The notes below the pieces were generated by a model. It had not been told where the DNA came from and made no database searches. It saw only the letters and a program-made list of their open reading frames with translations. Below, one piece after another: positions 1-64,000 of a DNA stretch of 64,000 bases (the stretch's first letter is position 1; every line of letters begins with the position of its first letter). Position numbers and translations under genes: made by a program. The DNA is from an uncultured cyanobacterium (GTDB lineage: Bacteria; Cyanobacteriota; Cyanobacteriia; Cyanobacteriales; CAWCAG01), in NCBI GenBank assembly GCA_963803805.1, contig CAWDOD010000010.1, positions 352,001 to 416,000 on the forward strand, written 5' to 3'.

Positions 1-127
1 CACTGGTAGCGCTATCAAAACTCCAGGTAGAGTGGATCTATTTTTAGGTACGGGACCAGTCGCCGGCGATCGCGCGGGGATTGTAGGTTGGAAAGGTTCC
101 CTTTACTATCCGTTATTAAAAAATTAG
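1..127 (+). CDS. mltA: 3' end of membrane-bound lytic murein transglycosylase A (3D domain), partial
   Basis: Frame from base 2 reads TGSAIKTPGRVDLFLGTGPVAGDRAG...YYPLLKN*, matching the MltA C-terminal (D)TGxAIKxxGRxDxFxGxG motif. Confidence 0.8.
   Translation, partial: TGSAIKTPGRVDLFLGTGPVAGDRAGIVGWKGSLYYPLLKN
66..73. repeat. HIP1 octamer GCGATCGC (first of many dispersed copies in the window)
   Basis: GCGATCGC recurs throughout coding and intergenic DNA; a cyanobacterial hallmark. Confidence 0.95.
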
Positions 128-161
128 GCAAACATTTAAGCCTTCTGATTATACTTAAATG

Positions 162-199
162 AAAGAGGTTGAGTTAATTGGTTCAAACTCAACCTCTTT
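162..199. terminator. Probable bidirectional intrinsic terminator
   Basis: 14-bp stem AAAGAGGTTGAGTT / AACTCAACCTCTTT between convergent genes. Confidence 0.75.
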
Positions 200-242
200 A
201 TTTGTAAGCATATATGTACTAACAAGAATCTATACCAAGTAA

Positions 243-983
243 TTACTTTGTTTCTTTTCTACTACCTTTACCCAAAGAAGTTGCTCCAAACAAACCAACA
301 GCAAGAAGACTTAATATGGTAGTGGGTTCAGGAACTTCTTGATTAACGAGGTTGAAGTCTACTCCATCTCCTGTGCCTTTTTCCTTGTCATGACCCAACT
401 TGAGGGTGATGGAACTAATATCAAAGAAAGTCTGACTAACAATGTTGCTATCTTTACCTTTTGCTACCCAATCAGGACTAGCTAAGTTAACACCATTGAT
501 AGCAATCACACCAGTAGTATTACTTGACTCGGTATCAAAGAAATCTACAGTTAACTCTTTTAATATTTCAGTAAAAGTAAAAGTAAAAGTTCCTACTTCA
601 AGTTGGCCTTTTTCTTCTGCTGAACCTGTAGCCTCATTATGTTCCGAAGGGCGGAACCAAAAATCAATAGGGTTAGTCCCAGCATCTTTGGTTTTAAATT
701 TGATCGCATTTGCGCCGCTACCGTAGGTGTTTGCTGTAGCTAAATTATCAACAAAGAGGCGACTTCTATTACCTGTGGTGCTATCAGTGAGGGATTCGAT
801 GCTTTGAATAAAAGGTATATCACTAGCTTCAATGCACTTGTTAGGATCTAAATCTATGCAACCAAGACCAACATTAATTTCTCCTTCTTTTTGAGGAACA
901 AGGCTTCCAGCAGAAGCACTAGAGGAGAAAGTTGCGATTGTAGCAGTAGTAGCTATGAGGCTGATTAAGAGTTGACGTTTCAT
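243..983 (-). CDS. PEP-CTERM exosortase-target surface protein (LEVG-type)
   Basis: N-terminal signal peptide, internal QLEVGTF motif, C-terminal VPEP + TM helix + basic tail. Confidence 0.85.
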   Translation of the reverse strand: MKRQLLISLIATTATIATFSSSASAGSLVPQKEGEINVGLGCIDLDPNKCIEASDIPFIQSIESLTDSTTGNRSRLFVDNLATANTYGSGANAIKFKTKDAGTNPIDFWFRPSEHNEATGSAEEKGQLEVGTFTFTFTEILKELTVDFFDTESSNTTGVIAINGVNLASPDWVAKGKDSNIVSQTFFDISSITLKLGHDKEKGTGDGVDFNLVNQEVPEPTTILSLLAVGLFGATSLGKGSRKETK

Positions 984-1233
984 AATGCTTAACTGATATT
1001 ACTTAGTTGGTTAATAACATTATGGACTAACTTATATAAAGTTGGTATAAAGACTGATGCAAGTTTTATGAAGATTGCGTAAATATTTCAGTAATCCTTG
1101 GAAAAAAGAGATATTTCTTTTGGGAATTACACAAAAACCCCGGAAATAAAGGCTTTAAGCACAGGAATTACGTAAGTATTGCTGCAAGCAAAATGTAAGT
1201 ACTTAGGCAAAGTTGATTTAACGTTTTGTTAGG

Positions 1234-1410
1234 TCAGGGGTCAGGGGATAGGAAACAGCTAATATAGAAGTGATCGCTGCTAAGGTTGCCGGCAAAGTAT
1301 TCTGCTAACATCCCGCCAAGTTCCTCAAGCTCTTGCGGTTTAAATATATTAATAGCATTTGCGATCGCCATTAGAGCCTGTTTTTCATCGGGTCTAGCAA
1401 GTCGAATCAT
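1234..1410 (-). pseudogene. Truncated GNAT N-acetyltransferase remnant (N-terminal part only)
   Basis: MIRLARPDEKQALMAIA...ELEELGGMLAEYF resembles a GNAT N-terminus; ends after ~55 aa before the acetyl-CoA binding motif. Confidence 0.5.
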
Positions 1411-1480
1411 GAGCAACTCCTATTCTGTATGCTAAGTTAAGGTAATGTGTATTCCTTCCCTTACACATTACTATTGAAGC

Positions 1481-2491
1481 ATGAACGACTTACAGTTCAA
1501 TAGAGCTTTTGAGGCGTTGACACCGCGACGCAAAGAGGTATTAAAGCTATTGTTGGCTGGAGTTCCTGACTTAAAAATTGCTCAATCTCTACATATAGCA
1601 GAATCAACTGTTAGAAAGCATATAGAAAAGATTTGTCTTTCTTTCCATATATATAATGAATTTCCTGATGAACGGCGTTCTAAACGCCCAGAATTAATTG
1701 CTTTATTTGTTAAGCACAAACCAGAATTGGTAGTTAATAACGCCTCTACTATCGGGACAAAGGAGTTATCTAACTTAATAATAGAAGAACCTGAACAACT
1801 TTCTCTTTATAACCGCGAAGTCTTCATTCTTATTGATCAAAGCGGTTCAATGGTAAGGAAAGATGGTGATACAGGGACTCAAACTCGCTATGAATATTTA
1901 GCTGAAGTAGTTGAAGGTCATATTAGCCGTATTTTATCTCCCCAAGGTTCGGAACAGAAAATTTGCGATCGCCTTTGGGTTTATTTTTTTAGTCGTAAGA
2001 AAACTCCTCCAACTCCTACCACCATAGCTGATGCCTCAGAAGTATGGCGATTATTTATTGATAATCAACCCAAAACCAAAACTTTTATTAGCCCTACCCT
2101 AAACCATTGTCTTGATTCTTGGTTAAGCGCAGGGAAAAAAGTTCATAAAGGTGCTTTTTTTATTATCTATACCGATGGCGAATTTGATGATGAAGCAGAA
2201 TTTATTGACTGCATTGCTTCTGCTTGTGCCAAAATCAAACATCACCAAGAAGTGAAGTTTTTTGTTTTAGGTTTAGGAGAAGATGTTAATATTAAGCATT
2301 TTCTAAACTTGGATTTTAATGTCAACCAAACTATGCCCTTTAACATTTTTGTCTTCGATTTAGTTAATGAAGTTGATGATATTATCGAACTACTATCACG
2401 GCAGTTAATTGATACTCCCCATCTTGCTTTTCCTAATTGGGTAAAAACTCGTTATCCAGAATTTGTCGAGAAAGTTCTAGAAACGAAATAA
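1481..2491 (+). CDS. LuxR-type HTH domain fused to von Willebrand factor A domain
   Basis: LTPRRKEVLKLLLAG..IAQSLHIAESTVRKHI (LuxR HTH); ILIDQSGSM and IIYTDGE (MIDAS motifs). Confidence 0.8.
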   Translation: MNDLQFNRAFEALTPRRKEVLKLLLAGVPDLKIAQSLHIAESTVRKHIEKICLSFHIYNEFPDERRSKRPELIALFVKHKPELVVNNASTIGTKELSNLIIEEPEQLSLYNREVFILIDQSGSMVRKDGDTGTQTRYEYLAEVVEGHISRILSPQGSEQKICDRLWVYFFSRKKTPPTPTTIADASEVWRLFIDNQPKTKTFISPTLNHCLDSWLSAGKKVHKGAFFIIYTDGEFDDEAEFIDCIASACAKIKHHQEVKFFVLGLGEDVNIKHFLNLDFNVNQTMPFNIFVFDLVNEVDDIIELLSRQLIDTPHLAFPNWVKTRYPEFVEKVLETK

Positions 2492-2588
2492 TATATTTTT
2501 TCTTTCGTTATCTCGAAAGTACACCAATTGAGGTAAAACCTAAAGGGTAAATATCAATAGTTTTAGAACTTTAATTCAATATGTTCGC

Positions 2589-4079
2589 TCAATTCTTACA
2601 ACTGTGCAAACGGCTTAAAAGTAAAACAATTTCGTCAATTGCTTCTCTTTGGCTAGCTACTGGTTGGTCAGATTGATTAATTAAAATGCTAAAAACTAGA
2701 GGTGGAAAATAATCTGATTCTAAGTAACCAGAAAGTGCGGAAGTGCCTGTTACCGTACCTGTTTTAGCCCGAAGATGTCCCTGTAAAGGGGTATTTTGAA
2801 AACGACGAAGTAAAGTACCATTAACCCCAGCTAAAGGTAAGGAATTACGATAAATTTCTCCCAGAGGAGTAAGTGCGATCGCCCTTAAAGTTTGTACAAT
2901 AGCTTGGGGGCTAACTAAGTTATGGCGAGATAAACCAGAACCATCTTTTAAAACATAACCTGCACTATCAACTCCCAAGGCAGTTAAACTAGATTCTGTT
3001 GCAGCAATACCGGAACTATTTTTCTCAACTCCAAGGGTACGTAACAATGCTTCTGCATATAAATTGTTACTAGGTTGATTGGTATCTGTAATTAAAACTT
3101 CTAGGGGAGGAGATTCTATTACTGCTATTTCTTCACCTAACGATGAGGTTTCAGGAGTGTTTGTCACGATGCTGTTTTTCACTTCAATCCCTTCTAAAAC
3201 CAGGGCAGTCCTCAAACTTGCTAAAAAGTATTCAGCAGGGTTACGAATCGCTAAACCCCAAATATCTGCCCCCTCATCGGCAGCTAATTCCCCTGCAATT
3301 TTAAGTGTCCTTTCTCCTAACACCCCACCAATAGTTACCCCATAGGGAGTCCCTTCTGCTGCGGTTATAGCAGTATTTTCAACTTGCCACTGTCTTGCGG
3401 CGATGGAGTTACTCCAAGTTACTTGTACTGGTTGTCCTAATTCTTGGGGTAGCAGGGTAAGTACCACCGCATTTTCATCTAAAATTAAACTATTAACCGC
3501 CGTACCATAATAAGCATAAACATCTTCCCATTCCCAACTGGCTAAAATTGGTGATTCGGAAAAATAGCCATCTTGGACAACTAACTGTTCTATTTCCTGA
3601 ACTCCTTCATTTTTAAGCTGTTGTGCAACCTCCCTTAAATCTGCTGTGGTTAAACTCGGATCTCCTTTACCCAAAACCCTTAAAGTACTTAAGTTAGGAA
3701 CTATTCCAGTAGCATAAAAAGGAGTACGGATGGAAAAATCGGCTCCTAGTTGAGTTAAAATTGCCGCAGTGGTTAATAATTTAGTATTGGATGCGGGGAT
3801 AAAATGGCGTTCAGCAGCTAAAGCATAGAGGGTTTCTTGGGTATCTAAGGTTTGTACCAAAATTCCCCAGCGAGAACGACGCAGGTTAGGGTGATTAATA
3901 ATTTCTTCAATGGCAGGTTCTAAATCTGCTATACAAACAGAGGCATCTTTTGTTTCTGCAACTGTTGTTAAAGAAGTTTGGGCAAAAGTTTTCTCTTGCC
4001 TAACTCCTATTTGTACTCCTAACCAAATTAAAATTAAACTAAGAGACTTTCCTAAACGATATTGTTGCTGCTTTTTCAT
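2589..4079 (-). CDS. dacB: D-alanyl-D-alanine carboxypeptidase/endopeptidase (PBP4, peptidase S13)
   Basis: PASNTK (SxxK), SNN, DGSGLSRHN and AKTGT (KTG) motifs. Confidence 0.93.
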   Translation of the reverse strand: MKKQQQYRLGKSLSLILIWLGVQIGVRQEKTFAQTSLTTVAETKDASVCIADLEPAIEEIINHPNLRRSRWGILVQTLDTQETLYALAAERHFIPASNTKLLTTAAILTQLGADFSIRTPFYATGIVPNLSTLRVLGKGDPSLTTADLREVAQQLKNEGVQEIEQLVVQDGYFSESPILASWEWEDVYAYYGTAVNSLILDENAVVLTLLPQELGQPVQVTWSNSIAARQWQVENTAITAAEGTPYGVTIGGVLGERTLKIAGELAADEGADIWGLAIRNPAEYFLASLRTALVLEGIEVKNSIVTNTPETSSLGEEIAVIESPPLEVLITDTNQPSNNLYAEALLRTLGVEKNSSGIAATESSLTALGVDSAGYVLKDGSGLSRHNLVSPQAIVQTLRAIALTPLGEIYRNSLPLAGVNGTLLRRFQNTPLQGHLRAKTGTVTGTSALSGYLESDYFPPLVFSILINQSDQPVASQREAIDEIVLLLSRLHSCKN

Positions 4080-4129
4080 TGAATACTAAGAATTATACTG
4101 AAATCAATGAGTCTTAGCTTAAATGTTAA

Positions 4130-4528
4130 ATGTTGAATCCTCGTTTCCTCAGCCTAATTTCCCTTTTAATTATCACCCCTCTTGGCTTCTTTTCCAAGGC
4201 TTACAATGGCCCCGGACAAGTCTGGTTTAACCAAAACTTAGGAGGACTATTATACGAAATCTTCTGGTGTTTATTTTTCTTCTGCTTCATACCTAGTAAA
4301 AAAGCTATTCAACAAATTCCCCTTGGGGTTTTCTTCTTTACCTGCATCTTAGAATTAATGCAACTATGGAGAAATCCGGCGGTAATAGAAATTAGATCTA
4401 CTTTATTTGGCCGCTTGTTTTTAGGGACAACTTTCTCCTGGCTAGATTTTCCCCATTATCTTCTTGGTTGTTTCATAGGGTGGTTATGGCTGAAATTAAT
4501 TTGGAAACACAGCTCAATAGAGACATAA
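4130..4528 (+). CDS. Small membrane protein (DUF2809-like)
   Basis: Hydrophobic helices, LELMQLW and GRLFLGTTFSWLD motifs. Confidence 0.7.
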   Translation: MLNPRFLSLISLLIITPLGFFSKAYNGPGQVWFNQNLGGLLYEIFWCLFFFCFIPSKKAIQQIPLGVFFFTCILELMQLWRNPAVIEIRSTLFGRLFLGTTFSWLDFPHYLLGCFIGWLWLKLIWKHSSIET

Positions 4529-4753
4529 CAGTAACAGCAAGCTCAACAATGATTCATGTTTAATCTTCAATGTAAAGATGGTATAACTTAATGTTCAATT
4601 TTAATAGTCAATAAACAAACATCAAAGCAAACATAGCTATTTGTATAATGGGTTAGGGGTTTTAGCTTACTAAAAAAAGAAAAATTGTTAGTAAAAGCAA
4701 TCATACTAATAACACTGCCCTCTATTTACAAACGTATCTAAAGGCAAACCAGG

Positions 4754-5542
4754 ATGACTATCAGCCAAGAAATTACTTCTTTGAGCCTCAAGCAAGGATG
4801 GAAAGAAATGCTCAATTTGCTACCTGAAGAAGCAAGAAAATGGTCAGAAAGTCTGCCTTGGGATCAAAGGCGTTGTTTACTATCTTTGTGTCATCTTTTA
4901 TGTGCTGCGAACCCTAAGACTCAAGCGGAATTCCTTGACAACTATACTGCTGATGGACTTATTTATAAAATTATCCATAATAAAAATACAAAAATTAAAG
5001 TACAAAAATATTTAGAAAATTTCCGTGTCGATTCAGAATTAAGCGAAGACACAATTAAAAAATATATTAGGTTATTTTACTTTCATTCAGCCCAAGATAT
5101 TCGTCACAATCCTGACCAATACTTAGAGTCAGCCCTACGCTTTGTTTTAAGCCCTAGTAAGCAAAGTCGCGTTCTACATTATATTTTGGGTTTTGAGTTA
5201 ATTAAAATGCTTTTTCAAATGAGCTGGCTGCAACACGAAAGACTTTATCGCCTGCAACGCAATCAAGAATTTTTCTTCAAGACGTACATCAAACCAGTAC
5301 AAAATGCTCACCGCCTCAATGGTTTAATTAATCCCAAAGACGAAAATATTTTCTTTTCTAAACGAAGTTATTTTATTAGAAAACCTGCCTTAAGCGAGAA
5401 GAAAGCTGTTGAGTTAGTTATGGCTAGTTTTACTACTCAAACTTTAGCTGATTTAGGTTTTGAAATTATCAGAAATCTTAACTACTTGTTTTTCGACTAC
5501 GATTATATTTTTCAGCCGGAACAAGAAACGATTTTTAGTTAA
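4754..5542 (+). CDS. Hypothetical cyanobacterial protein
   Basis: 262-aa ORF with protein-like composition and no recognisable catalytic motif. Confidence 0.7.
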   Translation: MTISQEITSLSLKQGWKEMLNLLPEEARKWSESLPWDQRRCLLSLCHLLCAANPKTQAEFLDNYTADGLIYKIIHNKNTKIKVQKYLENFRVDSELSEDTIKKYIRLFYFHSAQDIRHNPDQYLESALRFVLSPSKQSRVLHYILGFELIKMLFQMSWLQHERLYRLQRNQEFFFKTYIKPVQNAHRLNGLINPKDENIFFSKRSYFIRKPALSEKKAVELVMASFTTQTLADLGFEIIRNLNYLFFDYDYIFQPEQETIFS

Positions 5543-5827
5543 TACCACTTTTTTAGCTGTGTCGAAAATACATTGATTGGGATAAAGGGTAAGGAACGAT
5601 TAGCAATCGTTTCAGAAGCAGTGAGGGGACTCCTAGACCAGCGAAAAACGCTTATATCGGGAATAATAGACCTATTTGTTGTAAAAATTCCTTGAGGGTT
5701 GAGGTTTTGCTGATAGCCTGGGTCATGATTAGACTCTAAAATAAAACAACTCTCTGGCTAATTCGCTAGCATCAGCGTAGAAATTTGTGTACATTATACG
5801 GTTGAATCTCACCAACCGGAGCAATGA

Positions 5828-6652
5828 ATGGGTAAAGCAGGTTCACCGAAAAAAATTGTCAAACGTTCCCTAGTTACTGGAGATGATGTTCCAGAAGCCT
5901 TGCGGGAAACAAGCCGTTCTCAAGGCAAATTTTCACGTCGAAAAATGTTATTGGCAGGGGGAGGATTAATGTTGGGCATTATCTCCCTTCTTGCTGGGGC
6001 TTTTTTCTCTAATCCTGTCTCCCAACCACAATCTCAAGAAGTTTCTCCTGCCCCAGAAGCAGAAGTTGTTGCTAGCCCAGAAAAAGAGGATTTACTAGGG
6101 CATTTACCCTACGAAGAAGTAGATAAAGAGAAGTTAGCGCCGATTGTACCTAATAGCCCCATTAAAATGCACAAAAGTGCTACGGTAAAATTGAGAGAAA
6201 TGGTGAATGCAGCTAGTGGGGAGGGGGTCAATTTAGTTGTTCTTTCTGGTTTCCGTTCTGTAGAAGAGCAGCAACAATTGTTTTTCCAAGTTAAAGAACA
6301 ACGGGGACAAATAGCTAGCCAAAGAGCCGAAGTAAGCGCCCCTCCGGGTTATAGTGAACATCATACTGGTTATGCTGTTGATATTGGTGATGGTAACGTA
6401 CCTGCGGCAAATCTAAAGACGAGTTTTGAGCAAACCCCTGCTTTTAAATGGTTAGAAAAAAATGCTCCTCGCTATAGTTTTGAGCTATCTTTTCCTGAGA
6501 ATAATCCCCAAGGTATTGCTTATGAACCTTGGCATTGGCGTTTTGTGGGAGATATTGAAAGTTTGGAGACTTTTTATCAAGATAAGGACAAAAAACTTGA
6601 CATTGAACAAGACAAGCTAAACGAGAAAGAAAAATCAAAAACTAATGACTAA
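5828..6652 (+). CDS. D-Ala-D-Ala carboxypeptidase, M15B/VanY family
   Basis: SGFRS, SEHHTGYAVD, YEPWHWRF motifs; N-terminal TM anchor. Confidence 0.92.
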   Translation: MGKAGSPKKIVKRSLVTGDDVPEALRETSRSQGKFSRRKMLLAGGGLMLGIISLLAGAFFSNPVSQPQSQEVSPAPEAEVVASPEKEDLLGHLPYEEVDKEKLAPIVPNSPIKMHKSATVKLREMVNAASGEGVNLVVLSGFRSVEEQQQLFFQVKEQRGQIASQRAEVSAPPGYSEHHTGYAVDIGDGNVPAANLKTSFEQTPAFKWLEKNAPRYSFELSFPENNPQGIAYEPWHWRFVGDIESLETFYQDKDKKLDIEQDKLNEKEKSKTND

Positions 6653-7469
6653 TTATCAAATTGCTAGTCGAGAATGGTGGGTACAAAGATGGCTAGAGTT
6701 ACTCGATTCCTACCGTTTTAAGAAGCGTTTAGAAAGGGCAAGGAAATACGCGAAAGAAGGTAATGTCCTCAATATAGAATTTGAGGGAGAAAAGGTTTTA
6801 GCACAAGTACAGGGGAGTGAACCGGAACCTTATTTTGTTTCTCTTTCTCTTGATGCTTTTAGTAAGGAAGATTGGGACTATGCTATCGAAACTATGGCCC
6901 AAAAAGCAATTTTTTCTGCTCAACTATTAGCAGGAGAAATGCCAGCTAACATCGAAGAAGAAGTTTTTACTGCCAGTGGTTTAAGCCTGTTTCCTTTCAC
7001 CTTATCTGACATCCACTCCCGTTGTAGCTGTCCTGATAAAGCTAATCCTTGTAAACATATTGGTGCAGTTTACTATCAATTAGGCGATCGCTTCAGTGAA
7101 GATCCCTTTGTTTTATTCCAGTTAAGGGGGCGTACTAAAAGAGAAATTCTCGATACTTTAAGGCAATTACGTTCTGAGCATTATGAAGGGGAATATGAAG
7201 AGGATTTAGTTGAAGTAGTTTCACAACAAGAGGTTGAAGTAGAAAATAATTCAGAAAATACTAGCTTGGATTTAGAGAAGTTCTGGCAATATGAAGAACC
7301 CCTAGAATCATCTTTAGTGGTTATTGCTCCCCCTCCAGAAAGCAAAACTCCCCTGGATATTTTGGGAGATGTTCCTTTACCATCTGCTGAGGCGGTTTTA
7401 GTAAAGCAATATTTAGATCAGGTTTATCAAACCGTTAGTCAACAGGCGATTATGTCTGCTTTAAGTTAG
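6645..7469 (+). CDS. SWIM zinc finger protein
   Basis: CSCPDKANPCKH; RLERARKYA N-terminal motif. Confidence 0.9.
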   Translation: MTNYQIASREWWVQRWLELLDSYRFKKRLERARKYAKEGNVLNIEFEGEKVLAQVQGSEPEPYFVSLSLDAFSKEDWDYAIETMAQKAIFSAQLLAGEMPANIEEEVFTASGLSLFPFTLSDIHSRCSCPDKANPCKHIGAVYYQLGDRFSEDPFVLFQLRGRTKREILDTLRQLRSEHYEGEYEEDLVEVVSQQEVEVENNSENTSLDLEKFWQYEEPLESSLVVIAPPPESKTPLDILGDVPLPSAEAVLVKQYLDQVYQTVSQQAIMSALS

Positions 7470-7511
7470 CAATCTTGTATCAATTGATAATTCTTTGATA
7501 TTGGTTGAATC

Positions 7512-8579
7512 TTACTTCAGGCGTAAGCTGGAGATGTAAAGAACTACAGCAAGTCCAACAAAACTATAGGGTAAATAGGCGGGACTTTCTAGTAAGCCCA
7601 AAGAAGCAGGAATTGAGGTTCTACCAATATAAGCAGCGTAAAATAAGTAACCTAAAGCTACATGACCACAACGTTCTTGTAAAAGCCCTAGTATTGTACC
7701 GAATAAAGGGCCATAGAAAAAAGCAGCTAAGGGTAGAAGAATCACTAGGGAAGGAAGAGAAATAAGTCCTGTAACAGCTAAACCACAAAGCAAGAGGAAC
7801 TTTAAAGCCTTGACTGGTTGTTTGCCTACCCAAGTTCCCAAAATACCTTTTCCCAAGGTTAACCCACCCCAATAAAAAGAGAGTAGGGTTCCACTAGTAA
7901 CCTCATCCCAACCGAGATTAAGGAGATAGCTACTATTCCAAGTGCCGATAGAACTTTCTAAACCGACATAAACAAAAAATAACCATAACAAAAGACGTGC
8001 CTTGCTCCAAGATATCTTACTATCTGTAGGAGAAAAATTGAGGACACAAGGAGCTTGCCAAGCTAAAGTTATCCCCAGCAAAGCTACAATTGCCATCAAA
8101 AGTAAAGCCAGCCGCCAAGGTAGGAAAGAAGCTAATAGAGGAGTGCTTAAAGCCCCTAGTCCAAAAATAGCGCTACCCCAGTTAAGCATGGCAATTCTAC
8201 GTTGGGGGTGCAATTCACCTATCAGGCTATTAGATTGCAGGTTAATGATGCCACTGCCAAAACCAATAAAAACAGCCGCTACGGTAATGCTAAGGAAATT
8301 AGCAGCAACCCCAGCCAAACAAAAACCAAAGGCAACCGCAGCAAACCCAAAAGGGAAGAGAGGATGACGCTTTTGTGCAGTAGAAGCTAAACGTAATCCA
8401 ACTAAGCCACCCAACAGAAATAGGTTGTAGTACCAACCAAGACTTGCTTGTTCACCAAATACATTTTGCCATTGGGGTAAAAATGCCCCAGGAGCAGCGA
8501 TAATGATACCCTGACAAAAAAGCCCCACGAAACCAGCAATAGTTAACCTTAGCGGTGAACTCGTAAGTCCTAAGTTCAT
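7512..8579 (-). CDS. MFS transporter
   Basis: About 12 hydrophobic segments; YVGLE motif of FucP/TsgA-like MFS. Confidence 0.8.
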   Translation of the reverse strand: MNLGLTSSPLRLTIAGFVGLFCQGIIIAAPGAFLPQWQNVFGEQASLGWYYNLFLLGGLVGLRLASTAQKRHPLFPFGFAAVAFGFCLAGVAANFLSITVAAVFIGFGSGIINLQSNSLIGELHPQRRIAMLNWGSAIFGLGALSTPLLASFLPWRLALLLMAIVALLGITLAWQAPCVLNFSPTDSKISWSKARLLLWLFFVYVGLESSIGTWNSSYLLNLGWDEVTSGTLLSFYWGGLTLGKGILGTWVGKQPVKALKFLLLCGLAVTGLISLPSLVILLPLAAFFYGPLFGTILGLLQERCGHVALGYLFYAAYIGRTSIPASLGLLESPAYLPYSFVGLAVVLYISSLRLK

Positions 8580-8593
8580 CTTTTCTGGCTAAC

Positions 8594-9349
8594 CTAATCC
8601 TTTTCACCGCTCAAAGCCGGGACATCAGCATCCTCAATACCTTGCTCACTATTAGGTAATTCTAAACAATAGCCAGCACCATAAACGGTTTTGATATACC
8701 GTGGATGCCTGGGATCTGGTTCAAGTTTTGTTCTTAAGTGGCGAATATGAACTCGAATAGTTTCAATATCATCATCGGGATCATAACCCCAAACCTCTTT
8801 GAGAATCTCGCTAGGGGAGACTGTTTGTCCATGACGCTGGAGTAGGCAATGGAGTAACTCGAATTCTAAATGAGTTAGTTTAACCGTTTTGTTAAACCAA
8901 ATTGCTTCAAATCTTTCAGGAACAAGGGTTAAAGGGCCGTAGTTGAGAATTTCTGCGTGTTTTGCCGCTTGAGGGATACGATCAGTACGACGCAATAAGG
9001 CTCTTACCCTAGCTAGCATTTCCTCTAACTCAAAAGGCTTAGTCATATAGTCATCAGCACCAGCATTAAAGCCGCCCACCTTATCCTGGGTTTGCCCTAG
9101 TGCTGTCAACATCAATACGGGAATGTCAGAAGTGCGTTCATCTCTACGCAATCGCTGGCAAACTGTAAAACCATCGACTCTAGGAAGCATCAGATCCAGC
9201 ATAATTAAGTCTGGCTGAAGCTGGACAGCTAGGGCTTGGCCTTTGAGGCCATCTTCGGCCATATTAACGTCATATCCAGCCATCTCTAGGTTAATAGAGA
9301 CTAATTCTGAAATTGCAGGGTCATCGTCGATTACAAGTATTCTTGGCAT
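8594..9349 (-). CDS. rpaA: OmpR-family response regulator RpaA (circadian output)
   Basis: [10 protein letters not shown]...[14 protein letters not shown]...[41 protein letters not shown]; start placed at MPR. Confidence 0.93.
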
Positions 9350-9563
9350 TACAAGAAAGCTTTGGCTATACTTTTGTTTACAGTTTGTGAATAAGTGTTG
9401 CAAGAATATAAAATTCCTGTCCCATTATAAGCGGTAATCCTAAATTTTTTCTAAAGGTTTTAAAGATTTACAGGGAAAAAACCATTTAGATTAAAAATTT
9501 ATTTAAGATTTGCTGACTTATTTTTGTGTTGGGAGCTAATTTAAAATCATCAATGGATCATTA

Positions 9564-10601
9564 ATGAGACAAGATAAAAACTACCAAACACCTTGGTATT
9601 TAAGGGATGGTTTAATGCAAACCCTCGCTACCAGTCTTTGGTATGGCAATAGCTGGAACTGGTTAGGAGAAAAAGTACCTTGGTTAACTCATCTTCCCCC
9701 TGTTCCTTGGCAAGAAAAAGTTTTTACCGGAGCAGACGATGTACCTTTATGGGGAATTTGGAGTTGCCCAGCCCAAGCTAAAGGCACGATGATCCTCAAC
9801 TACGGTATTACAGGAACGGTGGCTACCGCTTGGTATGCCCATGTGGTTGCTCGCAAGGCCTATCAAAGAGGTTGGGCTGTGGTGCTTTATGATTGGCGTA
9901 GTCATGGCAAAACAGCAGAACTTTCTCCAGTACCTTCTTCTGATGGTTGGCGAGAAGGAGTAGATCAAGTAAAAATTGCCGAAGCTGCGATCGCCATGGG
10001 TTGTCCTGCCCCAGTAGCTTTAGTAGGTTTTTCTTTGGGAGGACAGTTAGCCTTGTGGGGTTTGAAAGCAGCAGTGGAAGAAGGTTGTGAGTTGATTTCT
10101 ACTGGTGCGGTGATTACCCCTAATTTAGAGTCTAATCGTTCCTTAAAATATTTAATTAGTACTCCAGCCGGAAGGCTCATTGAACAAACTTTAACCAAAG
10201 AACTACAAATTGAAGCTCAAAAACGTCGGGATCGTTTCCCAGAAGCAGTTAAATTAGGAGCAGTTGCACGCATTAACTCTATTGAGTCTTTTGATCAGGA
10301 AATGGTTATTGACTACTACGGTTTTGCTAGTGTTGAAGAATACTATCAAAAAACTAGTGGCATTGCTCTCCTTGATCAGATAGAGTTGCCCTTCTTGGTT
10401 GTTTATGCGGCAGATGATCCCATGTTCGACCCGACTTTGGTTAAAGAGATTGAACAACGCATGAGCAATAATCCCCATGGTTATTTGTTGATGACTCCCC
10501 ACGGAGGACACGTTGCCCACATCGGCGTTGCGACAGGAGGGGAGGATGAGTTTTGGGGTTTTAATCGCTTGTTAGACTTTTGTGATCACCAGCTTAAGTA
10601 A
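9564..10601 (+). CDS. YheT-like alpha/beta hydrolase
   Basis: GFSLGG nucleophile elbow, AADDP, GGHV. Confidence 0.85.
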   Translation: MRQDKNYQTPWYLRDGLMQTLATSLWYGNSWNWLGEKVPWLTHLPPVPWQEKVFTGADDVPLWGIWSCPAQAKGTMILNYGITGTVATAWYAHVVARKAYQRGWAVVLYDWRSHGKTAELSPVPSSDGWREGVDQVKIAEAAIAMGCPAPVALVGFSLGGQLALWGLKAAVEEGCELISTGAVITPNLESNRSLKYLISTPAGRLIEQTLTKELQIEAQKRRDRFPEAVKLGAVARINSIESFDQEMVIDYYGFASVEEYYQKTSGIALLDQIELPFLVVYAADDPMFDPTLVKEIEQRMSNNPHGYLLMTPHGGHVAHIGVATGGEDEFWGFNRLLDFCDHQLK

Positions 10602-10718
10602 GAAATAGTTACCATAAAAAAGCATAATTGTCGGTGGGGAATTTTCCGTTAGATTTCCCTATACAAAACCAGTTGCTTTAACGCTAAGTTAAAAACAATT
10701 GATGTAAGAGGAACGGTA

Positions 10719-11060
10719 ATGACTGAAGATTTAACAACTAAGCGGAAACTACTTTCTGGATTATCCCATGGGGCAATATTCTTGAGTGCAACTGTTGTTT
10801 CAGTAGGAATTCCTGTTGCTATTTATCTAGTTTCAGATGATGCCATTGTTAAAGCAAATGCTCAAGAATCTCTCAATTTCCACTTTAATATTTGGCTCTA
10901 CGGAATTATATTTGGTATTTTAGCTTTTTTCGTCATTGGTATTCCTCTGCTTTGGATATTAGGCATTGTTAATGTTTTGGCTCCCATTTTTGCCATCATT
11001 AAAATCGTTGCTGATGCTGATACAGTTTTTCGCTATCCCTTTATTTTTCGCTTACTCTAA
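10719..11060 (+). CDS. DUF4870 family membrane protein
   Basis: NAQESLNFH and FRYPFIFRL motifs; 3 TM. Confidence 0.8.
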   Translation: MTEDLTTKRKLLSGLSHGAIFLSATVVSVGIPVAIYLVSDDAIVKANAQESLNFHFNIWLYGIIFGILAFFVIGIPLLWILGIVNVLAPIFAIIKIVADADTVFRYPFIFRLL

Positions 11061-11091
11061 AGTTTCCATGGCGATACAATTAACTTCACCT

Positions 11092-11140
11092 AAAAATACG
11101 CTGCTTACCTAGTATAGAAAAGTGTAAGCAGCGTATTTTT
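11092..11140. terminator. Bidirectional intrinsic terminator
   Basis: AAAAATACGCTGCTTAC ... GTAAGCAGCGTATTTTT inverted repeat between convergent genes. Confidence 0.8.
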
Positions 11141-11180
11141 TCATCAAGAATTAGTAACAGTTAATAACTTAATTTAGTTA

Positions 11181-12534
11181 TTAAACTAACTGCTCTTCTT
11201 CTAGTAAAGAAGTTCTTTGAATAGAAGCACCCAATTGACGTAATTTACCTTCTAAATTGTCGTAACCTCTATCTAGATGCTGCAAACCTTTAATCACAGT
11301 TTGACCATTGGCAGCTAAACCTGCCAGTACTAAAGCCGCAGATGCCCGTAAATCCGTAGCTAAGACTGGTGCGCCGGAAAGCATTGGCACTCCTCGAACA
11401 ATGGCGTGATTCCCTTTTAAGCGAATATCCGCCCCCATGCGGTTTAACTCTGCGACATGACGGAGGCGATTCTCAAACACTGTTTCTGAGATGACGCAGT
11501 TTCCTTCACTTACAGCCATTAAGGCCATAAATTGAGCCTGCATATCTGTAGGAAAGCCGGGATAGGGTAAAGTTTCAATATCGGTGGCTTTTAACTCTCC
11601 AGGAATGACGCGGAGGCAATCAGCACTGTCTGCCACTACGTTACATCCTGCGGCCTGTAGCTTAGCAATAGCCGGAACAAGATGCTCCGGAATGACCGGA
11701 GAAATACTTATTTCTGAATGGGTAATGGCCCCTGCAACTAAGAAGGTTCCGGCTTCAATTCTGTCGGGAATCACAGAATAATCTGTAGAATGTAAACTTT
11801 CTACCCCAGAAATGATAATAGTATTAGTGCCTGCACCACTAATTTTTGCACCCATAGAACGGCAAAAGTTAGCTAAATCAACCACTTCTGGCTCTTGGGC
11901 TGCGTTTTCAATAACGCTTTCTCCTTCGGCTAAGGTTGCTGCCATCATCACAGTTTCGGTAGCACCAACGCTAGGGTAATCTAAATAGACTTTCCCACCT
12001 TTAAGCCTCTTACTAGCCCCAGGAACATAGGCATTAATCATACCACCTTCAATATGAACCTCGGCTCCTAATGCTCGCAAACCCTTAACATGGAGATCCA
12101 CTCGGCCTCGCACCGATGGCACAACCACCCGGTAAAGGAACCCGGGCAGCCCCTAGCCTGGCTAATACAGAACCAATAACAAAAAAGCTAGCTCTCAATT
12201 TAGAGACTAACTCATAGGGGGCAGGCCCGACGTTCAAATTTTTGGCATTGATGTCTAAAATATCCCCTTGAGTAGAAACTCTTACTCCCAAGGAAGCGAG
12301 AATTTGACCCATTCTCCTGGTATCCACGAGGGAGGGAACATTTCGCAGTCGGCAATCTTCTGGACAAAGTAAGGCCCCTGCCATAATTGTGAGGGCTGAG
12401 TTTTTTGCACCACTGATAGTAACGTGACCCTTAAGAGACTTTCTGCCCCAAATTTTTAATACAGGTTGATCTTCTTCGGACATAGAGTTGCTGGTGCTTC
12501 CGTTCAAAGAGGTATTGATGGTTCGGTCCTCCAA
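11181..12534 (-). CDS. murA: UDP-N-acetylglucosamine 1-carboxyvinyltransferase, split by a +1 frameshift near 12102 (probable sequencing error)
   Basis: [21 protein letters not shown] in ORF 12085-12534 continue as VDLHV...PDRIEAGT...PGFPTDMQ...DLRAS in ORF 11181-12128. Confidence 0.93.
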
Positions 12535-12733
12535 AATAATGCAGTTAATAGTTTGCGGACTAAAAATAGAAAATTCGTTCTGATTTTACCTGAAAGATAC
12601 CAATTGTGTAGATTATTATCAAATTTTTTCATTGACTTGAGAAAAGTAGCATCTTTTGCTTAGAGGAGAAGCTTGACTTTATTGATAAAGTAAGAGACTA
12701 TCAAAGGCTGTGCTAAAAATAATATACATTCAA

Positions 12734-12817
12734 GCGGAACTGGCGGAATTGGTAGACGCGCATGATTCAGGTTCATGTGTTCGCAAGGACTTCCGGGTTC
12801 AAGTCCCGGGTTCCGCA
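12734..12817 (+). tRNA. trnL: tRNA-Leu(CAG)
   Basis: Acceptor GCGGAAC/GTTCCGC, anticodon arm CATGA-TTCAGGT-TCATG, long variable arm, GGTTCAAGTCC T-arm; CCA not encoded. Confidence 0.96.
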
Positions 12818-12862
12818 TCTAGAAGTTAAAAGTAAGATGATATTGGTTTTGGTTGTTAGGGA

Positions 12863-13669
12863 ATGATGACTGAGGAAATTTTAACTAGCCGACAAAATCC
12901 TTTGATTAAGCAAATGCGTAAATTGCGTCATAGCAAGGAACGTCGGGAACAAAATCTTATTTTATTGGAAGGGGCGAATTTAATAGCCGTGGCTTGCCAG
13001 GAAAATCACCCTTTTGTGACTTTATGTTATACGCAAGCATGGCGAAATCAACATCCTCAGCTTTGGCAAGAGGCAACTCAAAATGCGGAGAGAGTAGAAT
13101 TAGTTGACCAAGAATTGTTAGGGGCGATCGCAACTACAGTTAATCCTGATGGTGTGGTGGCAACTATCTCGCGAGGGATAATCAGTGATTTACCGACTAA
13201 TCAAGTTGGTTTAGGCTTAGTTGTAGAAAGAATCCAAGACCCTGGTAACTTAGGTACAATAATCCGCACCGCCGTTGCTACTGGTGTAGATGGTTTGTGG
13301 TTAAGTGAAGATAGTGTAGCCCTCGATAATCCTAAACTTTTACGAGCTTCTGCGGGGGAATGGTTTAGGATGCCGAAGGGTGTTAGTTCTAATCTTGTTG
13401 AGGTTGTTTCAGGTTTGCGAAGTGAAATGCAGGTGATAGCAACTTTGCCCCAAGCTAGCAAAAGCTACTGGGAAGTTGATTTTCGCAGTCCTAGCTTAAT
13501 TTTGTTAGGTAACGAAAGGGCGGGGCTTTCAGAAGAATTGCTAACCTTAGCTGATGAGAAAATTTGTATTCCTTTGCAAAGAGGTGTTGAATCTCTCAAT
13601 GTAGCTATAGCTTCTGCTTTATTGCTTTATGAAGTTCAAAGACAACGACTCTTATTTGCTAAGGGCTAA
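12863..13669 (+). CDS. TrmH/SpoU family RNA methyltransferase
   Basis: IQDPGNLGTIIRTA, LGNERAGL, ESLNVAIA SPOUT motifs. Confidence 0.93.
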   Translation: MMTEEILTSRQNPLIKQMRKLRHSKERREQNLILLEGANLIAVACQENHPFVTLCYTQAWRNQHPQLWQEATQNAERVELVDQELLGAIATTVNPDGVVATISRGIISDLPTNQVGLGLVVERIQDPGNLGTIIRTAVATGVDGLWLSEDSVALDNPKLLRASAGEWFRMPKGVSSNLVEVVSGLRSEMQVIATLPQASKSYWEVDFRSPSLILLGNERAGLSEELLTLADEKICIPLQRGVESLNVAIASALLLYEVQRQRLLFAKG

Positions 13670-13676
13670 TGGCTGA

Positions 13677-13910
13677 TTATTCTGGAATATCTTCCAAATC
13701 AGCAGCAACCTCGTCCCAATTTAACTCTTTTTCTGGATTCTTAGGGGCAGAACCAGTTTGTTCTTCCGGAGACTTCGCAGAAGAACTTTCTTGAGAATCA
13801 TCGGATTCTAACAAGTTTTTTAGCTGATCTAGGGCTTTATAGAACTCTTGACTAGCCTCACTTCGATCTGGTAGATGATGGTCATTCATAGGAACAGTTA
13901 AGTTCATCAT
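13677..13910 (-). CDS. Small acidic hypothetical protein
   Basis: 77-aa ORF with EFYKALDQL and WDEVAADLE segments, filling an intergenic gap. Confidence 0.55.
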   Translation of the reverse strand: MMNLTVPMNDHHLPDRSEASQEFYKALDQLKNLLESDDSQESSSAKSPEEQTGSAPKNPEKELNWDEVAADLEDIPE

Positions 13911-14044
13911 TTACCAATCATAAATGATGCTTGAAGATAACAGCACAGCCGTACAATAATAACTGATAATTGATCACTGCTTGTCATTGTTGATTAGTGA
14001 AGTTGACAATGAAGGGGGGGTAACAACGCACCAGGAGATCTAAA

Positions 14045-15466
14045 GTGAGCGAACAATTTGATTATGATTTGGTAATTATTGGGGCTGGTGTAGGAGGCCA
14101 TGGGGCTGCCTTACACGCAGTTAAGTGTGGATTGAAGACAGCGATTATTGAAGCGGCTGATATGGGAGGAACTTGCGTTAATCGTGGCTGTATTCCTTCT
14201 AAAGCTTTATTGGCCGCTTCGGGAAAAGTACGGGAGTTGGGTAATGGCCACCTCAAAGATTTAGGGGTTCAAGTCGGAGGAGTAGAATTTGATCGAGGGG
14301 CGATCGCCGACCATGCTAATAATTTAGTTAGTAAAATTAGCAGTGATTTAACCAATAGCCTCAAACGCCTAAAGGTAGATATTATCAGAGGCTGGGGTAA
14401 ACTTGCTGGGGAACAAAAGGTAACTGTTGCTACCGATAACGGCGAAAGAACCATCACCGGGAAAGATATTATGCTTTGTCCTGGTTCAATTCCTTTTGTA
14501 CCTCCTGGTATTGAGGTTGATGGCAAAACTGTTTTTACTAGCGACGATGCAGTGCGGTTAGAATCTTTACCCGATTGGATTGCCATTATTGGTAGTGGTT
14601 ACATTGGTTTAGAGTTTTCTGATGTTTACTCTGCTTTGGGCTGTGAAATTACTATGATTGAAGCCCTAGATAGTTTAATGCCCGGTTTTGACCCAGAAAT
14701 CGCCAAAATTGCCAAGCGAGTTTTGATTGACCCCAGAGATTTAGAAACCTATGTGGGAACCTTGGCGAAAAAAGTTACTCCCGGAAAGCCTGTCGTGATT
14801 GAATTGGCAGAGATGGCAACTAAAGAAACCATTGATGTTTTGGAAGTAGATGCCTGCTTAGTAGCTACAGGACGTATTCCCGCTACGAAAAACTTAGGTT
14901 TAGAGTCTTTGGGGGTAGAAACCACTAGACGGGGTTTTATTGATGTTAATGACCAAATGGCTGTTTTAAGGGATGGACAACCTGTACCTCACCTCTGGGG
15001 GGTAGGAGATGCTACAGGAAAAATGATGTTAGCCCATGCTGCTTCTGCCCAAGGAGTGATTGCCGTGGAAAATATTTGCGGTCGAGAAAAGACGATTGAT
15101 TATCGCAGTATTCCGGCGGCTGCTTTTACCCATCCAGAAATAAGTTATGTGGGGTTAGGAGAGCCAGCAGCGAAGGAATTAGGGGAAACCGAAGGATTTG
15201 GAGTGAAGTCCGTTAAAACCTACTTTAAGGGCAATTCTAAAGCCCTTGCAGAAGGAGAAACCGAAGGGATGGCAAAAGTTATTTACCGTGCTGATACTGG
15301 AGAAGTGTTAGGGGTTCACATTATTGGCATCCACGCTTCTGATTTAATCCAAGAAGCAGCAAATGCGATCGCCCAACGCCAATCTGTCCACAATCTAGCT
15401 TTTAATGTTCATACCCATCCAACTCTTTCTGAGGTTTTGGATGAAGCTTATAAAAGGGCAGTTTAA
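14045..15466 (+). CDS. lpdA: Dihydrolipoamide dehydrogenase
   Basis: [19 protein letters not shown] redox disulfide, HTHPTLSE. Confidence 0.96.
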
Positions 15467-15646
15467 TCAATGATGCCTAACGGCAACGGCAAGCCGAACA
15501 GTAATCAGTAATCAATGTATCCGTGAGGGGGATTTGCCTTTCACTATCTACAGTAATTTGGGGAATGAATATATCTTAAATGTTCCCCGCTCCTTATTCT
15601 CTGTTCCTCGTAACAACTAGCAACTAGCCATTAGCCATTAGCAAAA

Positions 15647-16534
15647 ATGCAAATAAGACGTAGACCTCCTAGTCCTGGAATTAATGTAAGTATCTTGCGC
15701 TATCAGGTGGCTTTACCGGATGCTGAACCAGACAATATACTTGAAGAAATTGTTTGGCATAAAGAACAAGAAGTCGAACGTTTGCGCGATCGCACCCCTT
15801 TATTACAATTACGAAAATTGGTAGAGAAAGTTGAACCTCCTCGCGATTTTTTGGGGGCTTTGCAACAAAGCAAAATCAAACCTGCCTTAATTGCCGAAGT
15901 AAAGAAAGCTTCTCCTAGTAAAGGGGTAATTAGAGAAGACTTTGAGCCGGTGGCGATCGCTAAAGCTTACGAACAAGGGGGGGCTAGTTGTTTATCAGTA
16001 TTAACCGATCAGAAATTCTTTCAAGGTAGTTTTGAGAATCTCTCTTTAGTTAGAGAAGCGGTGGATTTGCCTTTGTTATGTAAAGAATTCATCATCTATC
16101 CCTACCAAATCTATTTAGCCCGCAGCAAAGGTGCTGACGCGGTTTTATTGATTGCGGCAGTGTTAAGTGACCAAGATTTGCAATATTTTGTTAAAATTGC
16201 CCAGAATTTGGGCATGACTCCCCTGATAGAGGTACATACCCTTGCTGAATTGGATCGCGTATTACCCTTAGAAGGAGTTACCCTAGTAGGTATAAATAAT
16301 CGCGATTTGAAAAAATTCTCGGTCAATCTGCAAACAACTTGTCAAATTCTGGAAATGCGGAGGTCAACTTTGCAAGAAAGAAACATCTTGGTTGTGAGCG
16401 AGTCAGGGCTGCATACATCAGTGGACCTCAATTTAGTGAAAGAAGCTGGTGCTAATGCTGTTTTAATCGGTGAGTCCTTGTTAAGGAAGCCAGATCCTAC
16501 TGAAGCAATTAGGTCTTTGTTTCCTAATAACTAG
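15647..16534 (+). CDS. trpC: Indole-3-glycerol phosphate synthase
   Basis: [30 protein letters not shown]. Confidence 0.96.
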
Positions 16535-16631
16535 GGAAAAAATTAAAACAAACCTGTTACCAACAGGGAAAAAAAGAAGCATAAGCATTGCGATTGCTGA
16601 TCCACTCTACTCTTGATAATAATCAAATCCC

Positions 16632-16919
16632 ATGGAACCAATACCTCTTCCTTCTCACGTTCATTACGAACTACTTTTGCAACTTTTAGAACAGCAAAGT
16701 TCTTTTGCTGCAAATGAAAATCCGGCAGTGAAAAAGCAAGTTCAGCAACTGATTATTTTAATTCGCAAAGCTTTAGCACAACAGAAACAAATTGAGAGTA
16801 CTTGTGAGCGTTTTGATTTATCCTTTGAACCCAGGTGGTCACTCAATAATACAGTTTCTAGAAGGGAAGAGTTATTAGATGTTATTCCCTTACCAGAAAA
16901 GAGGAACAATGTTGGGTGA
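16632..16919 (+). CDS. Conserved cyanobacterial protein (DUF5340-like)
   Basis: PLPSHVHYELLLQLLE...RKALAQQKQ...RWSLN; family recalled as a trpC neighbour. Confidence 0.75.
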   Translation: MEPIPLPSHVHYELLLQLLEQQSSFAANENPAVKKQVQQLIILIRKALAQQKQIESTCERFDLSFEPRWSLNNTVSRREELLDVIPLPEKRNNVG

Positions 16920-17057
16920 ATTGAATGTTCAGTGTACGGCTTGTTGTTGCCGTAGACTAAATTGATAATTATTTGATTCACTCCTTTTTGACAAGTGGAA
17001 TACTATCTAAGTCAAACTTATTATTATTACTTATTACTTTTGACTTAGCGCTGTTTC

Positions 17058-18203
17058 TTGATGAAAAACAAACAAATGTTAATGATTCCGGGACCTACTC
17101 CTGTACCGGAAAAGGTTTTAGCAGCGATCGCCTCTCAACCTATTAGCCATCGTAGCCCAGAATATAATCAACTTAGTGCTGAAATAACGGCAGGGCTTAA
17201 GTGGTTACATCAAACCGAAAATGATATTCTTCCCTTAACTGTCAGTGGTACAGGGGCCATGGAAGCGGGGATTATTAATTTCCTTAGTCCAGGGGATCAT
17301 GTTTTGGTGGGTTGTAATGGTAAGTTTGGTGATCGCTGGGTTGATTTATGCAAAATTTTTGCCTTGGAGGTGACGAAAGTTGCGGCAGTGTGGGGACAAC
17401 CTCTTGATCCAGAAGAGTTTCGTACTTGTTTGAAAAAAGACCCAAAAATTAAGGCGGTTATTATTACCCATTCCGAAACTTCTACAGGGGTTCTCAATGA
17501 CCTAGAAACTATTGCTAATTATGTTAGTGAGGTTGGGGATAGTTTAATTATTGTTGATGCTGTCACCAGCCTGGGAACTTGCAATCTGCCTGTGGATGAA
17601 TGGGGTTTGGATGTTGTCATTTCTGGTTCTCAAAAGGGTTATATGATTCCTCCTGGTTTGGGCTTGGTAGCTGTTAGCCCTAAAGCTTGGGCTGCTTATA
17701 AATTAGCAAAGTTTCCTCGTTTTTACTTTGATTTAGGCAAGTATAGAGATTTTATTAACCAAGATAGTAGTCCTTTTACCCCTCCAGTTAATTTAATGTT
17801 CGGACTCCGGGTAGCTTTAGAGATGATGCAAGAAGAAGGGCTGAAAAACATTTTTATGCGTCATCAACGTTTAGGAAAAGCAACTCGTGAGGCAATAAAA
17901 GCTTTAGATTTGAATCTGTTTGCGTCGGAAAATGCGGCTAGTCCTGCTGTTACTGCAATTTTTCCTCATCCTGTGGCAGCAGAGGCAATTCGGGCTTCAA
18001 TGAAAAAACAGTTTAATATTGAATTAGCAGGAGGACAAAACCATTTAAAAGGTAAAATCTTCCGTATTGGTCATCTTGGTTTTGCCTGTAATCGTGATAT
18101 TTTGACGGCGATCGCTGCTTTAGAAGTAGTTCTACCAAAGTTAGGAAAAGATGTAACTCCAGGGGCGGGTATTACCGCAGCAAGTTATATTTTTTCTAGT
18201 TAG
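17058..18203 (+). CDS. Class V PLP aminotransferase (serine/alanine-glyoxylate type)
   Basis: LMIPGPTPVP, HSETSTG, SGSQKG (PLP lysine), FRIGHLG. Confidence 0.92.
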   Translation: MMKNKQMLMIPGPTPVPEKVLAAIASQPISHRSPEYNQLSAEITAGLKWLHQTENDILPLTVSGTGAMEAGIINFLSPGDHVLVGCNGKFGDRWVDLCKIFALEVTKVAAVWGQPLDPEEFRTCLKKDPKIKAVIITHSETSTGVLNDLETIANYVSEVGDSLIIVDAVTSLGTCNLPVDEWGLDVVISGSQKGYMIPPGLGLVAVSPKAWAAYKLAKFPRFYFDLGKYRDFINQDSSPFTPPVNLMFGLRVALEMMQEEGLKNIFMRHQRLGKATREAIKALDLNLFASENAASPAVTAIFPHPVAAEAIRASMKKQFNIELAGGQNHLKGKIFRIGHLGFACNRDILTAIAALEVVLPKLGKDVTPGAGITAASYIFSS

Positions 18204-18248
18204 CTAAATTTTAACAAACTTGCTTTTAACATCATCCCATTATCTATG

Positions 18249-18289
18249 GGCGATCGCCAAGCTTAAAACTGAGGATTTTGGCGATCGCC
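18249..18289. terminator. Hairpin built from two HIP1-containing arms between convergent genes
   Basis: GGCGATCGCCAA ... TTGGCGATCGCC, 12-bp perfect inverted repeat. Confidence 0.5.
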
Positions 18290-18311
18290 TAATTCAGCCT
18301 AGAACAGTTTT

Positions 18312-18842
18312 CTAAGCAACAGGAACTAAATCAACTTCATCTGTTCCTTGAGTTTCTGACTTACCAGAAGTAATTTCTTTACCATTAACTTCAATGGCAA
18401 AAGGAGTACCTTCTAAATTAAGATTGTAGTCAGTTTTTTCTGTAGTATAACCAACACTAGCAATCATTTCTCTACCTTCATCGGTATACAGAAAAGCTAG
18501 CATTTGATTCTTTTCTTGCTTATTATCATAAGCCCAAATTACCATATACTGTTTTCCCTGGTAATCAAATACTTTAGGCGCACGAGTGGGAACATAGCGC
18601 CCAGGATCACCGAAGCTAGCATCAAGGAAGTTCTGTACAGAATCAGTTTCTACATTAACGTAAGCCACTTCCTGAGCTGATTTTACCTCAGCTTCGTCTT
18701 TGCTTTCATCTACTGGTTCGGCTGGTTCATCTTCCTTACCGCGATTGCGGAAATAATCCACTGCCATTTTTGTCCCCACTGCACCAGCCGCAGCTACACC
18801 CGCACCAGCTAAGATATTACGAAGTTTTTTGAGTTGAACCAT
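18312..18842 (-). CDS. Hypothetical protein with N-terminal hydrophobic anchor
   Basis: 176-aa ORF; Ala/Gly-rich helix, acidic linker, then a predicted beta-rich domain. Confidence 0.75.
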   Translation of the reverse strand: MVQLKKLRNILAGAGVAAAGAVGTKMAVDYFRNRGKEDEPAEPVDESKDEAEVKSAQEVAYVNVETDSVQNFLDASFGDPGRYVPTRAPKVFDYQGKQYMVIWAYDNKQEKNQMLAFLYTDEGREMIASVGYTTEKTDYNLNLEGTPFAIEVNGKEITSGKSETQGTDEVDLVPVA

Positions 18843-19124
18843 TGGTTAACCTTTGCTTATTTACCTAAAGAACTAACTCTTTAGATAAAATTACAAAATC
18901 GGCTTTTTTGCAAGTCGAAATGGTCACTTTATTTTTTTTAATTAAATAATATAGCGTTTCTCCCTAAGAGTGAGGCATATCTCAATTAGCAATTAGCAAA
19001 AGCGCCAAAGGGCAAAAACCAGAGTTCAAATCCTACCTTATACTATTGAGGATTGATATATTTCTGAGTTATAAATTGCGATTAGTTTGTCCTAGCAATT
19101 AATTATTTATTTGTGAAGAAAGTA

Positions 19125-19212
19125 GTGACAGTTTACTTATTTGGCACAGTAATTGTTAGTTATTTAAGCTAGAATCGCTATTTAATACTTTGACAATTAA
19201 TAAAACTGTCAC
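19125..19212. promoter_or_regulatory. Two tandem palindromic boxes TGACA-N11-TG(G/T)CA upstream of the ketosynthase operon
   Basis: 19126-19146 TGACA gtttacttatt TGGCA and 19191-19211 TGACA attaataaaac TGTCA. Confidence 0.5.
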
Positions 19213-19312
19213 AGCAAATAAAAATATAGAAGTGATAGTTAATAGATTGAATTTAATTAGCTTGATGGTAAACATTTTACCAGGTTGCTAATACCATTTC
19301 AGGATTTTAGCT

Positions 19313-21166
19313 ATGAATAGGGCTTATATTAATAGTATAGGTAAGTTTTTACCAGGCAAACCCATTACGAATGGGGAAATGGAAGATTATTTAGGGAAGA
19401 TTAATGGCCAAGCTTCGCGAGTAAGGAAAAAGATACTTAATAGTAATGGCATTCAACAACGCTACTACGCATTAGATCAGCAACAAAATACAACTTATAC
19501 TAATAGCCAAATGGCAGCTTATGCTGCTAAAGATGCTCTTTCAAGGGGGAACTTAGAACCACAAGAAGTTGATTTACTTGCTTGTGCCACAAGTTGGCCA
19601 GATTTATTAGTACCGGGATTTGCTAGCTTAGTACATGGAGAGTTACCAGAATTATCTCCCTTAGAAGCTATTTCTACCCAAGGTGTTTGTTGCGGGGGAA
19701 TTGCTGCTTTAAATTATGCTGTTTCTCAAGTCAAATTAGGTAAAAGGAGTAATACTCTAGCCATCGCATCTGAGTTTGCTTCTCGCTTATTTAAACATAG
19801 TAACTTTGAAGCAGAAAATAAACTTAAAAATGGTGGTAAACTCCCTTTTGATACAGAATTTCTTCGTTGGATGCTTTCTGATGGTGCGGGTGCTTTTTTA
19901 ATTCAAAATGCCCCTGCTAAGGAAGGCATTAGTTTAAGAATAGAGTGGATTGAATCAATTTCCTACGCCAATGCTTATCCTTTGTGTATGTATGCGGGGA
20001 CTGCTGATGAAACAGGAAGAAAAAGCTGGCTAGATTATCCTTCTTATCAAGATGCTGCTGCTGCTGGGGCAATTAATTTACGGCAAAACATTCGTCTTCT
20101 TGATCAGGTGGTTAAGTTAGGGGTAGAAGGCTGGTTAAAACTGATTGAAACAGGAAAAGTGAATCCAGAAGAAATTGATTGGCTTTTGTGTCACTATTCT
20201 TCCCATTTCTTCCGTAGTAAAATTGTTGATTTATTAGCACAAGGTAACTGTTTAATTCCTGAATCCAAGTGGTTTACCAATCTCTATACTAGGGGCAATA
20301 CAGGTTGTGCTTCTCTCTACCTTATGTTGGAAGAATTATTCCACTCCGGCAAGTTACAACCAGGAGAAAAAATATTTTGCTTTGTCCCAGAAAGTGGCCG
20401 CTTTACCACTGCTTATTTAATGTTGACAGTGGTGTCTTTTGAAAGGGAAACAGTAACCTCAGAACCCTCATCTCTAACCTTTCCTCTTAGTAGTATTGCA
20501 ACGAAAGATTCTAATACTATAGCAGCCAGTTTACTACGGCAATTAGCTTTAGTTTGGTTGGAATTTGAACGCAACTTAAATTCAGTTCCATTGATTCGGA
20601 AACTATACCGTAATGAATTTACAATTAAAGATTATCAGGCTTTATTGCGTAACCTACGTCCTCAAGTAGTAGAAGGGGCAAGATGGATAGCTCGTGCTGC
20701 TTCTAATATGCAAGATTTTCAACTTCGTTCTACCTTTATTGGCCATGCCCAAGATGAACACCGAGACTATCAAATGTTAGAGCGAAATTATGTTTCTGTA
20801 GGGGGTGAATTAGCAGAGATTATTAATGCTGAAAAAAATCTTGGTTCGGAAGCTCTTTCTGCTTTTATTTTCCATCAAGCATCCCAAGAAAATCCTATAG
20901 ATTTGATTGGGAGTATGTTTATTATTGAAGGTTTAGGTAATCAATTAGCAGGGCAATGGGCTTCTTTAATTAAACGAACTCTCAATTTAAAGGAAGAGCA
21001 AGTTTCTTTTTTAAGCTATCACAGTGCCAATGATGAATCTCACATCGGCAAGTTGTCAGCTATTATTAATGCACCTTGGCTAACTCCAAAAATTGCTCAA
21101 CGCATTATTAAAACAGCTAAAGTTACCGCACGTTTATATCAATTACAATTAGAAGAAGTCAAATAA
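19313..21166 (+). CDS. DarB/StlD-like KAS III ketosynthase fused to a C-terminal heme-oxygenase-like (diiron) domain
   Basis: KS: TQGVCCGG (Cys), WMLSDGAGA, LCHYSS (His), GNTG (Asn), FVPESGRF; C-terminus: QVVEG, HAQDEHRD, IIEGLG, YHSANDESH metal-ligand pattern. Confidence 0.8.
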   Translation: MNRAYINSIGKFLPGKPITNGEMEDYLGKINGQASRVRKKILNSNGIQQRYYALDQQQNTTYTNSQMAAYAAKDALSRGNLEPQEVDLLACATSWPDLLVPGFASLVHGELPELSPLEAISTQGVCCGGIAALNYAVSQVKLGKRSNTLAIASEFASRLFKHSNFEAENKLKNGGKLPFDTEFLRWMLSDGAGAFLIQNAPAKEGISLRIEWIESISYANAYPLCMYAGTADETGRKSWLDYPSYQDAAAAGAINLRQNIRLLDQVVKLGVEGWLKLIETGKVNPEEIDWLLCHYSSHFFRSKIVDLLAQGNCLIPESKWFTNLYTRGNTGCASLYLMLEELFHSGKLQPGEKIFCFVPESGRFTTAYLMLTVVSFERETVTSEPSSLTFPLSSIATKDSNTIAASLLRQLALVWLEFERNLNSVPLIRKLYRNEFTIKDYQALLRNLRPQVVEGARWIARAASNMQDFQLRSTFIGHAQDEHRDYQMLERNYVSVGGELAEIINAEKNLGSEALSAFIFHQASQENPIDLIGSMFIIEGLGNQLAGQWASLIKRTLNLKEEQVSFLSYHSANDESHIGKLSAIINAPWLTPKIAQRIIKTAKVTARLYQLQLEEVK

Positions 21167-22023
21167 TGTACAATCGCCAAAATCCTGATGCTTGGCAGGT
21201 ATTGTATTTTGACCAAGCTATTCCTGTAGACTCTGTGGCTAAGGAATATATGATTGAAGACTTACAAAGTTGGACTCGTAATTACTTGCTTGTTCCTATC
21301 AAAGTTTTGGCTAACCTAATGTTAGCTTTAATTATGACTTTGAAGCGGTTGCTGCCCTTCCAATTTAAAGCCTATACTTTAATGCACCGTGTCGCTGTAT
21401 TTTTCTTACAAAACTTTGTTTCTCCGGCAGCTTGTTATTTAATTGTCAGACATATTTGCCTTGGCTCTAACATTGTCAATTTTCTTATTGATAATAGTCC
21501 TGATCCTCAAATCGAAAAATCACAACTCTATCCTTGCAAAATAGAAGATTTAGCTCAAAATGCTTTCTTAGAACATGACCTCATTCTCTATAACTTTGTT
21601 TGGGATTATAATCAAGCAGCAATTAAAAATCCTAACTGGTTAAAAGAAGTTCAAAAAAGAGGAATTGATTATAATGCTATTAGTCCTATAAAAGTAGAAA
21701 TAGATTTTAACAAAAATCGTTGGCTAAGGATTTTAGATTTAGAATCTGCTTTGGAACTATTCAAAGTTTTTTATTCTCTTTGCTTAACTAGCGAAGAATT
21801 TGCTAGGGCTGTTTTGTCACTACAACTTGATGAAAACTTTGCTATCTATGTAAGCAAACTAACAGGTGATTATAACTGGAACCATATTATCTCTAACCGT
21901 AATCCTCTAGCACCTAATAGCTCTTTTCAAGCATCTCGCAATTTAATGTTACATGGAGTCGTTACTGAATATTTACACCGTTACTTAGAAATAAGGAAAT
22001 ATGGAGGTATGAACAATGAATAA
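21166..22023 (+). CDS. Uncharacterised protein translationally coupled to the ketosynthase (possibly DUF6999-like)
   Basis: TAATG stop/start overlap at 21164-21168; RHICLGSN, FLEHDLILYNF motifs. Confidence 0.7.
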   Translation: MYNRQNPDAWQVLYFDQAIPVDSVAKEYMIEDLQSWTRNYLLVPIKVLANLMLALIMTLKRLLPFQFKAYTLMHRVAVFFLQNFVSPAACYLIVRHICLGSNIVNFLIDNSPDPQIEKSQLYPCKIEDLAQNAFLEHDLILYNFVWDYNQAAIKNPNWLKEVQKRGIDYNAISPIKVEIDFNKNRWLRILDLESALELFKVFYSLCLTSEEFARAVLSLQLDENFAIYVSKLTGDYNWNHIISNRNPLAPNSSFQASRNLMLHGVVTEYLHRYLEIRKYGGMNNE

Positions 22024-22121
22024 CTACTGATTTTAGTATTTGAAAGCCTCTCTCTTTTAGGGAGAAGAATATCAAGGCCATCAAGTTTGTGAAGTATTTG
22101 AAATAACGGCATTTACGATTT

Positions 22122-22718
22122 ATGTATCTAAAATTTTCCCAAGATATTGAATATTTACTTAAGGAACTAACTCATCAACCTCTTACCATTAAAGATGTTT
22201 TGCAAGAAACCTCCCAGCGAGGAATCACTTTGGTAATTGCTTTATTGATTTTACCTTTTTTAGTTCCTATGCCTCCCGGTTCAGCAAGTATTTTGGGTTT
22301 AGGATGCTTTTTATTAGCTATACAAATGGCTTTAGGTAAAAATAATTTATGGCTACCGAAAAGAGTAAGTAATTATCAGTTTCCTCAGAAAATCACCATT
22401 AAATTATTACAGAAACTTAGAAGTATTACTAAGTTTCTAGAAAAAATAGTTCGTCCTCGGTTATTGAGGCTATCTGAAAACAGTTATATTTGGCGGCTAA
22501 ATGGATTATGTATCGCTTGGCTAACCATTTTATTAATTTTGCCACTTCCTTTCACAAACTTCATGCCTACCATAGGCATTTTATTTTTAGCCATCGCGAT
22601 GTTAGAATCTGACGGTTTATTAATGTGTATTAGCTACTTCCTAAGCTTAATAATCACCCTAATATTCGCCTTTCTTGGCTACACTATTTTACAAACTTCT
22701 ACCTTCCTTTTAAACTAA
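22122..22718 (+). CDS. exoD: ExoD family exopolysaccharide biosynthesis membrane protein
   Basis: LPFLVPMPPG, LWLP, RPRL, LPLPFTNFMP, LESDG motifs. Confidence 0.85.
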   Translation: MYLKFSQDIEYLLKELTHQPLTIKDVLQETSQRGITLVIALLILPFLVPMPPGSASILGLGCFLLAIQMALGKNNLWLPKRVSNYQFPQKITIKLLQKLRSITKFLEKIVRPRLLRLSENSYIWRLNGLCIAWLTILLILPLPFTNFMPTIGILFLAIAMLESDGLLMCISYFLSLIITLIFAFLGYTILQTSTFLLN

Positions 22719-22783
22719 TTTTCTCTGTCTTTAATTGATTTTACGGCAATGGCAAGCCGTATGGGTTTTTATTTTTAATGCAC

Positions 22784-23470
22784 TTACGAACTTGCTTCTA
22801 AATAGTGTTTATGTTCTTCTAAATCAGCTAAAGCCTGTTCATCTTCAACTTGATTGAACTGTTCATAAAAGCGACTAACACTATGAAAAGGATGAGGACT
22901 TTCCAAAAGGATCAAGCGATCGCACCAGTTTCTGAGCTTGTCAACTAGTTCTCGTGGTGCTACAGGGGCGCAGATCCAGATTTGAGCAGGGGCATGGGTT
23001 CTCAGGGTTTGGATCGCCACCGCCATCGTCATTCCTGTGGCGATGCCATCATCTACTAAAATGGCGATCGCCCCTTGAGGGTTTATTTTGAGATCAAAAT
23101 CAGCAAATAAAAGGTGTTGACTTGCTGCCTTTTCTTGTGCCTTATATTGGGCAACTTTTAGTTGTTGAGGGCTTTGTTCTTTCAAGGTTTGAGAATATGC
23201 CCAAAGAACTTGTCCTTCGTTAGTTAGCGCACCAACAGCTAGTTCAGGATTTTGGGGCAAAGCGATTTTTTTAGCAACTACCACCTCCAAAGCACAATTG
23301 AGTTGTCGAGCTAAGGGAAGGGCAACACTAACACCACCTCTAGGAAGGGCATAAACTATGGGACTAGCCCAAATCCCTTCTAATCTTAGCTGAGTCATTT
23401 CCATGACTATTTTCTCAGCTAGTTGTTCTCCTGCACTGAGCCGATCCTTAAACTGAATAGCTGTTGACAT
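22784..23470 (-). CDS. Phosphoribosyltransferase family protein
   Basis: FKDRLSAG, ALPRGG, ILVDDGIATGMT PRPP-binding loop. Confidence 0.9.
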   Translation of the reverse strand: MSTAIQFKDRLSAGEQLAEKIVMEMTQLRLEGIWASPIVYALPRGGVSVALPLARQLNCALEVVVAKKIALPQNPELAVGALTNEGQVLWAYSQTLKEQSPQQLKVAQYKAQEKAASQHLLFADFDLKINPQGAIAILVDDGIATGMTMAVAIQTLRTHAPAQIWICAPVAPRELVDKLRNWCDRLILLESPHPFHSVSRFYEQFNQVEDEQALADLEEHKHYLEASS

Positions 23471-23690
23471 AGCTATTCCCCCCTCCCAAAATTGACATTA
23501 TTCTGCTATGTAAGCAGACAGTTTAATATTAATTCTTTTTTGGTAAAACAGATAACCACTTGTTTTGAATCTCTGTGTATAAGGGCAGGGAAAAACTATA
23601 CCTGTAAGTTGGCACTGAAGCGTTATAATCACAAGAACTGCGTAGGCAAAGCTCAACCTAGGCATCGCAAACTAGCAACTACTAAAGGCA

Positions 23691-24386
23691 ATGACCGAGG
23701 TTCAACAATTTAGTCTTTTTGATAACTCTGATATTGATAAGTCTCCCTCTCTTACGGAGTCTGAATTTGAGTTAATCCCTACAGATGCTAAGATCCCTAT
23801 TCCCCAAAATACTTATCAAAATCTAGAGCCGTTAACCAATCATTGTCAACAGTGCCAGCGTTGTGAACTAAGTGCAAGTCGTACTAATGTTGTTGTGGGA
23901 CGAGGTAATCACCAAGCAGATATAATGGTTATTGGTGAAGGACCTGGACAACAAGAAGATGAGACAGGTTTGCCTTTTGTAGGCAAGTCTGGACAATTAT
24001 TAGAAAAAATTTTAGCTTCCGTTAAACTGGATACGGAACAAGATATTTACATTGCTAACGTAGTTAAATGTCGTCCTCCTGGTAATAGAACTCCAGTAAC
24101 CAAAGAAATTGAGTCTTGCAAGCCCTATCTTTTAGAGCAAATTCGCTTGATAGATCCTAAGATTATTCTATTTACAGGTGCAACTGCTTTGAAGGCGTTG
24201 ACAGGGGAAAAAAGAGGTATTACTAAAGTGCGGGGTCAATGGTTAGAATGGCAAGGTAGAGCTTGTATGGCAATTTTTCATCCTGCTTATTTATTGCGCA
24301 ATCCTTCACGGGAAAAAGGTAAGCCGAAGTGGTTGATGTGGCAAGATATTCAGAATGTAGCTCAAAAGTTAGCAGAGTTAAGGTGA
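23691..24386 (+). CDS. Uracil-DNA glycosylase family 4 (Fe-S)
   Basis: CQRCEL, GEGPG, PFVG, VKCRPPGNR, HPAYLLR. Confidence 0.93.
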   Translation: MTEVQQFSLFDNSDIDKSPSLTESEFELIPTDAKIPIPQNTYQNLEPLTNHCQQCQRCELSASRTNVVVGRGNHQADIMVIGEGPGQQEDETGLPFVGKSGQLLEKILASVKLDTEQDIYIANVVKCRPPGNRTPVTKEIESCKPYLLEQIRLIDPKIILFTGATALKALTGEKRGITKVRGQWLEWQGRACMAIFHPAYLLRNPSREKGKPKWLMWQDIQNVAQKLAELR

Positions 24387-25069
24387 TTTTTCACATTGGG
24401 AAGATAAAATAGTCAGCTCTACCAAACTTGCAATGTGAAACTGTTAGAAAATGGTTAGGGTGAGCCTTGTCTTGAATGTCAAGGTGAAAATAGGTCAGGA
24501 AAACAGTTTTTAGGAACGCAGCTTTTCCACCATATACAGAATATCATGTCAAGGAAGAAAAGTTCAAGGCTTTTGCATAATTTAATATCAATAAGCAAAA
24601 CTTTTCTTTTTAATAGTTAAGGTTTAAATCATTTAAACACAAGCGATTTTCAGCTCTCTTTGTGAAGTTATGTTAATAACGGGTCAATAGGGTTTTGAGA
24701 AGAGTTTCTTTGGTAATAGAATAAATCAAGATTTATAAACAGTGATAATATTGCCACTCTTATACCCAAAATAACTTTTAACTGAGCAAAACCACTAGGG
24801 AATAAGGGTTTGCCTTCAATTGGACAGGTTAAGAAAAGGAATTTTGCACTACTATAAGCCAAAGGAAAATACTTTTTTGGAGGCCTATATTTGACGACCC
24901 ATTGACAAAATATAGATTTAATGGTTAGTGAGTTCTGTTAAATTTAGCAAAAATATTATCTACTATTTCTATTTTGTTTGTACCAGATAATTATTAAGAA
25001 ATACAGCTTGCCTTAGTTAATTCAATAATATGTCTTTCAAATGCACAAGCAGCTTATTAATCCCGCATC

Positions 25070-25984
25070 CTAACTTTTCAACCTATTCTTAACTTTACGC
25101 AACACCTTTTTGAAAAGACTAGGTTCTTGTTTTGGTACAGAAACTTGAGGGGGTTTCTCTTCTCCTTGATAACGGTAATATTCCCATAATTCTCGATAGG
25201 GTGCGCCGGATTTCATGGGTGTACCAGCCCAGTGTAAATACTTTAAACGCCTTTGCCCATCATATAAAATATGCTCTTTTTCTCGGAAGTGAGGAGAACC
25301 TGCCCAACTTCCTGGTTCCCCTGGATTTAATTTAACCAAATTTAAACGTTTATCCGTAGATTTGAGAACTACATAATTAAGAATTGGCTGATCCGTTGTG
25401 TTATGGGAAAAATCAAAATATTCTCGATGGGCAGCACATTCTTTTAACATCTCATACATTTGTTGTTCAGAAAAAATGCCCTTTTTACTTGCCCAAAAAC
25501 CACTATTAAAAACATCTTGTAATTCTGTTTCGGTAAAGATACCTTGTTCTTTGATATCAGGAGCAAAAATATCTATCAATCCTCGTCCCGAATGATGATA
25601 ATCACAACATAAAAACTCGTACTCGTTGAGATAATCTAAAACCTGAGCTATTTTTTCAAAAACAATTATATCTGTATCAATATAAAGAAATTCATCTAAA
25701 GGCCCAAACCAAAAAACAAACTTACGCATCTTATTTGGTAAGGCAAGAAAGTCTCGATCAAATATTTCTCCGACTTTGCTCGTAAAATTATTAACAAAAT
25801 CTAAATCAGGAAAAACTTCTACACCGTGACGTTTTTTTAATTCCTGAGCAACTTGCTGATATTGGTCATTAAAAGGAACTAAAAATACTTTTACATCAGG
25901 GTCATAATACCGAATGCTATTTAAAAGTGCGATTCCATTATCAATCACCTTATCATTGGCAACTATATAAATTCCGCGAGTCAT
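25070..25984 (-). CDS. GT-A fold glycosyltransferase-like protein (Npun_R2821/R2822-type)
   Basis: YIDTD (DxD), FNSGF, DQPILNY, LHWAG, as in GT8-like enzymes. Confidence 0.75.
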   Translation of the reverse strand: MTRGIYIVANDKVIDNGIALLNSIRYYDPDVKVFLVPFNDQYQQVAQELKKRHGVEVFPDLDFVNNFTSKVGEIFDRDFLALPNKMRKFVFWFGPLDEFLYIDTDIIVFEKIAQVLDYLNEYEFLCCDYHHSGRGLIDIFAPDIKEQGIFTETELQDVFNSGFWASKKGIFSEQQMYEMLKECAAHREYFDFSHNTTDQPILNYVVLKSTDKRLNLVKLNPGEPGSWAGSPHFREKEHILYDGQRRLKYLHWAGTPMKSGAPYRELWEYYRYQGEEKPPQVSVPKQEPSLFKKVLRKVKNRLKS

Positions 25985-25994
25985 TGATTTATCC

Positions 25995-26999
25995 TCACTT
26001 TTTCAAACCTAATTTTTTTAACACTTTAGTTTGAAAACTAGGAGGTGGATTAACAGCTTGAGGTTTGCCAGTAAATTGAGGGCGATTTTGAGGTTCGTGA
26101 AGATAGCGATAATGTAAAAAAATATCTCTATAAGCTACTTCCAGATTCTCCCCTTGACATAACCTAGTAAAGGCTTTAGAAGAGACACCAATATAGTGAA
26201 GATAGGTAACTCTTGCCCCTTTATCATAAAGTAAATTATCTTTTTCTTCAAAATGGGTTGAAGTAACTGCACAACCTGTAACCTGCTCTTTAGGTAAAGT
26301 GAAAGATAAGTTGCAAAGAGGAATTTCTCCTCGCATCCTCATATAATTTAAAACCGATTGATTAGGGGCATTCAAATAAAGAACTTCCGCTTCATTTTTC
26401 TTAAGCTGCTCAATTAGCCAAGCTCTTTTTTCTGGCGGAAAAATACCCTTTTTTGCACCAAAACAGCCAGAACAAAATATTTCTGAACGAACTTTCTCTT
26501 CTGGGAAAACTTCAAACAATCGAGGAGAATCTACATTGAAAATATGATAAGGATCTTTGTACTGAAAGTCATAAATTACAAAATCATAATCACCTAGTTT
26601 CTCAAACATAAAATCTAGGGAATTAAGCACTAAAACATCAGCATCAAAATAAATAAACTGGTCAAAATCACTCCGTTCATCAAAAGCAAAGTAGCGGCGA
26701 TTACAAGCTAAACGATTGACCCCTTCAATGCCCTTTTCTTGCCACATCTTCAGAGCATAGGGATGGGTTTGCCAAACTTGTCCAGAAAATTCTTCCCAAG
26801 GTATAAATAAGCTCGGATCTTCAAGTAATTCAACATTCTTTCTCTTCTTTACTTCTGAGCGTACCTTATCTAAGCGTTCATCAAAAGCAACTACGCGAAC
26901 CGGGAATTCTGCACCAACATTAACTTCAATACTATTGAGGAGGGCAACAAGTTGATCGTAAACAACATCATTAGCTAAGGTGTATATACCTTGGGTCAT
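25995..26999 (-). CDS. GT-A fold glycosyltransferase-like protein (Npun_R2821/R2822-type), paralog of the adjacent gene
   Basis: GIYTLAND, YFDAD (DxD), QSVLNY, YLHYIG. Confidence 0.75.
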   Translation of the reverse strand: MTQGIYTLANDVVYDQLVALLNSIEVNVGAEFPVRVVAFDERLDKVRSEVKKRKNVELLEDPSLFIPWEEFSGQVWQTHPYALKMWQEKGIEGVNRLACNRRYFAFDERSDFDQFIYFDADVLVLNSLDFMFEKLGDYDFVIYDFQYKDPYHIFNVDSPRLFEVFPEEKVRSEIFCSGCFGAKKGIFPPEKRAWLIEQLKKNEAEVLYLNAPNQSVLNYMRMRGEIPLCNLSFTLPKEQVTGCAVTSTHFEEKDNLLYDKGARVTYLHYIGVSSKAFTRLCQGENLEVAYRDIFLHYRYLHEPQNRPQFTGKPQAVNPPPSFQTKVLKKLGLKK

Positions 27000-27426
27000 A
27001 AAATTACCTAGAAGCTAGGAACATATCCACAGTATGGCTTAGCTTGCTTGAGGTTGGCAATAGCTACGGAGTGGGGAGCAGAGAATAAGGAGTAATTATC
27101 TTTTCTTTTCTAACATTGTAATTACTTCCATAACTCCATCATCGCTGCTTTCAGTGTTGCAATACTTATCTCAATTTTGCTGCAAATTACCTGGATTTCT
27201 TAGGGATGTTTGTGCTATAATTATCTCAATTAGAGAAAAATTAATCTCAATAAAAAAATATTTCTTATGGCGACGAGGTAGGGGCTTTCTTAAAATGGAC
27301 ATAGAAGGTAAACATCTAGCCTACCTGCTAATAATCTCAACTATGATTAGCAATACAACAAAACCAAAACTACTCACACTTCATTTGTAGCCTCGTTTTT
27401 CCATCGCCTGGCAACTAAAATCTTCT

Positions 27427-27480
27427 GTCGGGATGTTGGCATATTCTATCCTTAACAAAGGCTACGCCAACGCCCCGACA
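27427..27480 (-). terminator. Hairpin downstream of the porin gene
   Basis: Imperfect inverted repeat TGTCGGGATGTTGGC ... GCCAACGCCCCGACA. Confidence 0.55.
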
Positions 27481-27495
27481 ATATTTCTGTGAATC

Positions 27496-29160
27496 TTAGA
27501 AACTAAAGGTAGTACGAATAGTACCAATTACTTGGTCTTCGTTATTATTGTTATGATCTGGGGCTGTTACCCAAATAAGTCCTGGGGTAATGGCAATATT
27601 ATCTGATAATTGATATTGGTAAAAGGCTTCTATATGCAATCCTGTATCTTGGTCTTCATTGTTTCCCGATGCTAAAACAATGTTAGAATCCGTTACCTTG
27701 GGTTCCATACCCACCACAATACCACCCAGGCTGCCTTCTTTGCCTAAATCGGGGAAACCTAGAGTAACCGCCCAATTCCAAATATCTAAGTTACCGCGAG
27801 TCAAAGCTGTAGTATTTGTACCCAAAGTGCCAGCATTAGTATAACCAGCCCATCCTCCAAGCACAAACTTATCACTCAATTGCCATGACAATTCGACACC
27901 ATAGGAGTTGTGGTAAGTAGGTACAGAGGTAGGTATTGCCGTAGCAAAGCCAGCAAAATCAGCTAAACGACTGCCTGTACCCGTAGCCAGGGAGTTATAA
28001 CCATGGAGATAAGTTAATCCTACGTTGAGTCCTGAGATAGGTTGGAAAACCGCTTGCCCAAAAGCAGTATAAGCCCCGTCAAATAAGCCATTACCAGCAC
28101 TAGGATCATTATGATTATTCGCTGCATAACCAAAGGCAACCTCTACTTTCTCTCCTAAACGAGTTGCAACACCAACTCCTGCACCCTCAAAGGGATAATA
28201 GATAGGGTTGCGAGTACCAAATACAGATATAGAACCTTCTGCACCGTCGCCATCTAGCAAGTTAACAGTACTGGCAAAGTCATCGGAAGCACCCCCTGCT
28301 GCGAGGATTACTACTTCTGTATTATCCCCAAAGGGAAAGCTATATTTGAGGACTTCCAAAGCCACATTACTATCTTCAGGTTGGGCAAAGCTAACATCTC
28401 CTTCAGTAGTTCCGGTTACGCTGGAAAATTCGGGAAATGTACCTGTGGCTAGTCGGGTGAAAAGTAAGTCTTCCCCGGTGAAGCTGGTTTCTAGTTCTAA
28501 GCGAGTGCGATGACCGAACACCGTTGTTTCATTAGCTTCGGTACTGGTTTCAACATTATCTCCAGAAAAGAGGCTACCAAGACCAAAAACCACCTGTCCC
28601 ACAAGTTTGCTAGTGGTGGAAAATTGCTGATCTTCGACAAAAGCAACACGACTTTCTAAGTCATCTACCCTAGCTCCTAAAGTTGCTAATTCTGCCTCAA
28701 ATTCTTGAACTAAACGCCGTAGGGTTGCTAAATCCCCATCTTCAAGATTACCTGTACCTATGTTAGTTTCAATGTACTCCATACAGCGACTGAGGGCTGC
28801 TGCAAATTCGTAGCGAGTAATATTGCGTTGACCCTTGAAAGTGCTGTCAGGATAGCCGACAATACAACCGTATTTATCTACCATCTTTTCTACAGCTTCG
28901 TACCAAAATGGGTCAATATCTGTCAACTGGTTGACGCTGGTTACTTGGTCTAGGGATTCTGAAGATTGTCCTTGCCCTTCATTACCATAGCGAATAACAT
29001 CTTCTAATAAGTTGCCTTCATCACTATCAGGAGAAACCTGAGCTAACAATTGGTCGCTTTCTAAATCTGCTGCTTGGGCGATTCCAGCACTTAAAAAGCT
29101 TATGCTGATTGCTGCGGAACTAAATAGACAAACTGATAACAGGGTTTTGATTTTGCTCAT
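27496..29160 (-). CDS. Cyanobacterial outer-membrane porin (SLH domain + OprB-type barrel)
   Basis: Signal peptide, QVTSVNQL, YGCIVGYPD..TRYEFAA (SLH), coiled coil, QFSTTSKL, C-terminal RTTFSF. Confidence 0.93.
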   Translation of the reverse strand: MSKIKTLLSVCLFSSAAISISFLSAGIAQAADLESDQLLAQVSPDSDEGNLLEDVIRYGNEGQGQSSESLDQVTSVNQLTDIDPFWYEAVEKMVDKYGCIVGYPDSTFKGQRNITRYEFAAALSRCMEYIETNIGTGNLEDGDLATLRRLVQEFEAELATLGARVDDLESRVAFVEDQQFSTTSKLVGQVVFGLGSLFSGDNVETSTEANETTVFGHRTRLELETSFTGEDLLFTRLATGTFPEFSSVTGTTEGDVSFAQPEDSNVALEVLKYSFPFGDNTEVVILAAGGASDDFASTVNLLDGDGAEGSISVFGTRNPIYYPFEGAGVGVATRLGEKVEVAFGYAANNHNDPSAGNGLFDGAYTAFGQAVFQPISGLNVGLTYLHGYNSLATGTGSRLADFAGFATAIPTSVPTYHNSYGVELSWQLSDKFVLGGWAGYTNAGTLGTNTTALTRGNLDIWNWAVTLGFPDLGKEGSLGGIVVGMEPKVTDSNIVLASGNNEDQDTGLHIEAFYQYQLSDNIAITPGLIWVTAPDHNNNNEDQVIGTIRTTFSF

Positions 29161-29209
29161 TAACTCACACCTTAAAGAGTAAATATGCTAATTGAGATTC
29201 CAAGCGGTC

Positions 29210-29232
29210 TTTATGATAATGATTATCATAAA
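29210..29232. promoter_or_regulatory. Fur-family (Zur/Fur) operator upstream of the porin
   Basis: Perfect 11-1-11 palindrome TTTATGATAAT-G-ATTATCATAAA containing the 7-1-7 core TGATAATnATTATCA. Confidence 0.85.
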
Positions 29233-29529
29233 TGATTGAAAATGGATGGGGCAAAATTAAGTCGAGTACTAAGTTTATATTTATTGCTACTATTTAGCAA
29301 TAGTAAAAGAAGCTCTTATCAAAAGTAAGTAGTTGTAAACATCTCTTGATTTCCTGCTATAAAAGGACTTTGTAGAAAAAGTCATGATAAAAACCAAGTT
29401 TTATTTAAGTTCATTTTGCATTAAGATAACCTGCCTACTGAGAGTTAGAAGATATATAGCTTACCCTTGGGTACAAATGTACTATAATAAAGAAAGCAAC
29501 GAGTTAACCCTTCACCTTCATCTGTAGCT

Positions 29530-29799
29530 ATGATTAAGCATTACGTTCTTACCCTCAACCCCGAAGCACAGTATGACTGGGAACAGTCCAATTTAAGGGA
29601 ACCCATTACAGGCGATCGCCCAGATTTAACGGCTATGCTTGCTGAAGCAGTGGATAATCAACCAGGATCTTATTTAATTTCGGTAAATGTGGAAGTTAAA
29701 GTTTTAGAAAAAGTGACGACACATGATTACAAGCAGCTTTCTCTCGATTTACCAAAACTTTCTTCAGCAACCCAACTAGAAGAGTTGATGGCATCTTAA
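29530..29799 (+). CDS. Hypothetical cyanobacterial protein
   Basis: 89-aa ORF; upstream TATAAT -10; GSYLISVNVEVKVLE beta segment. Confidence 0.7.
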   Translation: MIKHYVLTLNPEAQYDWEQSNLREPITGDRPDLTAMLAEAVDNQPGSYLISVNVEVKVLEKVTTHDYKQLSLDLPKLSSATQLEELMAS

Positions 29800-29858
29800 A
29801 CATACAGATTAAATAGGGCAGGCAATGTTTGCCCTACCATTCTATTTTGTGTGGAAAC

Positions 29859-29911
29859 AAAAAAAGGAGAGCCACTTAATGTAACTCTCCCAGTCATCAG
29901 GGTGCATCTAC
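29859..29911 (-). ncRNA. Putative sRNA, copy 1 (NsiR1-like 5' end GTAGATGCACCCTGAT)
   Basis: Own promoter (GTGACA-17 nt-TATTCT, extended TG) and terminator (GGAGAGTTAC/GTGGCTCTCC + T7); duplicated 223 bp away. Confidence 0.7.
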
Positions 29912-30081
29912 GCAAACTAGAATAACATACTTTTTGAGGGGTGTCACCCCCTATGGGAGTTTTTGCTGTTAACTTCTTTTAATCACTAATAATAATACGC
30001 AAATACTAATTCCGTTTCTACCAAAGAGAAATTCACAACTCCAAAAGCTCTTGTGGGGAGTTATCTAGGCTTTTAGACAAC

Positions 30082-30134
30082 AAAAAAAGGAGAGCCACTT
30101 AATGTAACTCTCCCAGTCATCAGGGTGCATCTAC
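30082..30134 (-). ncRNA. Putative sRNA, copy 2
   Basis: 30079-30155 is identical to 29856-29932; promoter GTGACG-17 nt-TATTCT. Confidence 0.7.
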
Positions 30135-30261
30135 GCAAACTAGAATAACATACTTATCAAGGTACGTCACCCCCTAATGGTATTTTTTTGTAAGCCATTT
30201 GGTTTGCCATAAACATTTTTACCTAAGTACATATTCGAGGGTATTTTCCTTACCCATCACA

Positions 30262-31626
30262 TCACTGCTTCTTTTTCATTGACTTAGACTGCCATCCCTT
30301 CCTCACCACCTGGCGGGATCTTGCTACCACTAAAGAATCATCTTCTACATCTTTTGTTACTACCGAACCCGCAGCAACCGTTACATTTTCTCCTAAAGTA
30401 ACTGGGGCCACCAACACACTATTGGAACCAGTTTTACTACTATTACCGATCAAAGTAGGGTGTTTTTGATAACCATCGTAATTAGCAGTTATAGTACCAG
30501 CACCAATATTAACGTTATCCCCCACAGTGGCATCTCCTAAATAAGCAAGGTGGGCTGCGTTAGTTTTGTTACCAATAGTCGTCTTCTTCACTTCCACAAA
30601 GTTACCCAAGCGGCAAGATTCTCCTACCTTTGCTTGACCCCGTAGATGGGTATAAGGGCCAATTTGTGTTCCTGCCGCCACTTGACTATCCCTAACCACT
30701 GAATAAAAAACAGTCACATTTTCGCCAATGTGACTGTTTTCGATTAAACTTCCTGGCCCCACACGACTTCCGGAACCAATAGTTGTCTTACCTCGCAAAT
30801 GGGTTTGAGGTTCAATAATCACATCTGCCTGCAACTGTACCGTTTCATCAATAGTAATGCTATCGGGGTCAATCATCGTTACCCCTGCTTTTAACCAATG
30901 ATCCTTAACTCTTTGTTGCAGCATCTTCCCCGCGGCAGCCAATTGCTGACGATCGTTAATTCCAGTAATCTCTTGGTAATCAGCCACATCAACAGCCATC
31001 ACTGTTTCTAATAAAGAACAAACATCCGTAAGATAATATTCTTTCTGGTCATTATCTGCGGATAATTGGGGTAGAACTGCTGCTAATTTTGGCCAATTGA
31101 AGCAATAAACTCCGGCATTAATACGTTTATTTTCTTTTTGTTTAGGAGTACAATCCCGGTGTTCAACAATTTTTTCCACTAAATAATTACGATCACAAAA
31201 TACCCTACCGTAACCTTGAGGATTTGGTAATTGGGCTGTTAATAGAGTTGCTGCGTTACCATTTTTTTTATGGGTTTCGACTAGTTTTTTTAGGGTTTCT
31301 CGACGGAGTAAAGGAACATCCCCATTAAGTACTAACAAATCTCCTTCAAAATTTTTTAAGTAAGGTAAAATTTGCTGGACTGCATGACCTGTACCCAATT
31401 GCTGAGTCTGTTCAACAAACTCAATACCGGGAAGAGACTGGAGATTTTCCTTAACTCTTTGGGCCTCATAACCAACAATCACTATTTTTTGGGAAGGGTT
31501 AAGGGACTCACTACTATTAAGTACTCGTTCAACTAAAGACTTCCCCCCCAAGCTATGCAAAACCTTGGGTAAGTCTGACTTCATTCTCGTACCCTTTCCT
31601 GCTGCAAGAACTGCTACCGCTACCAT
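30262..31626 (-). CDS. glmU: Bifunctional UDP-GlcNAc pyrophosphorylase / glucosamine-1-phosphate acetyltransferase
   Basis: [35 protein letters not shown], hexapeptide repeats. Confidence 0.97.
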
Positions 31627-31734
31627 CGCTTCTCCCCAAGTCAAAGTGCTTCGAGGTGGAGTATAACCTAAACGTTTGGTAATTTAAAGCTTGAATTTTA
31701 GTTTTAGGGTAGCAAATTTCTGCTTAATTCCCGT

Positions 31735-32784
31735 TTATGCCTGAGAATCTCCTTCTGCTTTTTCACTCAAAACAGAACGAACAAATTCTGTAAACTGATC
31801 TGCGAGTTGAGGATTACGCCAGCCTTTATTCTTTTCTTCGAGGATAATTTCTAAGGCCTGTTGGGGAGTGAAAGCTTGTTTATAAGGACGTTTACTTGTT
31901 AAGGCATTGTAAATATCGATAATTTGAAAGATTTGTGCCAGCAAAGGAATATCTTCCCCTACTAAACCATCAGGATAACCGCCCCCATCCCAACGTTCGT
32001 GATGATGACGAATAATAGGCAAAACTCCTTCCATCCCCCTAAGAGGTTGGCAAAGCTTTTCACCGATGAGAACGTGTTGGTTAATTAGTTTCCTCTCTTC
32101 GAGGGTTAGTTTACCTTCTTTAAGCAAGACAGCATCAGGAATGCCTACTGTACCTAAGTCGTGGAGATAGATCGCTTTGATTAAATCTTTAACTTTAGCT
32201 AAAGGAAGTCCTAAATATTCTCCAAAGGATTGGGCTAGTTGAATTAATCTTTCTGAAGATTTACTGCGATCGCTATCCCGTTCTCCTATGGCTTTAGCAA
32301 TAGAAAAAAGTACCTGTTCGGTATGATCGAGGTCTTCATAAAGGCGCTTTTGACGAATAAAAGATTTAACCCTAGTGGCTAGTTCCAAGCGATCTAAAGG
32401 TTTAGGAAGTAAGTCATCTCCCCCAGCTTCTAAACTTTGGGTATAAGTCTTTCTATCATTGAGTACGGTGATAAAAATAACCGGAATCGAAGCTGTAGTT
32501 TCGTTTGCTTTAATACCTTTACAAATCTCAAACCCATCAAACTCAGGAAGCATTATATCCAGTAAAATCAAGTCTGGCTCTTGGGCAATGACATATTCTA
32601 AGACTTTTTTACTATTTTCTAGCTCAATAACTTCATAACCTTCTATGGATAATAAAGCCGACACAGCCATACGGCTAGAAGCATTATCATCCACAACCAG
32701 AATCTTCGCTGGTTGGGAATCTAGAATGCTTACGGAAGAAGAATTAATTTCTTTTAATTTATTTTCCCCTGACAAGATATTCAT
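31735..32784 (-). CDS. Response regulator with HD-GYP phosphodiesterase domain
   Basis: ILVVDD receiver, LHDLG, HHERWDGGGYPDGL, RPYK. Confidence 0.92.
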   Translation of the reverse strand: MNILSGENKLKEINSSSVSILDSQPAKILVVDDNASSRMAVSALLSIEGYEVIELENSKKVLEYVIAQEPDLILLDIMLPEFDGFEICKGIKANETTASIPVIFITVLNDRKTYTQSLEAGGDDLLPKPLDRLELATRVKSFIRQKRLYEDLDHTEQVLFSIAKAIGERDSDRSKSSERLIQLAQSFGEYLGLPLAKVKDLIKAIYLHDLGTVGIPDAVLLKEGKLTLEERKLINQHVLIGEKLCQPLRGMEGVLPIIRHHHERWDGGGYPDGLVGEDIPLLAQIFQIIDIYNALTSKRPYKQAFTPQQALEIILEEKNKGWRNPQLADQFTEFVRSVLSEKAEGDSQA

Positions 32785-32932
32785 GGGTATATTAAATGGT
32801 CTAGCTTTAGTATGCTCAAAAGTATAGCGAGTTTAAATCGGGTTTTTTACTGAATTTGCTATTTGCTAATGGCTATTTGCTATTAATCAAGTGGTTAGTA
32901 GGGATGAGGTGCTAGTTATCCCTACTAGAGCA

Positions 32933-32974
32933 TAGCCATTAGCCATTAGCCATTAGCCATTAGCCATTAGCCAT
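32933..32974 (+). repeat. Heptamer tandem repeat (TAGCCAT)x6, STRR-like
   Basis: Direct reading; related TAGCAA(T/C) arrays near 15620, 38865 and (reverse) 41775. Confidence 0.9.
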
Positions 32975-33725
32975 TAAAAACAGAAACTCTAGAACGACTA
33001 ACCAAAGCTAAAGCTTCGACTAAGCTGCGTACAACAGCCACCATCGCTACTTCACTATCAAGTTGATTAATAGCAGAACCAACTCCTACTCCCGCAGCAC
33101 CAGCAGCGATCGCCATAGGAACCGTGACACTAGATAAACCAGAAGCACAAAGTACTGGGACTTGTACCCCCTGGGAAATACTTGTAGCCGCAGCTAAAGT
33201 GGGAGCAGCTTTTTCAATTAAACCTAGAGTCCCAGGATGCTTAGGGCTAGTGCTAGTGCCTCCTTCTGTTTGAATAATATCTGCACCTGCACTTACTAAC
33301 TCCTCTGCCAATTTAACCTGTTCATCCAAAGGAAGAATATGAGGTACGGTGACAGAAAGGGGAACATCAGGAAGTAAAGAGCGTGTTTTTTGAGTCAAAG
33401 CCAAAACTTCTGGGGCCTCAAAACGCCGTCCTTGGGCATAAAAGCTATCAAAATTACCAATTTCAATTAAATCAGCACCAGCGTTAATAGCTTCAACGAA
33501 TAACTCTGGTTCAACAGCAGAAACACAGATCGGCAGAGCAATTTGTTGACGTACAGCAGCAATTAAATCTGCATCAGCAGCAATATCCACAAGGCTAGCC
33601 CCCCCAGCCTGGGCAGCTTTCACCACAGCTAGAACTTTATGATGATCAAAGTTGTTTAAACCACTAATCACCTTAAGGACTTTTTGTTGCTGAAACAACT
33701 TCTCTAGTCTAGGATGGATGTTCAT
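32967..33725 (-). CDS. ycf23: Ycf23 / DUF561 family protein
   Basis: LKVISGLNNFD, IEIGNFDSFY, LSVTVPHIL, IQTEGG. Confidence 0.9.
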   Translation of the reverse strand: MNIHPRLEKLFQQQKVLKVISGLNNFDHHKVLAVVKAAQAGGASLVDIAADADLIAAVRQQIALPICVSAVEPELFVEAINAGADLIEIGNFDSFYAQGRRFEAPEVLALTQKTRSLLPDVPLSVTVPHILPLDEQVKLAEELVSAGADIIQTEGGTSTSPKHPGTLGLIEKAAPTLAAATSISQGVQVPVLCASGLSSVTVPMAIAAGAAGVGVGSAINQLDSEVAMVAVVRSLVEALALVSRSRVSVFNG

Positions 33726-33897
33726 AATTAATTTTTAGCTCCTAATCTAAAATTCAGCGATACTATAAGTAATACTAAGTATCCCTTGGGTGCATCCTTT
33801 GGTTTCAATTTTTTTTACCAAGGGAATGTTTACATTACCAAATAGGAGCATACCTAATATTTGGTTAAACAAACCTCGCTCCTCATCCCCAAAAGCC

Positions 33898-35001
33898 ATG
33901 AATTTTCCTCCAGCGAACCTCTCTTCTTTCCACTCAGACGTTTTTGAAAAAACTGCCTTGGGTCAAATTTGCGGTAAAGAACAGCTTTTCCGCGATCGCT
34001 ACGAAGTTTTACGGATGCTCGGTAGAGGTGGCTTCGGAGTTACCTTTTTAGCTAGGGATACCTCTCTACCAGGAAATCCTAAATGCGTTATTAAGCAGTT
34101 ATGCCCAAAGGTTAGTGATGAGTCAGCTTTAGTAATAGCCCGCCAGCGTTTTCAAAGGGAAGCCAAAACCCTTTCCCTGTTAGGTCATCATTCCCAAATA
34201 CCCTTACTCTTGGATTATTTCGTTATTGGTGAAGATTTTTATCTGGTTCAAGAGTATATCCATGGCCTAACCCTAGCAAGGTTGATTAGACGCTATGGCC
34301 CCATGTCTGAAAATCTTGTTAAGCACTTTTTAGGGGAAATCATTCCCATACTAGAATATGTCCACAAACACGGCGTTATTCATCGAGACATTAAGCCCCA
34401 AAATATTCTTCGCTGTAAACAGGATGGTAGATTAGTTCTCATTGACTTTGGCGCTGTCAAAGAGCAAATCTCTCAACCAGGGGATAGTAGCATTCGGGGA
34501 GGAACAACTAACTTTATTGGTACTGTAGGTTTTGCCCCCCCAGAACAATTTTCTTTGCGCCCTGTATTTGCTAGTGATATTTATGCGGTGGGGGTAACTT
34601 GCTTATATTTATTAACAGGAAAAGCGCCCTTAGATTTCCAAACTAATCTCCACACCGGACAGATGAAATGGCGAGAAGTGGTAGAAGTCAGCGATACTTT
34701 TGCTCAAGTTTTGGATAAGATGCTAAAGATTTCTCTTCCTGAACGCTATCAATCTATCTCTGCGTTGAAAGTTGCTTTAGAAACACCCCAAACGGTCAAA
34801 GAATTAGGACAATGTATGAATATTCAATCTCGTCCTAGTAAAGAATATTCTTCCCAAAAAGATAGTCCCGAAGAAGTTCACAATCGCCATATTGCCAAGG
34901 TAGCCGCTTCTATCCGCCAATGGAAGAGTAAGCGCAGTCAGAAGAAAAGTTCCCCTACCAAAAGGGGCAATATGCGTTTGTTGAGTAGTTCAGGGAGTTA
35001 A
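33898..35001 (+). CDS. Hanks-type Ser/Thr protein kinase
   Basis: LGRGGFG, VIK, HRDIKPQN, DFG, APPE; start taken at ATG 33898. Confidence 0.92.
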   Translation: MNFPPANLSSFHSDVFEKTALGQICGKEQLFRDRYEVLRMLGRGGFGVTFLARDTSLPGNPKCVIKQLCPKVSDESALVIARQRFQREAKTLSLLGHHSQIPLLLDYFVIGEDFYLVQEYIHGLTLARLIRRYGPMSENLVKHFLGEIIPILEYVHKHGVIHRDIKPQNILRCKQDGRLVLIDFGAVKEQISQPGDSSIRGGTTNFIGTVGFAPPEQFSLRPVFASDIYAVGVTCLYLLTGKAPLDFQTNLHTGQMKWREVVEVSDTFAQVLDKMLKISLPERYQSISALKVALETPQTVKELGQCMNIQSRPSKEYSSQKDSPEEVHNRHIAKVAASIRQWKSKRSQKKSSPTKRGNMRLLSSSGS

Positions 35002-35150
35002 AAACCTTTTTTGTGGATCAAGGTTTGCGTCATAGGCTTAATTGTTTTGATTTCAATCTTAGCCAAAATATCGAAATTCAAAGGCATCGTTAAATAACTT
35101 ACATCTTTAGCTAAGATAATAATCAATTAGGTTGTACTCAAACAAAACCC

Positions 35151-35924
35151 GTGCTGTCTACCCTTATCGCTGATTTTCGGATTATTTTTGAACGTGACCC
35201 CGCCGCCCGTAACTGGCTGGAGGTCTTGTTTTGCTATCCTGGTTTACAAGCAATTCTGTTTCATCGCCTTGCCCACAGCTTGTATAAACTGAAGATACCC
35301 TTCGTTCCTCGCTTTATTTCTCACTTAGGTAGATTCTTCACTGGTATTGAAATTCATCCAGGGGCGCAAATGGGTAAGGGAGTTTGCATTGACCACGGTA
35401 TGGGTATCGTTGTGGGTGAGACAGCCATCATTGGAGATTACTGCTTGATTTACCAAGGAGTTACTTTAGGGGGAACAGGAAAAGAAAGTGGCAAACGCCA
35501 CCCTACCCTTGGAGAAAATGTTGTAGTTGGCGCTGGTGCTAAAGTTTTGGGTAACATCCAAATTGGTGACGATGTACGTATTGGTGCTGGCTCAGTAGTA
35601 TTGAGAGATGTACCTTCTGATTGTACTGTGGTGGGAGTTCCAGGCAGAGTTGTTTATCGCTCTGGAGTTAAGGTAAGCCCGTTGGAACACGCAAGTCTAC
35701 CAGATTCTGAAGCTGCTGTGATTAGGGCTTTAGTTGATCGTATTGAGTCTTTAGAAAAGGAAATAACTAGTCTCAAAAAACAACAGTGCCAAACTCATGT
35801 CCTCGCTGCTGTTGCTACTTCTAAGTTAGATATTACCGAAGAAGATACCCAAGGAAAATCTTGCCGTCTTAGCGACAAGGAGATACAAGAGTTTTTAGAG
35901 GGGACAGGTATTGCTAAGAGGTAG
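35151..35924 (+). CDS. cysE: Serine O-acetyltransferase
   Basis: RDPAA, TGIEIHPGA, DHGMG, GGTGKESGKRHP. Confidence 0.96.
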   Translation: MLSTLIADFRIIFERDPAARNWLEVLFCYPGLQAILFHRLAHSLYKLKIPFVPRFISHLGRFFTGIEIHPGAQMGKGVCIDHGMGIVVGETAIIGDYCLIYQGVTLGGTGKESGKRHPTLGENVVVGAGAKVLGNIQIGDDVRIGAGSVVLRDVPSDCTVVGVPGRVVYRSGVKVSPLEHASLPDSEAAVIRALVDRIESLEKEITSLKKQQCQTHVLAAVATSKLDITEEDTQGKSCRLSDKEIQEFLEGTGIAKR

Positions 35925-36177
35925 ACAATATCTACCCTTTACCCCCGTTAGCCATTCTTGAGAAACTGAATTGTGAGTGTTTAAGCCGATTGAGTATTGT
36001 ACCCACTCCGGTTTACTATGGACTTGCGATGAAATATAGCGAATCAATGTTTTTAACTCCCGCTTTCTGTAGTAAACACGGCGACCAACAAGCGTGTACC
36101 CTACCTCCGCAAATATATCGTGCCACTAAACACAGACTTAGTATTAGTCGAATTTTGCTTAACCATTAGCAAATCTT

Positions 36178-36201
36178 ACATTTAGAAACATTTCTAAATG
36201 T
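36178..36201. promoter_or_regulatory. 11-2-11 palindrome upstream of bicA (candidate operator)
   Basis: ACATTTAGAAA-CA-TTTCTAAATGT. Confidence 0.5.
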
Positions 36202-36243
36202 GTAGTCTTGGTATAGACTGAACCAAATGATAACTTTAAATCA

Positions 36244-36259
36244 ATAGATTTTTATCTAT
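36244..36259. promoter_or_regulatory. NdhR (CcmR) LysR-type site
   Basis: ATAG-N8-CTAT about 50 bp upstream of bicA. Confidence 0.7.
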
Positions 36260-36307
36260 AAAAGTGCGTTTAAATCAAAGATTACTACTTAGACAACTTA
36301 CAAATTC

Positions 36308-38026
36308 ATGCAAATAGTTAACCGCATTCATTTTAGGAACCTACGGGGGGATATTTTCGGTGGTTTAACCGCCGCAGTTATCGCCCTACCAATGGCCCTC
36401 GCTTTCGGGGTAGCTTCTGGTGCAGGTCCAGCGGCTGGTCTTTATGGAGCCGTTTTAGTGGGCTTTTTCGCAGCCCTTTTTGGGGGAACTCCTACCCTCA
36501 TTTCTGAACCAACAGGGCCAATGACAGTAGTGATGACTGCTGTCATTGCTGACTTGACTGCTGCTGATCCTGAAAATGGTCTAGCTATGGCTTTTACGGT
36601 AGTCATGCTGGCTGGGGTGTTACAAATCATCTTTGGAGTCTTGCGCCTGGGTAAATACGTTACCCTCATGCCTTATACCGTAGTTTCAGGCTTTATGTCT
36701 GGGATCGGTATCATTCTGATTATCTTACAAATAAGCCCCTTTCTTGGACAAGCAAGTCCTAAAGGTGGTGTAGTTGGTACAATCCAGAATTTGCCAGATT
36801 TATTAGCTAATATTAATCCGGCTGAGTTAGCTTTGAGTGCTATCACCGTAGCCTTACTTGTATTTACACCAGGTAAAATTAAGAAATTTTTGCCACCCCA
36901 GCTTTTAGCTTTAATCTTGGGAACAATAATTTCTTTAACTGTATTTTCTAGTGTAGAGATTCGTCGTATTATCGATATTGGTAAAATTCCTACTGGTTTG
37001 CCATCTTTACACGTACCTGTTTTTAGCCCTGAGCAACTACAGTTAATGTTTGTTGATGCTTTAGTTTTGGGGATGCTTGGTTGCATTGATGCTTTGCTTA
37101 CTTCTGTGGTTGCAGACAGTCTCACCCGCACCCAACACGATTCTAATAAAGAATTAATTGGTCAAGGGCTTGGTAATATTGCTTCTGGACTATTTGGTGG
37201 AATTGCTGGTGCTGGGGCAACCATGGGAACAGTTGTTAATATCCAAGCAGGAGGACGTACGGCTTTATCTGGTTTAACTCGTGCCTTTATTTTGCTGGTT
37301 GTTGTCTTGGGGGCTGCTGGCTTAACAGAAAGTATCCCTCTAGCAGTCTTAGCCGGTATTGCCCTCAAAGTTGGTATTGATATCATTGACTGGGGTTTCT
37401 TGAAACGGGCCCACAAAGTTTCTTGGAAAGCAGCCATGATTATGTATGGGGTAATTATCCTCACGGTATTTGTTGACTTAATTGCGGCTGTTGGGGTTGG
37501 TGTATTTGTAGCTAATATTTTAACTATCGAACGCTTAAGCAAACTACAATCCAATGACGTGAAAGCAATTACCGATGCTGATGATGTCATTCTCTTAGAT
37601 GAAGAAGAGAAACAACTCCTCAATGCTGGAAATGGTCGTATTCTGATTTTCCACCTTGATGGGCCGATGATTTTCGGTGTTGCGAAAGCTATTTCTCGGC
37701 AACAAATAGCTATGGAAGATCACGATGTTTTAATTCTTGATTTAAGCGATGTACCTATCTTAGGTGTAACTTCTTCTTTAGCGATTGAAAATACCATTCA
37801 AGAAGCTTGCGATAAAGGCCGCCACGTCTTTATTGTGGGAGCTGCAGGAGCAATTAAACGCCGTTTACAAAAATTTGGTATTTTACAACTCTTACCACCC
37901 CACAATTTGGTAGTAGACCGTTTAGATGCTCTCAAACAGGCCGTTACTTTAATTAAGGGATATGAACCAGATTTAGAGCCAGTAGTTGCTGATAGAAATA
38001 TAGCTGAGGGTTCAAGTGCTGTTTAA
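36308..38026 (+). CDS. bicA: Na+-dependent bicarbonate transporter BicA (SulP + STAS)
   Basis: GDIFGGLTAAVIALPMALAFG, ISEPTGPMT, GATMGTVVN, STAS domain. Confidence 0.92.
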   Translation: MQIVNRIHFRNLRGDIFGGLTAAVIALPMALAFGVASGAGPAAGLYGAVLVGFFAALFGGTPTLISEPTGPMTVVMTAVIADLTAADPENGLAMAFTVVMLAGVLQIIFGVLRLGKYVTLMPYTVVSGFMSGIGIILIILQISPFLGQASPKGGVVGTIQNLPDLLANINPAELALSAITVALLVFTPGKIKKFLPPQLLALILGTIISLTVFSSVEIRRIIDIGKIPTGLPSLHVPVFSPEQLQLMFVDALVLGMLGCIDALLTSVVADSLTRTQHDSNKELIGQGLGNIASGLFGGIAGAGATMGTVVNIQAGGRTALSGLTRAFILLVVVLGAAGLTESIPLAVLAGIALKVGIDIIDWGFLKRAHKVSWKAAMIMYGVIILTVFVDLIAAVGVGVFVANILTIERLSKLQSNDVKAITDADDVILLDEEEKQLLNAGNGRILIFHLDGPMIFGVAKAISRQQIAMEDHDVLILDLSDVPILGVTSSLAIENTIQEACDKGRHVFIVGAAGAIKRRLQKFGILQLLPPHNLVVDRLDALKQAVTLIKGYEPDLEPVVADRNIAEGSSAV

Positions 38027-38090
38027 GAGCAATTTCCGCTACTTGTGAGGTAAATCTTAATTAGTAATGGTGCATTTTGTACCACTTTTC

Positions 38091-38134
38091 AAAGGGTTAA
38101 AGGGAAGGTTTACTAGTATTTCCTTTTAACCCTT
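38091..38134. terminator. Hairpin between convergent bicA and ankyrin genes
   Basis: AAAGGGTTAAA... / ...TTTAACCCTTT inverted repeat. Confidence 0.6.
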
Positions 38135-38162
38135 TCTTAATTAAGTATCTCTACAACTAATA

Positions 38163-38693
38163 CTAAAAGTCAATGTTTGATCCATTTACGATACTTTGCA
38201 AGTACTCTGCGGATTTTTGTTTTTTGAGAATTGTTGCTTCCTCTAATGGCGTTGCGTAATCGTCTATTTCAGTCCTTATTGTTAGATCTGCCGCATTTTT
38301 AACTAGTATTCTTAATGCCTCAAGATCCTCTCTAGCTGCTGCCATATGTAAGGGAGTCCAATCATTTATTCCTTTCTTATTAATTGGTGCGCCACAGTCA
38401 ATTAGGAGCTGTATGATTTCATATTTGTCAGGCAGATCACGCTCTATGGCGCTTAAAATTGGTGTGTAGCCCTCGTCATCACGGAAGGACAAATCTACAT
38501 CCTTAGAAAGAACCCATTTCACCGATTCAAGAGAGCCACAATCTATAGCATTGGTTATCCACTGCCTATGAATAAAATCATCAACACCTTTTGGAAAGCT
38601 ATCGATAACTTTCTCTGCTTCTTCTAATAACTCGATATTGCTTTCGGCTAGCAAATTTATGAGGTAACTATACTCCTTGTAAGTGCCAGTCAT
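38163..38693 (-). CDS. Ankyrin-repeat protein
   Basis: GYTPILSA, WTPLHMAA, ATPLEEA repeats. Confidence 0.85.
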   Translation of the reverse strand: MTGTYKEYSYLINLLAESNIELLEEAEKVIDSFPKGVDDFIHRQWITNAIDCGSLESVKWVLSKDVDLSFRDDEGYTPILSAIERDLPDKYEIIQLLIDCGAPINKKGINDWTPLHMAAAREDLEALRILVKNAADLTIRTEIDDYATPLEEATILKKQKSAEYLQSIVNGSNIDF

Positions 38694-38807
38694 ACCAAAT
38701 CCTGTTTAAATAGCCTAAGTTATCGGTAAGGGTAGGGAGTAGGCAGTAGAGTTTGAAAACTTTTTCGGTGAATTTTGTATTTAGTTTTTAATAACCGGAT
38801 TTGGCAT
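38692..38807. mobile_element. Possible ~116-bp MITE-like element
   Basis: Ends ATACCAAATCCTGTT and AACCGGATTTGGCAT are inverted (13/15 match); non-coding interior. Confidence 0.4.
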
Positions 38808-38889
38808 CATGTCATATAACTTTCCTTGTGCGATCGCTTCGCTGCCCCCGTGAGGAAACTATTAGCAATTAGCAACTAGCAACTAGCAA

Positions 38890-39447
38890 TTAGAAATGAG
38901 CAAAAACAATCTGTTCGATATCTGCTAAAGCTGCTTCAAAATCATCATTAACAACTTGATAAGCAAACTCATCTGCTGCTGCAATTTCTTCAACTGCCCT
39001 TTCTAAGCGTTTGTTGATTACTGCTTCAGAATCTTTACCCCTACCTCTTAAACGAGCCTCTAATTCTTCAATCGAAGGGGGTAAAATGAAAATACGCAGA
39101 GCTTGAGGGAAAATTTCTTTGATTTTCCTCGCCCCGATTAACTCAATTTCTAAAATTACAGAATTGCCACTATTGAGTTGTTTCTCCACAGAGGAACGAG
39201 GGGTTCCATAAAAATTGTCGGCATATTGCGCCCATTCCAATAGTTCCCCTCCCTCGATCATGGACTGAAACTGCTCTTTAGTGACAAAATAATAGTGTTG
39301 CCCCTCAACTTCTCCTTGACGAGGAGAACGAGTAGTAGCAGAAATAGAAAGATAAAGTTCGGGAAAACTCAACCTCAGCGATCGCACTAAAGTTCCTTTT
39401 CCTACGCCACTAGGGCCTGTTAACACTATTAATTGGCCTGGTTTCAC
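38890..39447 (-). CDS. gmk: Guanylate kinase
   Basis: GPSGVGKGT, SATTRSPRQGEVEG, YGTP. Confidence 0.96.
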   Translation of the reverse strand: MKPGQLIVLTGPSGVGKGTLVRSLRLSFPELYLSISATTRSPRQGEVEGQHYYFVTKEQFQSMIEGGELLEWAQYADNFYGTPRSSVEKQLNSGNSVILEIELIGARKIKEIFPQALRIFILPPSIEELEARLRGRGKDSEAVINKRLERAVEEIAAADEFAYQVVNDDFEAALADIEQIVFAHF

Positions 39448-39468
39448 AATCTTTTTTGGTTAATTGAG

Positions 39469-39738
39469 TTAATTGTTGTTGTTATTATCTGAGTCTTTGT
39501 GAACAACAAAGCGATTAGCTACTGTTTCTGGCTGTATAGCCGAAAGGATAACATGGCTAGAATCAGTCATAATTACAGCACGAGTACGACGACCATAGGT
39601 AGCATCAATCAGTTGTCCACGATCCCGTGCATCTGTAATGATACGCTTAATCGGGGCAGATTCAGGGCTGACTATAGCCACCACCCTATTAGCCGAGACT
39701 ATGTTACCAAAGCCGATGTTAATTAGTTGAATATCCAT
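39469..39738 (-). CDS. remA: RemA / DUF370 family protein
   Basis: [25 protein letters not shown]; typical gmk neighbour. Confidence 0.92.
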
Positions 39739-39876
39739 AGGGAACAAAGGACTAAGCCATTTAGAGAGAATTAAATCGATCTATCTCCCATTCTAAGAAG
39801 ATAAAACCCCTTTACTGCCAAAATAACTACTGATTTTAGTTTTTTTTGCTGTTTTTGGGCATTGAAGAAGTTGAAA

Positions 39877-41610
39877 ATGCAACCTGTTGACTTTACTACT
39901 CTTATCGCTACTTGTTCGGAATTGCGTCGCCATTGGCTTCCTGCCCGTTTAGAACAAGTTTATCAGCGCGATCGCTATACCATTGCTGTGGCTTTACGTA
40001 CTTTGGAAGGACGGGGCTGGTTAACGATTTGTTGGCATCCTCAAGGGGCGAGAGTTTGTCTTGGTGATCCTCCTCCTCGTACTCCTGACACCTTTACTTT
40101 TAGCGATCAACTACGCCATCAATTGGGAGGGTTTGCTTTGACGAAAATAGAAGTTATTGCCCCTTGGGAGAGGGTTTTAGATTTGCAATTTGCGAAACGT
40201 CCGGGAGAAGATCCCCTTTGGCATCTTTATGTAGAAATTATTGGTAAGTATAGCAATGTTATCCTCACCGATGCTAAAAACCTTATTGTTACCGTTGCCC
40301 ATCAAGTTAGCCAACAACAATCTAGTGTTCGTACTATCCAAACGGGACAACCTTACGAATTTCCCCCAGTTTTAACAGGTACTTTCCCCAGTTTAAAAGA
40401 ATCCCAGGCTTCCTGGCAAGAAAGAGTTAATTTGATACCAGGAACTCTCAAAAGCCAGTTGATGAAGAGTTATCGCGGTTTAAGCCCCCGCATTGCCCAA
40501 TCAATAATTCAAGTAGCAGGGTTAGATCCTCAACAATCTAATCAAAGTTTGTCAATTACGGATTGGCAAACTCTGTTTCAATTTTGGCAGCGATGGTTAA
40601 TCATTCTGGAAAAAGAACAGTTTGAACCGGGTTGGACTGAGGATGGTTATACCGTTTTGGGTTGGAATATAATCAAACCAAGCAAAGATGTCCAAACTTT
40701 ACTAAATCGCTATTATACCGACGCACTTAACCAACAAGTTTTCCAGCAGTTGCACCACCAACTAACTCAAAAGATCACTAATCTTTTAAAGAAGTTACGC
40801 CAAAAAGCCCAAACTTTTCAACAACGATTAGGACAATCTGACGAAGCAGATCGATATCGCTACCAAGCTGATTTGGTTATGGCACATCTTCAGCAATGGC
40901 AACCGGGAATGAAGATGATGGAATTGACTGACTTTGAGACGGGAAAGCCTGTGAAGATTGCGTTTAATCCGGAAAAAAATGCTGTACAAAATGCTCAAGC
41001 TTTGTATAAACGCCACCAAAAACTAAAACGTACCCGGCAGGCAGTAGAACCCTTATTAAAGGAAGTGGCAGGGGAAATTGCTTACCTAGAACAAATCGAA
41101 GATGCCTTGCAACAATCGGCTAAATATAATCATCCTCAAGACTTAAAAACTTTAGAAGAGATTCGCGAAGAACTTATTGAACAAAAATACCTCGCTTCTA
41201 AACAATATAGCCGTAGTAGCAAAGATGATTCTCAACCCTACCGCTATGTTTCTCCTGGTGGTTATGAAATTTTAATTGGACGTAATAATCGCCAAAATGA
41301 TATTTTAACCTTCCGTACTGCTGTGGATTACGATTTGTGGTTCCATACCCAAGAAATACCCGGCAGCCATGTATTATTACGCTTGGAACCAGGGGCTGTT
41401 GCCCAAGACGTGGATTTACAGTTTACTGCTAACTTAGCAACCTATTATAGTCGCGCCCGGAATAGTGATTCTGCTCCTGTAGTATATACTGAGCCTAAAA
41501 ATGTTTATAAACCCAAAGGGGCAAAACCAGGAATGGCTATTTATAAACAAGAACGCATCATCTGGGGTCATCCGCAAGAAGCGATTAGCTATCTAAAAGA
41601 GGATCGCTAG
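39877..41610 (+). CDS. rqcH: NFACT / RqcH (Rqc2) ribosome quality-control protein
   Basis: MQPVDFTTL, ERVL, EIIGKYSN, IGRNNRQND, WFHTQEIPGSHV, KPKGAKPG. Confidence 0.88.
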   Translation: MQPVDFTTLIATCSELRRHWLPARLEQVYQRDRYTIAVALRTLEGRGWLTICWHPQGARVCLGDPPPRTPDTFTFSDQLRHQLGGFALTKIEVIAPWERVLDLQFAKRPGEDPLWHLYVEIIGKYSNVILTDAKNLIVTVAHQVSQQQSSVRTIQTGQPYEFPPVLTGTFPSLKESQASWQERVNLIPGTLKSQLMKSYRGLSPRIAQSIIQVAGLDPQQSNQSLSITDWQTLFQFWQRWLIILEKEQFEPGWTEDGYTVLGWNIIKPSKDVQTLLNRYYTDALNQQVFQQLHHQLTQKITNLLKKLRQKAQTFQQRLGQSDEADRYRYQADLVMAHLQQWQPGMKMMELTDFETGKPVKIAFNPEKNAVQNAQALYKRHQKLKRTRQAVEPLLKEVAGEIAYLEQIEDALQQSAKYNHPQDLKTLEEIREELIEQKYLASKQYSRSSKDDSQPYRYVSPGGYEILIGRNNRQNDILTFRTAVDYDLWFHTQEIPGSHVLLRLEPGAVAQDVDLQFTANLATYYSRARNSDSAPVVYTEPKNVYKPKGAKPGMAIYKQERIIWGHPQEAISYLKEDR

Positions 41611-41738
41611 AAAGATGATTTAAGCTAATTAGGCAAGTCTGTACCTTCTGTTACAATAAATATTAAGAAATCTTACTAGCCTGCGCCTGGGAACGCAAAA
41701 GCTTGGATTTCCAACAATTAAGCGACAATATTTTTTTT

Positions 41739-41768
41739 GCCAGTAGTTGGGACTACTGGCTTTTTTTT
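41739..41768 (+). terminator. Intrinsic terminator
   Basis: GCCAGTAGT-TGGG-ACTACTGGC followed by T8. Confidence 0.85.
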
Positions 41769-41848
41769 ATTGCTATTTGCTAGTTGCTAGTTGCCTCTCC
41801 CTATTTCCCTATTTCCCTACCTCTCTACCTCCCCCATCAAGGGAAACT

Positions 41849-42454
41849 CTAGTCATCAATCGCCGCAGTTAATACTTCTATCAAACTCATATCTGCCATA
41901 TCATCCATTGTCACGGTATCGCAAATATCGAACTTAGCCCCTACTCCTTCTAGATCATCATCTAAGGCTTTGAGAAACTTTGTGGCACTCGCATCATTAC
42001 CAACTTGGATAAAAGAAACGGCCAACTCTTCATCTTTTTCCATTTTGCGAGTAGCATCAATGATAGTTTCTATAACGGCACGAAGGTTATCAGGGCTACC
42101 ATCAGTGACAACTAAAATTGTTTCACCATTAGGTTTAGTTTGGCCGTTAGCTTTGCGTTGAAAATAACTTTTAAAAGCGTCGTTGAGGACAGCAGCAAGA
42201 TTGGTAGTACCAACAGGATCATTTTCTAAAAAGATTTCCTCAACCTTATCAGCAGTAACGTCGTCGTAGCGTTTAAAGCGACTGGAAAATAGGTAGACAG
42301 TGATGCCATCAGGGTCAAATCTTTCACATTTACGGGCTAGGGCAAGGGTTGATTCTTCTGCTAACTGCCAGCGAGTCATGCCATTTTCAGTTTTAACAGA
42401 CATACTCCCGCTTTTATCGAGAATTAGGGTATAGTCACGGTCTTTCACTAACAT
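41849..42454 (-). CDS. Stand-alone vWA domain protein
   Basis: ILDKSGSM, DPDG, VVTDG, FLKALDD. Confidence 0.88.
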   Translation of the reverse strand: MLVKDRDYTLILDKSGSMSVKTENGMTRWQLAEESTLALARKCERFDPDGITVYLFSSRFKRYDDVTADKVEEIFLENDPVGTTNLAAVLNDAFKSYFQRKANGQTKPNGETILVVTDGSPDNLRAVIETIIDATRKMEKDEELAVSFIQVGNDASATKFLKALDDDLEGVGAKFDICDTVTMDDMADMSLIEVLTAAIDD

Positions 42455-42583
42455 TGCCTCTACACTATCTAAATTTTTACCGATTACTTAGCTACCACGT
42501 ATTTAAACGACATATCATCAATATGATTGGTACAAGCTAAAGTATTTAAGTTCAACTTATTACTTATTACTTAAGGCGGTTGG

Positions 42584-42952
42584 CTATGGGTTCAAAGCAT
42601 GGGCTTTTAAGTCTGCTAAACTCACATACTCCAAAGCTAAAGCATGGGTTGATTCTAATAGTACTGCTGGGGCAACACCCGCTTCAAGGGCTTCTTGCCA
42701 ACGTGAAGCACATAAACACCAGCGATCGCCTGGTTTAAGTCCGGGAAATTGGTATCCGGGATTAGGAGTACTAAGATCATTACCCTTTGCTTTGGAAAAT
42801 TCTAAAAACTCTTGGGTAACTTGGGCGCAAACAATATGTGCGCCCATGTCTCCGGAACCAGTATTACAAATACCGTCGCGATAAAATCCTGTCATCGGAG
42901 AGGTACAACATACCTGTAGATCGCTGCCTAAAACATTTGTCGCTGAAGCCAT
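42584..42952 (-). CDS. DUF2237 family protein
   Basis: TGFYRDG, GNDLSTP, FPGLKPGDRWCLCASRW. Confidence 0.9.
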   Translation of the reverse strand: MASATNVLGSDLQVCCTSPMTGFYRDGICNTGSGDMGAHIVCAQVTQEFLEFSKAKGNDLSTPNPGYQFPGLKPGDRWCLCASRWQEALEAGVAPAVLLESTHALALEYVSLADLKAHALNP

Positions 42953-43138
42953 AATATCAAATTTGCTCTTATTACTTACGATAAATTTAGAGAAGTAGAG
43001 AGATGGGGAAGCCCAGAGGTAGGTAGTCTTTGCAACTATTATTTTTGTCTAACTTATCATCAGGATTGGAGATAACTGACCTACCGCACAACCCTCTTGA
43101 TAAATAATAAATGTTAAATGTTGAACGGTAAATGTTAA

Positions 43139-44083
43139 ATGTTAAATGTTAAAGTGCAAATTTTGCTGATTATCCTAGCTATTGGTATTGGCTTAGTTGC
43201 AATCACCGAAATTGCTTTACGGTTGCTGTTTGGTTTTGGCAATCCTCCCCTTTATATTGCTGATGAGGAAATTGGTTATTTACTAGCCCCCAAACAAAAG
43301 TTACGACGCATGGGTAACTACATTGAGATTAATGACTATTCTATGCGTAGTGGAGAGGTTGTTCCAAAACCACCTCAGAATAGCCTGAGATTACTTTTAC
43401 TAGGAGATTCCGTCGCTAATGGGGGGTGGTGGACTGACCAAAAAAACACCATTTCTGCTTTAATTAGAGAGCAACTAGCTTCTCTTGATACAAACCAAGA
43501 AATTGAAGTCCTCAATGCTTCAGCGAATTCCTGGGGACCACGTAATCAACTAGCTTATTTACAGAAGTTTGGTACATTTGAATCCCAAGTCTTAATCCTC
43601 TTAATTAACACAGACGATCTTTTTGCCACAGCCCCTACCTCATTACCCGTAGGGCGCGATTCCAATTACCCCAATCAAAAGCCTCCTTTAGCTTTAATTG
43701 AAGTCTACAACCGCTACATCACCTCTCCCCAACCTATTCCTGGCATGGCAGAAGTGCAAAAAGAAGGAGGCGATCGCGTCGGTTTTAATTTAGAAGCGAT
43801 CGCGAAAATCAAAAATCTTAGGGATGAAAAAGGCTCAAAGTTTATTTTAGCCATGACTCCTTTATTAAGAGAATTAGGAGATAATGGGCCGAGAGATTAT
43901 GAAGTAAAAGCGAGGGAACGCTTGTTAGAATTTACTAAATTACAAAATATTGAATACATTGATTTTTTATCTCTATTTAATCAAGTAAAGTCTCCAAATT
44001 CTCTTTATCGAGATCATATTCATCTTAGCGTTTTAGGGAATGAGTTAGTAAGTGAAACTATTTCTCAAACAATTAAAAAATAG
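43139..44083 (+). CDS. SGNH/GDSL hydrolase family protein
   Basis: LLGDS, NASANSW, DHIH; N-terminal TM; start uncertain because it lies in an AAATGTT repeat. Confidence 0.85.
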   Translation: MLNVKVQILLIILAIGIGLVAITEIALRLLFGFGNPPLYIADEEIGYLLAPKQKLRRMGNYIEINDYSMRSGEVVPKPPQNSLRLLLLGDSVANGGWWTDQKNTISALIREQLASLDTNQEIEVLNASANSWGPRNQLAYLQKFGTFESQVLILLINTDDLFATAPTSLPVGRDSNYPNQKPPLALIEVYNRYITSPQPIPGMAEVQKEGGDRVGFNLEAIAKIKNLRDEKGSKFILAMTPLLRELGDNGPRDYEVKARERLLEFTKLQNIEYIDFLSLFNQVKSPNSLYRDHIHLSVLGNELVSETISQTIKK

Positions 44084-44098
44084 TGAGGAAATTATTCA

Positions 44099-45305
44099 TT
44101 GAAAGAGTTTGACAAACCCATCCCGTTAGAATGTATCAATATCATTAAAAAGACTAGAGCAAATCTATTTGCTTGGCGTGGTCAGTTTTCACCTCAGCTT
44201 ATTGAAGTTATATTAGAATTCTACTGTCTTCCTAATTCAGTTATTCTTGACCCATTTGTAGGTAGTGGAACTGTTTTGTTAGAAGCAGGAAATTTAGGTT
44301 TTGAAGCATATGGCTTTGAAGCCAATCCTGCCGCTTGGATTTTAAGTAGAACTTATGAACTTATCAATAATACTCAGCGTAGAAAAAATATTCAGAGAGT
44401 AAGAGAAAGAATAGACTCGAAATTCCCTTTTAAAATCTTTGATAATAATACTAAAGTAGATGGTTTAGCTGAAATTATTAGAGAAATTAAACAAGATTTA
44501 GATGAAGAGTCAAGAAAAGTCTTAGAAACTTTCGTGATTTTGCTCGATTCTTGACAAAAATGAGATTACTAATGAATTTATACAGGCTAAATTTTATAAT
44601 TTAGTCAATCTTATAGAGCAACTACCCTTATCTGAAAAGCAAATTAAGGTAGGCTTATCTGACGCACGCTCTCTACCACTTAAAGATAATCAAGTGGATT
44701 TTGTCCTAACTTCACCACCATACATAAATGTATTTAACTATCATCAAAACTATCGGAAATCTGCTGAGCTTTTAGGATGGAATTTGTTGAAAATTGCCAA
44801 ATCAGAAATTGGCTCCAATAGAGCTAATAGAGGAAATCGTTTTTACACTGTAGTACAATACTGTTTAGATATAGCTGAGACTCTTAGAGAAATTGCTAGA
44901 GTAAGCACAACAAATGGTCGAATTGTTTTGATTGTAGGACATCAATCAAATGTTCTTGGAGTCCCTTTTTACAATGCTGATATTATTGATGAAATTGGGA
45001 CTAAATCTGGTCTTTTTGTTAAATTAATTAGGCAAAAGAGGGAGTTCAAAAACAAGTTTGGTAAAATTATTAGAGAAGATATAATTAATTTTGTAAACAT
45101 TAATGATCAGTATTGTAAAAAAAAATTAGAAAATACAGCTAGAGAAGTTGCACTAGATGTATTAAAGAGCAATTTTTCATTAGTCTCTACTAAGAATCGT
45201 ACATACTTAAAAGCAGCAATTAACAAAGTTCAGGATATTAGAAAAACAGCTATTTTAGCTCAAGACCACTCAACTTACCTTTTACAAAAACATCCCTCTT
45301 CGTAA
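44099..45305 (+). CDS. Amino (probably N4-cytosine) DNA methyltransferase, split by a +1 frameshift near 44549
   Basis: DPFVGSGT (motif I) in the first ORF, TSPPY (motif IV) in the second; removing one T from GATTCTTGAC joins them in one open frame. Confidence 0.85.
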
Positions 45306-45335
45306 GTCCCACTTATTTTTGCCTTTACTCAATCA

Positions 45336-46247
45336 ATGCCCGAACTTTCTCATCCTCATTACCAAAAACTAATAGCTTGCTTAAGTAATCGTCGGCTTCC
45401 TGAAGCTGATAAGAAAAGATTAGAAGAAGCAGTAATTCGTTACCATCAGTGGATTGCCATCCTTGAGAGAATTGAGCGTGGCCAAACAGACACAGTAAGA
45501 CAAATGGTTGAAGCTACTAATGACTATAAACGATTTATTGAACTAGATTTAATATTTGATAGTCCCGAAAACTTTTTGTATCGTCAAAAAGGGCAACTAA
45601 AGCTAGATAATACAATTTTAGAAGAGTTTTTACCTCAATTAGTTTTTCGCAGTTTAAGAAGAATAGATAATTCTTTTGAGTTAGGTCCGAGAAAAACGTT
45701 CTCAGGGCTTAGTTTTTTGTCTTCAATTGGGAACCCAGGACAGGGTGGCGAAGCTGTTGTAAAATCAAAAGATCAAGATTTTATACTTGGTAAAAAGCTC
45801 TACCTAAAATCATCCTTCGATGCAGAATTTAAAGATTATAAGCTAATTAAATCGCATTTAGGATATGTCTGTGCTGAATGTAAAACAAATTTAGATAAAA
45901 CCATGTTTCAGGAAGCTGTTGCTACCAGTAGAGATTTGAAGGTTGCTGTTCCTGGTTCGTTATATTTCCTAATCTGTGAATTTCTTGATATGACACCAGT
46001 ATCAATAGTTTCAACTCAGATTGACGATGTTTTAATTGTACGTAAGACTAAGCGTATGTCATCGAATATTAGACAAGAGTATAGAACACCGGAGGAAAGA
46101 AAACTTCGCCGACAGGAATATATTGACTTCTTGGATTCTTCTAAATATTACCCTGATGTTTTTCAAAGGATGATTGACAAAATTCAAGTTGTAATTGATG
46201 ATGCAAATCCATCAATACACAGGGTTCTTGAAGATGGACATTTCTAG
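45336..46247 (+). CDS. Type II restriction endonuclease, Bpu10I-like family
   Basis: LYRQKGQLKLDNTILEEF, DQDF, AECKTNLDKTMFQEA (PD-(D/E)xK); next to an MTase. Confidence 0.85.
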   Translation: MPELSHPHYQKLIACLSNRRLPEADKKRLEEAVIRYHQWIAILERIERGQTDTVRQMVEATNDYKRFIELDLIFDSPENFLYRQKGQLKLDNTILEEFLPQLVFRSLRRIDNSFELGPRKTFSGLSFLSSIGNPGQGGEAVVKSKDQDFILGKKLYLKSSFDAEFKDYKLIKSHLGYVCAECKTNLDKTMFQEAVATSRDLKVAVPGSLYFLICEFLDMTPVSIVSTQIDDVLIVRKTKRMSSNIRQEYRTPEERKLRRQEYIDFLDSSKYYPDVFQRMIDKIQVVIDDANPSIHRVLEDGHF

Positions 46248-46326
46248 ATTATATCTCTTATATTCAGAAGCTCTTTGAGATTAGACAAATCTTTTACCAC
46301 ACACTAACACAATACACAAATAAACT

Positions 46327-47118
46327 ATGTGCCGAATATTAGGCTATCTTGGTTCACCTTTAAAATTAGAAAAAATTCTTTCTCAACCAGAACATTCCTT
46401 AATTGTTCAAAGTTATCAACCCCAGGAAATGATTTCGGCAACAGTTAATGCTGATGGTTTTGGCATTGGTTGGTATCATCCCAACCAAGATACTACTACT
46501 CCTTTTACTTACAAAAACATCTTACCTATTTGGAGTGATATTAACTTACCCCATCTTAGTCGCTATATAGAGTCAGGATGTGTTTTAGGTTATGTACGTA
46601 GTGCTACGGCTGGTTTAGCAGTAGATTTTAGTAATTGTCAACCTTTTAGCCAAGAAAAACTTCTTTTCTTACACAACGGTTTTATTCATAACTTTCGCCA
46701 TAGTTTATATCGCCAGATTAGGAATTGTTTAAATGATTATAGTTATGAATTAATTGATGGCAATACTGATTCAGAACATATTTTTGCTTTAATCATTAAT
46801 CATTTGCAACTTAATCCAGAAATGAGTTTGGAAACAGCTTTAGATAAAACTCTCCATCAACTCAATGAGTTAGCAAGCCATCCTAAAGTTCTTTTTTCTG
46901 CTAATGTTCTTATTTCCACAGGGAAAAAATTAGTTGCTTCCCGTTATGCAAATCGTTCCCCCGCCCCTTCTTTATATTGGCTAAAAAATGATCCTCATTA
47001 TCCCGATGCGGTGATTATTGCTTCTGAACCCCTATTTGCAGGAAACTGGAAGAGTTGTCCAGAACAAAGCCTGATTATTGTCGAGGAAAATCTTGAAGTT
47101 ACTATCCATCAACTCTAA
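46327..47118 (+). CDS. egtC: Ergothioneine biosynthesis amidohydrolase EgtC
   Basis: N-terminal MCR (Ntn Cys), NADGFGIGWY, RSAT, HNG, TDSE. Confidence 0.9.
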   Translation: MCRILGYLGSPLKLEKILSQPEHSLIVQSYQPQEMISATVNADGFGIGWYHPNQDTTTPFTYKNILPIWSDINLPHLSRYIESGCVLGYVRSATAGLAVDFSNCQPFSQEKLLFLHNGFIHNFRHSLYRQIRNCLNDYSYELIDGNTDSEHIFALIINHLQLNPEMSLETALDKTLHQLNELASHPKVLFSANVLISTGKKLVASRYANRSPAPSLYWLKNDPHYPDAVIIASEPLFAGNWKSCPEQSLIIVEENLEVTIHQL

Positions 47119-48331
47119 ACGAGAAGTTATTAGGGAAGCTTTGCAGCAAAGTCGCAGCAGTACCCTAGATTTATTTACTAACCTTGATGCCAAAACTTTT
47201 TGTCAACAGGCACACGGAGATTTTAGCCCTGTGGGTTGGCATTTAGGACATATTGCTTATACAGAAGCTTATTGGATTTTGTCAGGTTGTGGCGGTTTGC
47301 CGACTCTGTTTCCTCAATATCAGCGACTATTTGCTGCTGATGGTTTACCAAAAGTAGAACGGCAGAATTTACCAAGTTACGATGTTATTAAAGATTATTT
47401 GGATACCATTAGGGAAAAGGTTTTAGTTTATTTAACCACAGCCCCTTTAGAAGAGGAAGAACGTCTTTGGCATTGGTTAATTCAACACGAAAGTCAACAT
47501 AATGAAACCATCAGTTTCATCTTACAAATGTTGCGAGGTGGTGATTATTATCCTGTTAAATCAGATTCTCAAAGAGAAAGTTTTCCTTCTTCGATGGTGA
47601 AAATTCCTGGAGGAAGTTTTATCATGGGAAGTAATTGCCTTGAAGCCCAGGATAATGAACGTCCTGCTCAAGAAGTTTGTTTAGATAGTTATTGGATTGA
47701 TACTTATCCTGTTACTTGTAGCCAATACCAAGAATTTATCAACGCAGGTGGCTATCAAAACTCTCGATGGTGGTCTAAACTTGGTTGGCAATGGTTACAA
47801 ACAAATCCGGTTAATCAACCTTTATACTGGTCTGATGGGCTAAAAAATAGCATTCGCCCGGTTTGTGGTGTCAGTTGGTATGAAGCTGATGCTTATGCCC
47901 GTTTTGTAGGTAAAAGATTACCTACAGAAGCAGAATGGGAAAAAGCGGCTATAGGAAATAGTAATACAGGAGAAAAAGCAATTTATCCTTGGGGTGAAGA
48001 TTTTCCGCAACCCCAAAGATGTAATCACAATAACTTGGTGGGAGAAACTACTCCTGTTAATGCTTATCTTCCAGGTAGAAGTAGGTTTGGTTGTTATGAT
48101 TTGTTGGGTAATGTTTGGGAGTGGACTAATACTTGGTTCGATGGTTATGAAGGTTTTACTGGCTATCCTTACCCAGGTTATTCCCAAGCCTATTTTGATG
48201 GGCAACACCGAGTTTTAAAAGGAGGAAGTTGGGCAACTCGTCCCTGGGCTTTACGCGCTAGTTTCCGCAACTGGTATTATCCAAATGTGAGGCAGATTTT
48301 AGCGGGTTTTCGCTGTGCCAAGGATAACTAA
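47078..48331 (+). CDS. egtB: Ergothioneine sulfoxide synthase EgtB (DinB + FGE-sulfatase domains)
   Basis: SPVGWHLGH, QHESQH, RLPTEAEWE, GNVWEW, GFRC; start approximate. Confidence 0.87.
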   Translation: MSRKILKLLSINSKREVIREALQQSRSSTLDLFTNLDAKTFCQQAHGDFSPVGWHLGHIAYTEAYWILSGCGGLPTLFPQYQRLFAADGLPKVERQNLPSYDVIKDYLDTIREKVLVYLTTAPLEEEERLWHWLIQHESQHNETISFILQMLRGGDYYPVKSDSQRESFPSSMVKIPGGSFIMGSNCLEAQDNERPAQEVCLDSYWIDTYPVTCSQYQEFINAGGYQNSRWWSKLGWQWLQTNPVNQPLYWSDGLKNSIRPVCGVSWYEADAYARFVGKRLPTEAEWEKAAIGNSNTGEKAIYPWGEDFPQPQRCNHNNLVGETTPVNAYLPGRSRFGCYDLLGNVWEWTNTWFDGYEGFTGYPYPGYSQAYFDGQHRVLKGGSWATRPWALRASFRNWYYPNVRQILAGFRCAKDN

Positions 48332-48400
48332 ATTTGCTTTTCTTCTACCTTTGTTTGGGAGGTAATTCTTGATTAGCAATCAAATAGATTTAATTTGAGT

Positions 48401-48633
48401 ATGCCAGCTAAAGACATATTTCATAATACAGTCTAGCTCTTGGTCAATGTCTCAACTACCGTTCAGCATTGAGCTTGACCGAACCTGATCGGATTTTGTA
48501 TTTAGCTATTCCAGTAGATGTTTATGATGAGTTTTTTAGTCGCAGGTTTATTCAAAGAATTATTAGCGAATATAAACTTAAATTACTAGTTTTTAATCCA
48601 GAGCAAGAGGAGATTGTTATATGGGGAGACTAA
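48401..48633 (+). pseudogene. xisH: xisH-family gene with internal deletion
   Basis: MPAKDIFHNTV* followed in another frame by ALGQCLNYRSAL..EPDRILYLAIP...LLVFNPEQEEIVIW; the central nuclease core is missing. Confidence 0.8.
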
Positions 48634-48950
48634 ATTATCAAGAAATAGTCCAAAAAATCTTGGAAATTCATGCCAAAAATCGCTCAAATAGTCAGACAGA
48701 AGTCAAATTATTATTTGACACTGATCGCGATCGCTATCAAGTTATGAATATTGGTTGGCAAGAGCTAAGACGAATATTTGCTTGTCTTATTTATGTAGAA
48801 ATTAAAGATGGTAAAATTTGGATTGAACGCGATGGTACGGAAATCGGAGTTGCTAATGAATTAGTAGAAGCTGGAGTTCCTAAACAAGATATAGTTTTGG
48901 CTTTTAAAGCTCCATACAAACGAAAATTTACTGACTTTGCTGTTAGTTGA
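48621..48950 (+). CDS. xisI: XisI family protein
   Basis: FDTDRDRYQ, GW, IKDGKIWIERDGTE, GVPKQDIVLAF. Confidence 0.92.
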   Translation: MGRLNYQEIVQKILEIHAKNRSNSQTEVKLLFDTDRDRYQVMNIGWQELRRIFACLIYVEIKDGKIWIERDGTEIGVANELVEAGVPKQDIVLAFKAPYKRKFTDFAVS

Positions 48951-48982
48951 AACCTTAGCAATACAATCTAATACCTGATAGC

Positions 48983-49558
48983 TCATTCTTCAGCCTTTGT
49001 TGGTGAAGGCATCAAACTTTCTTGGGCAGAAGCGGTAACAACTCTCGCCCCTTCATAAACTGGTGTGGGCATCTTGTCATTAATCTGCTGCATCAAACTA
49101 GACATTTCTAAAGCATCCATAGCATAACTCCAACCCAAATTACTTTTAATGCCAGCCCTTTCTAACGCTTGCTGCATCGTATCTGTAGTTAAAATACCAA
49201 AAATAACTGGTACTCCGGTTTGAAAACCCACCGCCGCAATGCCTTTCGCTGCTTCGGCTGCTACATAATCGAAGTGAGGGGTTTGTCCTTTGATAATTGC
49301 CCCTAAGCAAATTATGGCATCGTAGCCACCGGATAAAGCTAACTTGCGGGCGACTAAAGCGACTTCAAAACTACCTGGAACCCAAACATAATCAACTTGA
49401 CTACCATGGGGGTTAATATCGATGCCGTGGCGTTTTAAACAATCTTGACAGCCAGATAAAAGTTTGTTGGTAACAAGGTCATTAAAACGAGCAATAACAA
49501 TTGCGAAACGAGCGGGGGAAGAGGTCGTTGGTGCAAAAGTCCCCTCAAAAACTGCCAT
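48983..49558 (-). CDS. ribH: 6,7-dimethyl-8-ribityllumazine synthase
   Basis: [26 protein letters not shown]. Confidence 0.96.
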
Positions 49559-49635
49559 AATTTAGACTAAGTAAGGTTAAAAGGTTGTAGGTTGTAGATT
49601 ACCAAAAACTCACAACCAACAACCAAGAGAAAATT

Positions 49636-49824
49636 TTACACTACGAAAAAATTCAGGACTCCCACTACAACCACTAAAATAGTCCAGACACCAGAACCAA
49701 GATAAAGTAGTTTCTTAGATTGATCCCAATATTGAGGAGTAGCATAGGCAACAGGTACGCCGACTACCATAACAAAGGAAAACAAAACTAAAGCAGTAAG
49801 TGCTAATTGAAAAATAATCGTCAT
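49636..49824 (-). CDS. psbZ: Photosystem II protein PsbZ
   Basis: 62 aa, [25 protein letters not shown]. Confidence 0.96.
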
Positions 49825-49882
49825 TTTATTAATCTCCTAAACAGTCTTAATTTGATTATCTTAAAACTTTTTTTACCATACA

Positions 49883-52597
49883 ATGGACTTAATTTTATGC
49901 CATCAAACCGCTGACTTCGATGCAGTAGGGGCAGCCGTTGGTTTAACTCGCTTAAAAGCTGGAGGAAAAATTGTCTTAACGGGAGGAGCGCATCCTACTG
50001 TTAGAGAGTTTTTAGCCCTACATCGCAATGCTTTAGCTATTGTAGAACGGCGCAGTGTAGATCCCCAAAAAATTCGTTCTTTAATTATTCCTGATACCCA
50101 AAAACGGAGTCGCTTAGGTAAGGCAGCGGAGTGGTTTGATTTACCCAATCTCAAAACTATTGAAGTCTACGATCACCATATGGGTGCGGAGATGGATATT
50201 CCCGCCACTTATAGTGTCATTGAACCTGTGGGGGCGGCTACAACTTTAATTGTTGAACAACTTCAAAAACATGGAATTGATTTAACTTCTGCCGAAGCTA
50301 CGGTGATGGCTTTAGGTATCCATGTTGATACGGGTTCATTAACTTTTGATCAAACTACTCCCCGTGATGCCCTAGCTTTGGCTTGGTTAATGGCACAAGG
50401 GGCCAACTTATCCTTAATTGCGGAATATAGTCATCCTAGTTTGTCGCCACAATTGCAACAATTGTTAACACAATCTCTAAATAATTTACGTAAAGTAACG
50501 ATTCGGGATTGTACTCTCAGTTGGATTTTACTAAAAACCGATACTTTTATACCAGGATTAGCTAGCTTAGCCTCAGAAATATTAAAGCTAACGGAAGTAG
50601 ATACTCTGTTGCTAGCCCATGAATATGGCACAAAAAAGCCTGAAGAGAAAAAAATAACGATTATTGGGCGATCGCGACTCCCGGAAACTGATTTCAATCA
50701 ACTATTCCAACCTTTAGGAGGAGGGGGCCATGGACAAGCTGCCTCTGTTACCCTACGCCTTAATAAAGATAAACCTTTTAAATTAGCAGAACTTGTCGAA
50801 AAGTTACAAAAACAAATTCCTTACCCCCTCACCGCCAGGGATTTAATGTCATCTCCTGTACGGACTATTCGCCCAGAAACCACCATTGAACAGGCACAGA
50901 GTATCTTACTGCGTTATGGTCACTCTGGACTATGTGTCGTTAATACCAGCGACAAACTTGTGGGGATTATTTCCCGTAGAGACATAGATTTAGCCCTACA
51001 CCACGGCTTTCACCATGCCCCAGTTAAAGGTTATATGTCTAGCAACCTCAAAACCGTTACCCCAGCAACCATCATCAGCGAAATTGAATCTTTGATGGTA
51101 ACTTACGATGTGGGTAGATTGCCGGTGCTAAAAGATGAACAGCTTATCGGTATCGTCACTCGCACCGATATATTACGCCAACGTCGAGGAGGAAATCAGT
51201 TAGAGAAAGAGGAAACTAGTAACGCTTCCCCTATAGCCTTTCTTCTTCCTCCTAATGCTCAATCCTTAATTTCTCAACAAATCCTCCAATTTCTTGATTT
51301 AGCCTCCACAGAAGCCGAGAAAAGGGGCTGGAACCTCTATTTAGTTGGGGGTGCAGTTAGGGATTTGTTGCTACGGCAGCAAAATGAGGCAAATCCAGAC
51401 AACATCTCGCCTCTACAAGATATTGACCTAGTAGTAGACGGCTTTCATGAGGCAGCCAATGCCAATGCCGGGGTAGAATTAGCCAAAGCCTTACAAATAG
51501 AGTTTCCTAACTGTCGCTTAGAAGTTCACGGTGCATTTCAAACAGCAGCTTTACTGTGGCATCATGACTCACAATTTGGTAATCTCTGGGTTGATATTGC
51601 CACTGCGAGGACAGAATTTTATCCTTACCCCGCAGCTAACCCTGTAGTGGAAGCAAGTTCCATTCGCCAAGACTTATATCGCCGCGACTTCACCATCAAC
51701 GCCTTAGCCTTAAAACTCACCAATTCCCAAACAGGGGAATTACTCGACTTTTTTGGGGGAATCTTGGATTTAGAATCCCATCAAATTAGAGTCCTACATC
51801 CCAACAGTTTTATTGAAGATCCCACCCGTATTTATCGTGCGGTAAGATTTGCTGTCCGTTTAGGGTTTACTATCGAGTCCCAAACAGAATCTTACATCCG
51901 TTATGCGATCGCTAGTGGAGTTTACGAACGTTCTCAAGCCGAAAATCACTCTCCACCCGCTTTAACTACCCGCTTAAAAACGGAATTAAAATATATTCTC
52001 CAAGCCCCTTATTGGAAACGGGCTTTACAAGTTCTCCAGTCCCTAGAGGCTTTACGCTGTCTCCATCCGGACCTTAAACTAGATAAGCAATTATGGTGGC
52101 AAATACGCTTACTAGACCGTTGGTTAAGAAAATTCGATCCGGACAACAGCCTTAACCATTGGCTAATGAGACTAGAACTAATCCTTGCTAAACTTCCTGG
52201 GGAAACTGGTAGCAAGGTAGCAACTAATCTGCAATTACCCCTCAATACTGTTCAAAGATTACAAAATCTTGCTTCAGTAGAAAGGAAAATTGTTAATGAA
52301 CTGAGACAATCTCTGCTTCCGAGTCAAGTAGTTAAACTATTACGGCAGTACAAACTACCAACCCTCGCTTTATTAGCAGTAAAAACTCCCCGTCAGATAC
52401 GCAAACTAATTTGGCAGTATCTTATCCATTGGAGGAATGTCCAATCGCCTTTAAACGGCAATGACCTCAAAGCCCTTGGTTATCAACCAGGGCCACAATA
52501 TCGCCAAATACTCGACGATTTACTAACAGCTAAGTTAGATAGCAAAATCAGCGATCGCGCTGAAGCAAAAAATTACTTACGAAGTAATTACTCATAA
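49883..52597 (+). CDS. DHH-CBS-tRNA nucleotidyltransferase (probably the A-adding type)
   Basis: HQTADFDA, DHH, GGGH, two CBS domains, VGGAVRD, DID, ARTE, RRDFTIN, EDPTR. Confidence 0.88.
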   Translation: MDLILCHQTADFDAVGAAVGLTRLKAGGKIVLTGGAHPTVREFLALHRNALAIVERRSVDPQKIRSLIIPDTQKRSRLGKAAEWFDLPNLKTIEVYDHHMGAEMDIPATYSVIEPVGAATTLIVEQLQKHGIDLTSAEATVMALGIHVDTGSLTFDQTTPRDALALAWLMAQGANLSLIAEYSHPSLSPQLQQLLTQSLNNLRKVTIRDCTLSWILLKTDTFIPGLASLASEILKLTEVDTLLLAHEYGTKKPEEKKITIIGRSRLPETDFNQLFQPLGGGGHGQAASVTLRLNKDKPFKLAELVEKLQKQIPYPLTARDLMSSPVRTIRPETTIEQAQSILLRYGHSGLCVVNTSDKLVGIISRRDIDLALHHGFHHAPVKGYMSSNLKTVTPATIISEIESLMVTYDVGRLPVLKDEQLIGIVTRTDILRQRRGGNQLEKEETSNASPIAFLLPPNAQSLISQQILQFLDLASTEAEKRGWNLYLVGGAVRDLLLRQQNEANPDNISPLQDIDLVVDGFHEAANANAGVELAKALQIEFPNCRLEVHGAFQTAALLWHHDSQFGNLWVDIATARTEFYPYPAANPVVEASSIRQDLYRRDFTINALALKLTNSQTGELLDFFGGILDLESHQIRVLHPNSFIEDPTRIYRAVRFAVRLGFTIESQTESYIRYAIASGVYERSQAENHSPPALTTRLKTELKYILQAPYWKRALQVLQSLEALRCLHPDLKLDKQLWWQIRLLDRWLRKFDPDNSLNHWLMRLELILAKLPGETGSKVATNLQLPLNTVQRLQNLASVERKIVNELRQSLLPSQVVKLLRQYKLPTLALLAVKTPRQIRKLIWQYLIHWRNVQSPLNGNDLKALGYQPGPQYRQILDDLLTAKLDSKISDRAEAKNYLRSNYS

Positions 52598-52651
52598 GGG
52601 TGCATTTATTACGAAAAGTAACATAATAGGTTAGACAACCCAACGTAACTT

Positions 52652-53774
52652 ATGACCTGCACCGCAACCTCTTCTACCCTTAAAGATGGTAAATATTGCC
52701 TGAATGCCTCTATCGGTCAAGGTATCTTTAGCTGCACTTACCAGGGAATTGAACAACAATCTAAGCAACCAGTAATAATTAAAACTTTAGGGCAAAACTT
52801 AGTCACTCACCCTGACTTTGAACAGTTTAAAAGCAAATTTCTGTACCTTGCCCAAAAGCTGAGTACTTGTCGCCACGAAAATTTAGTTCCGGTGCTAGAT
52901 ATATTTGAAGAAGAGGGTAAACCTTATGTTGTTTATGAACGTATTATTGGACCAAATTTAGCTACTTTTATCGAACAAACAGGTAACTTAAACCCCGAAA
53001 AAGCAGTCCAATACATCAGTCAAATTAGTGCTGCTGTAGCTACTCTTCATCATGCCAATCTTCAACACCTTGATATTAAACCTCAGAATCTCATCCGCCA
53101 AAACAGAACTGGTAAAGTAATCTTAGTAGACTACGGTTTAACCTGTGAGTTGACTCCAGAAATAAAACAAACCCACGGTAACTTAGTATCTCCTGGTTAT
53201 GCAGCTATGGAGTATTATCTTCCCGAAAGTAGCCTTAACGCCGCTACCGACATTTATGCTTTAGGTGCAACCCTATTAACCCTAATCACAGGTAAAGAAG
53301 CAACACCAGCGCTTTTAAGGGCTAATCAAACTGTTCCTGAAGAACTGCGCCATGGTTTTCAAGAAGAAAATTCTGCCAAAAAGCTTAATCCTACTCTCAA
53401 AAAAGCAATTATCCAAAGTTTAGCAATTGAGGCAAAAGAATCGTCCCCAAACTATCCAGAACTGGCTAGAACTTTTACCTCAAGAAAAAGAACAAACAAC
53501 CTCTGCTCCTAACCTTATTCAACCATCTCAAACTATTAAGAAAATCCCTCAACCTAGTAAGCCCAAAAAAACCAAACTTAAGTCCTCAAAAAAATCTCAT
53601 TATCAATACCCCTTCAAAGCCTTAATAATGACTAGTATGGTGGCAGCTTTTGCCGGGCTTGGTTTTGGTTTAGCTATACGTCTTAATCGGCCTGAAGAAC
53701 CTGGTTCAACAATTTTTCATACTGAACAGTCTTTTCCAGAACGTCCAGACTGGCAAATCAAGGACAACCCTTAG
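52652..53774 (+). CDS. Membrane-anchored Ser/Thr kinase-like protein, split by a +1 frameshift in the A-run at 53434-53437
   Basis: HLDIKPQN, DYG, GYAAME; removing one A gives AIEAKNRPQTIQNWL, the typical kinase end, followed by a TM helix. Confidence 0.82.
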
Positions 53775-53782
53775 TTGATAAA

Positions 53783-53855
53783 CGAGCGCGGAGGGACTTG
53801 AACCCCCGACACCCAGGACCGGAACCTGGTGCTCTATCCGCTGAGCTACGCGCCC
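53783..53855 (-). tRNA. trnR: tRNA-Arg(CCG)
   Basis: Reverse complement GGGCGCGTAGCTCAGCGGATAGAGCA-CCAGG-TTCCGGT-CCTGG...GGTTCAAGTCC; CCA not encoded. Confidence 0.96.
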
Positions 53856-53905
53856 TCTCAAGCTATTATTAACAATAACATATTATTCAATAATAAACCC
53901 TTACC

Positions 53906-54667
53906 TTAATAACTAGTACTTGCTTTCCAAAAGAAATAAATAGCTAAAATTACTAATAGGGTACGAAACATTAAACTAACTACTTTTTCCGGTAACTTTG
54001 GTAAGAAACGAGTACTAAATTGAGCGCCAATTAATCCCCCTGTACCTAAAACCAAGCCCTCTAACCACAAAACATTGCCTCTTTGTGCATGGCCTAAACA
54101 AGCAGCGATTGAAGAAATAACAATTGCTCCTAAGCTAGTTTGAATAGCGGCTTTGATTTTTTCTCCTAATAACAACATTTGCAAAGGAACCATAATTACA
54201 CCGCCCCCAACCCCAAATAAACCAGCTAATAAACCTGCTATTGCCCCTGTGGCAATACGGCTTAAAATAGGGTTAATTTTTACTTGTTGATTTTGCTTGT
54301 TTTTACTTAACGAATATTTACGTAAGGTTACTAAAAAAATGTTGGCAAGTAACAAAAATCCGAAGGCAGTTTCTTTAACATAGTCTGGTAACTTAGCGAC
54401 TAAATAAGCTCCCCATAAAGCAGTAAATATTGCTGGCAATCCTAATAAAATAATGTGCTGCCAATTTAAGTAACCCATACGCCAATTTTGTAGGGTTCCT
54501 GAAGCAGAAGTCATGACAATAGCCAAACTGCTAGTAGCTACACTTTGGTCATAGGAATAACCGAAAATAGCTAAAATCGGTACTAAAACCGTACCTCCAC
54601 CAATACCAAGTAATCCTGCCAAAAGTCCAGAGGAAAGTCCCCCCAGTGCAAGGAGCAACCAAATCAT
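53906..54667 (-). CDS. TauE/SafE family sulfite exporter
   Basis: Duplicated GLLGIGGG / GLFGVGGG motifs, ATSS / QTSL. Confidence 0.9.
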   Translation of the reverse strand: MIWLLLALGGLSSGLLAGLLGIGGGTVLVPILAIFGYSYDQSVATSSLAIVMTSASGTLQNWRMGYLNWQHIILLGLPAIFTALWGAYLVAKLPDYVKETAFGFLLLANIFLVTLRKYSLSKNKQNQQVKINPILSRIATGAIAGLLAGLFGVGGGVIMVPLQMLLLGEKIKAAIQTSLGAIVISSIAACLGHAQRGNVLWLEGLVLGTGGLIGAQFSTRFLPKLPEKVVSLMFRTLLVILAIYFFWKASTSY

Positions 54668-54861
54668 AAATAATTAAACCCCATACATTTAAGTATTTTT
54701 TCAAGGAAAACCGAAGATATCAGAGCAACTTAGTTACTTTTTTTATTCCTCTATTGTGGGTAAGTGTGATGGCAAATTCTTGTCTCCATAGATCAAAATA
54801 GTATAGAGAAGAACGAATGCCAATTAATCTTTAGTCAGAATAGCGAAAGGGGATTACTAGG

Positions 54862-57800
54862 ATGTACGTCTATCGTACCTCGCAATTCAACCGGGAATTA
54901 GAACGCCAAAAGAACCTGCAACCGCAAGTTGAACGGTTGTGTAGCGAGTTGGCTACCATGAGGTTAGATGAAGTGCAGTCACGGTTTGAACGAGTATATC
55001 CTTACCTGAAACGTAAAGAAGGCAATTTGCGCTTAATTGCCAGGATTTATCGCTTTGGTAAAGAACATATCCTTTGTTGGTTGGTGATTTTTCGTCGTGG
55101 CGATCGCAGGTATGAAGAGTTTTTGCGAGAGAGGGAACAGTTTAAGCATAGTTCTTGGGATGGGGAATTACAACCGAGTAAACTAAAGCAATGGCTCAAA
55201 GAACAAAAAGCCCTGAATCAAATTAAGCAACCTAGATCCCAGCCCTTAACCCCAGAGTTACTACCTTGGTTAGATCGCCCTAATTGGGAAATAGATACTG
55301 ATGGGGTATCTATTTATGAAAGCGAGTCTTGGGTAAATCAATTTCAAACCCCAGAAATAGAGAGTCGTTGGTTGGTTTTTAACCAGATGATTGCTGAGAT
55401 TGCTGATGCCGAGACTTTTATCGGCGAAGATACTATTTGGTCAGATGTTAAACTGCACAGCAAAGATGATTGCTATGTTCTCTACAGTAAAATTAATACT
55501 GCCGATACTCCTCCTTTAAAAGTAGTCTTTCTCCTTGCACCTTTTTTCAGCAACCCTTCCAGGGTACAAATTGCCAGAATTGTAGAACAAATCCCTTCTC
55601 CTTTAGCTTTAAAAAATCGCCAATTTTCCGCCCCCATTTCCATTGCAGCTTTGTTTAGCAATTTGAAAATAGACGAACTTAACCCTTTAGCTAAACGTGC
55701 CTATCCTGGTTATTTATTAGCGGATGAAACTAGTTGGCTAGCTATTGAAAAAGAAGAAACTGCTAACTTAGCCCTTTCCGCCGAAGAAAAGGCGATTCTC
55801 CACTCTGTTTCTACGGCTAAGGCTTCCTTACCCCTATTTTTAAACGGGCAAGCAGGTAGCGGCAAATCAACCATGCTTTTTCATCTCTTCGCTGATTATT
55901 GCTACCGCCACCTTTGCCATTGCCAAGCAGAAGGCAAAGATATTTTAAGCAAACCCCATCCCTTATTTTTGGCTTATAATGAACGCCTCCTCAAAGTTGC
56001 TAAAGAAAGGGTGATTCCTTTATTAGAATCCCATCACCGCTTCCTCGCCAGAAAAGAGGAATTAACCCAAATTCCCGATTTGAGTCCTTTTTTTCAAACC
56101 TTCAGAAGCTTTTTACGCAACCTTTTACCCAAAGAAGAAAGCGATCGCTTCAACGATGCTAAATATATTTCTTTCCACCGCTTCCGACAACTATACAAAC
56201 ATAACCCTTGGGAATATTCCCCAGAACGTTCTTGGTTAGTCATTCGTACCTTTATTAAAGGCTACCATCTTGATGAGCGAGATAATTACCGTTCCCCGGA
56301 AGATTATTTAGAAATTCCGAAACGAGAAAGAACAGTTCCCCCAGAAGAGTTTGCTGCCATCTACGAAAATGTTTGGAAGTGGTACAAACAAAGAACTAAA
56401 GAACAAGGGGAATGGGATGATCAAGATTTAATTAGGAGGGTATTGCAACTCAAATCCTATTGCCCAGAGTATACAGCCATTTTCTGTGACGAGGCTCAGG
56501 ATTTTACTCAACTGGAGTTGCAACTGATCATGCGCCTGTCAGCCTTTTCTCAATATGATTTGGAACACCAACATATTGAATGCCTCCCTTTTGCTTTTGC
56601 TGGTGATCCGATGCAAACCCTTAATCCCACAGGATTTCGTTGGGCTAGCCTTAAAGCAGGATTTTATAACGAGGTGATTACCGCTTTATCTCCCACAGGC
56701 AAATTGGGTTTGGAGATGAATTTTACTGAGTTAGAGTCAAATTACCGCTCCTTACCTGCCATTGTTGGAGTTAACAATTTAATTCAATTATGGCGAGTGG
56801 TTTTATTTGATATCCCGGAATTAAAACCCCAGAAACCGAGAAAAACTGGTGAATTTGTACCACAAAAATATATCATCGGGGAAAATATGCTCCCGGAAGC
56901 GGTTAAATATTACCTGCAAGATACGATTATTATTGTTCCTTGTGATGAAGGAGCAGAAGCTGACTACCTACAAAGGGACGAACATCTGCGTTATTTATTA
57001 GGGGAAGGCAATAACGTAGAGCCCCATTGGAATATTTTAAGTGCGATCGCCGCTAAGGGATTGGAATTTAGACAGGTGGTTTTATATAAATTTGGAGAAT
57101 TTTGCCAGCCGGAAGCTTGGGAAAGTCATGATCACGCCAATGAGGAAGTAAAATACTTTTTCAATAAACTCTATGTCGCCTCTAGTCGGGCAACAGAACG
57201 TTTGTTTATTGTGGATACTCCTTTGGGTGAAAGAAAATTGTGGCAAAAAGCTAGCGATCCCAGAGAATTAGAAGAGTTCCTTGGGGAGTTAAAGCAAGAA
57301 AAAAAACAGCAACAATGGCGAGAGGCAATTCAACTAATTAGTTTGGGAACCCGCCCCCATGAAATTGCGACAGATGACCTAGAATCAATCGCTAAAATCT
57401 TTGTTACAGAAGGGTTAAATACTGAAAATCCTGAACTTCTCCGCAGGGCGCAAGGTGCTTATCAACGCCTCAATAAACCTCAACAAGCGGCGTTGTGTGA
57501 AGCAAGGGCATTGAAGTTAGAAAAACAATTTCTTACTGCTGGTAATCTCTTCTTGAAGCAAAACCTTGTTGATCAAGCCTGGGATTGTTTTTGGCAGGGT
57601 ATGTGTTGGGGTAAGTTGGTTGTTTGGTATGAGTCTTTGGAAACTGGAGACTGGGAGAGGGAGAAAGAAACAGATGTACCGGAAAGTTTACGCCGAGAAA
57701 TAGAGGCAGACAGGCAAACTATCTTAGATCGTCGTGAATCCTATCGCCCTTTAGTCAATTTTATGGTGGCAGAGACTGATGAAGTTGAAGCGGTAGTGCA

Positions 57801-59175
57801 GTTTACTGAGTTTCTTGAAGCAGGGTTAAAAGATAATAGCTTAGAAGAAAATCGCTTTGCCCCCCAATGGCAAGAAGGTGTGCAAACCTATGTTCAACGC
57901 ATTACCAGATTGCTTAAAAATCAAGAAACCCCCGGAAATAAATGGGGAGAAGTTTTACAAAAATTGGCGATCGCCGGGTATAAAAATACCTATGAATTAG
58001 CTGGCAGGTGTTTTTATTTAGCAGAGAAACTGCCCCAAGCAGTAACAGTTTGGGAAGAAGGGAAATTCACCCACCTCAAAGAATACAATATTGCCAAAGC
58101 TGAAGTTGTGGGCTTGCCTGCTGGACTAGAATTTCTTGCCAAAGTTCAACCTAATGGAGGAGAGTTAATTTTAAGCGCTTGGCAACAAGCAGGCAAACCC
58201 CATGAATACCAATGGTTACGACACATTGCCCCCATTTTAGAAGCCAAACAACAATATGCTAATGCTTTACTGGTTTATACTTGGCTCGATAACTTAATCA
58301 AAGTTAAATCCTGCTTTGCCCAATTCTGGCAACAAACATCTTCCTCTCCTTGCCCTTCCCTGCCTCGCCACAAACCCCTCAAAATCATCCTAAGTTACTA
58401 CTTCAATTCTCAATATTGGCAAGAAGCGATCGCCGCCATAGAAGCCTATTTACCCCAAATTAATGACTCGTCTTTCCCTTTTACTTTAGTTGAAGAAATA
58501 GCTAACTCTCAACTAACCTCAGAAAAACTGACCAAAAATCAACGCCAACACTACCAAAAGTTTATCAGAGAACAAATTCTTGATAATCCTAACTGGTCAC
58601 AACATCTTTCAATCGAAAAAATTGGTATCGCTTTAGAAAAAATTGGCTCTTTAGTAGAAACACTAGAGTTTTATGAAAAATATCTCAAACATCCTGACAA
58701 AAAATTACGCCAATTTGCCTGCGATCGCTGGTTAGCTACTAAAACTAACCAAGCAAAATATTTCCTCAATCAAGGGCAAACCGATAAAGCCAAACGCATT
58801 CACTCAGAAATTGCCAGGAAAGCAAAAAGATGGCAAAGCCAAATTAACTCTGTTGAATCAACCCTGCCAACTCAAAAAATTAGCAAACAGTTTGAAGTTG
58901 ACAATTTTGTAGTTGAAGTAACCAAAAATACTCAGCAAGTTCTAATTACTGATACTATTTCTGGTCAACAAATCCATATCAACTGCGCTACTTGCCAAAT
59001 AACAGTTGGCTCTATCATCCTACAGGCTCAAAATTGCCCAAGGCTCTCTTTTACTGAAGAAAACGGTGGTTACAGTGCCGTACTTCTCAAAAAAAAGGAA
59101 CAAATAACTTTAGAAGTCAATTTCCACCGGATTTCCCGAACCATTGTCTTGAAGTTTAAGGGCGATGATGTTTGA
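54862..59175 (+). CDS. Large SF1 (UvrD-like) helicase/ATPase with a putative RelE-like N-terminus and a TPR-like helical C-terminus
   Basis: GQAGSGKST (I), FCDEAQD (II), AGDPMQT (III), NYRS (IV), AKGLEF (V), YVASSRA (VI). Confidence 0.8.
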   Translation: MYVYRTSQFNRELERQKNLQPQVERLCSELATMRLDEVQSRFERVYPYLKRKEGNLRLIARIYRFGKEHILCWLVIFRRGDRRYEEFLREREQFKHSSWDGELQPSKLKQWLKEQKALNQIKQPRSQPLTPELLPWLDRPNWEIDTDGVSIYESESWVNQFQTPEIESRWLVFNQMIAEIADAETFIGEDTIWSDVKLHSKDDCYVLYSKINTADTPPLKVVFLLAPFFSNPSRVQIARIVEQIPSPLALKNRQFSAPISIAALFSNLKIDELNPLAKRAYPGYLLADETSWLAIEKEETANLALSAEEKAILHSVSTAKASLPLFLNGQAGSGKSTMLFHLFADYCYRHLCHCQAEGKDILSKPHPLFLAYNERLLKVAKERVIPLLESHHRFLARKEELTQIPDLSPFFQTFRSFLRNLLPKEESDRFNDAKYISFHRFRQLYKHNPWEYSPERSWLVIRTFIKGYHLDERDNYRSPEDYLEIPKRERTVPPEEFAAIYENVWKWYKQRTKEQGEWDDQDLIRRVLQLKSYCPEYTAIFCDEAQDFTQLELQLIMRLSAFSQYDLEHQHIECLPFAFAGDPMQTLNPTGFRWASLKAGFYNEVITALSPTGKLGLEMNFTELESNYRSLPAIVGVNNLIQLWRVVLFDIPELKPQKPRKTGEFVPQKYIIGENMLPEAVKYYLQDTIIIVPCDEGAEADYLQRDEHLRYLLGEGNNVEPHWNILSAIAAKGLEFRQVVLYKFGEFCQPEAWESHDHANEEVKYFFNKLYVASSRATERLFIVDTPLGERKLWQKASDPRELEEFLGELKQEKKQQQWREAIQLISLGTRPHEIATDDLESIAKIFVTEGLNTENPELLRRAQGAYQRLNKPQQAALCEARALKLEKQFLTAGNLFLKQNLVDQAWDCFWQGMCWGKLVVWYESLETGDWEREKETDVPESLRREIEADRQTILDRRESYRPLVNFMVAETDEVEAVVQFTEFLEAGLKDNSLEENRFAPQWQEGVQTYVQRITRLLKNQETPGNKWGEVLQKLAIAGYKNTYELAGRCFYLAEKLPQAVTVWEEGKFTHLKEYNIAKAEVVGLPAGLEFLAKVQPNGGELILSAWQQAGKPHEYQWLRHIAPILEAKQQYANALLVYTWLDNLIKVKSCFAQFWQQTSSSPCPSLPRHKPLKIILSYYFNSQYWQEAIAAIEAYLPQINDSSFPFTLVEEIANSQLTSEKLTKNQRQHYQKFIREQILDNPNWSQHLSIEKIGIALEKIGSLVETLEFYEKYLKHPDKKLRQFACDRWLATKTNQAKYFLNQGQTDKAKRIHSEIARKAKRWQSQINSVESTLPTQKISKQFEVDNFVVEVTKNTQQVLITDTISGQQIHINCATCQITVGSIILQAQNCPRLSFTEENGGYSAVLLKKKEQITLEVNFHRISRTIVLKFKGDDV

Positions 59176-60058
59176 GCCAGTGTTGAGCAATATCTAAACG
59201 ACGACAAATCCAAACCTGCTTATGACCTTGAACGTAATCGATAAACCTGGCTAAAGCTGCAATACGTCCTGGTTTTCCGGCTAGTCTAGCATGAAGTCCC
59301 ACTGACATCATTTTAGGTGCAGTGTTCCCTTCTGCATATAGAACATCAAAAGCATCTTTAAGATAAGTATAGAAATCGTTACCGCTACTGAAACCAGGGG
59401 CAACGCAGTATTTCATATCGTTGTTATCAAGAGTATAGGGAATAATTAAGTGAGATTTGCCTTCTACTTCTACCCAATAAGGCAAATCATCATTGTAAGC
59501 GTCAGAGTCATATAAAAAGCCTCCCTCTTCCACAATCAAGGAACGAGTGTTTAGACTAGGTGCATAGCGACAGTACCAACCCAAAGGGCGATCCCCTGTA
59601 AGTTTTTGCAAAGATGCAACCGCTTTTTTAATATGTTCTCTTTCTTCGGCTTCGTCTAATAAATGGTAGCCTATCCACCGCCAACCATGACAGCAAATAT
59701 CATACCCTGCATCTACGATTGCCTTTGCTGCTGCGGGGTTTCTTTCTAATGCTAAGGCTGCACCAAAAATAGTGACCTGGATATCTTTTTCTTTAAACAG
59801 GCGCATCAATCGCCAAAATCCAGCCCTACTACCATATTCATAAACAGACTCCACCTGTAAGTCTCGCATTCCTTTGTCCATAGAAGAACCAGGAACTTCC
59901 CTAAGATATATTTCTGAACTCTCATCTCCATCAGGAATTGAATATTCTGAGCCTTCTTCATAGTTAAGGACTATTTGTAAAGCTATTTTGGCATCTCCTG
60001 GCCATTTTGGATGAGGTGGGTTTGCACCATAACCAATTAAATCTCTGGGATAAGACAT
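59156..60058 (-). CDS. puuE: Allantoinase PuuE (polysaccharide deacetylase fold)
   Basis: YPRDLIGYG, NYEEG, YEYGSRAGFWR, HGWRW, KMMSVGLH. Confidence 0.93.
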   Translation of the reverse strand: MSYPRDLIGYGANPPHPKWPGDAKIALQIVLNYEEGSEYSIPDGDESSEIYLREVPGSSMDKGMRDLQVESVYEYGSRAGFWRLMRLFKEKDIQVTIFGAALALERNPAAAKAIVDAGYDICCHGWRWIGYHLLDEAEEREHIKKAVASLQKLTGDRPLGWYCRYAPSLNTRSLIVEEGGFLYDSDAYNDDLPYWVEVEGKSHLIIPYTLDNNDMKYCVAPGFSSGNDFYTYLKDAFDVLYAEGNTAPKMMSVGLHARLAGKPGRIAALARFIDYVQGHKQVWICRRLDIAQHWLKHHRP

Positions 60059-60092
60059 TTGTAAAATCAAAAATTATAAGTTCTGCCATTTA

Positions 60093-60106
60093 GTAGTTTT
60101 GGCTAC
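60093..60106. promoter_or_regulatory. NtcA box upstream of puuE
   Basis: GTA-GTTTTGGC-TAC; spacing to a -10 is non-canonical. Confidence 0.55.
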
Positions 60107-60295
60107 CGATATTTAAGATAATCATCAATCGATCTTAGTTTTAGAGTATTTGTATACAGTATTCAAAATAAGCCCTCTCCATAAATCTTTCTAAGCTTTA
60201 TTGGGAGAGGCTTTGAGTTCTTGGCAAGATGTTATTCGGATGTTACCACCTTTGCTTTAAGAAATTTCAAGCTATTATGGAGGTATAGACAAATT

Positions 60296-60309
60296 GTATA
60301 TTCTGTTAC
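60296..60309. promoter_or_regulatory. NtcA box just upstream of the RBS of the small ORF
   Basis: tGTA-TATTCTGT-TACa, downstream of a TATTAT -10 at 60273-60278. Confidence 0.65.
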
Positions 60310-60326
60310 AGAAATAAGGAGAAAAT

Positions 60327-60515
60327 ATGTTTAACAACAATCAAAACCAAAATTGGACTACCCAAAAATTTATAAACTTAAGTAAAGCCCTCGAACAGGC
60401 TTACTGCCTGGGAACGGATAATACAAAATCGAGCAAAAAAGCAGATTCTTGGACTACAGACAAGTTTGTAGAAATGAGCAGATATTTGGCTTCTGCCTAT
60501 GGTGTAGATTTTTAA
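60327..60515 (+). CDS. 62-aa protein with an internal duplication
   Basis: AAGGAG RBS; WTTQKFINLSKALEQAY / WTTDKFVEMSRYLASAY. Confidence 0.7.
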   Translation: MFNNNQNQNWTTQKFINLSKALEQAYCLGTDNTKSSKKADSWTTDKFVEMSRYLASAYGVDF

Positions 60516-60529
60516 TATTAAACTGGTTA

Positions 60530-61051
60530 CTAATTATTGATTTCTACAGGGGATTCTGAGTTACTATCTGCTACTTGCAAGTCTTCAATACCAATAGCTA
60601 TTGCACCTATTACTGCCACTGCCATACCAGTTAAGAACCGTAGAGAAAATTGCTGACGGAAAATTAGCCACCCACCCAATGTAGTAAAAATTGGCATCAT
60701 GTTATTCAGCAAAGTTGAATTAGCAATACTGGTTTGAGTTAAAGACCATGCCCAAAGTGCTAAAGATATAGAAAAACTAATTCCTGCTATTAATAATAAG
60801 GCAATCGCTCTTTTTGTATATTCAGGTTTTTGATTTGAAGATTTAAAACCGTTCCAAATAGCAAAAGCTGTTGCCGCAATCAACAGGCGATCGCCGGTAA
60901 TGGTATTGGGTTCGATTTCTACTTCGGCGATCGCAATTAAAATTGAAGCTGAAGCAATTCCTAATAGGGCAAAGCACAAAGCTATTGGTGTTAGCCAACT
61001 TGCTTCTAATTTTACTTTTTGGCCAATTTTACTAAGTTGAAATTGGTACAT
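60530..61051 (-). pseudogene. Truncated DMT/EamA transporter (first repeat only)
   Basis: WAWSLTQTSIANSTLLNNMMPIFT EamA motif; ends after ~5 TM with an unrelated tail. Confidence 0.6.
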
Positions 61052-61083
61052 AAGTGTTCGTTTGATGACAAAAGAATTAACTA

Positions 61084-61125
61084 GTAGCTAAGAATACATT
61101 TTTACTTGAGCTAATTGTATACAGT
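61084..61125 (+). promoter_or_regulatory. Canonical NtcA-activated promoter of the permease-hpxO-uraH operon
   Basis: GTA-GCTAAGAA-TAC (61084-61097), exactly 22 nt, then TACAGT (61120-61125). Confidence 0.8.
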
Positions 61126-61174
61126 ATACGTTATGTCTGAATAAACTCTTAAGTACAATTCCTCAGTTCAACAA

Positions 61175-62568
61175 ATGACAAATCAAGAAATAACTTTGGA
61201 AACAGACGATGTGCAAACAGAAGTACCATCTAGGATTGAATCAGACCTAATTTATGGTCTAGAAGCTCGCCCACCTTTTGTCGAGACAATATTTGTGGCC
61301 TTGCAGCACGTATTTGCCTGTTTTGTAGGAATTATTACCCCTGGATTGATTATTTGTGGTGCTTTAGAAGTACCTCCTGCTGATACTACCTTTATTCTTA
61401 GTATGTCTCTGGTAGTTTCAGGCATTGCAACCTTTATTCAAGCCAAAAGATTTGGCCCTGTGGGTTCAGGTTTACTAAGTGTTCAGGGAACAAGCTTTGC
61501 TTTTCTAGCCCCATTATCGGAGCAGGATTAGCAGTAAAAGGAGCTGGTGGCACTCCTCAAGAAGCCCTAAAACTTATCTTTGGCCTTTGCTTCTTTGGGG
61601 CATTTATCGAAATTTTTATTAGTCGTTTCTTGCACCTAGCTAATAAACTTATTACACCCTTAGTTACAGGAGTGGTAGTAACTCTAATTGGTTTGACTCT
61701 GATTAAAGTGGGTATTACCTCTATGGGTGGTGGTGTACCAGCCCAGAATGCTGAAACTTTCGGTAGCCCAGTTTTTTTAGGGGTAGCATTTTTAGTTTTA
61801 GCAGTAATTATTGCCCTCAATAGCACAACCAATAACTACCTACGGATGGCATCAATTGTCATTGGCTTAGTAGTAGGTTTTCTGGTTTCTATCCCATTAG
61901 GGCTAGTAGATTTTAGCAATTTAGCTAGCTTACCACCCGTTGCTTTGCCGATCCCTTTTCGCTATGGTTTAGGATTTGATTTTGGCGCATTTATTCCTTT
62001 TGCTTTTTTGTACTTAATTACGGCAATTGAGTCTATCGGGGATTTAACAGCTACTTCGGCTATTTCTGGTGAACCAATTGAAGGGCCCATATACTTCAAA
62101 CGCATCAAAGGTGGAATCTTAGGGGACGGGATTAACTCAATTATCGCCGCTTGCTTCAACACCTTCCCTAACACCACCTTTAGTCAGAATAATGGTGTGA
62201 TTCAACTAACCGGAGTAGGAAGTCGCTATGTGGGCTATTTTATCTCCGTAATCTTTGTCATTCTGGGTTTATTCCCCATAGTAGCGGGAGTTTTCCAAGC
62301 CCTACCCCAGCCTGTATTGGGTGGTGCAACCATTGTGATGTTTGGTACAGTAGCCGTAGCAGGAATTAAAATTCTCTCTTGTGTCAATCTTACTAAGCGT
62401 AACTCTATTATCCTCGCCGTATCTCTTGGTTTAGGTTTGGGCGTTACCTTTGTTCCCGAAATCCTAGAGAATATGCCTCCTTTAGTTACAAGCCTTTTCT
62501 CCTCTGGTATTTCAACAGGAGGAGTTAGTGCATTATTGTTGAATTTAATTTTGCCAGGAAGAGAGTAA
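61175..62568 (+). CDS. NCS2 xanthine/urate permease, split by a -1 frameshift in the C-run at 61509-61512
   Basis: ALQH, QGTSFAF, ESIGD, TFSQNNGVIQLTG (NAT motif); adding one C gives FLAPIIGAGL. Confidence 0.88.
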
Positions 62569-62571
62569 AAG

Positions 62572-63735
62572 ATGTACCAACTAAAAGCAATTGTAATTGG
62601 CGCAGGTATGGCTGGATTAGCCACAGGAATTGCTTTGCGTCAAGCAGGATATGAAGTAGAAATTTATGAGAAAACCAGAAAGCTTCGTCCTGCGGGGGCG
62701 GGGATTTCTCTTTGGTCTAATGGCATTAAAGTTCTCAATAAATTAGGGCTGGGTAAAGAGGTTGCAGCTATTGGCGGGCAGATGAACCGCATGGAGTATC
62801 GTAACAAACAAGGTGAGGTCTTAAATAATGTTAACTTAATACCTTTAATGGAACAGGTAGGACAAAGACCTTATCCTGTCTCCCGTACCGACTTGCAGCA
62901 GATGATGCTAAATGCTTTTGGTGAAGCAGATGTCCGCATGGGAATGCGTTGTGTGGAAGTTAAGCAGAATGCCGATAGTGCTACAGCAGTGTTTGAAGAT
63001 GGTACTACTGCTACAGGGGATGTGGTCATTGGTGCAGATGGTATACATTCAGTGGTGCGTACTTACTTAAACGGTGACAAAGTTGAACCCCGCTATGCCG
63101 GTTATGTTAACTGGAATGGTTTAGTAGAAGCTAGTCCTGATTTAGCAGAAGGTGATGTTTGGGTAATCTATGTTGGGGAAGGAAAACGCGCTTCGATGAT
63201 GCCTGTGGGAGGAAATAGGTTTTATTTCTTCTGCGGTTGTCCTCAACCTCAAGGGACAAAGACACCTCCAGAAAAGATCCGGGCTGAGTTGCAAGAAATC
63301 TTTGCAGGTTGGGCGCAACCAGTACAAAACTTGATTGCAAAACTTGATCCTCAACAGGTTAACCGTCTGGAAATTAGTGATATTGACCCTCTTGCTAATT
63401 TGGTTGAAGGTAGAATTGCTTTGGTAGGAGACTCTGCTCACGCTACTACTCCTACATTAGGACAGGGAGGTTGCCAAGCGATGGAGGATGCAGAGGTATT
63501 ATGTCGCTATTTGGTAACAACTAATATTAGCGTTGAAGATGCCTTAAAACGTTATGAGGCTGCACGGAAAGAAAGGGTGGCAAAGCTAGTTTTGAAAGCT
63601 CGTAAACGTACAGATACTATTTATAATAAAGAGCCAGATTTAACTCAGCAATGGTATGAGCAATTAAAGCAGGAAGAGGAAAAAGATGTTACTGATGCGA
63701 TCGCGAAAATTATTTTAGGAGGCCCTTTACATTAA
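62572..63735 (+). CDS. hpxO: FAD-dependent urate hydroxylase
   Basis: GAGMAG, GAGISLWSNG, GADGIHS, YVNWNG, GDSAHATTPTLGQG; purine catabolism context. Confidence 0.9.
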   Translation: MYQLKAIVIGAGMAGLATGIALRQAGYEVEIYEKTRKLRPAGAGISLWSNGIKVLNKLGLGKEVAAIGGQMNRMEYRNKQGEVLNNVNLIPLMEQVGQRPYPVSRTDLQQMMLNAFGEADVRMGMRCVEVKQNADSATAVFEDGTTATGDVVIGADGIHSVVRTYLNGDKVEPRYAGYVNWNGLVEASPDLAEGDVWVIYVGEGKRASMMPVGGNRFYFFCGCPQPQGTKTPPEKIRAELQEIFAGWAQPVQNLIAKLDPQQVNRLEISDIDPLANLVEGRIALVGDSAHATTPTLGQGGCQAMEDAEVLCRYLVTTNISVEDALKRYEAARKERVAKLVLKARKRTDTIYNKEPDLTQQWYEQLKQEEEKDVTDAIAKIILGGPLH

Positions 63736-64000
63736 TGTCAGGAAAACTAACAACTCACGTTTTGGATACAGCCAATGGTTGCCCTGGTAAAGGAATTGCG
63801 GTCGCTCTTTGGAATTTGGATTCTAAAACTCTGTTAAAAACAATAGAAACTAATCATGATGGCCGTACCGATGAACCATTATTAAATTCCCAAGAAATGG
63901 AAAAGGGAGTCTATGAATTAGTGTTTAGTGTTGGTGATTATTTTGCCCAATTTTCTACCTATTCTATGCCTCTTTTTTTAGACGAAATTCCCATCCGTTT
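63735..64000 (+). CDS. uraH: 5-hydroxyisourate hydrolase (transthyretin-like), partial
   Basis: TAATG overlap with hpxO; MSGKLTTHVLDTANGCPG...TNHDGRTD...YELVF...FLDEIPIR. Confidence 0.9.
   Translation, partial: MSGKLTTHVLDTANGCPGKGIAVALWNLDSKTLLKTIETNHDGRTDEPLLNSQEMEKGVYELVFSVGDYFAQFSTYSMPLFLDEIPIR

Follow-up and report, generated by a model that had tools for sequence, protein, structure and literature searches.

A two-gene cassette in an uncultured cyanobacterium encodes a ketosynthase of the DarB/StlD kind, a heme-oxygenase-like domain fused to its C terminus, and a separate protein of the family DUF6999. The module is a real and conserved variant of the DarB/StlD type with two unstudied partner enzymes, and very probably its three parts form a conserved pathway that makes a lipid from acyl chains. 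The product is likely a ring-shaped, oxidized lipid. An undescribed lipid pathway had been proposed for this locus in the initial annotation and is its likely role; the domain assignments, the absence of DarA and of a nearby acyl carrier protein (ACP), and the link between fusion and partner gene that were read there are supported as well.

Organization of the locus

Within the window, which is the whole 64,000-nucleotide stretch of DNA that was analyzed, the fusion gene occupies 19313-21166 and encodes 617 amino acids, followed by a partner gene for a 285-amino-acid protein at 21166-22023. Homologues identify the window as cyanobacterial DNA. The stop codon of the fusion and the start codon of the DUF6999 gene overlap as TAATG, just as originally read, with a junction sequence of ...AAATAATGTAC... 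The two domains of the fusion are separated by a linker (amino acids 375-402) that varies in length among homologues and holds 12 Ser or Thr per 28 residues, in keeping with its earlier description as S/T rich. A promoter scan was at chance level (16 versus 13.8). The features are as follows.

19313..20434, + strand: StlD/DarB-type KAS III ketosynthase domain, amino acids 1-374 of the fusion, with Cys126, Glu154, His294, and Asn329
20435..20518, + strand: linker, Ser/Thr rich and variable in length, amino acids 375-402
20519..21166, + strand: heme-oxygenase-like predicted dimetal domain, amino acids 403-617 plus stop codon, with conserved Q451, E/D454, H478, E482, D485, E539, Y569, H570, D574, and H577
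21166..22023, + strand: DUF6999 (PF22523) protein, 285 amino acids, all-alpha, with a hydrophobic helix at amino acids 42-62 and near-invariant H96, H137, D138, D191, D222, H263, and E268
22122..22718, + strand: exoD-family gene (PF06055), adjoining here and outside the conserved unit

Linkage, fusion state, and distribution

Using one distant DUF6999 protein as the query, a scan for DUF6999 reached at least 80 loci, mostly in Bacteroidota, with gammaproteobacteria, one Leptonemataceae genome, and one Caenarcanales genome as further sources. Ketosynthase, oxidase, and DUF6999 occurred together at all 80 of the loci listed (79 fused), at each of 12 cyanobacterial loci (fused in 11 and broken in one), and at each of 7 additional loci from proteobacteria (fused in 5 and split in 2), so that the co-occurrence of partner and ketosynthase in other genomes, which the initial annotation had made a test of its proposal, was found in each of these DUF6999-selected sets. 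Both other domains, fused or split, accompanied DUF6999 at all 99 loci counted, from cyanobacteria, Bacteroidota, proteobacteria, and a spirochete-group genome; these loci were chosen by the presence of DUF6999, and many are kin. At 95 of the 99 the oxidase was fused to the ketosynthase, and no fusion of DUF6999 to the ketosynthase was seen. Two suspected triple fusions, L085 and G591, were rejected as long open frames in GC-rich DNA that contain no fusion with DUF6999.

Among 301 genomes of the cyanobacterial phylum, 19 contained a ketosynthase match at an E value of ≤1e-40, 17 of them of the cassette type and 2 of the darAB type. DUF6999 was present in 16 of the 17 genomes with a cassette-type ketosynthase, and the lone exception carries a ketosynthase interrupted by stops and a truncated oxidase. 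The cassette is found in 16 of the 301 genomes. DUF6999 was also detected in 7 of 41 close relatives, in 7 of 401 genomes of a proteobacterial sample, and in 3 of 301 genomes of a Bacteroidota sample (each count includes the center genome), as well as in the control genome of Caulobacter vibrioides. Two Chitinophaga genomes carry darAB in addition to the cassette, and in one of the two DUF6999 is split.

When the oxidase region served as the query, 1767 matches were obtained among 4165 candidates of fused length, and a KAS III domain was present on all 120 of the 1767 matches that were listed. Given this number of fused-length matches and the existence of split forms, the ketosynthase-oxidase fusion is neither rare nor essential. 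The module is patchy but wide in its distribution, and its product could therefore be a common but overlooked lipid or signal.

The ketosynthase domain

Amino acids 4-374 match the StlD/DarB models NF005293 (439.1 bits) and NF053539 (396.5 bits), and the best solved relative is StlD (5GK0, E value of 2.8e-88, followed by the next structure at 6e-19). These matches bear out the first reading of the domain as a complete KAS III-like enzyme of the StlD/DarB type, and the motifs cited for that reading, GVCCGG, CHYSS, GNTG, WMLSDGAGA, and VPESGRF, are all present. Both scores lie below the curated cut-offs, which are 450 for NF005293 and 550 for the DarB model NF053539; other cassette ketosynthases range from 311 to 428 bits, and darAB-type ketosynthases score 551 to 592 bits on NF005293. 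The Cys-His-Asn triad of KAS III enzymes (C126, H294, and N329) aligns with that of StlD, and these three residues together with E360 are conserved in all 31 cassette ketosynthases compared, as they are in DarA-linked ketosynthases. Residue 154 is Glu in 30 of the 31 and Asp in the other, and Glu also occupies the equivalent position of 5GK0. The Glu at position 154 of StlD is presumably the catalytic base.

In a maximum-likelihood tree of 37 ketosynthases, hand-picked from fetched loci with L161 dropped for coverage and FabH omitted, the 31 cassette sequences formed a single clade (UFBoot 100), separate from four darAB-type ketosynthases and one from Prevotella, and a FastTree analysis with FabH as the outgroup agreed with this clade. 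The sister of the clade is a DarA-linked Streptomyces ketosynthase (UFBoot 77), with which the cassette enzymes share G102, R158, Y295, and G362. Residues typical of the clade include F103, C293, and L307, with C293 adjoining the catalytic His.

Some KAS III enzymes that join acyl chains head to head, namely PpyS, MxnB/CorB, OleA, and NocG, yield pyrones or ketones. Were the cassette ketosynthase not to cyclize as DarB does, two acyl chains would yield a linear beta-keto acid or a pyrone, which the metal domain would oxidatively decarboxylate or desaturate. The outcome would be a long-chain lipid (an enone, alkene, or lactone), and DUF6999 would serve as a release or transfer enzyme. We consider this route rather unlikely. 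It would accommodate the well-supported separate clade with residues of its own, including the Cys beside the catalytic His, the scores below the DarB cut-offs, and the coexistence of darAB with the cassette in two Chitinophaga genomes, and the accessible text of PMC6836626 suggests that DarB homologues without DarA may not make carboxy-cyclohexanediones. It fits poorly with the wide margin by which StlD/DarB proteins lead among solved and curated relatives (an E value near 3e-88 versus 6e-19 for the next), with the retention of Glu154, and with a sister lineage that is DarA linked.

The heme-oxygenase-like domain

The C-terminal domain matches PF14518 at amino acids 470-609 (E value of 4.4e-6) with 27.1 bits, slightly below the cut-off of 28.9, and two orthologues score 37.1 and 41.6 bits. 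A model of amino acids 396-617 made from 53 sequences (pLDDT 92.2) has the seven-helix heme-oxygenase-like fold, the presence of which the initial annotation had made decisive for its proposal. The model aligns best with 3DDE (Z 24.9, rmsd 1.9, 213 aligned) and with Fe/Mn CADD (Z 23.8, rmsd 2.0, 207 aligned), followed by HrmI (Z 20.9), TenA and heme oxygenase (20.6), FlcD (19.3), and UndA (19.0), and Foldseek concurs, with a TM score of 0.85 to both 3DDE and CADD. TenA proteins and heme oxygenases reach Z 18-21, close to HrmI and UndA, and the fold therefore leaves the chemistry of the domain unfixed.

Conservation is more specific about the metal site. The core Glu (E539) and the HxxxDxxH motif (H570, D574, and H577) show no variation among 199 distinct domains or among the 120 members of a second sequence set. 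All 199 domains have H478 and D485 and 198 of them have E482; in the second set D485 is kept in 119 of 120 sequences. Residue 451 is Gln throughout, and either Glu or Asp occupies position 454 in every case. The E..HxxDEH..E..HxxxDExH pattern that was first noted in this domain holds as a pattern, but within HxxDEH it is H478, E482, and D485 that are conserved, while D481 (181 of 199) and H483 (192 of 199, with Gln instead in 7 sequences from proteobacteria) vary.

Characterized heme-oxygenase-like diiron or dimetal oxidases (HDOs) follow an E-H-E-H-D/E-H motif (PMC11363339), and SznF and RohS have a Glu as a seventh ligand (PMC11363339; PMC13133933). Profile alignment places H478-x3-E482-x2-D485 on the H-x3-E-x2-H of 3DDE, and in the sequence alignment the Glu...His ligand pair of HDO core helix 1 finds no match in the cassette domain. 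Asp485 thus appears to occupy the place of a His in characterized enzymes, which would make the metal site noncanonical, and H478 or H483 may stand in for the missing His of core helix 1. From ligand spacing and conservation, we infer a carboxylate-rich two-metal site. The initial annotation called the domain diiron; given that CADD, the nearest characterized structure, is a Mn/Fe enzyme and that the ligand set appears noncanonical, this label is at most putative.

A domain that does not activate O2, acting instead as a metal-poor or cofactor-free hydrolase or oxidase of the TenA or PqqC kind or simply holding the substrate, would be consistent with the His-to-Asp change in the first core helix and with the TenA and PqqC structures that align at Z 17-21. 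That seven to eight candidate ligands, the full HxxxDxxH included, are invariant in 199 and 120 sequences, and that 3DDE and metal-bound CADD rank first among the structural matches, makes such a role highly improbable.

The DUF6999 partner

The 285-amino-acid protein matches DUF6999 (PF22523) over its full length (residues 3-276), scoring 352.6 bits where the cut-off is 27. Its gene had been described as coupled to the fusion and unknown; the coupling stands, and the protein belongs to a named family. The predicted structure is all-alpha (pLDDT 95.9), with a hydrophobic helix at residues 42-62. Across 104 DUF6999 sequences H96, H137, and D191 are invariant and D138, D222, E268, N110, and R95 nearly so, and H263 is present in 98 of 98.

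Comparison of the model with the PDB and viral models by Foldseek gave no match at an E value of ≤0.001, and a wider structural aligner reached Z 6.5 at best, for 73 residues in a bundle of C-terminal helices, with no match at Z ≥8; a match this weak is no proof of a new fold. Sequence and profile searches of the PDB were empty, and Atlas look-ups returned the protein's own cluster or one hit at 0.75. A second heme-oxygenase-like domain was considered and rejected (profile comparison probability of 0.3%). We found no paper on DUF6999 function in the open full-text literature, and a term look-up in the accessible part of the Lipocone study (PMC12419801) returned no mention of a DUF6999 context. 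A new cyclase had been one possibility raised in the initial annotation; with no fold match, and with invariant His, Asp, and Glu residues that resemble rather a metal-binding or catalytic site, that role is putative at most. DUF6999 is likely a membrane-attached enzyme built around such a site.

One alternative assigns the ring chemistry to this protein. DUF6999 would be an aromatase replacing DarA, and the metal domain would desaturate or hydroxylate either the acyl substrate or the finished ring. The linkage of DUF6999 is as strict as that of the oxidase, its seven near-invariant residues (H96, H137, D138, D191, D222, H263, and E268 in about 100 sequences) could form an active site, and the hydrophobic helix would suit a lipid substrate. 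Searches found no similarity of DUF6999 to DarA or to any solved fold, however, and so offer no positive chemical lead, and among the 99 loci it is the oxidase, not DUF6999, that was seen fused to the ketosynthase. We regard an aromatase role for DUF6999 as unlikely.

Neighboring genes, DarA, and carrier proteins

The adjacent exoD gene had been taken as a possible pointer to an envelope role. It is absent from all 12 other cyanobacterial loci, a genome of the same genus among them, and we rejected it as part of the conserved unit; the envelope role loses this support. Other neighbors recur. A PF04116 hydroxylase gene lies directly upstream of the cassette in 51 of 77 loci with enough flanking sequence, a desaturase-like membrane gene lies beside it in 5 of 7 proteobacterial loci, and Aas-like acyl-activating genes adjoin the cassette at loci L085 and L120. 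In 4 of 12 cyanobacterial loci, which represent four families, the cassette has as its neighbor a Coq4-like gene that keeps the HDxxH(x)11E spacing exactly; among 301 genomes sampled, this gene turned up in no more than 3, each time beside the cassette.

The Coq4-like neighbor raises the prospect that the end product is a dialkyl-hydroxyquinone or hydroquinone redox lipid, for which the oxidase would aromatize the ring, the carboxyl group would be kept or replaced by hydroxyl, and Coq4-like or PF04116 proteins would add a third oxygen. COQ4 has been reported as an oxidative decarboxylase with the same HDxxH(x)11E motif (10.1101/2023.11.13.566839, in the text accessible), and this, like the position of the gene beside the cassette in the sampled genomes, would favor such a product. 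The Coq4 Pfam match is nevertheless weak (E value of 0.006, below the cut-off), no Coq4-like gene was found in the genome studied here, and the cassette is missing from most sampled genomes, so its product is not a general respiratory quinone. A hydroxyquinone end product is accordingly improbable.

To look for DarA, we used a query from a bartoloside-like cluster that is named by its position beside DarB rather than by a family model and that reaches homologues of 32-36% identity. It matched darAB loci and gave no match in the collected cassette loci or in four cassette genomes, including this one, which is 97% complete. The absence of DarA noted at the outset is thereby confirmed at the level of the genome. 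That of a nearby ACP is confirmed for the contig of the window, which has no carrier-protein match; the carrier-protein and PF04116 matches of this genome lie on other contigs. The two cyanobacterial darAB-type ketosynthases are unfused, in frames of 383-385 amino acids.

Proposed pathway

DarB, StlD, and BrtD join a beta-ketoacyl and an enoyl thioester to give a carboxy-cyclohexanedione, which DarA or StlC then aromatizes with loss of CO2 (PMC6836626; PMC13748660). The reading that we favor, tentatively, is that the cassette ketosynthase forms the same carboxy-cyclohexanedione, that the fused metal domain decarboxylates and aromatizes it in place of DarA, and that DUF6999 adds an obligatory step. 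The substrates would be acyl-ACPs borrowed from fatty-acid synthesis, as has been proposed for the ACP-less bartoloside cluster (PMC6836626). Head-to-head condensation of a beta-ketoacyl with an enoyl chain by the ketosynthase would give the carboxy-cyclohexanedione, and the fused metal domain, presumably using O2, would oxidize and decarboxylate the ring to an aromatic core of the dialkylresorcinol type. UndA converts a fatty acid to an alkene by oxidative decarboxylation (PMC11350588). Applied to the ring acid, a similar removal of CO2 with C=C formation would yield a resorcinol as its enedione tautomer. This is the net change brought about by DarA or StlC, and the fused domain therefore fits chemically as a stand-in for DarA. 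DUF6999 would perform its further obligatory step at the membrane, and accessory hydroxylases, desaturases, or Coq4-like proteins could decorate the product in particular lineages.

The conserved catalytic residues of the ketosynthase, its closest relationship to StlD, and its DarA-linked sister are consistent with this sequence of steps, as are the fold and invariant candidate ligands of the oxidase, the strict linkage of the trio, and the lipid-enzyme genes nearby. Counting against it are the separate ketosynthase clade with its own residues, the sub-cut-off scores, the caution voiced in the accessible text of PMC6836626, and a first-helix ligand set that appears to depart from the canonical motif. 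The presence of both darAB and the cassette in two Chitinophaga genomes means that the cassette does not simply take over from darAB in the synthesis of an identical compound, and a replacement of DarA by the oxidase alone would leave the strict requirement for DUF6999 without an explanation.

More tentatively still, the cassette may represent a DarA-independent route to new two-tailed aromatic or quinone lipids, in which a carboxylate-rich oxidase (His replaced by Asp, with an extra His and Glu) takes the ketosynthase product on the same chain and a membrane-attached DUF6999 enzyme of unsolved fold acts through its His, Asp, and Glu residues. In practical terms, the cassette is a two-gene, testable entry to a question left by a 2019 review, the products of DarB homologues without DarA. 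It also provides a ketosynthase-coupled oxidase of the heme-oxygenase-like kind whose ligand set departs from the characterized motif, and by tying DUF6999 to a ketosynthase and an oxidase it supplies a first functional context for that family.

Comparison with known systems

In the open full-text literature, we found no paper on the ketosynthase-oxidase-DUF6999 trio. Martins et al. (2019; PMC6836626) described cyanobacterial DarB clades without DarA whose products were yet to be discovered, and from the accessible text of that work the cassette ketosynthases are probably the larger of its two DarA-less clades. A fused oxidase, DUF6999, and a spread beyond cyanobacteria are not mentioned in that text, and they distinguish the cassette from the DarA-less homologues as described there.

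With the DarAB(C), StlCD, and BrtCD systems, which make dialkylresorcinols, stilbenes, and bartolosides, the cassette shares a StlD/DarB-type ketosynthase, the Cys-His-Asn triad, and Glu154, and like the bartoloside cluster it has no dedicated ACP (PMC6836626). In contrast to those systems, it has no DarA or StlC, its ketosynthase forms a separate clade below the curated cut-offs, and it adds a fused or adjacent heme-oxygenase-like domain and an obligatory DUF6999; it can also coexist with darAB.

The oxidase resembles the HDOs (CADD, UndA, BesC, SznF, RohS, HrmI, FlcD, and AetD) and the structural-genomics protein 3DDE (Sden_3740) in its seven-helix fold, core Glu, and HxxxDxxH motif, and the closest characterized structure is that of CADD, a Mn/Fe enzyme. 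Judged by spacing, the acidic residue at position 454 would correspond to the seventh-ligand place of SznF and RohS. Core helix 1, however, reads HxxxExxD in the cassette and ExxH, Ex6H, or Ex9H in HDOs, and the cassette domain differs further from the solved members in sharing only 14-17% identity with them and in being fused to a ketosynthase.

Neighbors and decay of the cassette

At four of the fetched loci, the cassette of ketosynthase, oxidase domain, and DUF6999 gene is adjoined by a Coq4-like gene carrying an HDxxH(x)11E motif (coordinates here and below are internal to each locus, except in the window):

L013, 5511-5981: Coq4-like gene
L011, 10409-10978: Coq4-like gene
L121, 4571-5080: Coq4-like gene
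L122, 5365-5850: Coq4-like gene

In a search of the 301 sampled genomes, this gene was seen only next to the cassette; none was found in the window's own genome. The four loci represent four cyanobacterial families.

Pseudoalteromonas sp. THAF3 carries the cassette in split form, flanked by two other genes:

L014, 7648-8205: His-rich membrane protein, 185 aa, no Pfam match, preceding the cassette
L014, 10852-12756: 634-aa protein, weak Ig-like match, following it

Decayed copies occur in G166 (L152), in G158 (L126), and on an 805-kb Nostoc flagelliforme plasmid (L015) with a cytochrome P450 gene nearby. In these copies, ketosynthase, oxidase, and DUF6999 are jointly broken or lost.

One oxidase-domain homologue, P0507, comes from a Hormoscilla genome. 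This genus produces alkylphenols (anaephenes), a pairing that offers a faint hint.

Elsewhere in the window, two overlapping reading frames appear to be pieces of a single gene, which suggests a frameshift or assembly error:

Window, 11181-12534: MurA-like gene, frames of 149 aa and 315 aa

DarB-type ketosynthases outside the cassette

DarB-type ketosynthases were also found in other settings:

L161, 3989-5131: stand-alone ketosynthase behind a TetR/HTH regulator
L162, 3989-5125: stand-alone ketosynthase behind a TetR/HTH regulator
L150, 2774-12625 (G134): bartoloside-like darAB cluster with DarB, DarA-type protein, glycosyltransferase, and DevBCA-type exporter
L160, 6706-15113: cluster on a linear Streptomyces plasmid, encoding an ACP, a DarB-type ketosynthase, a DarA homologue, FAD monooxygenase, FabF, P450, and FabG

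The stand-alone enzymes are carried by Bacteroides and Prevotella plasmids, and DarA, the oxidase, and DUF6999 had no match around them within the fetched stretches. Two cyanobacterial genomes from the same genus, G134 and G156 (L151), carry the bartoloside-like cluster. The ketosynthase of the Streptomyces plasmid cluster is sister to the cassette ketosynthase clade.
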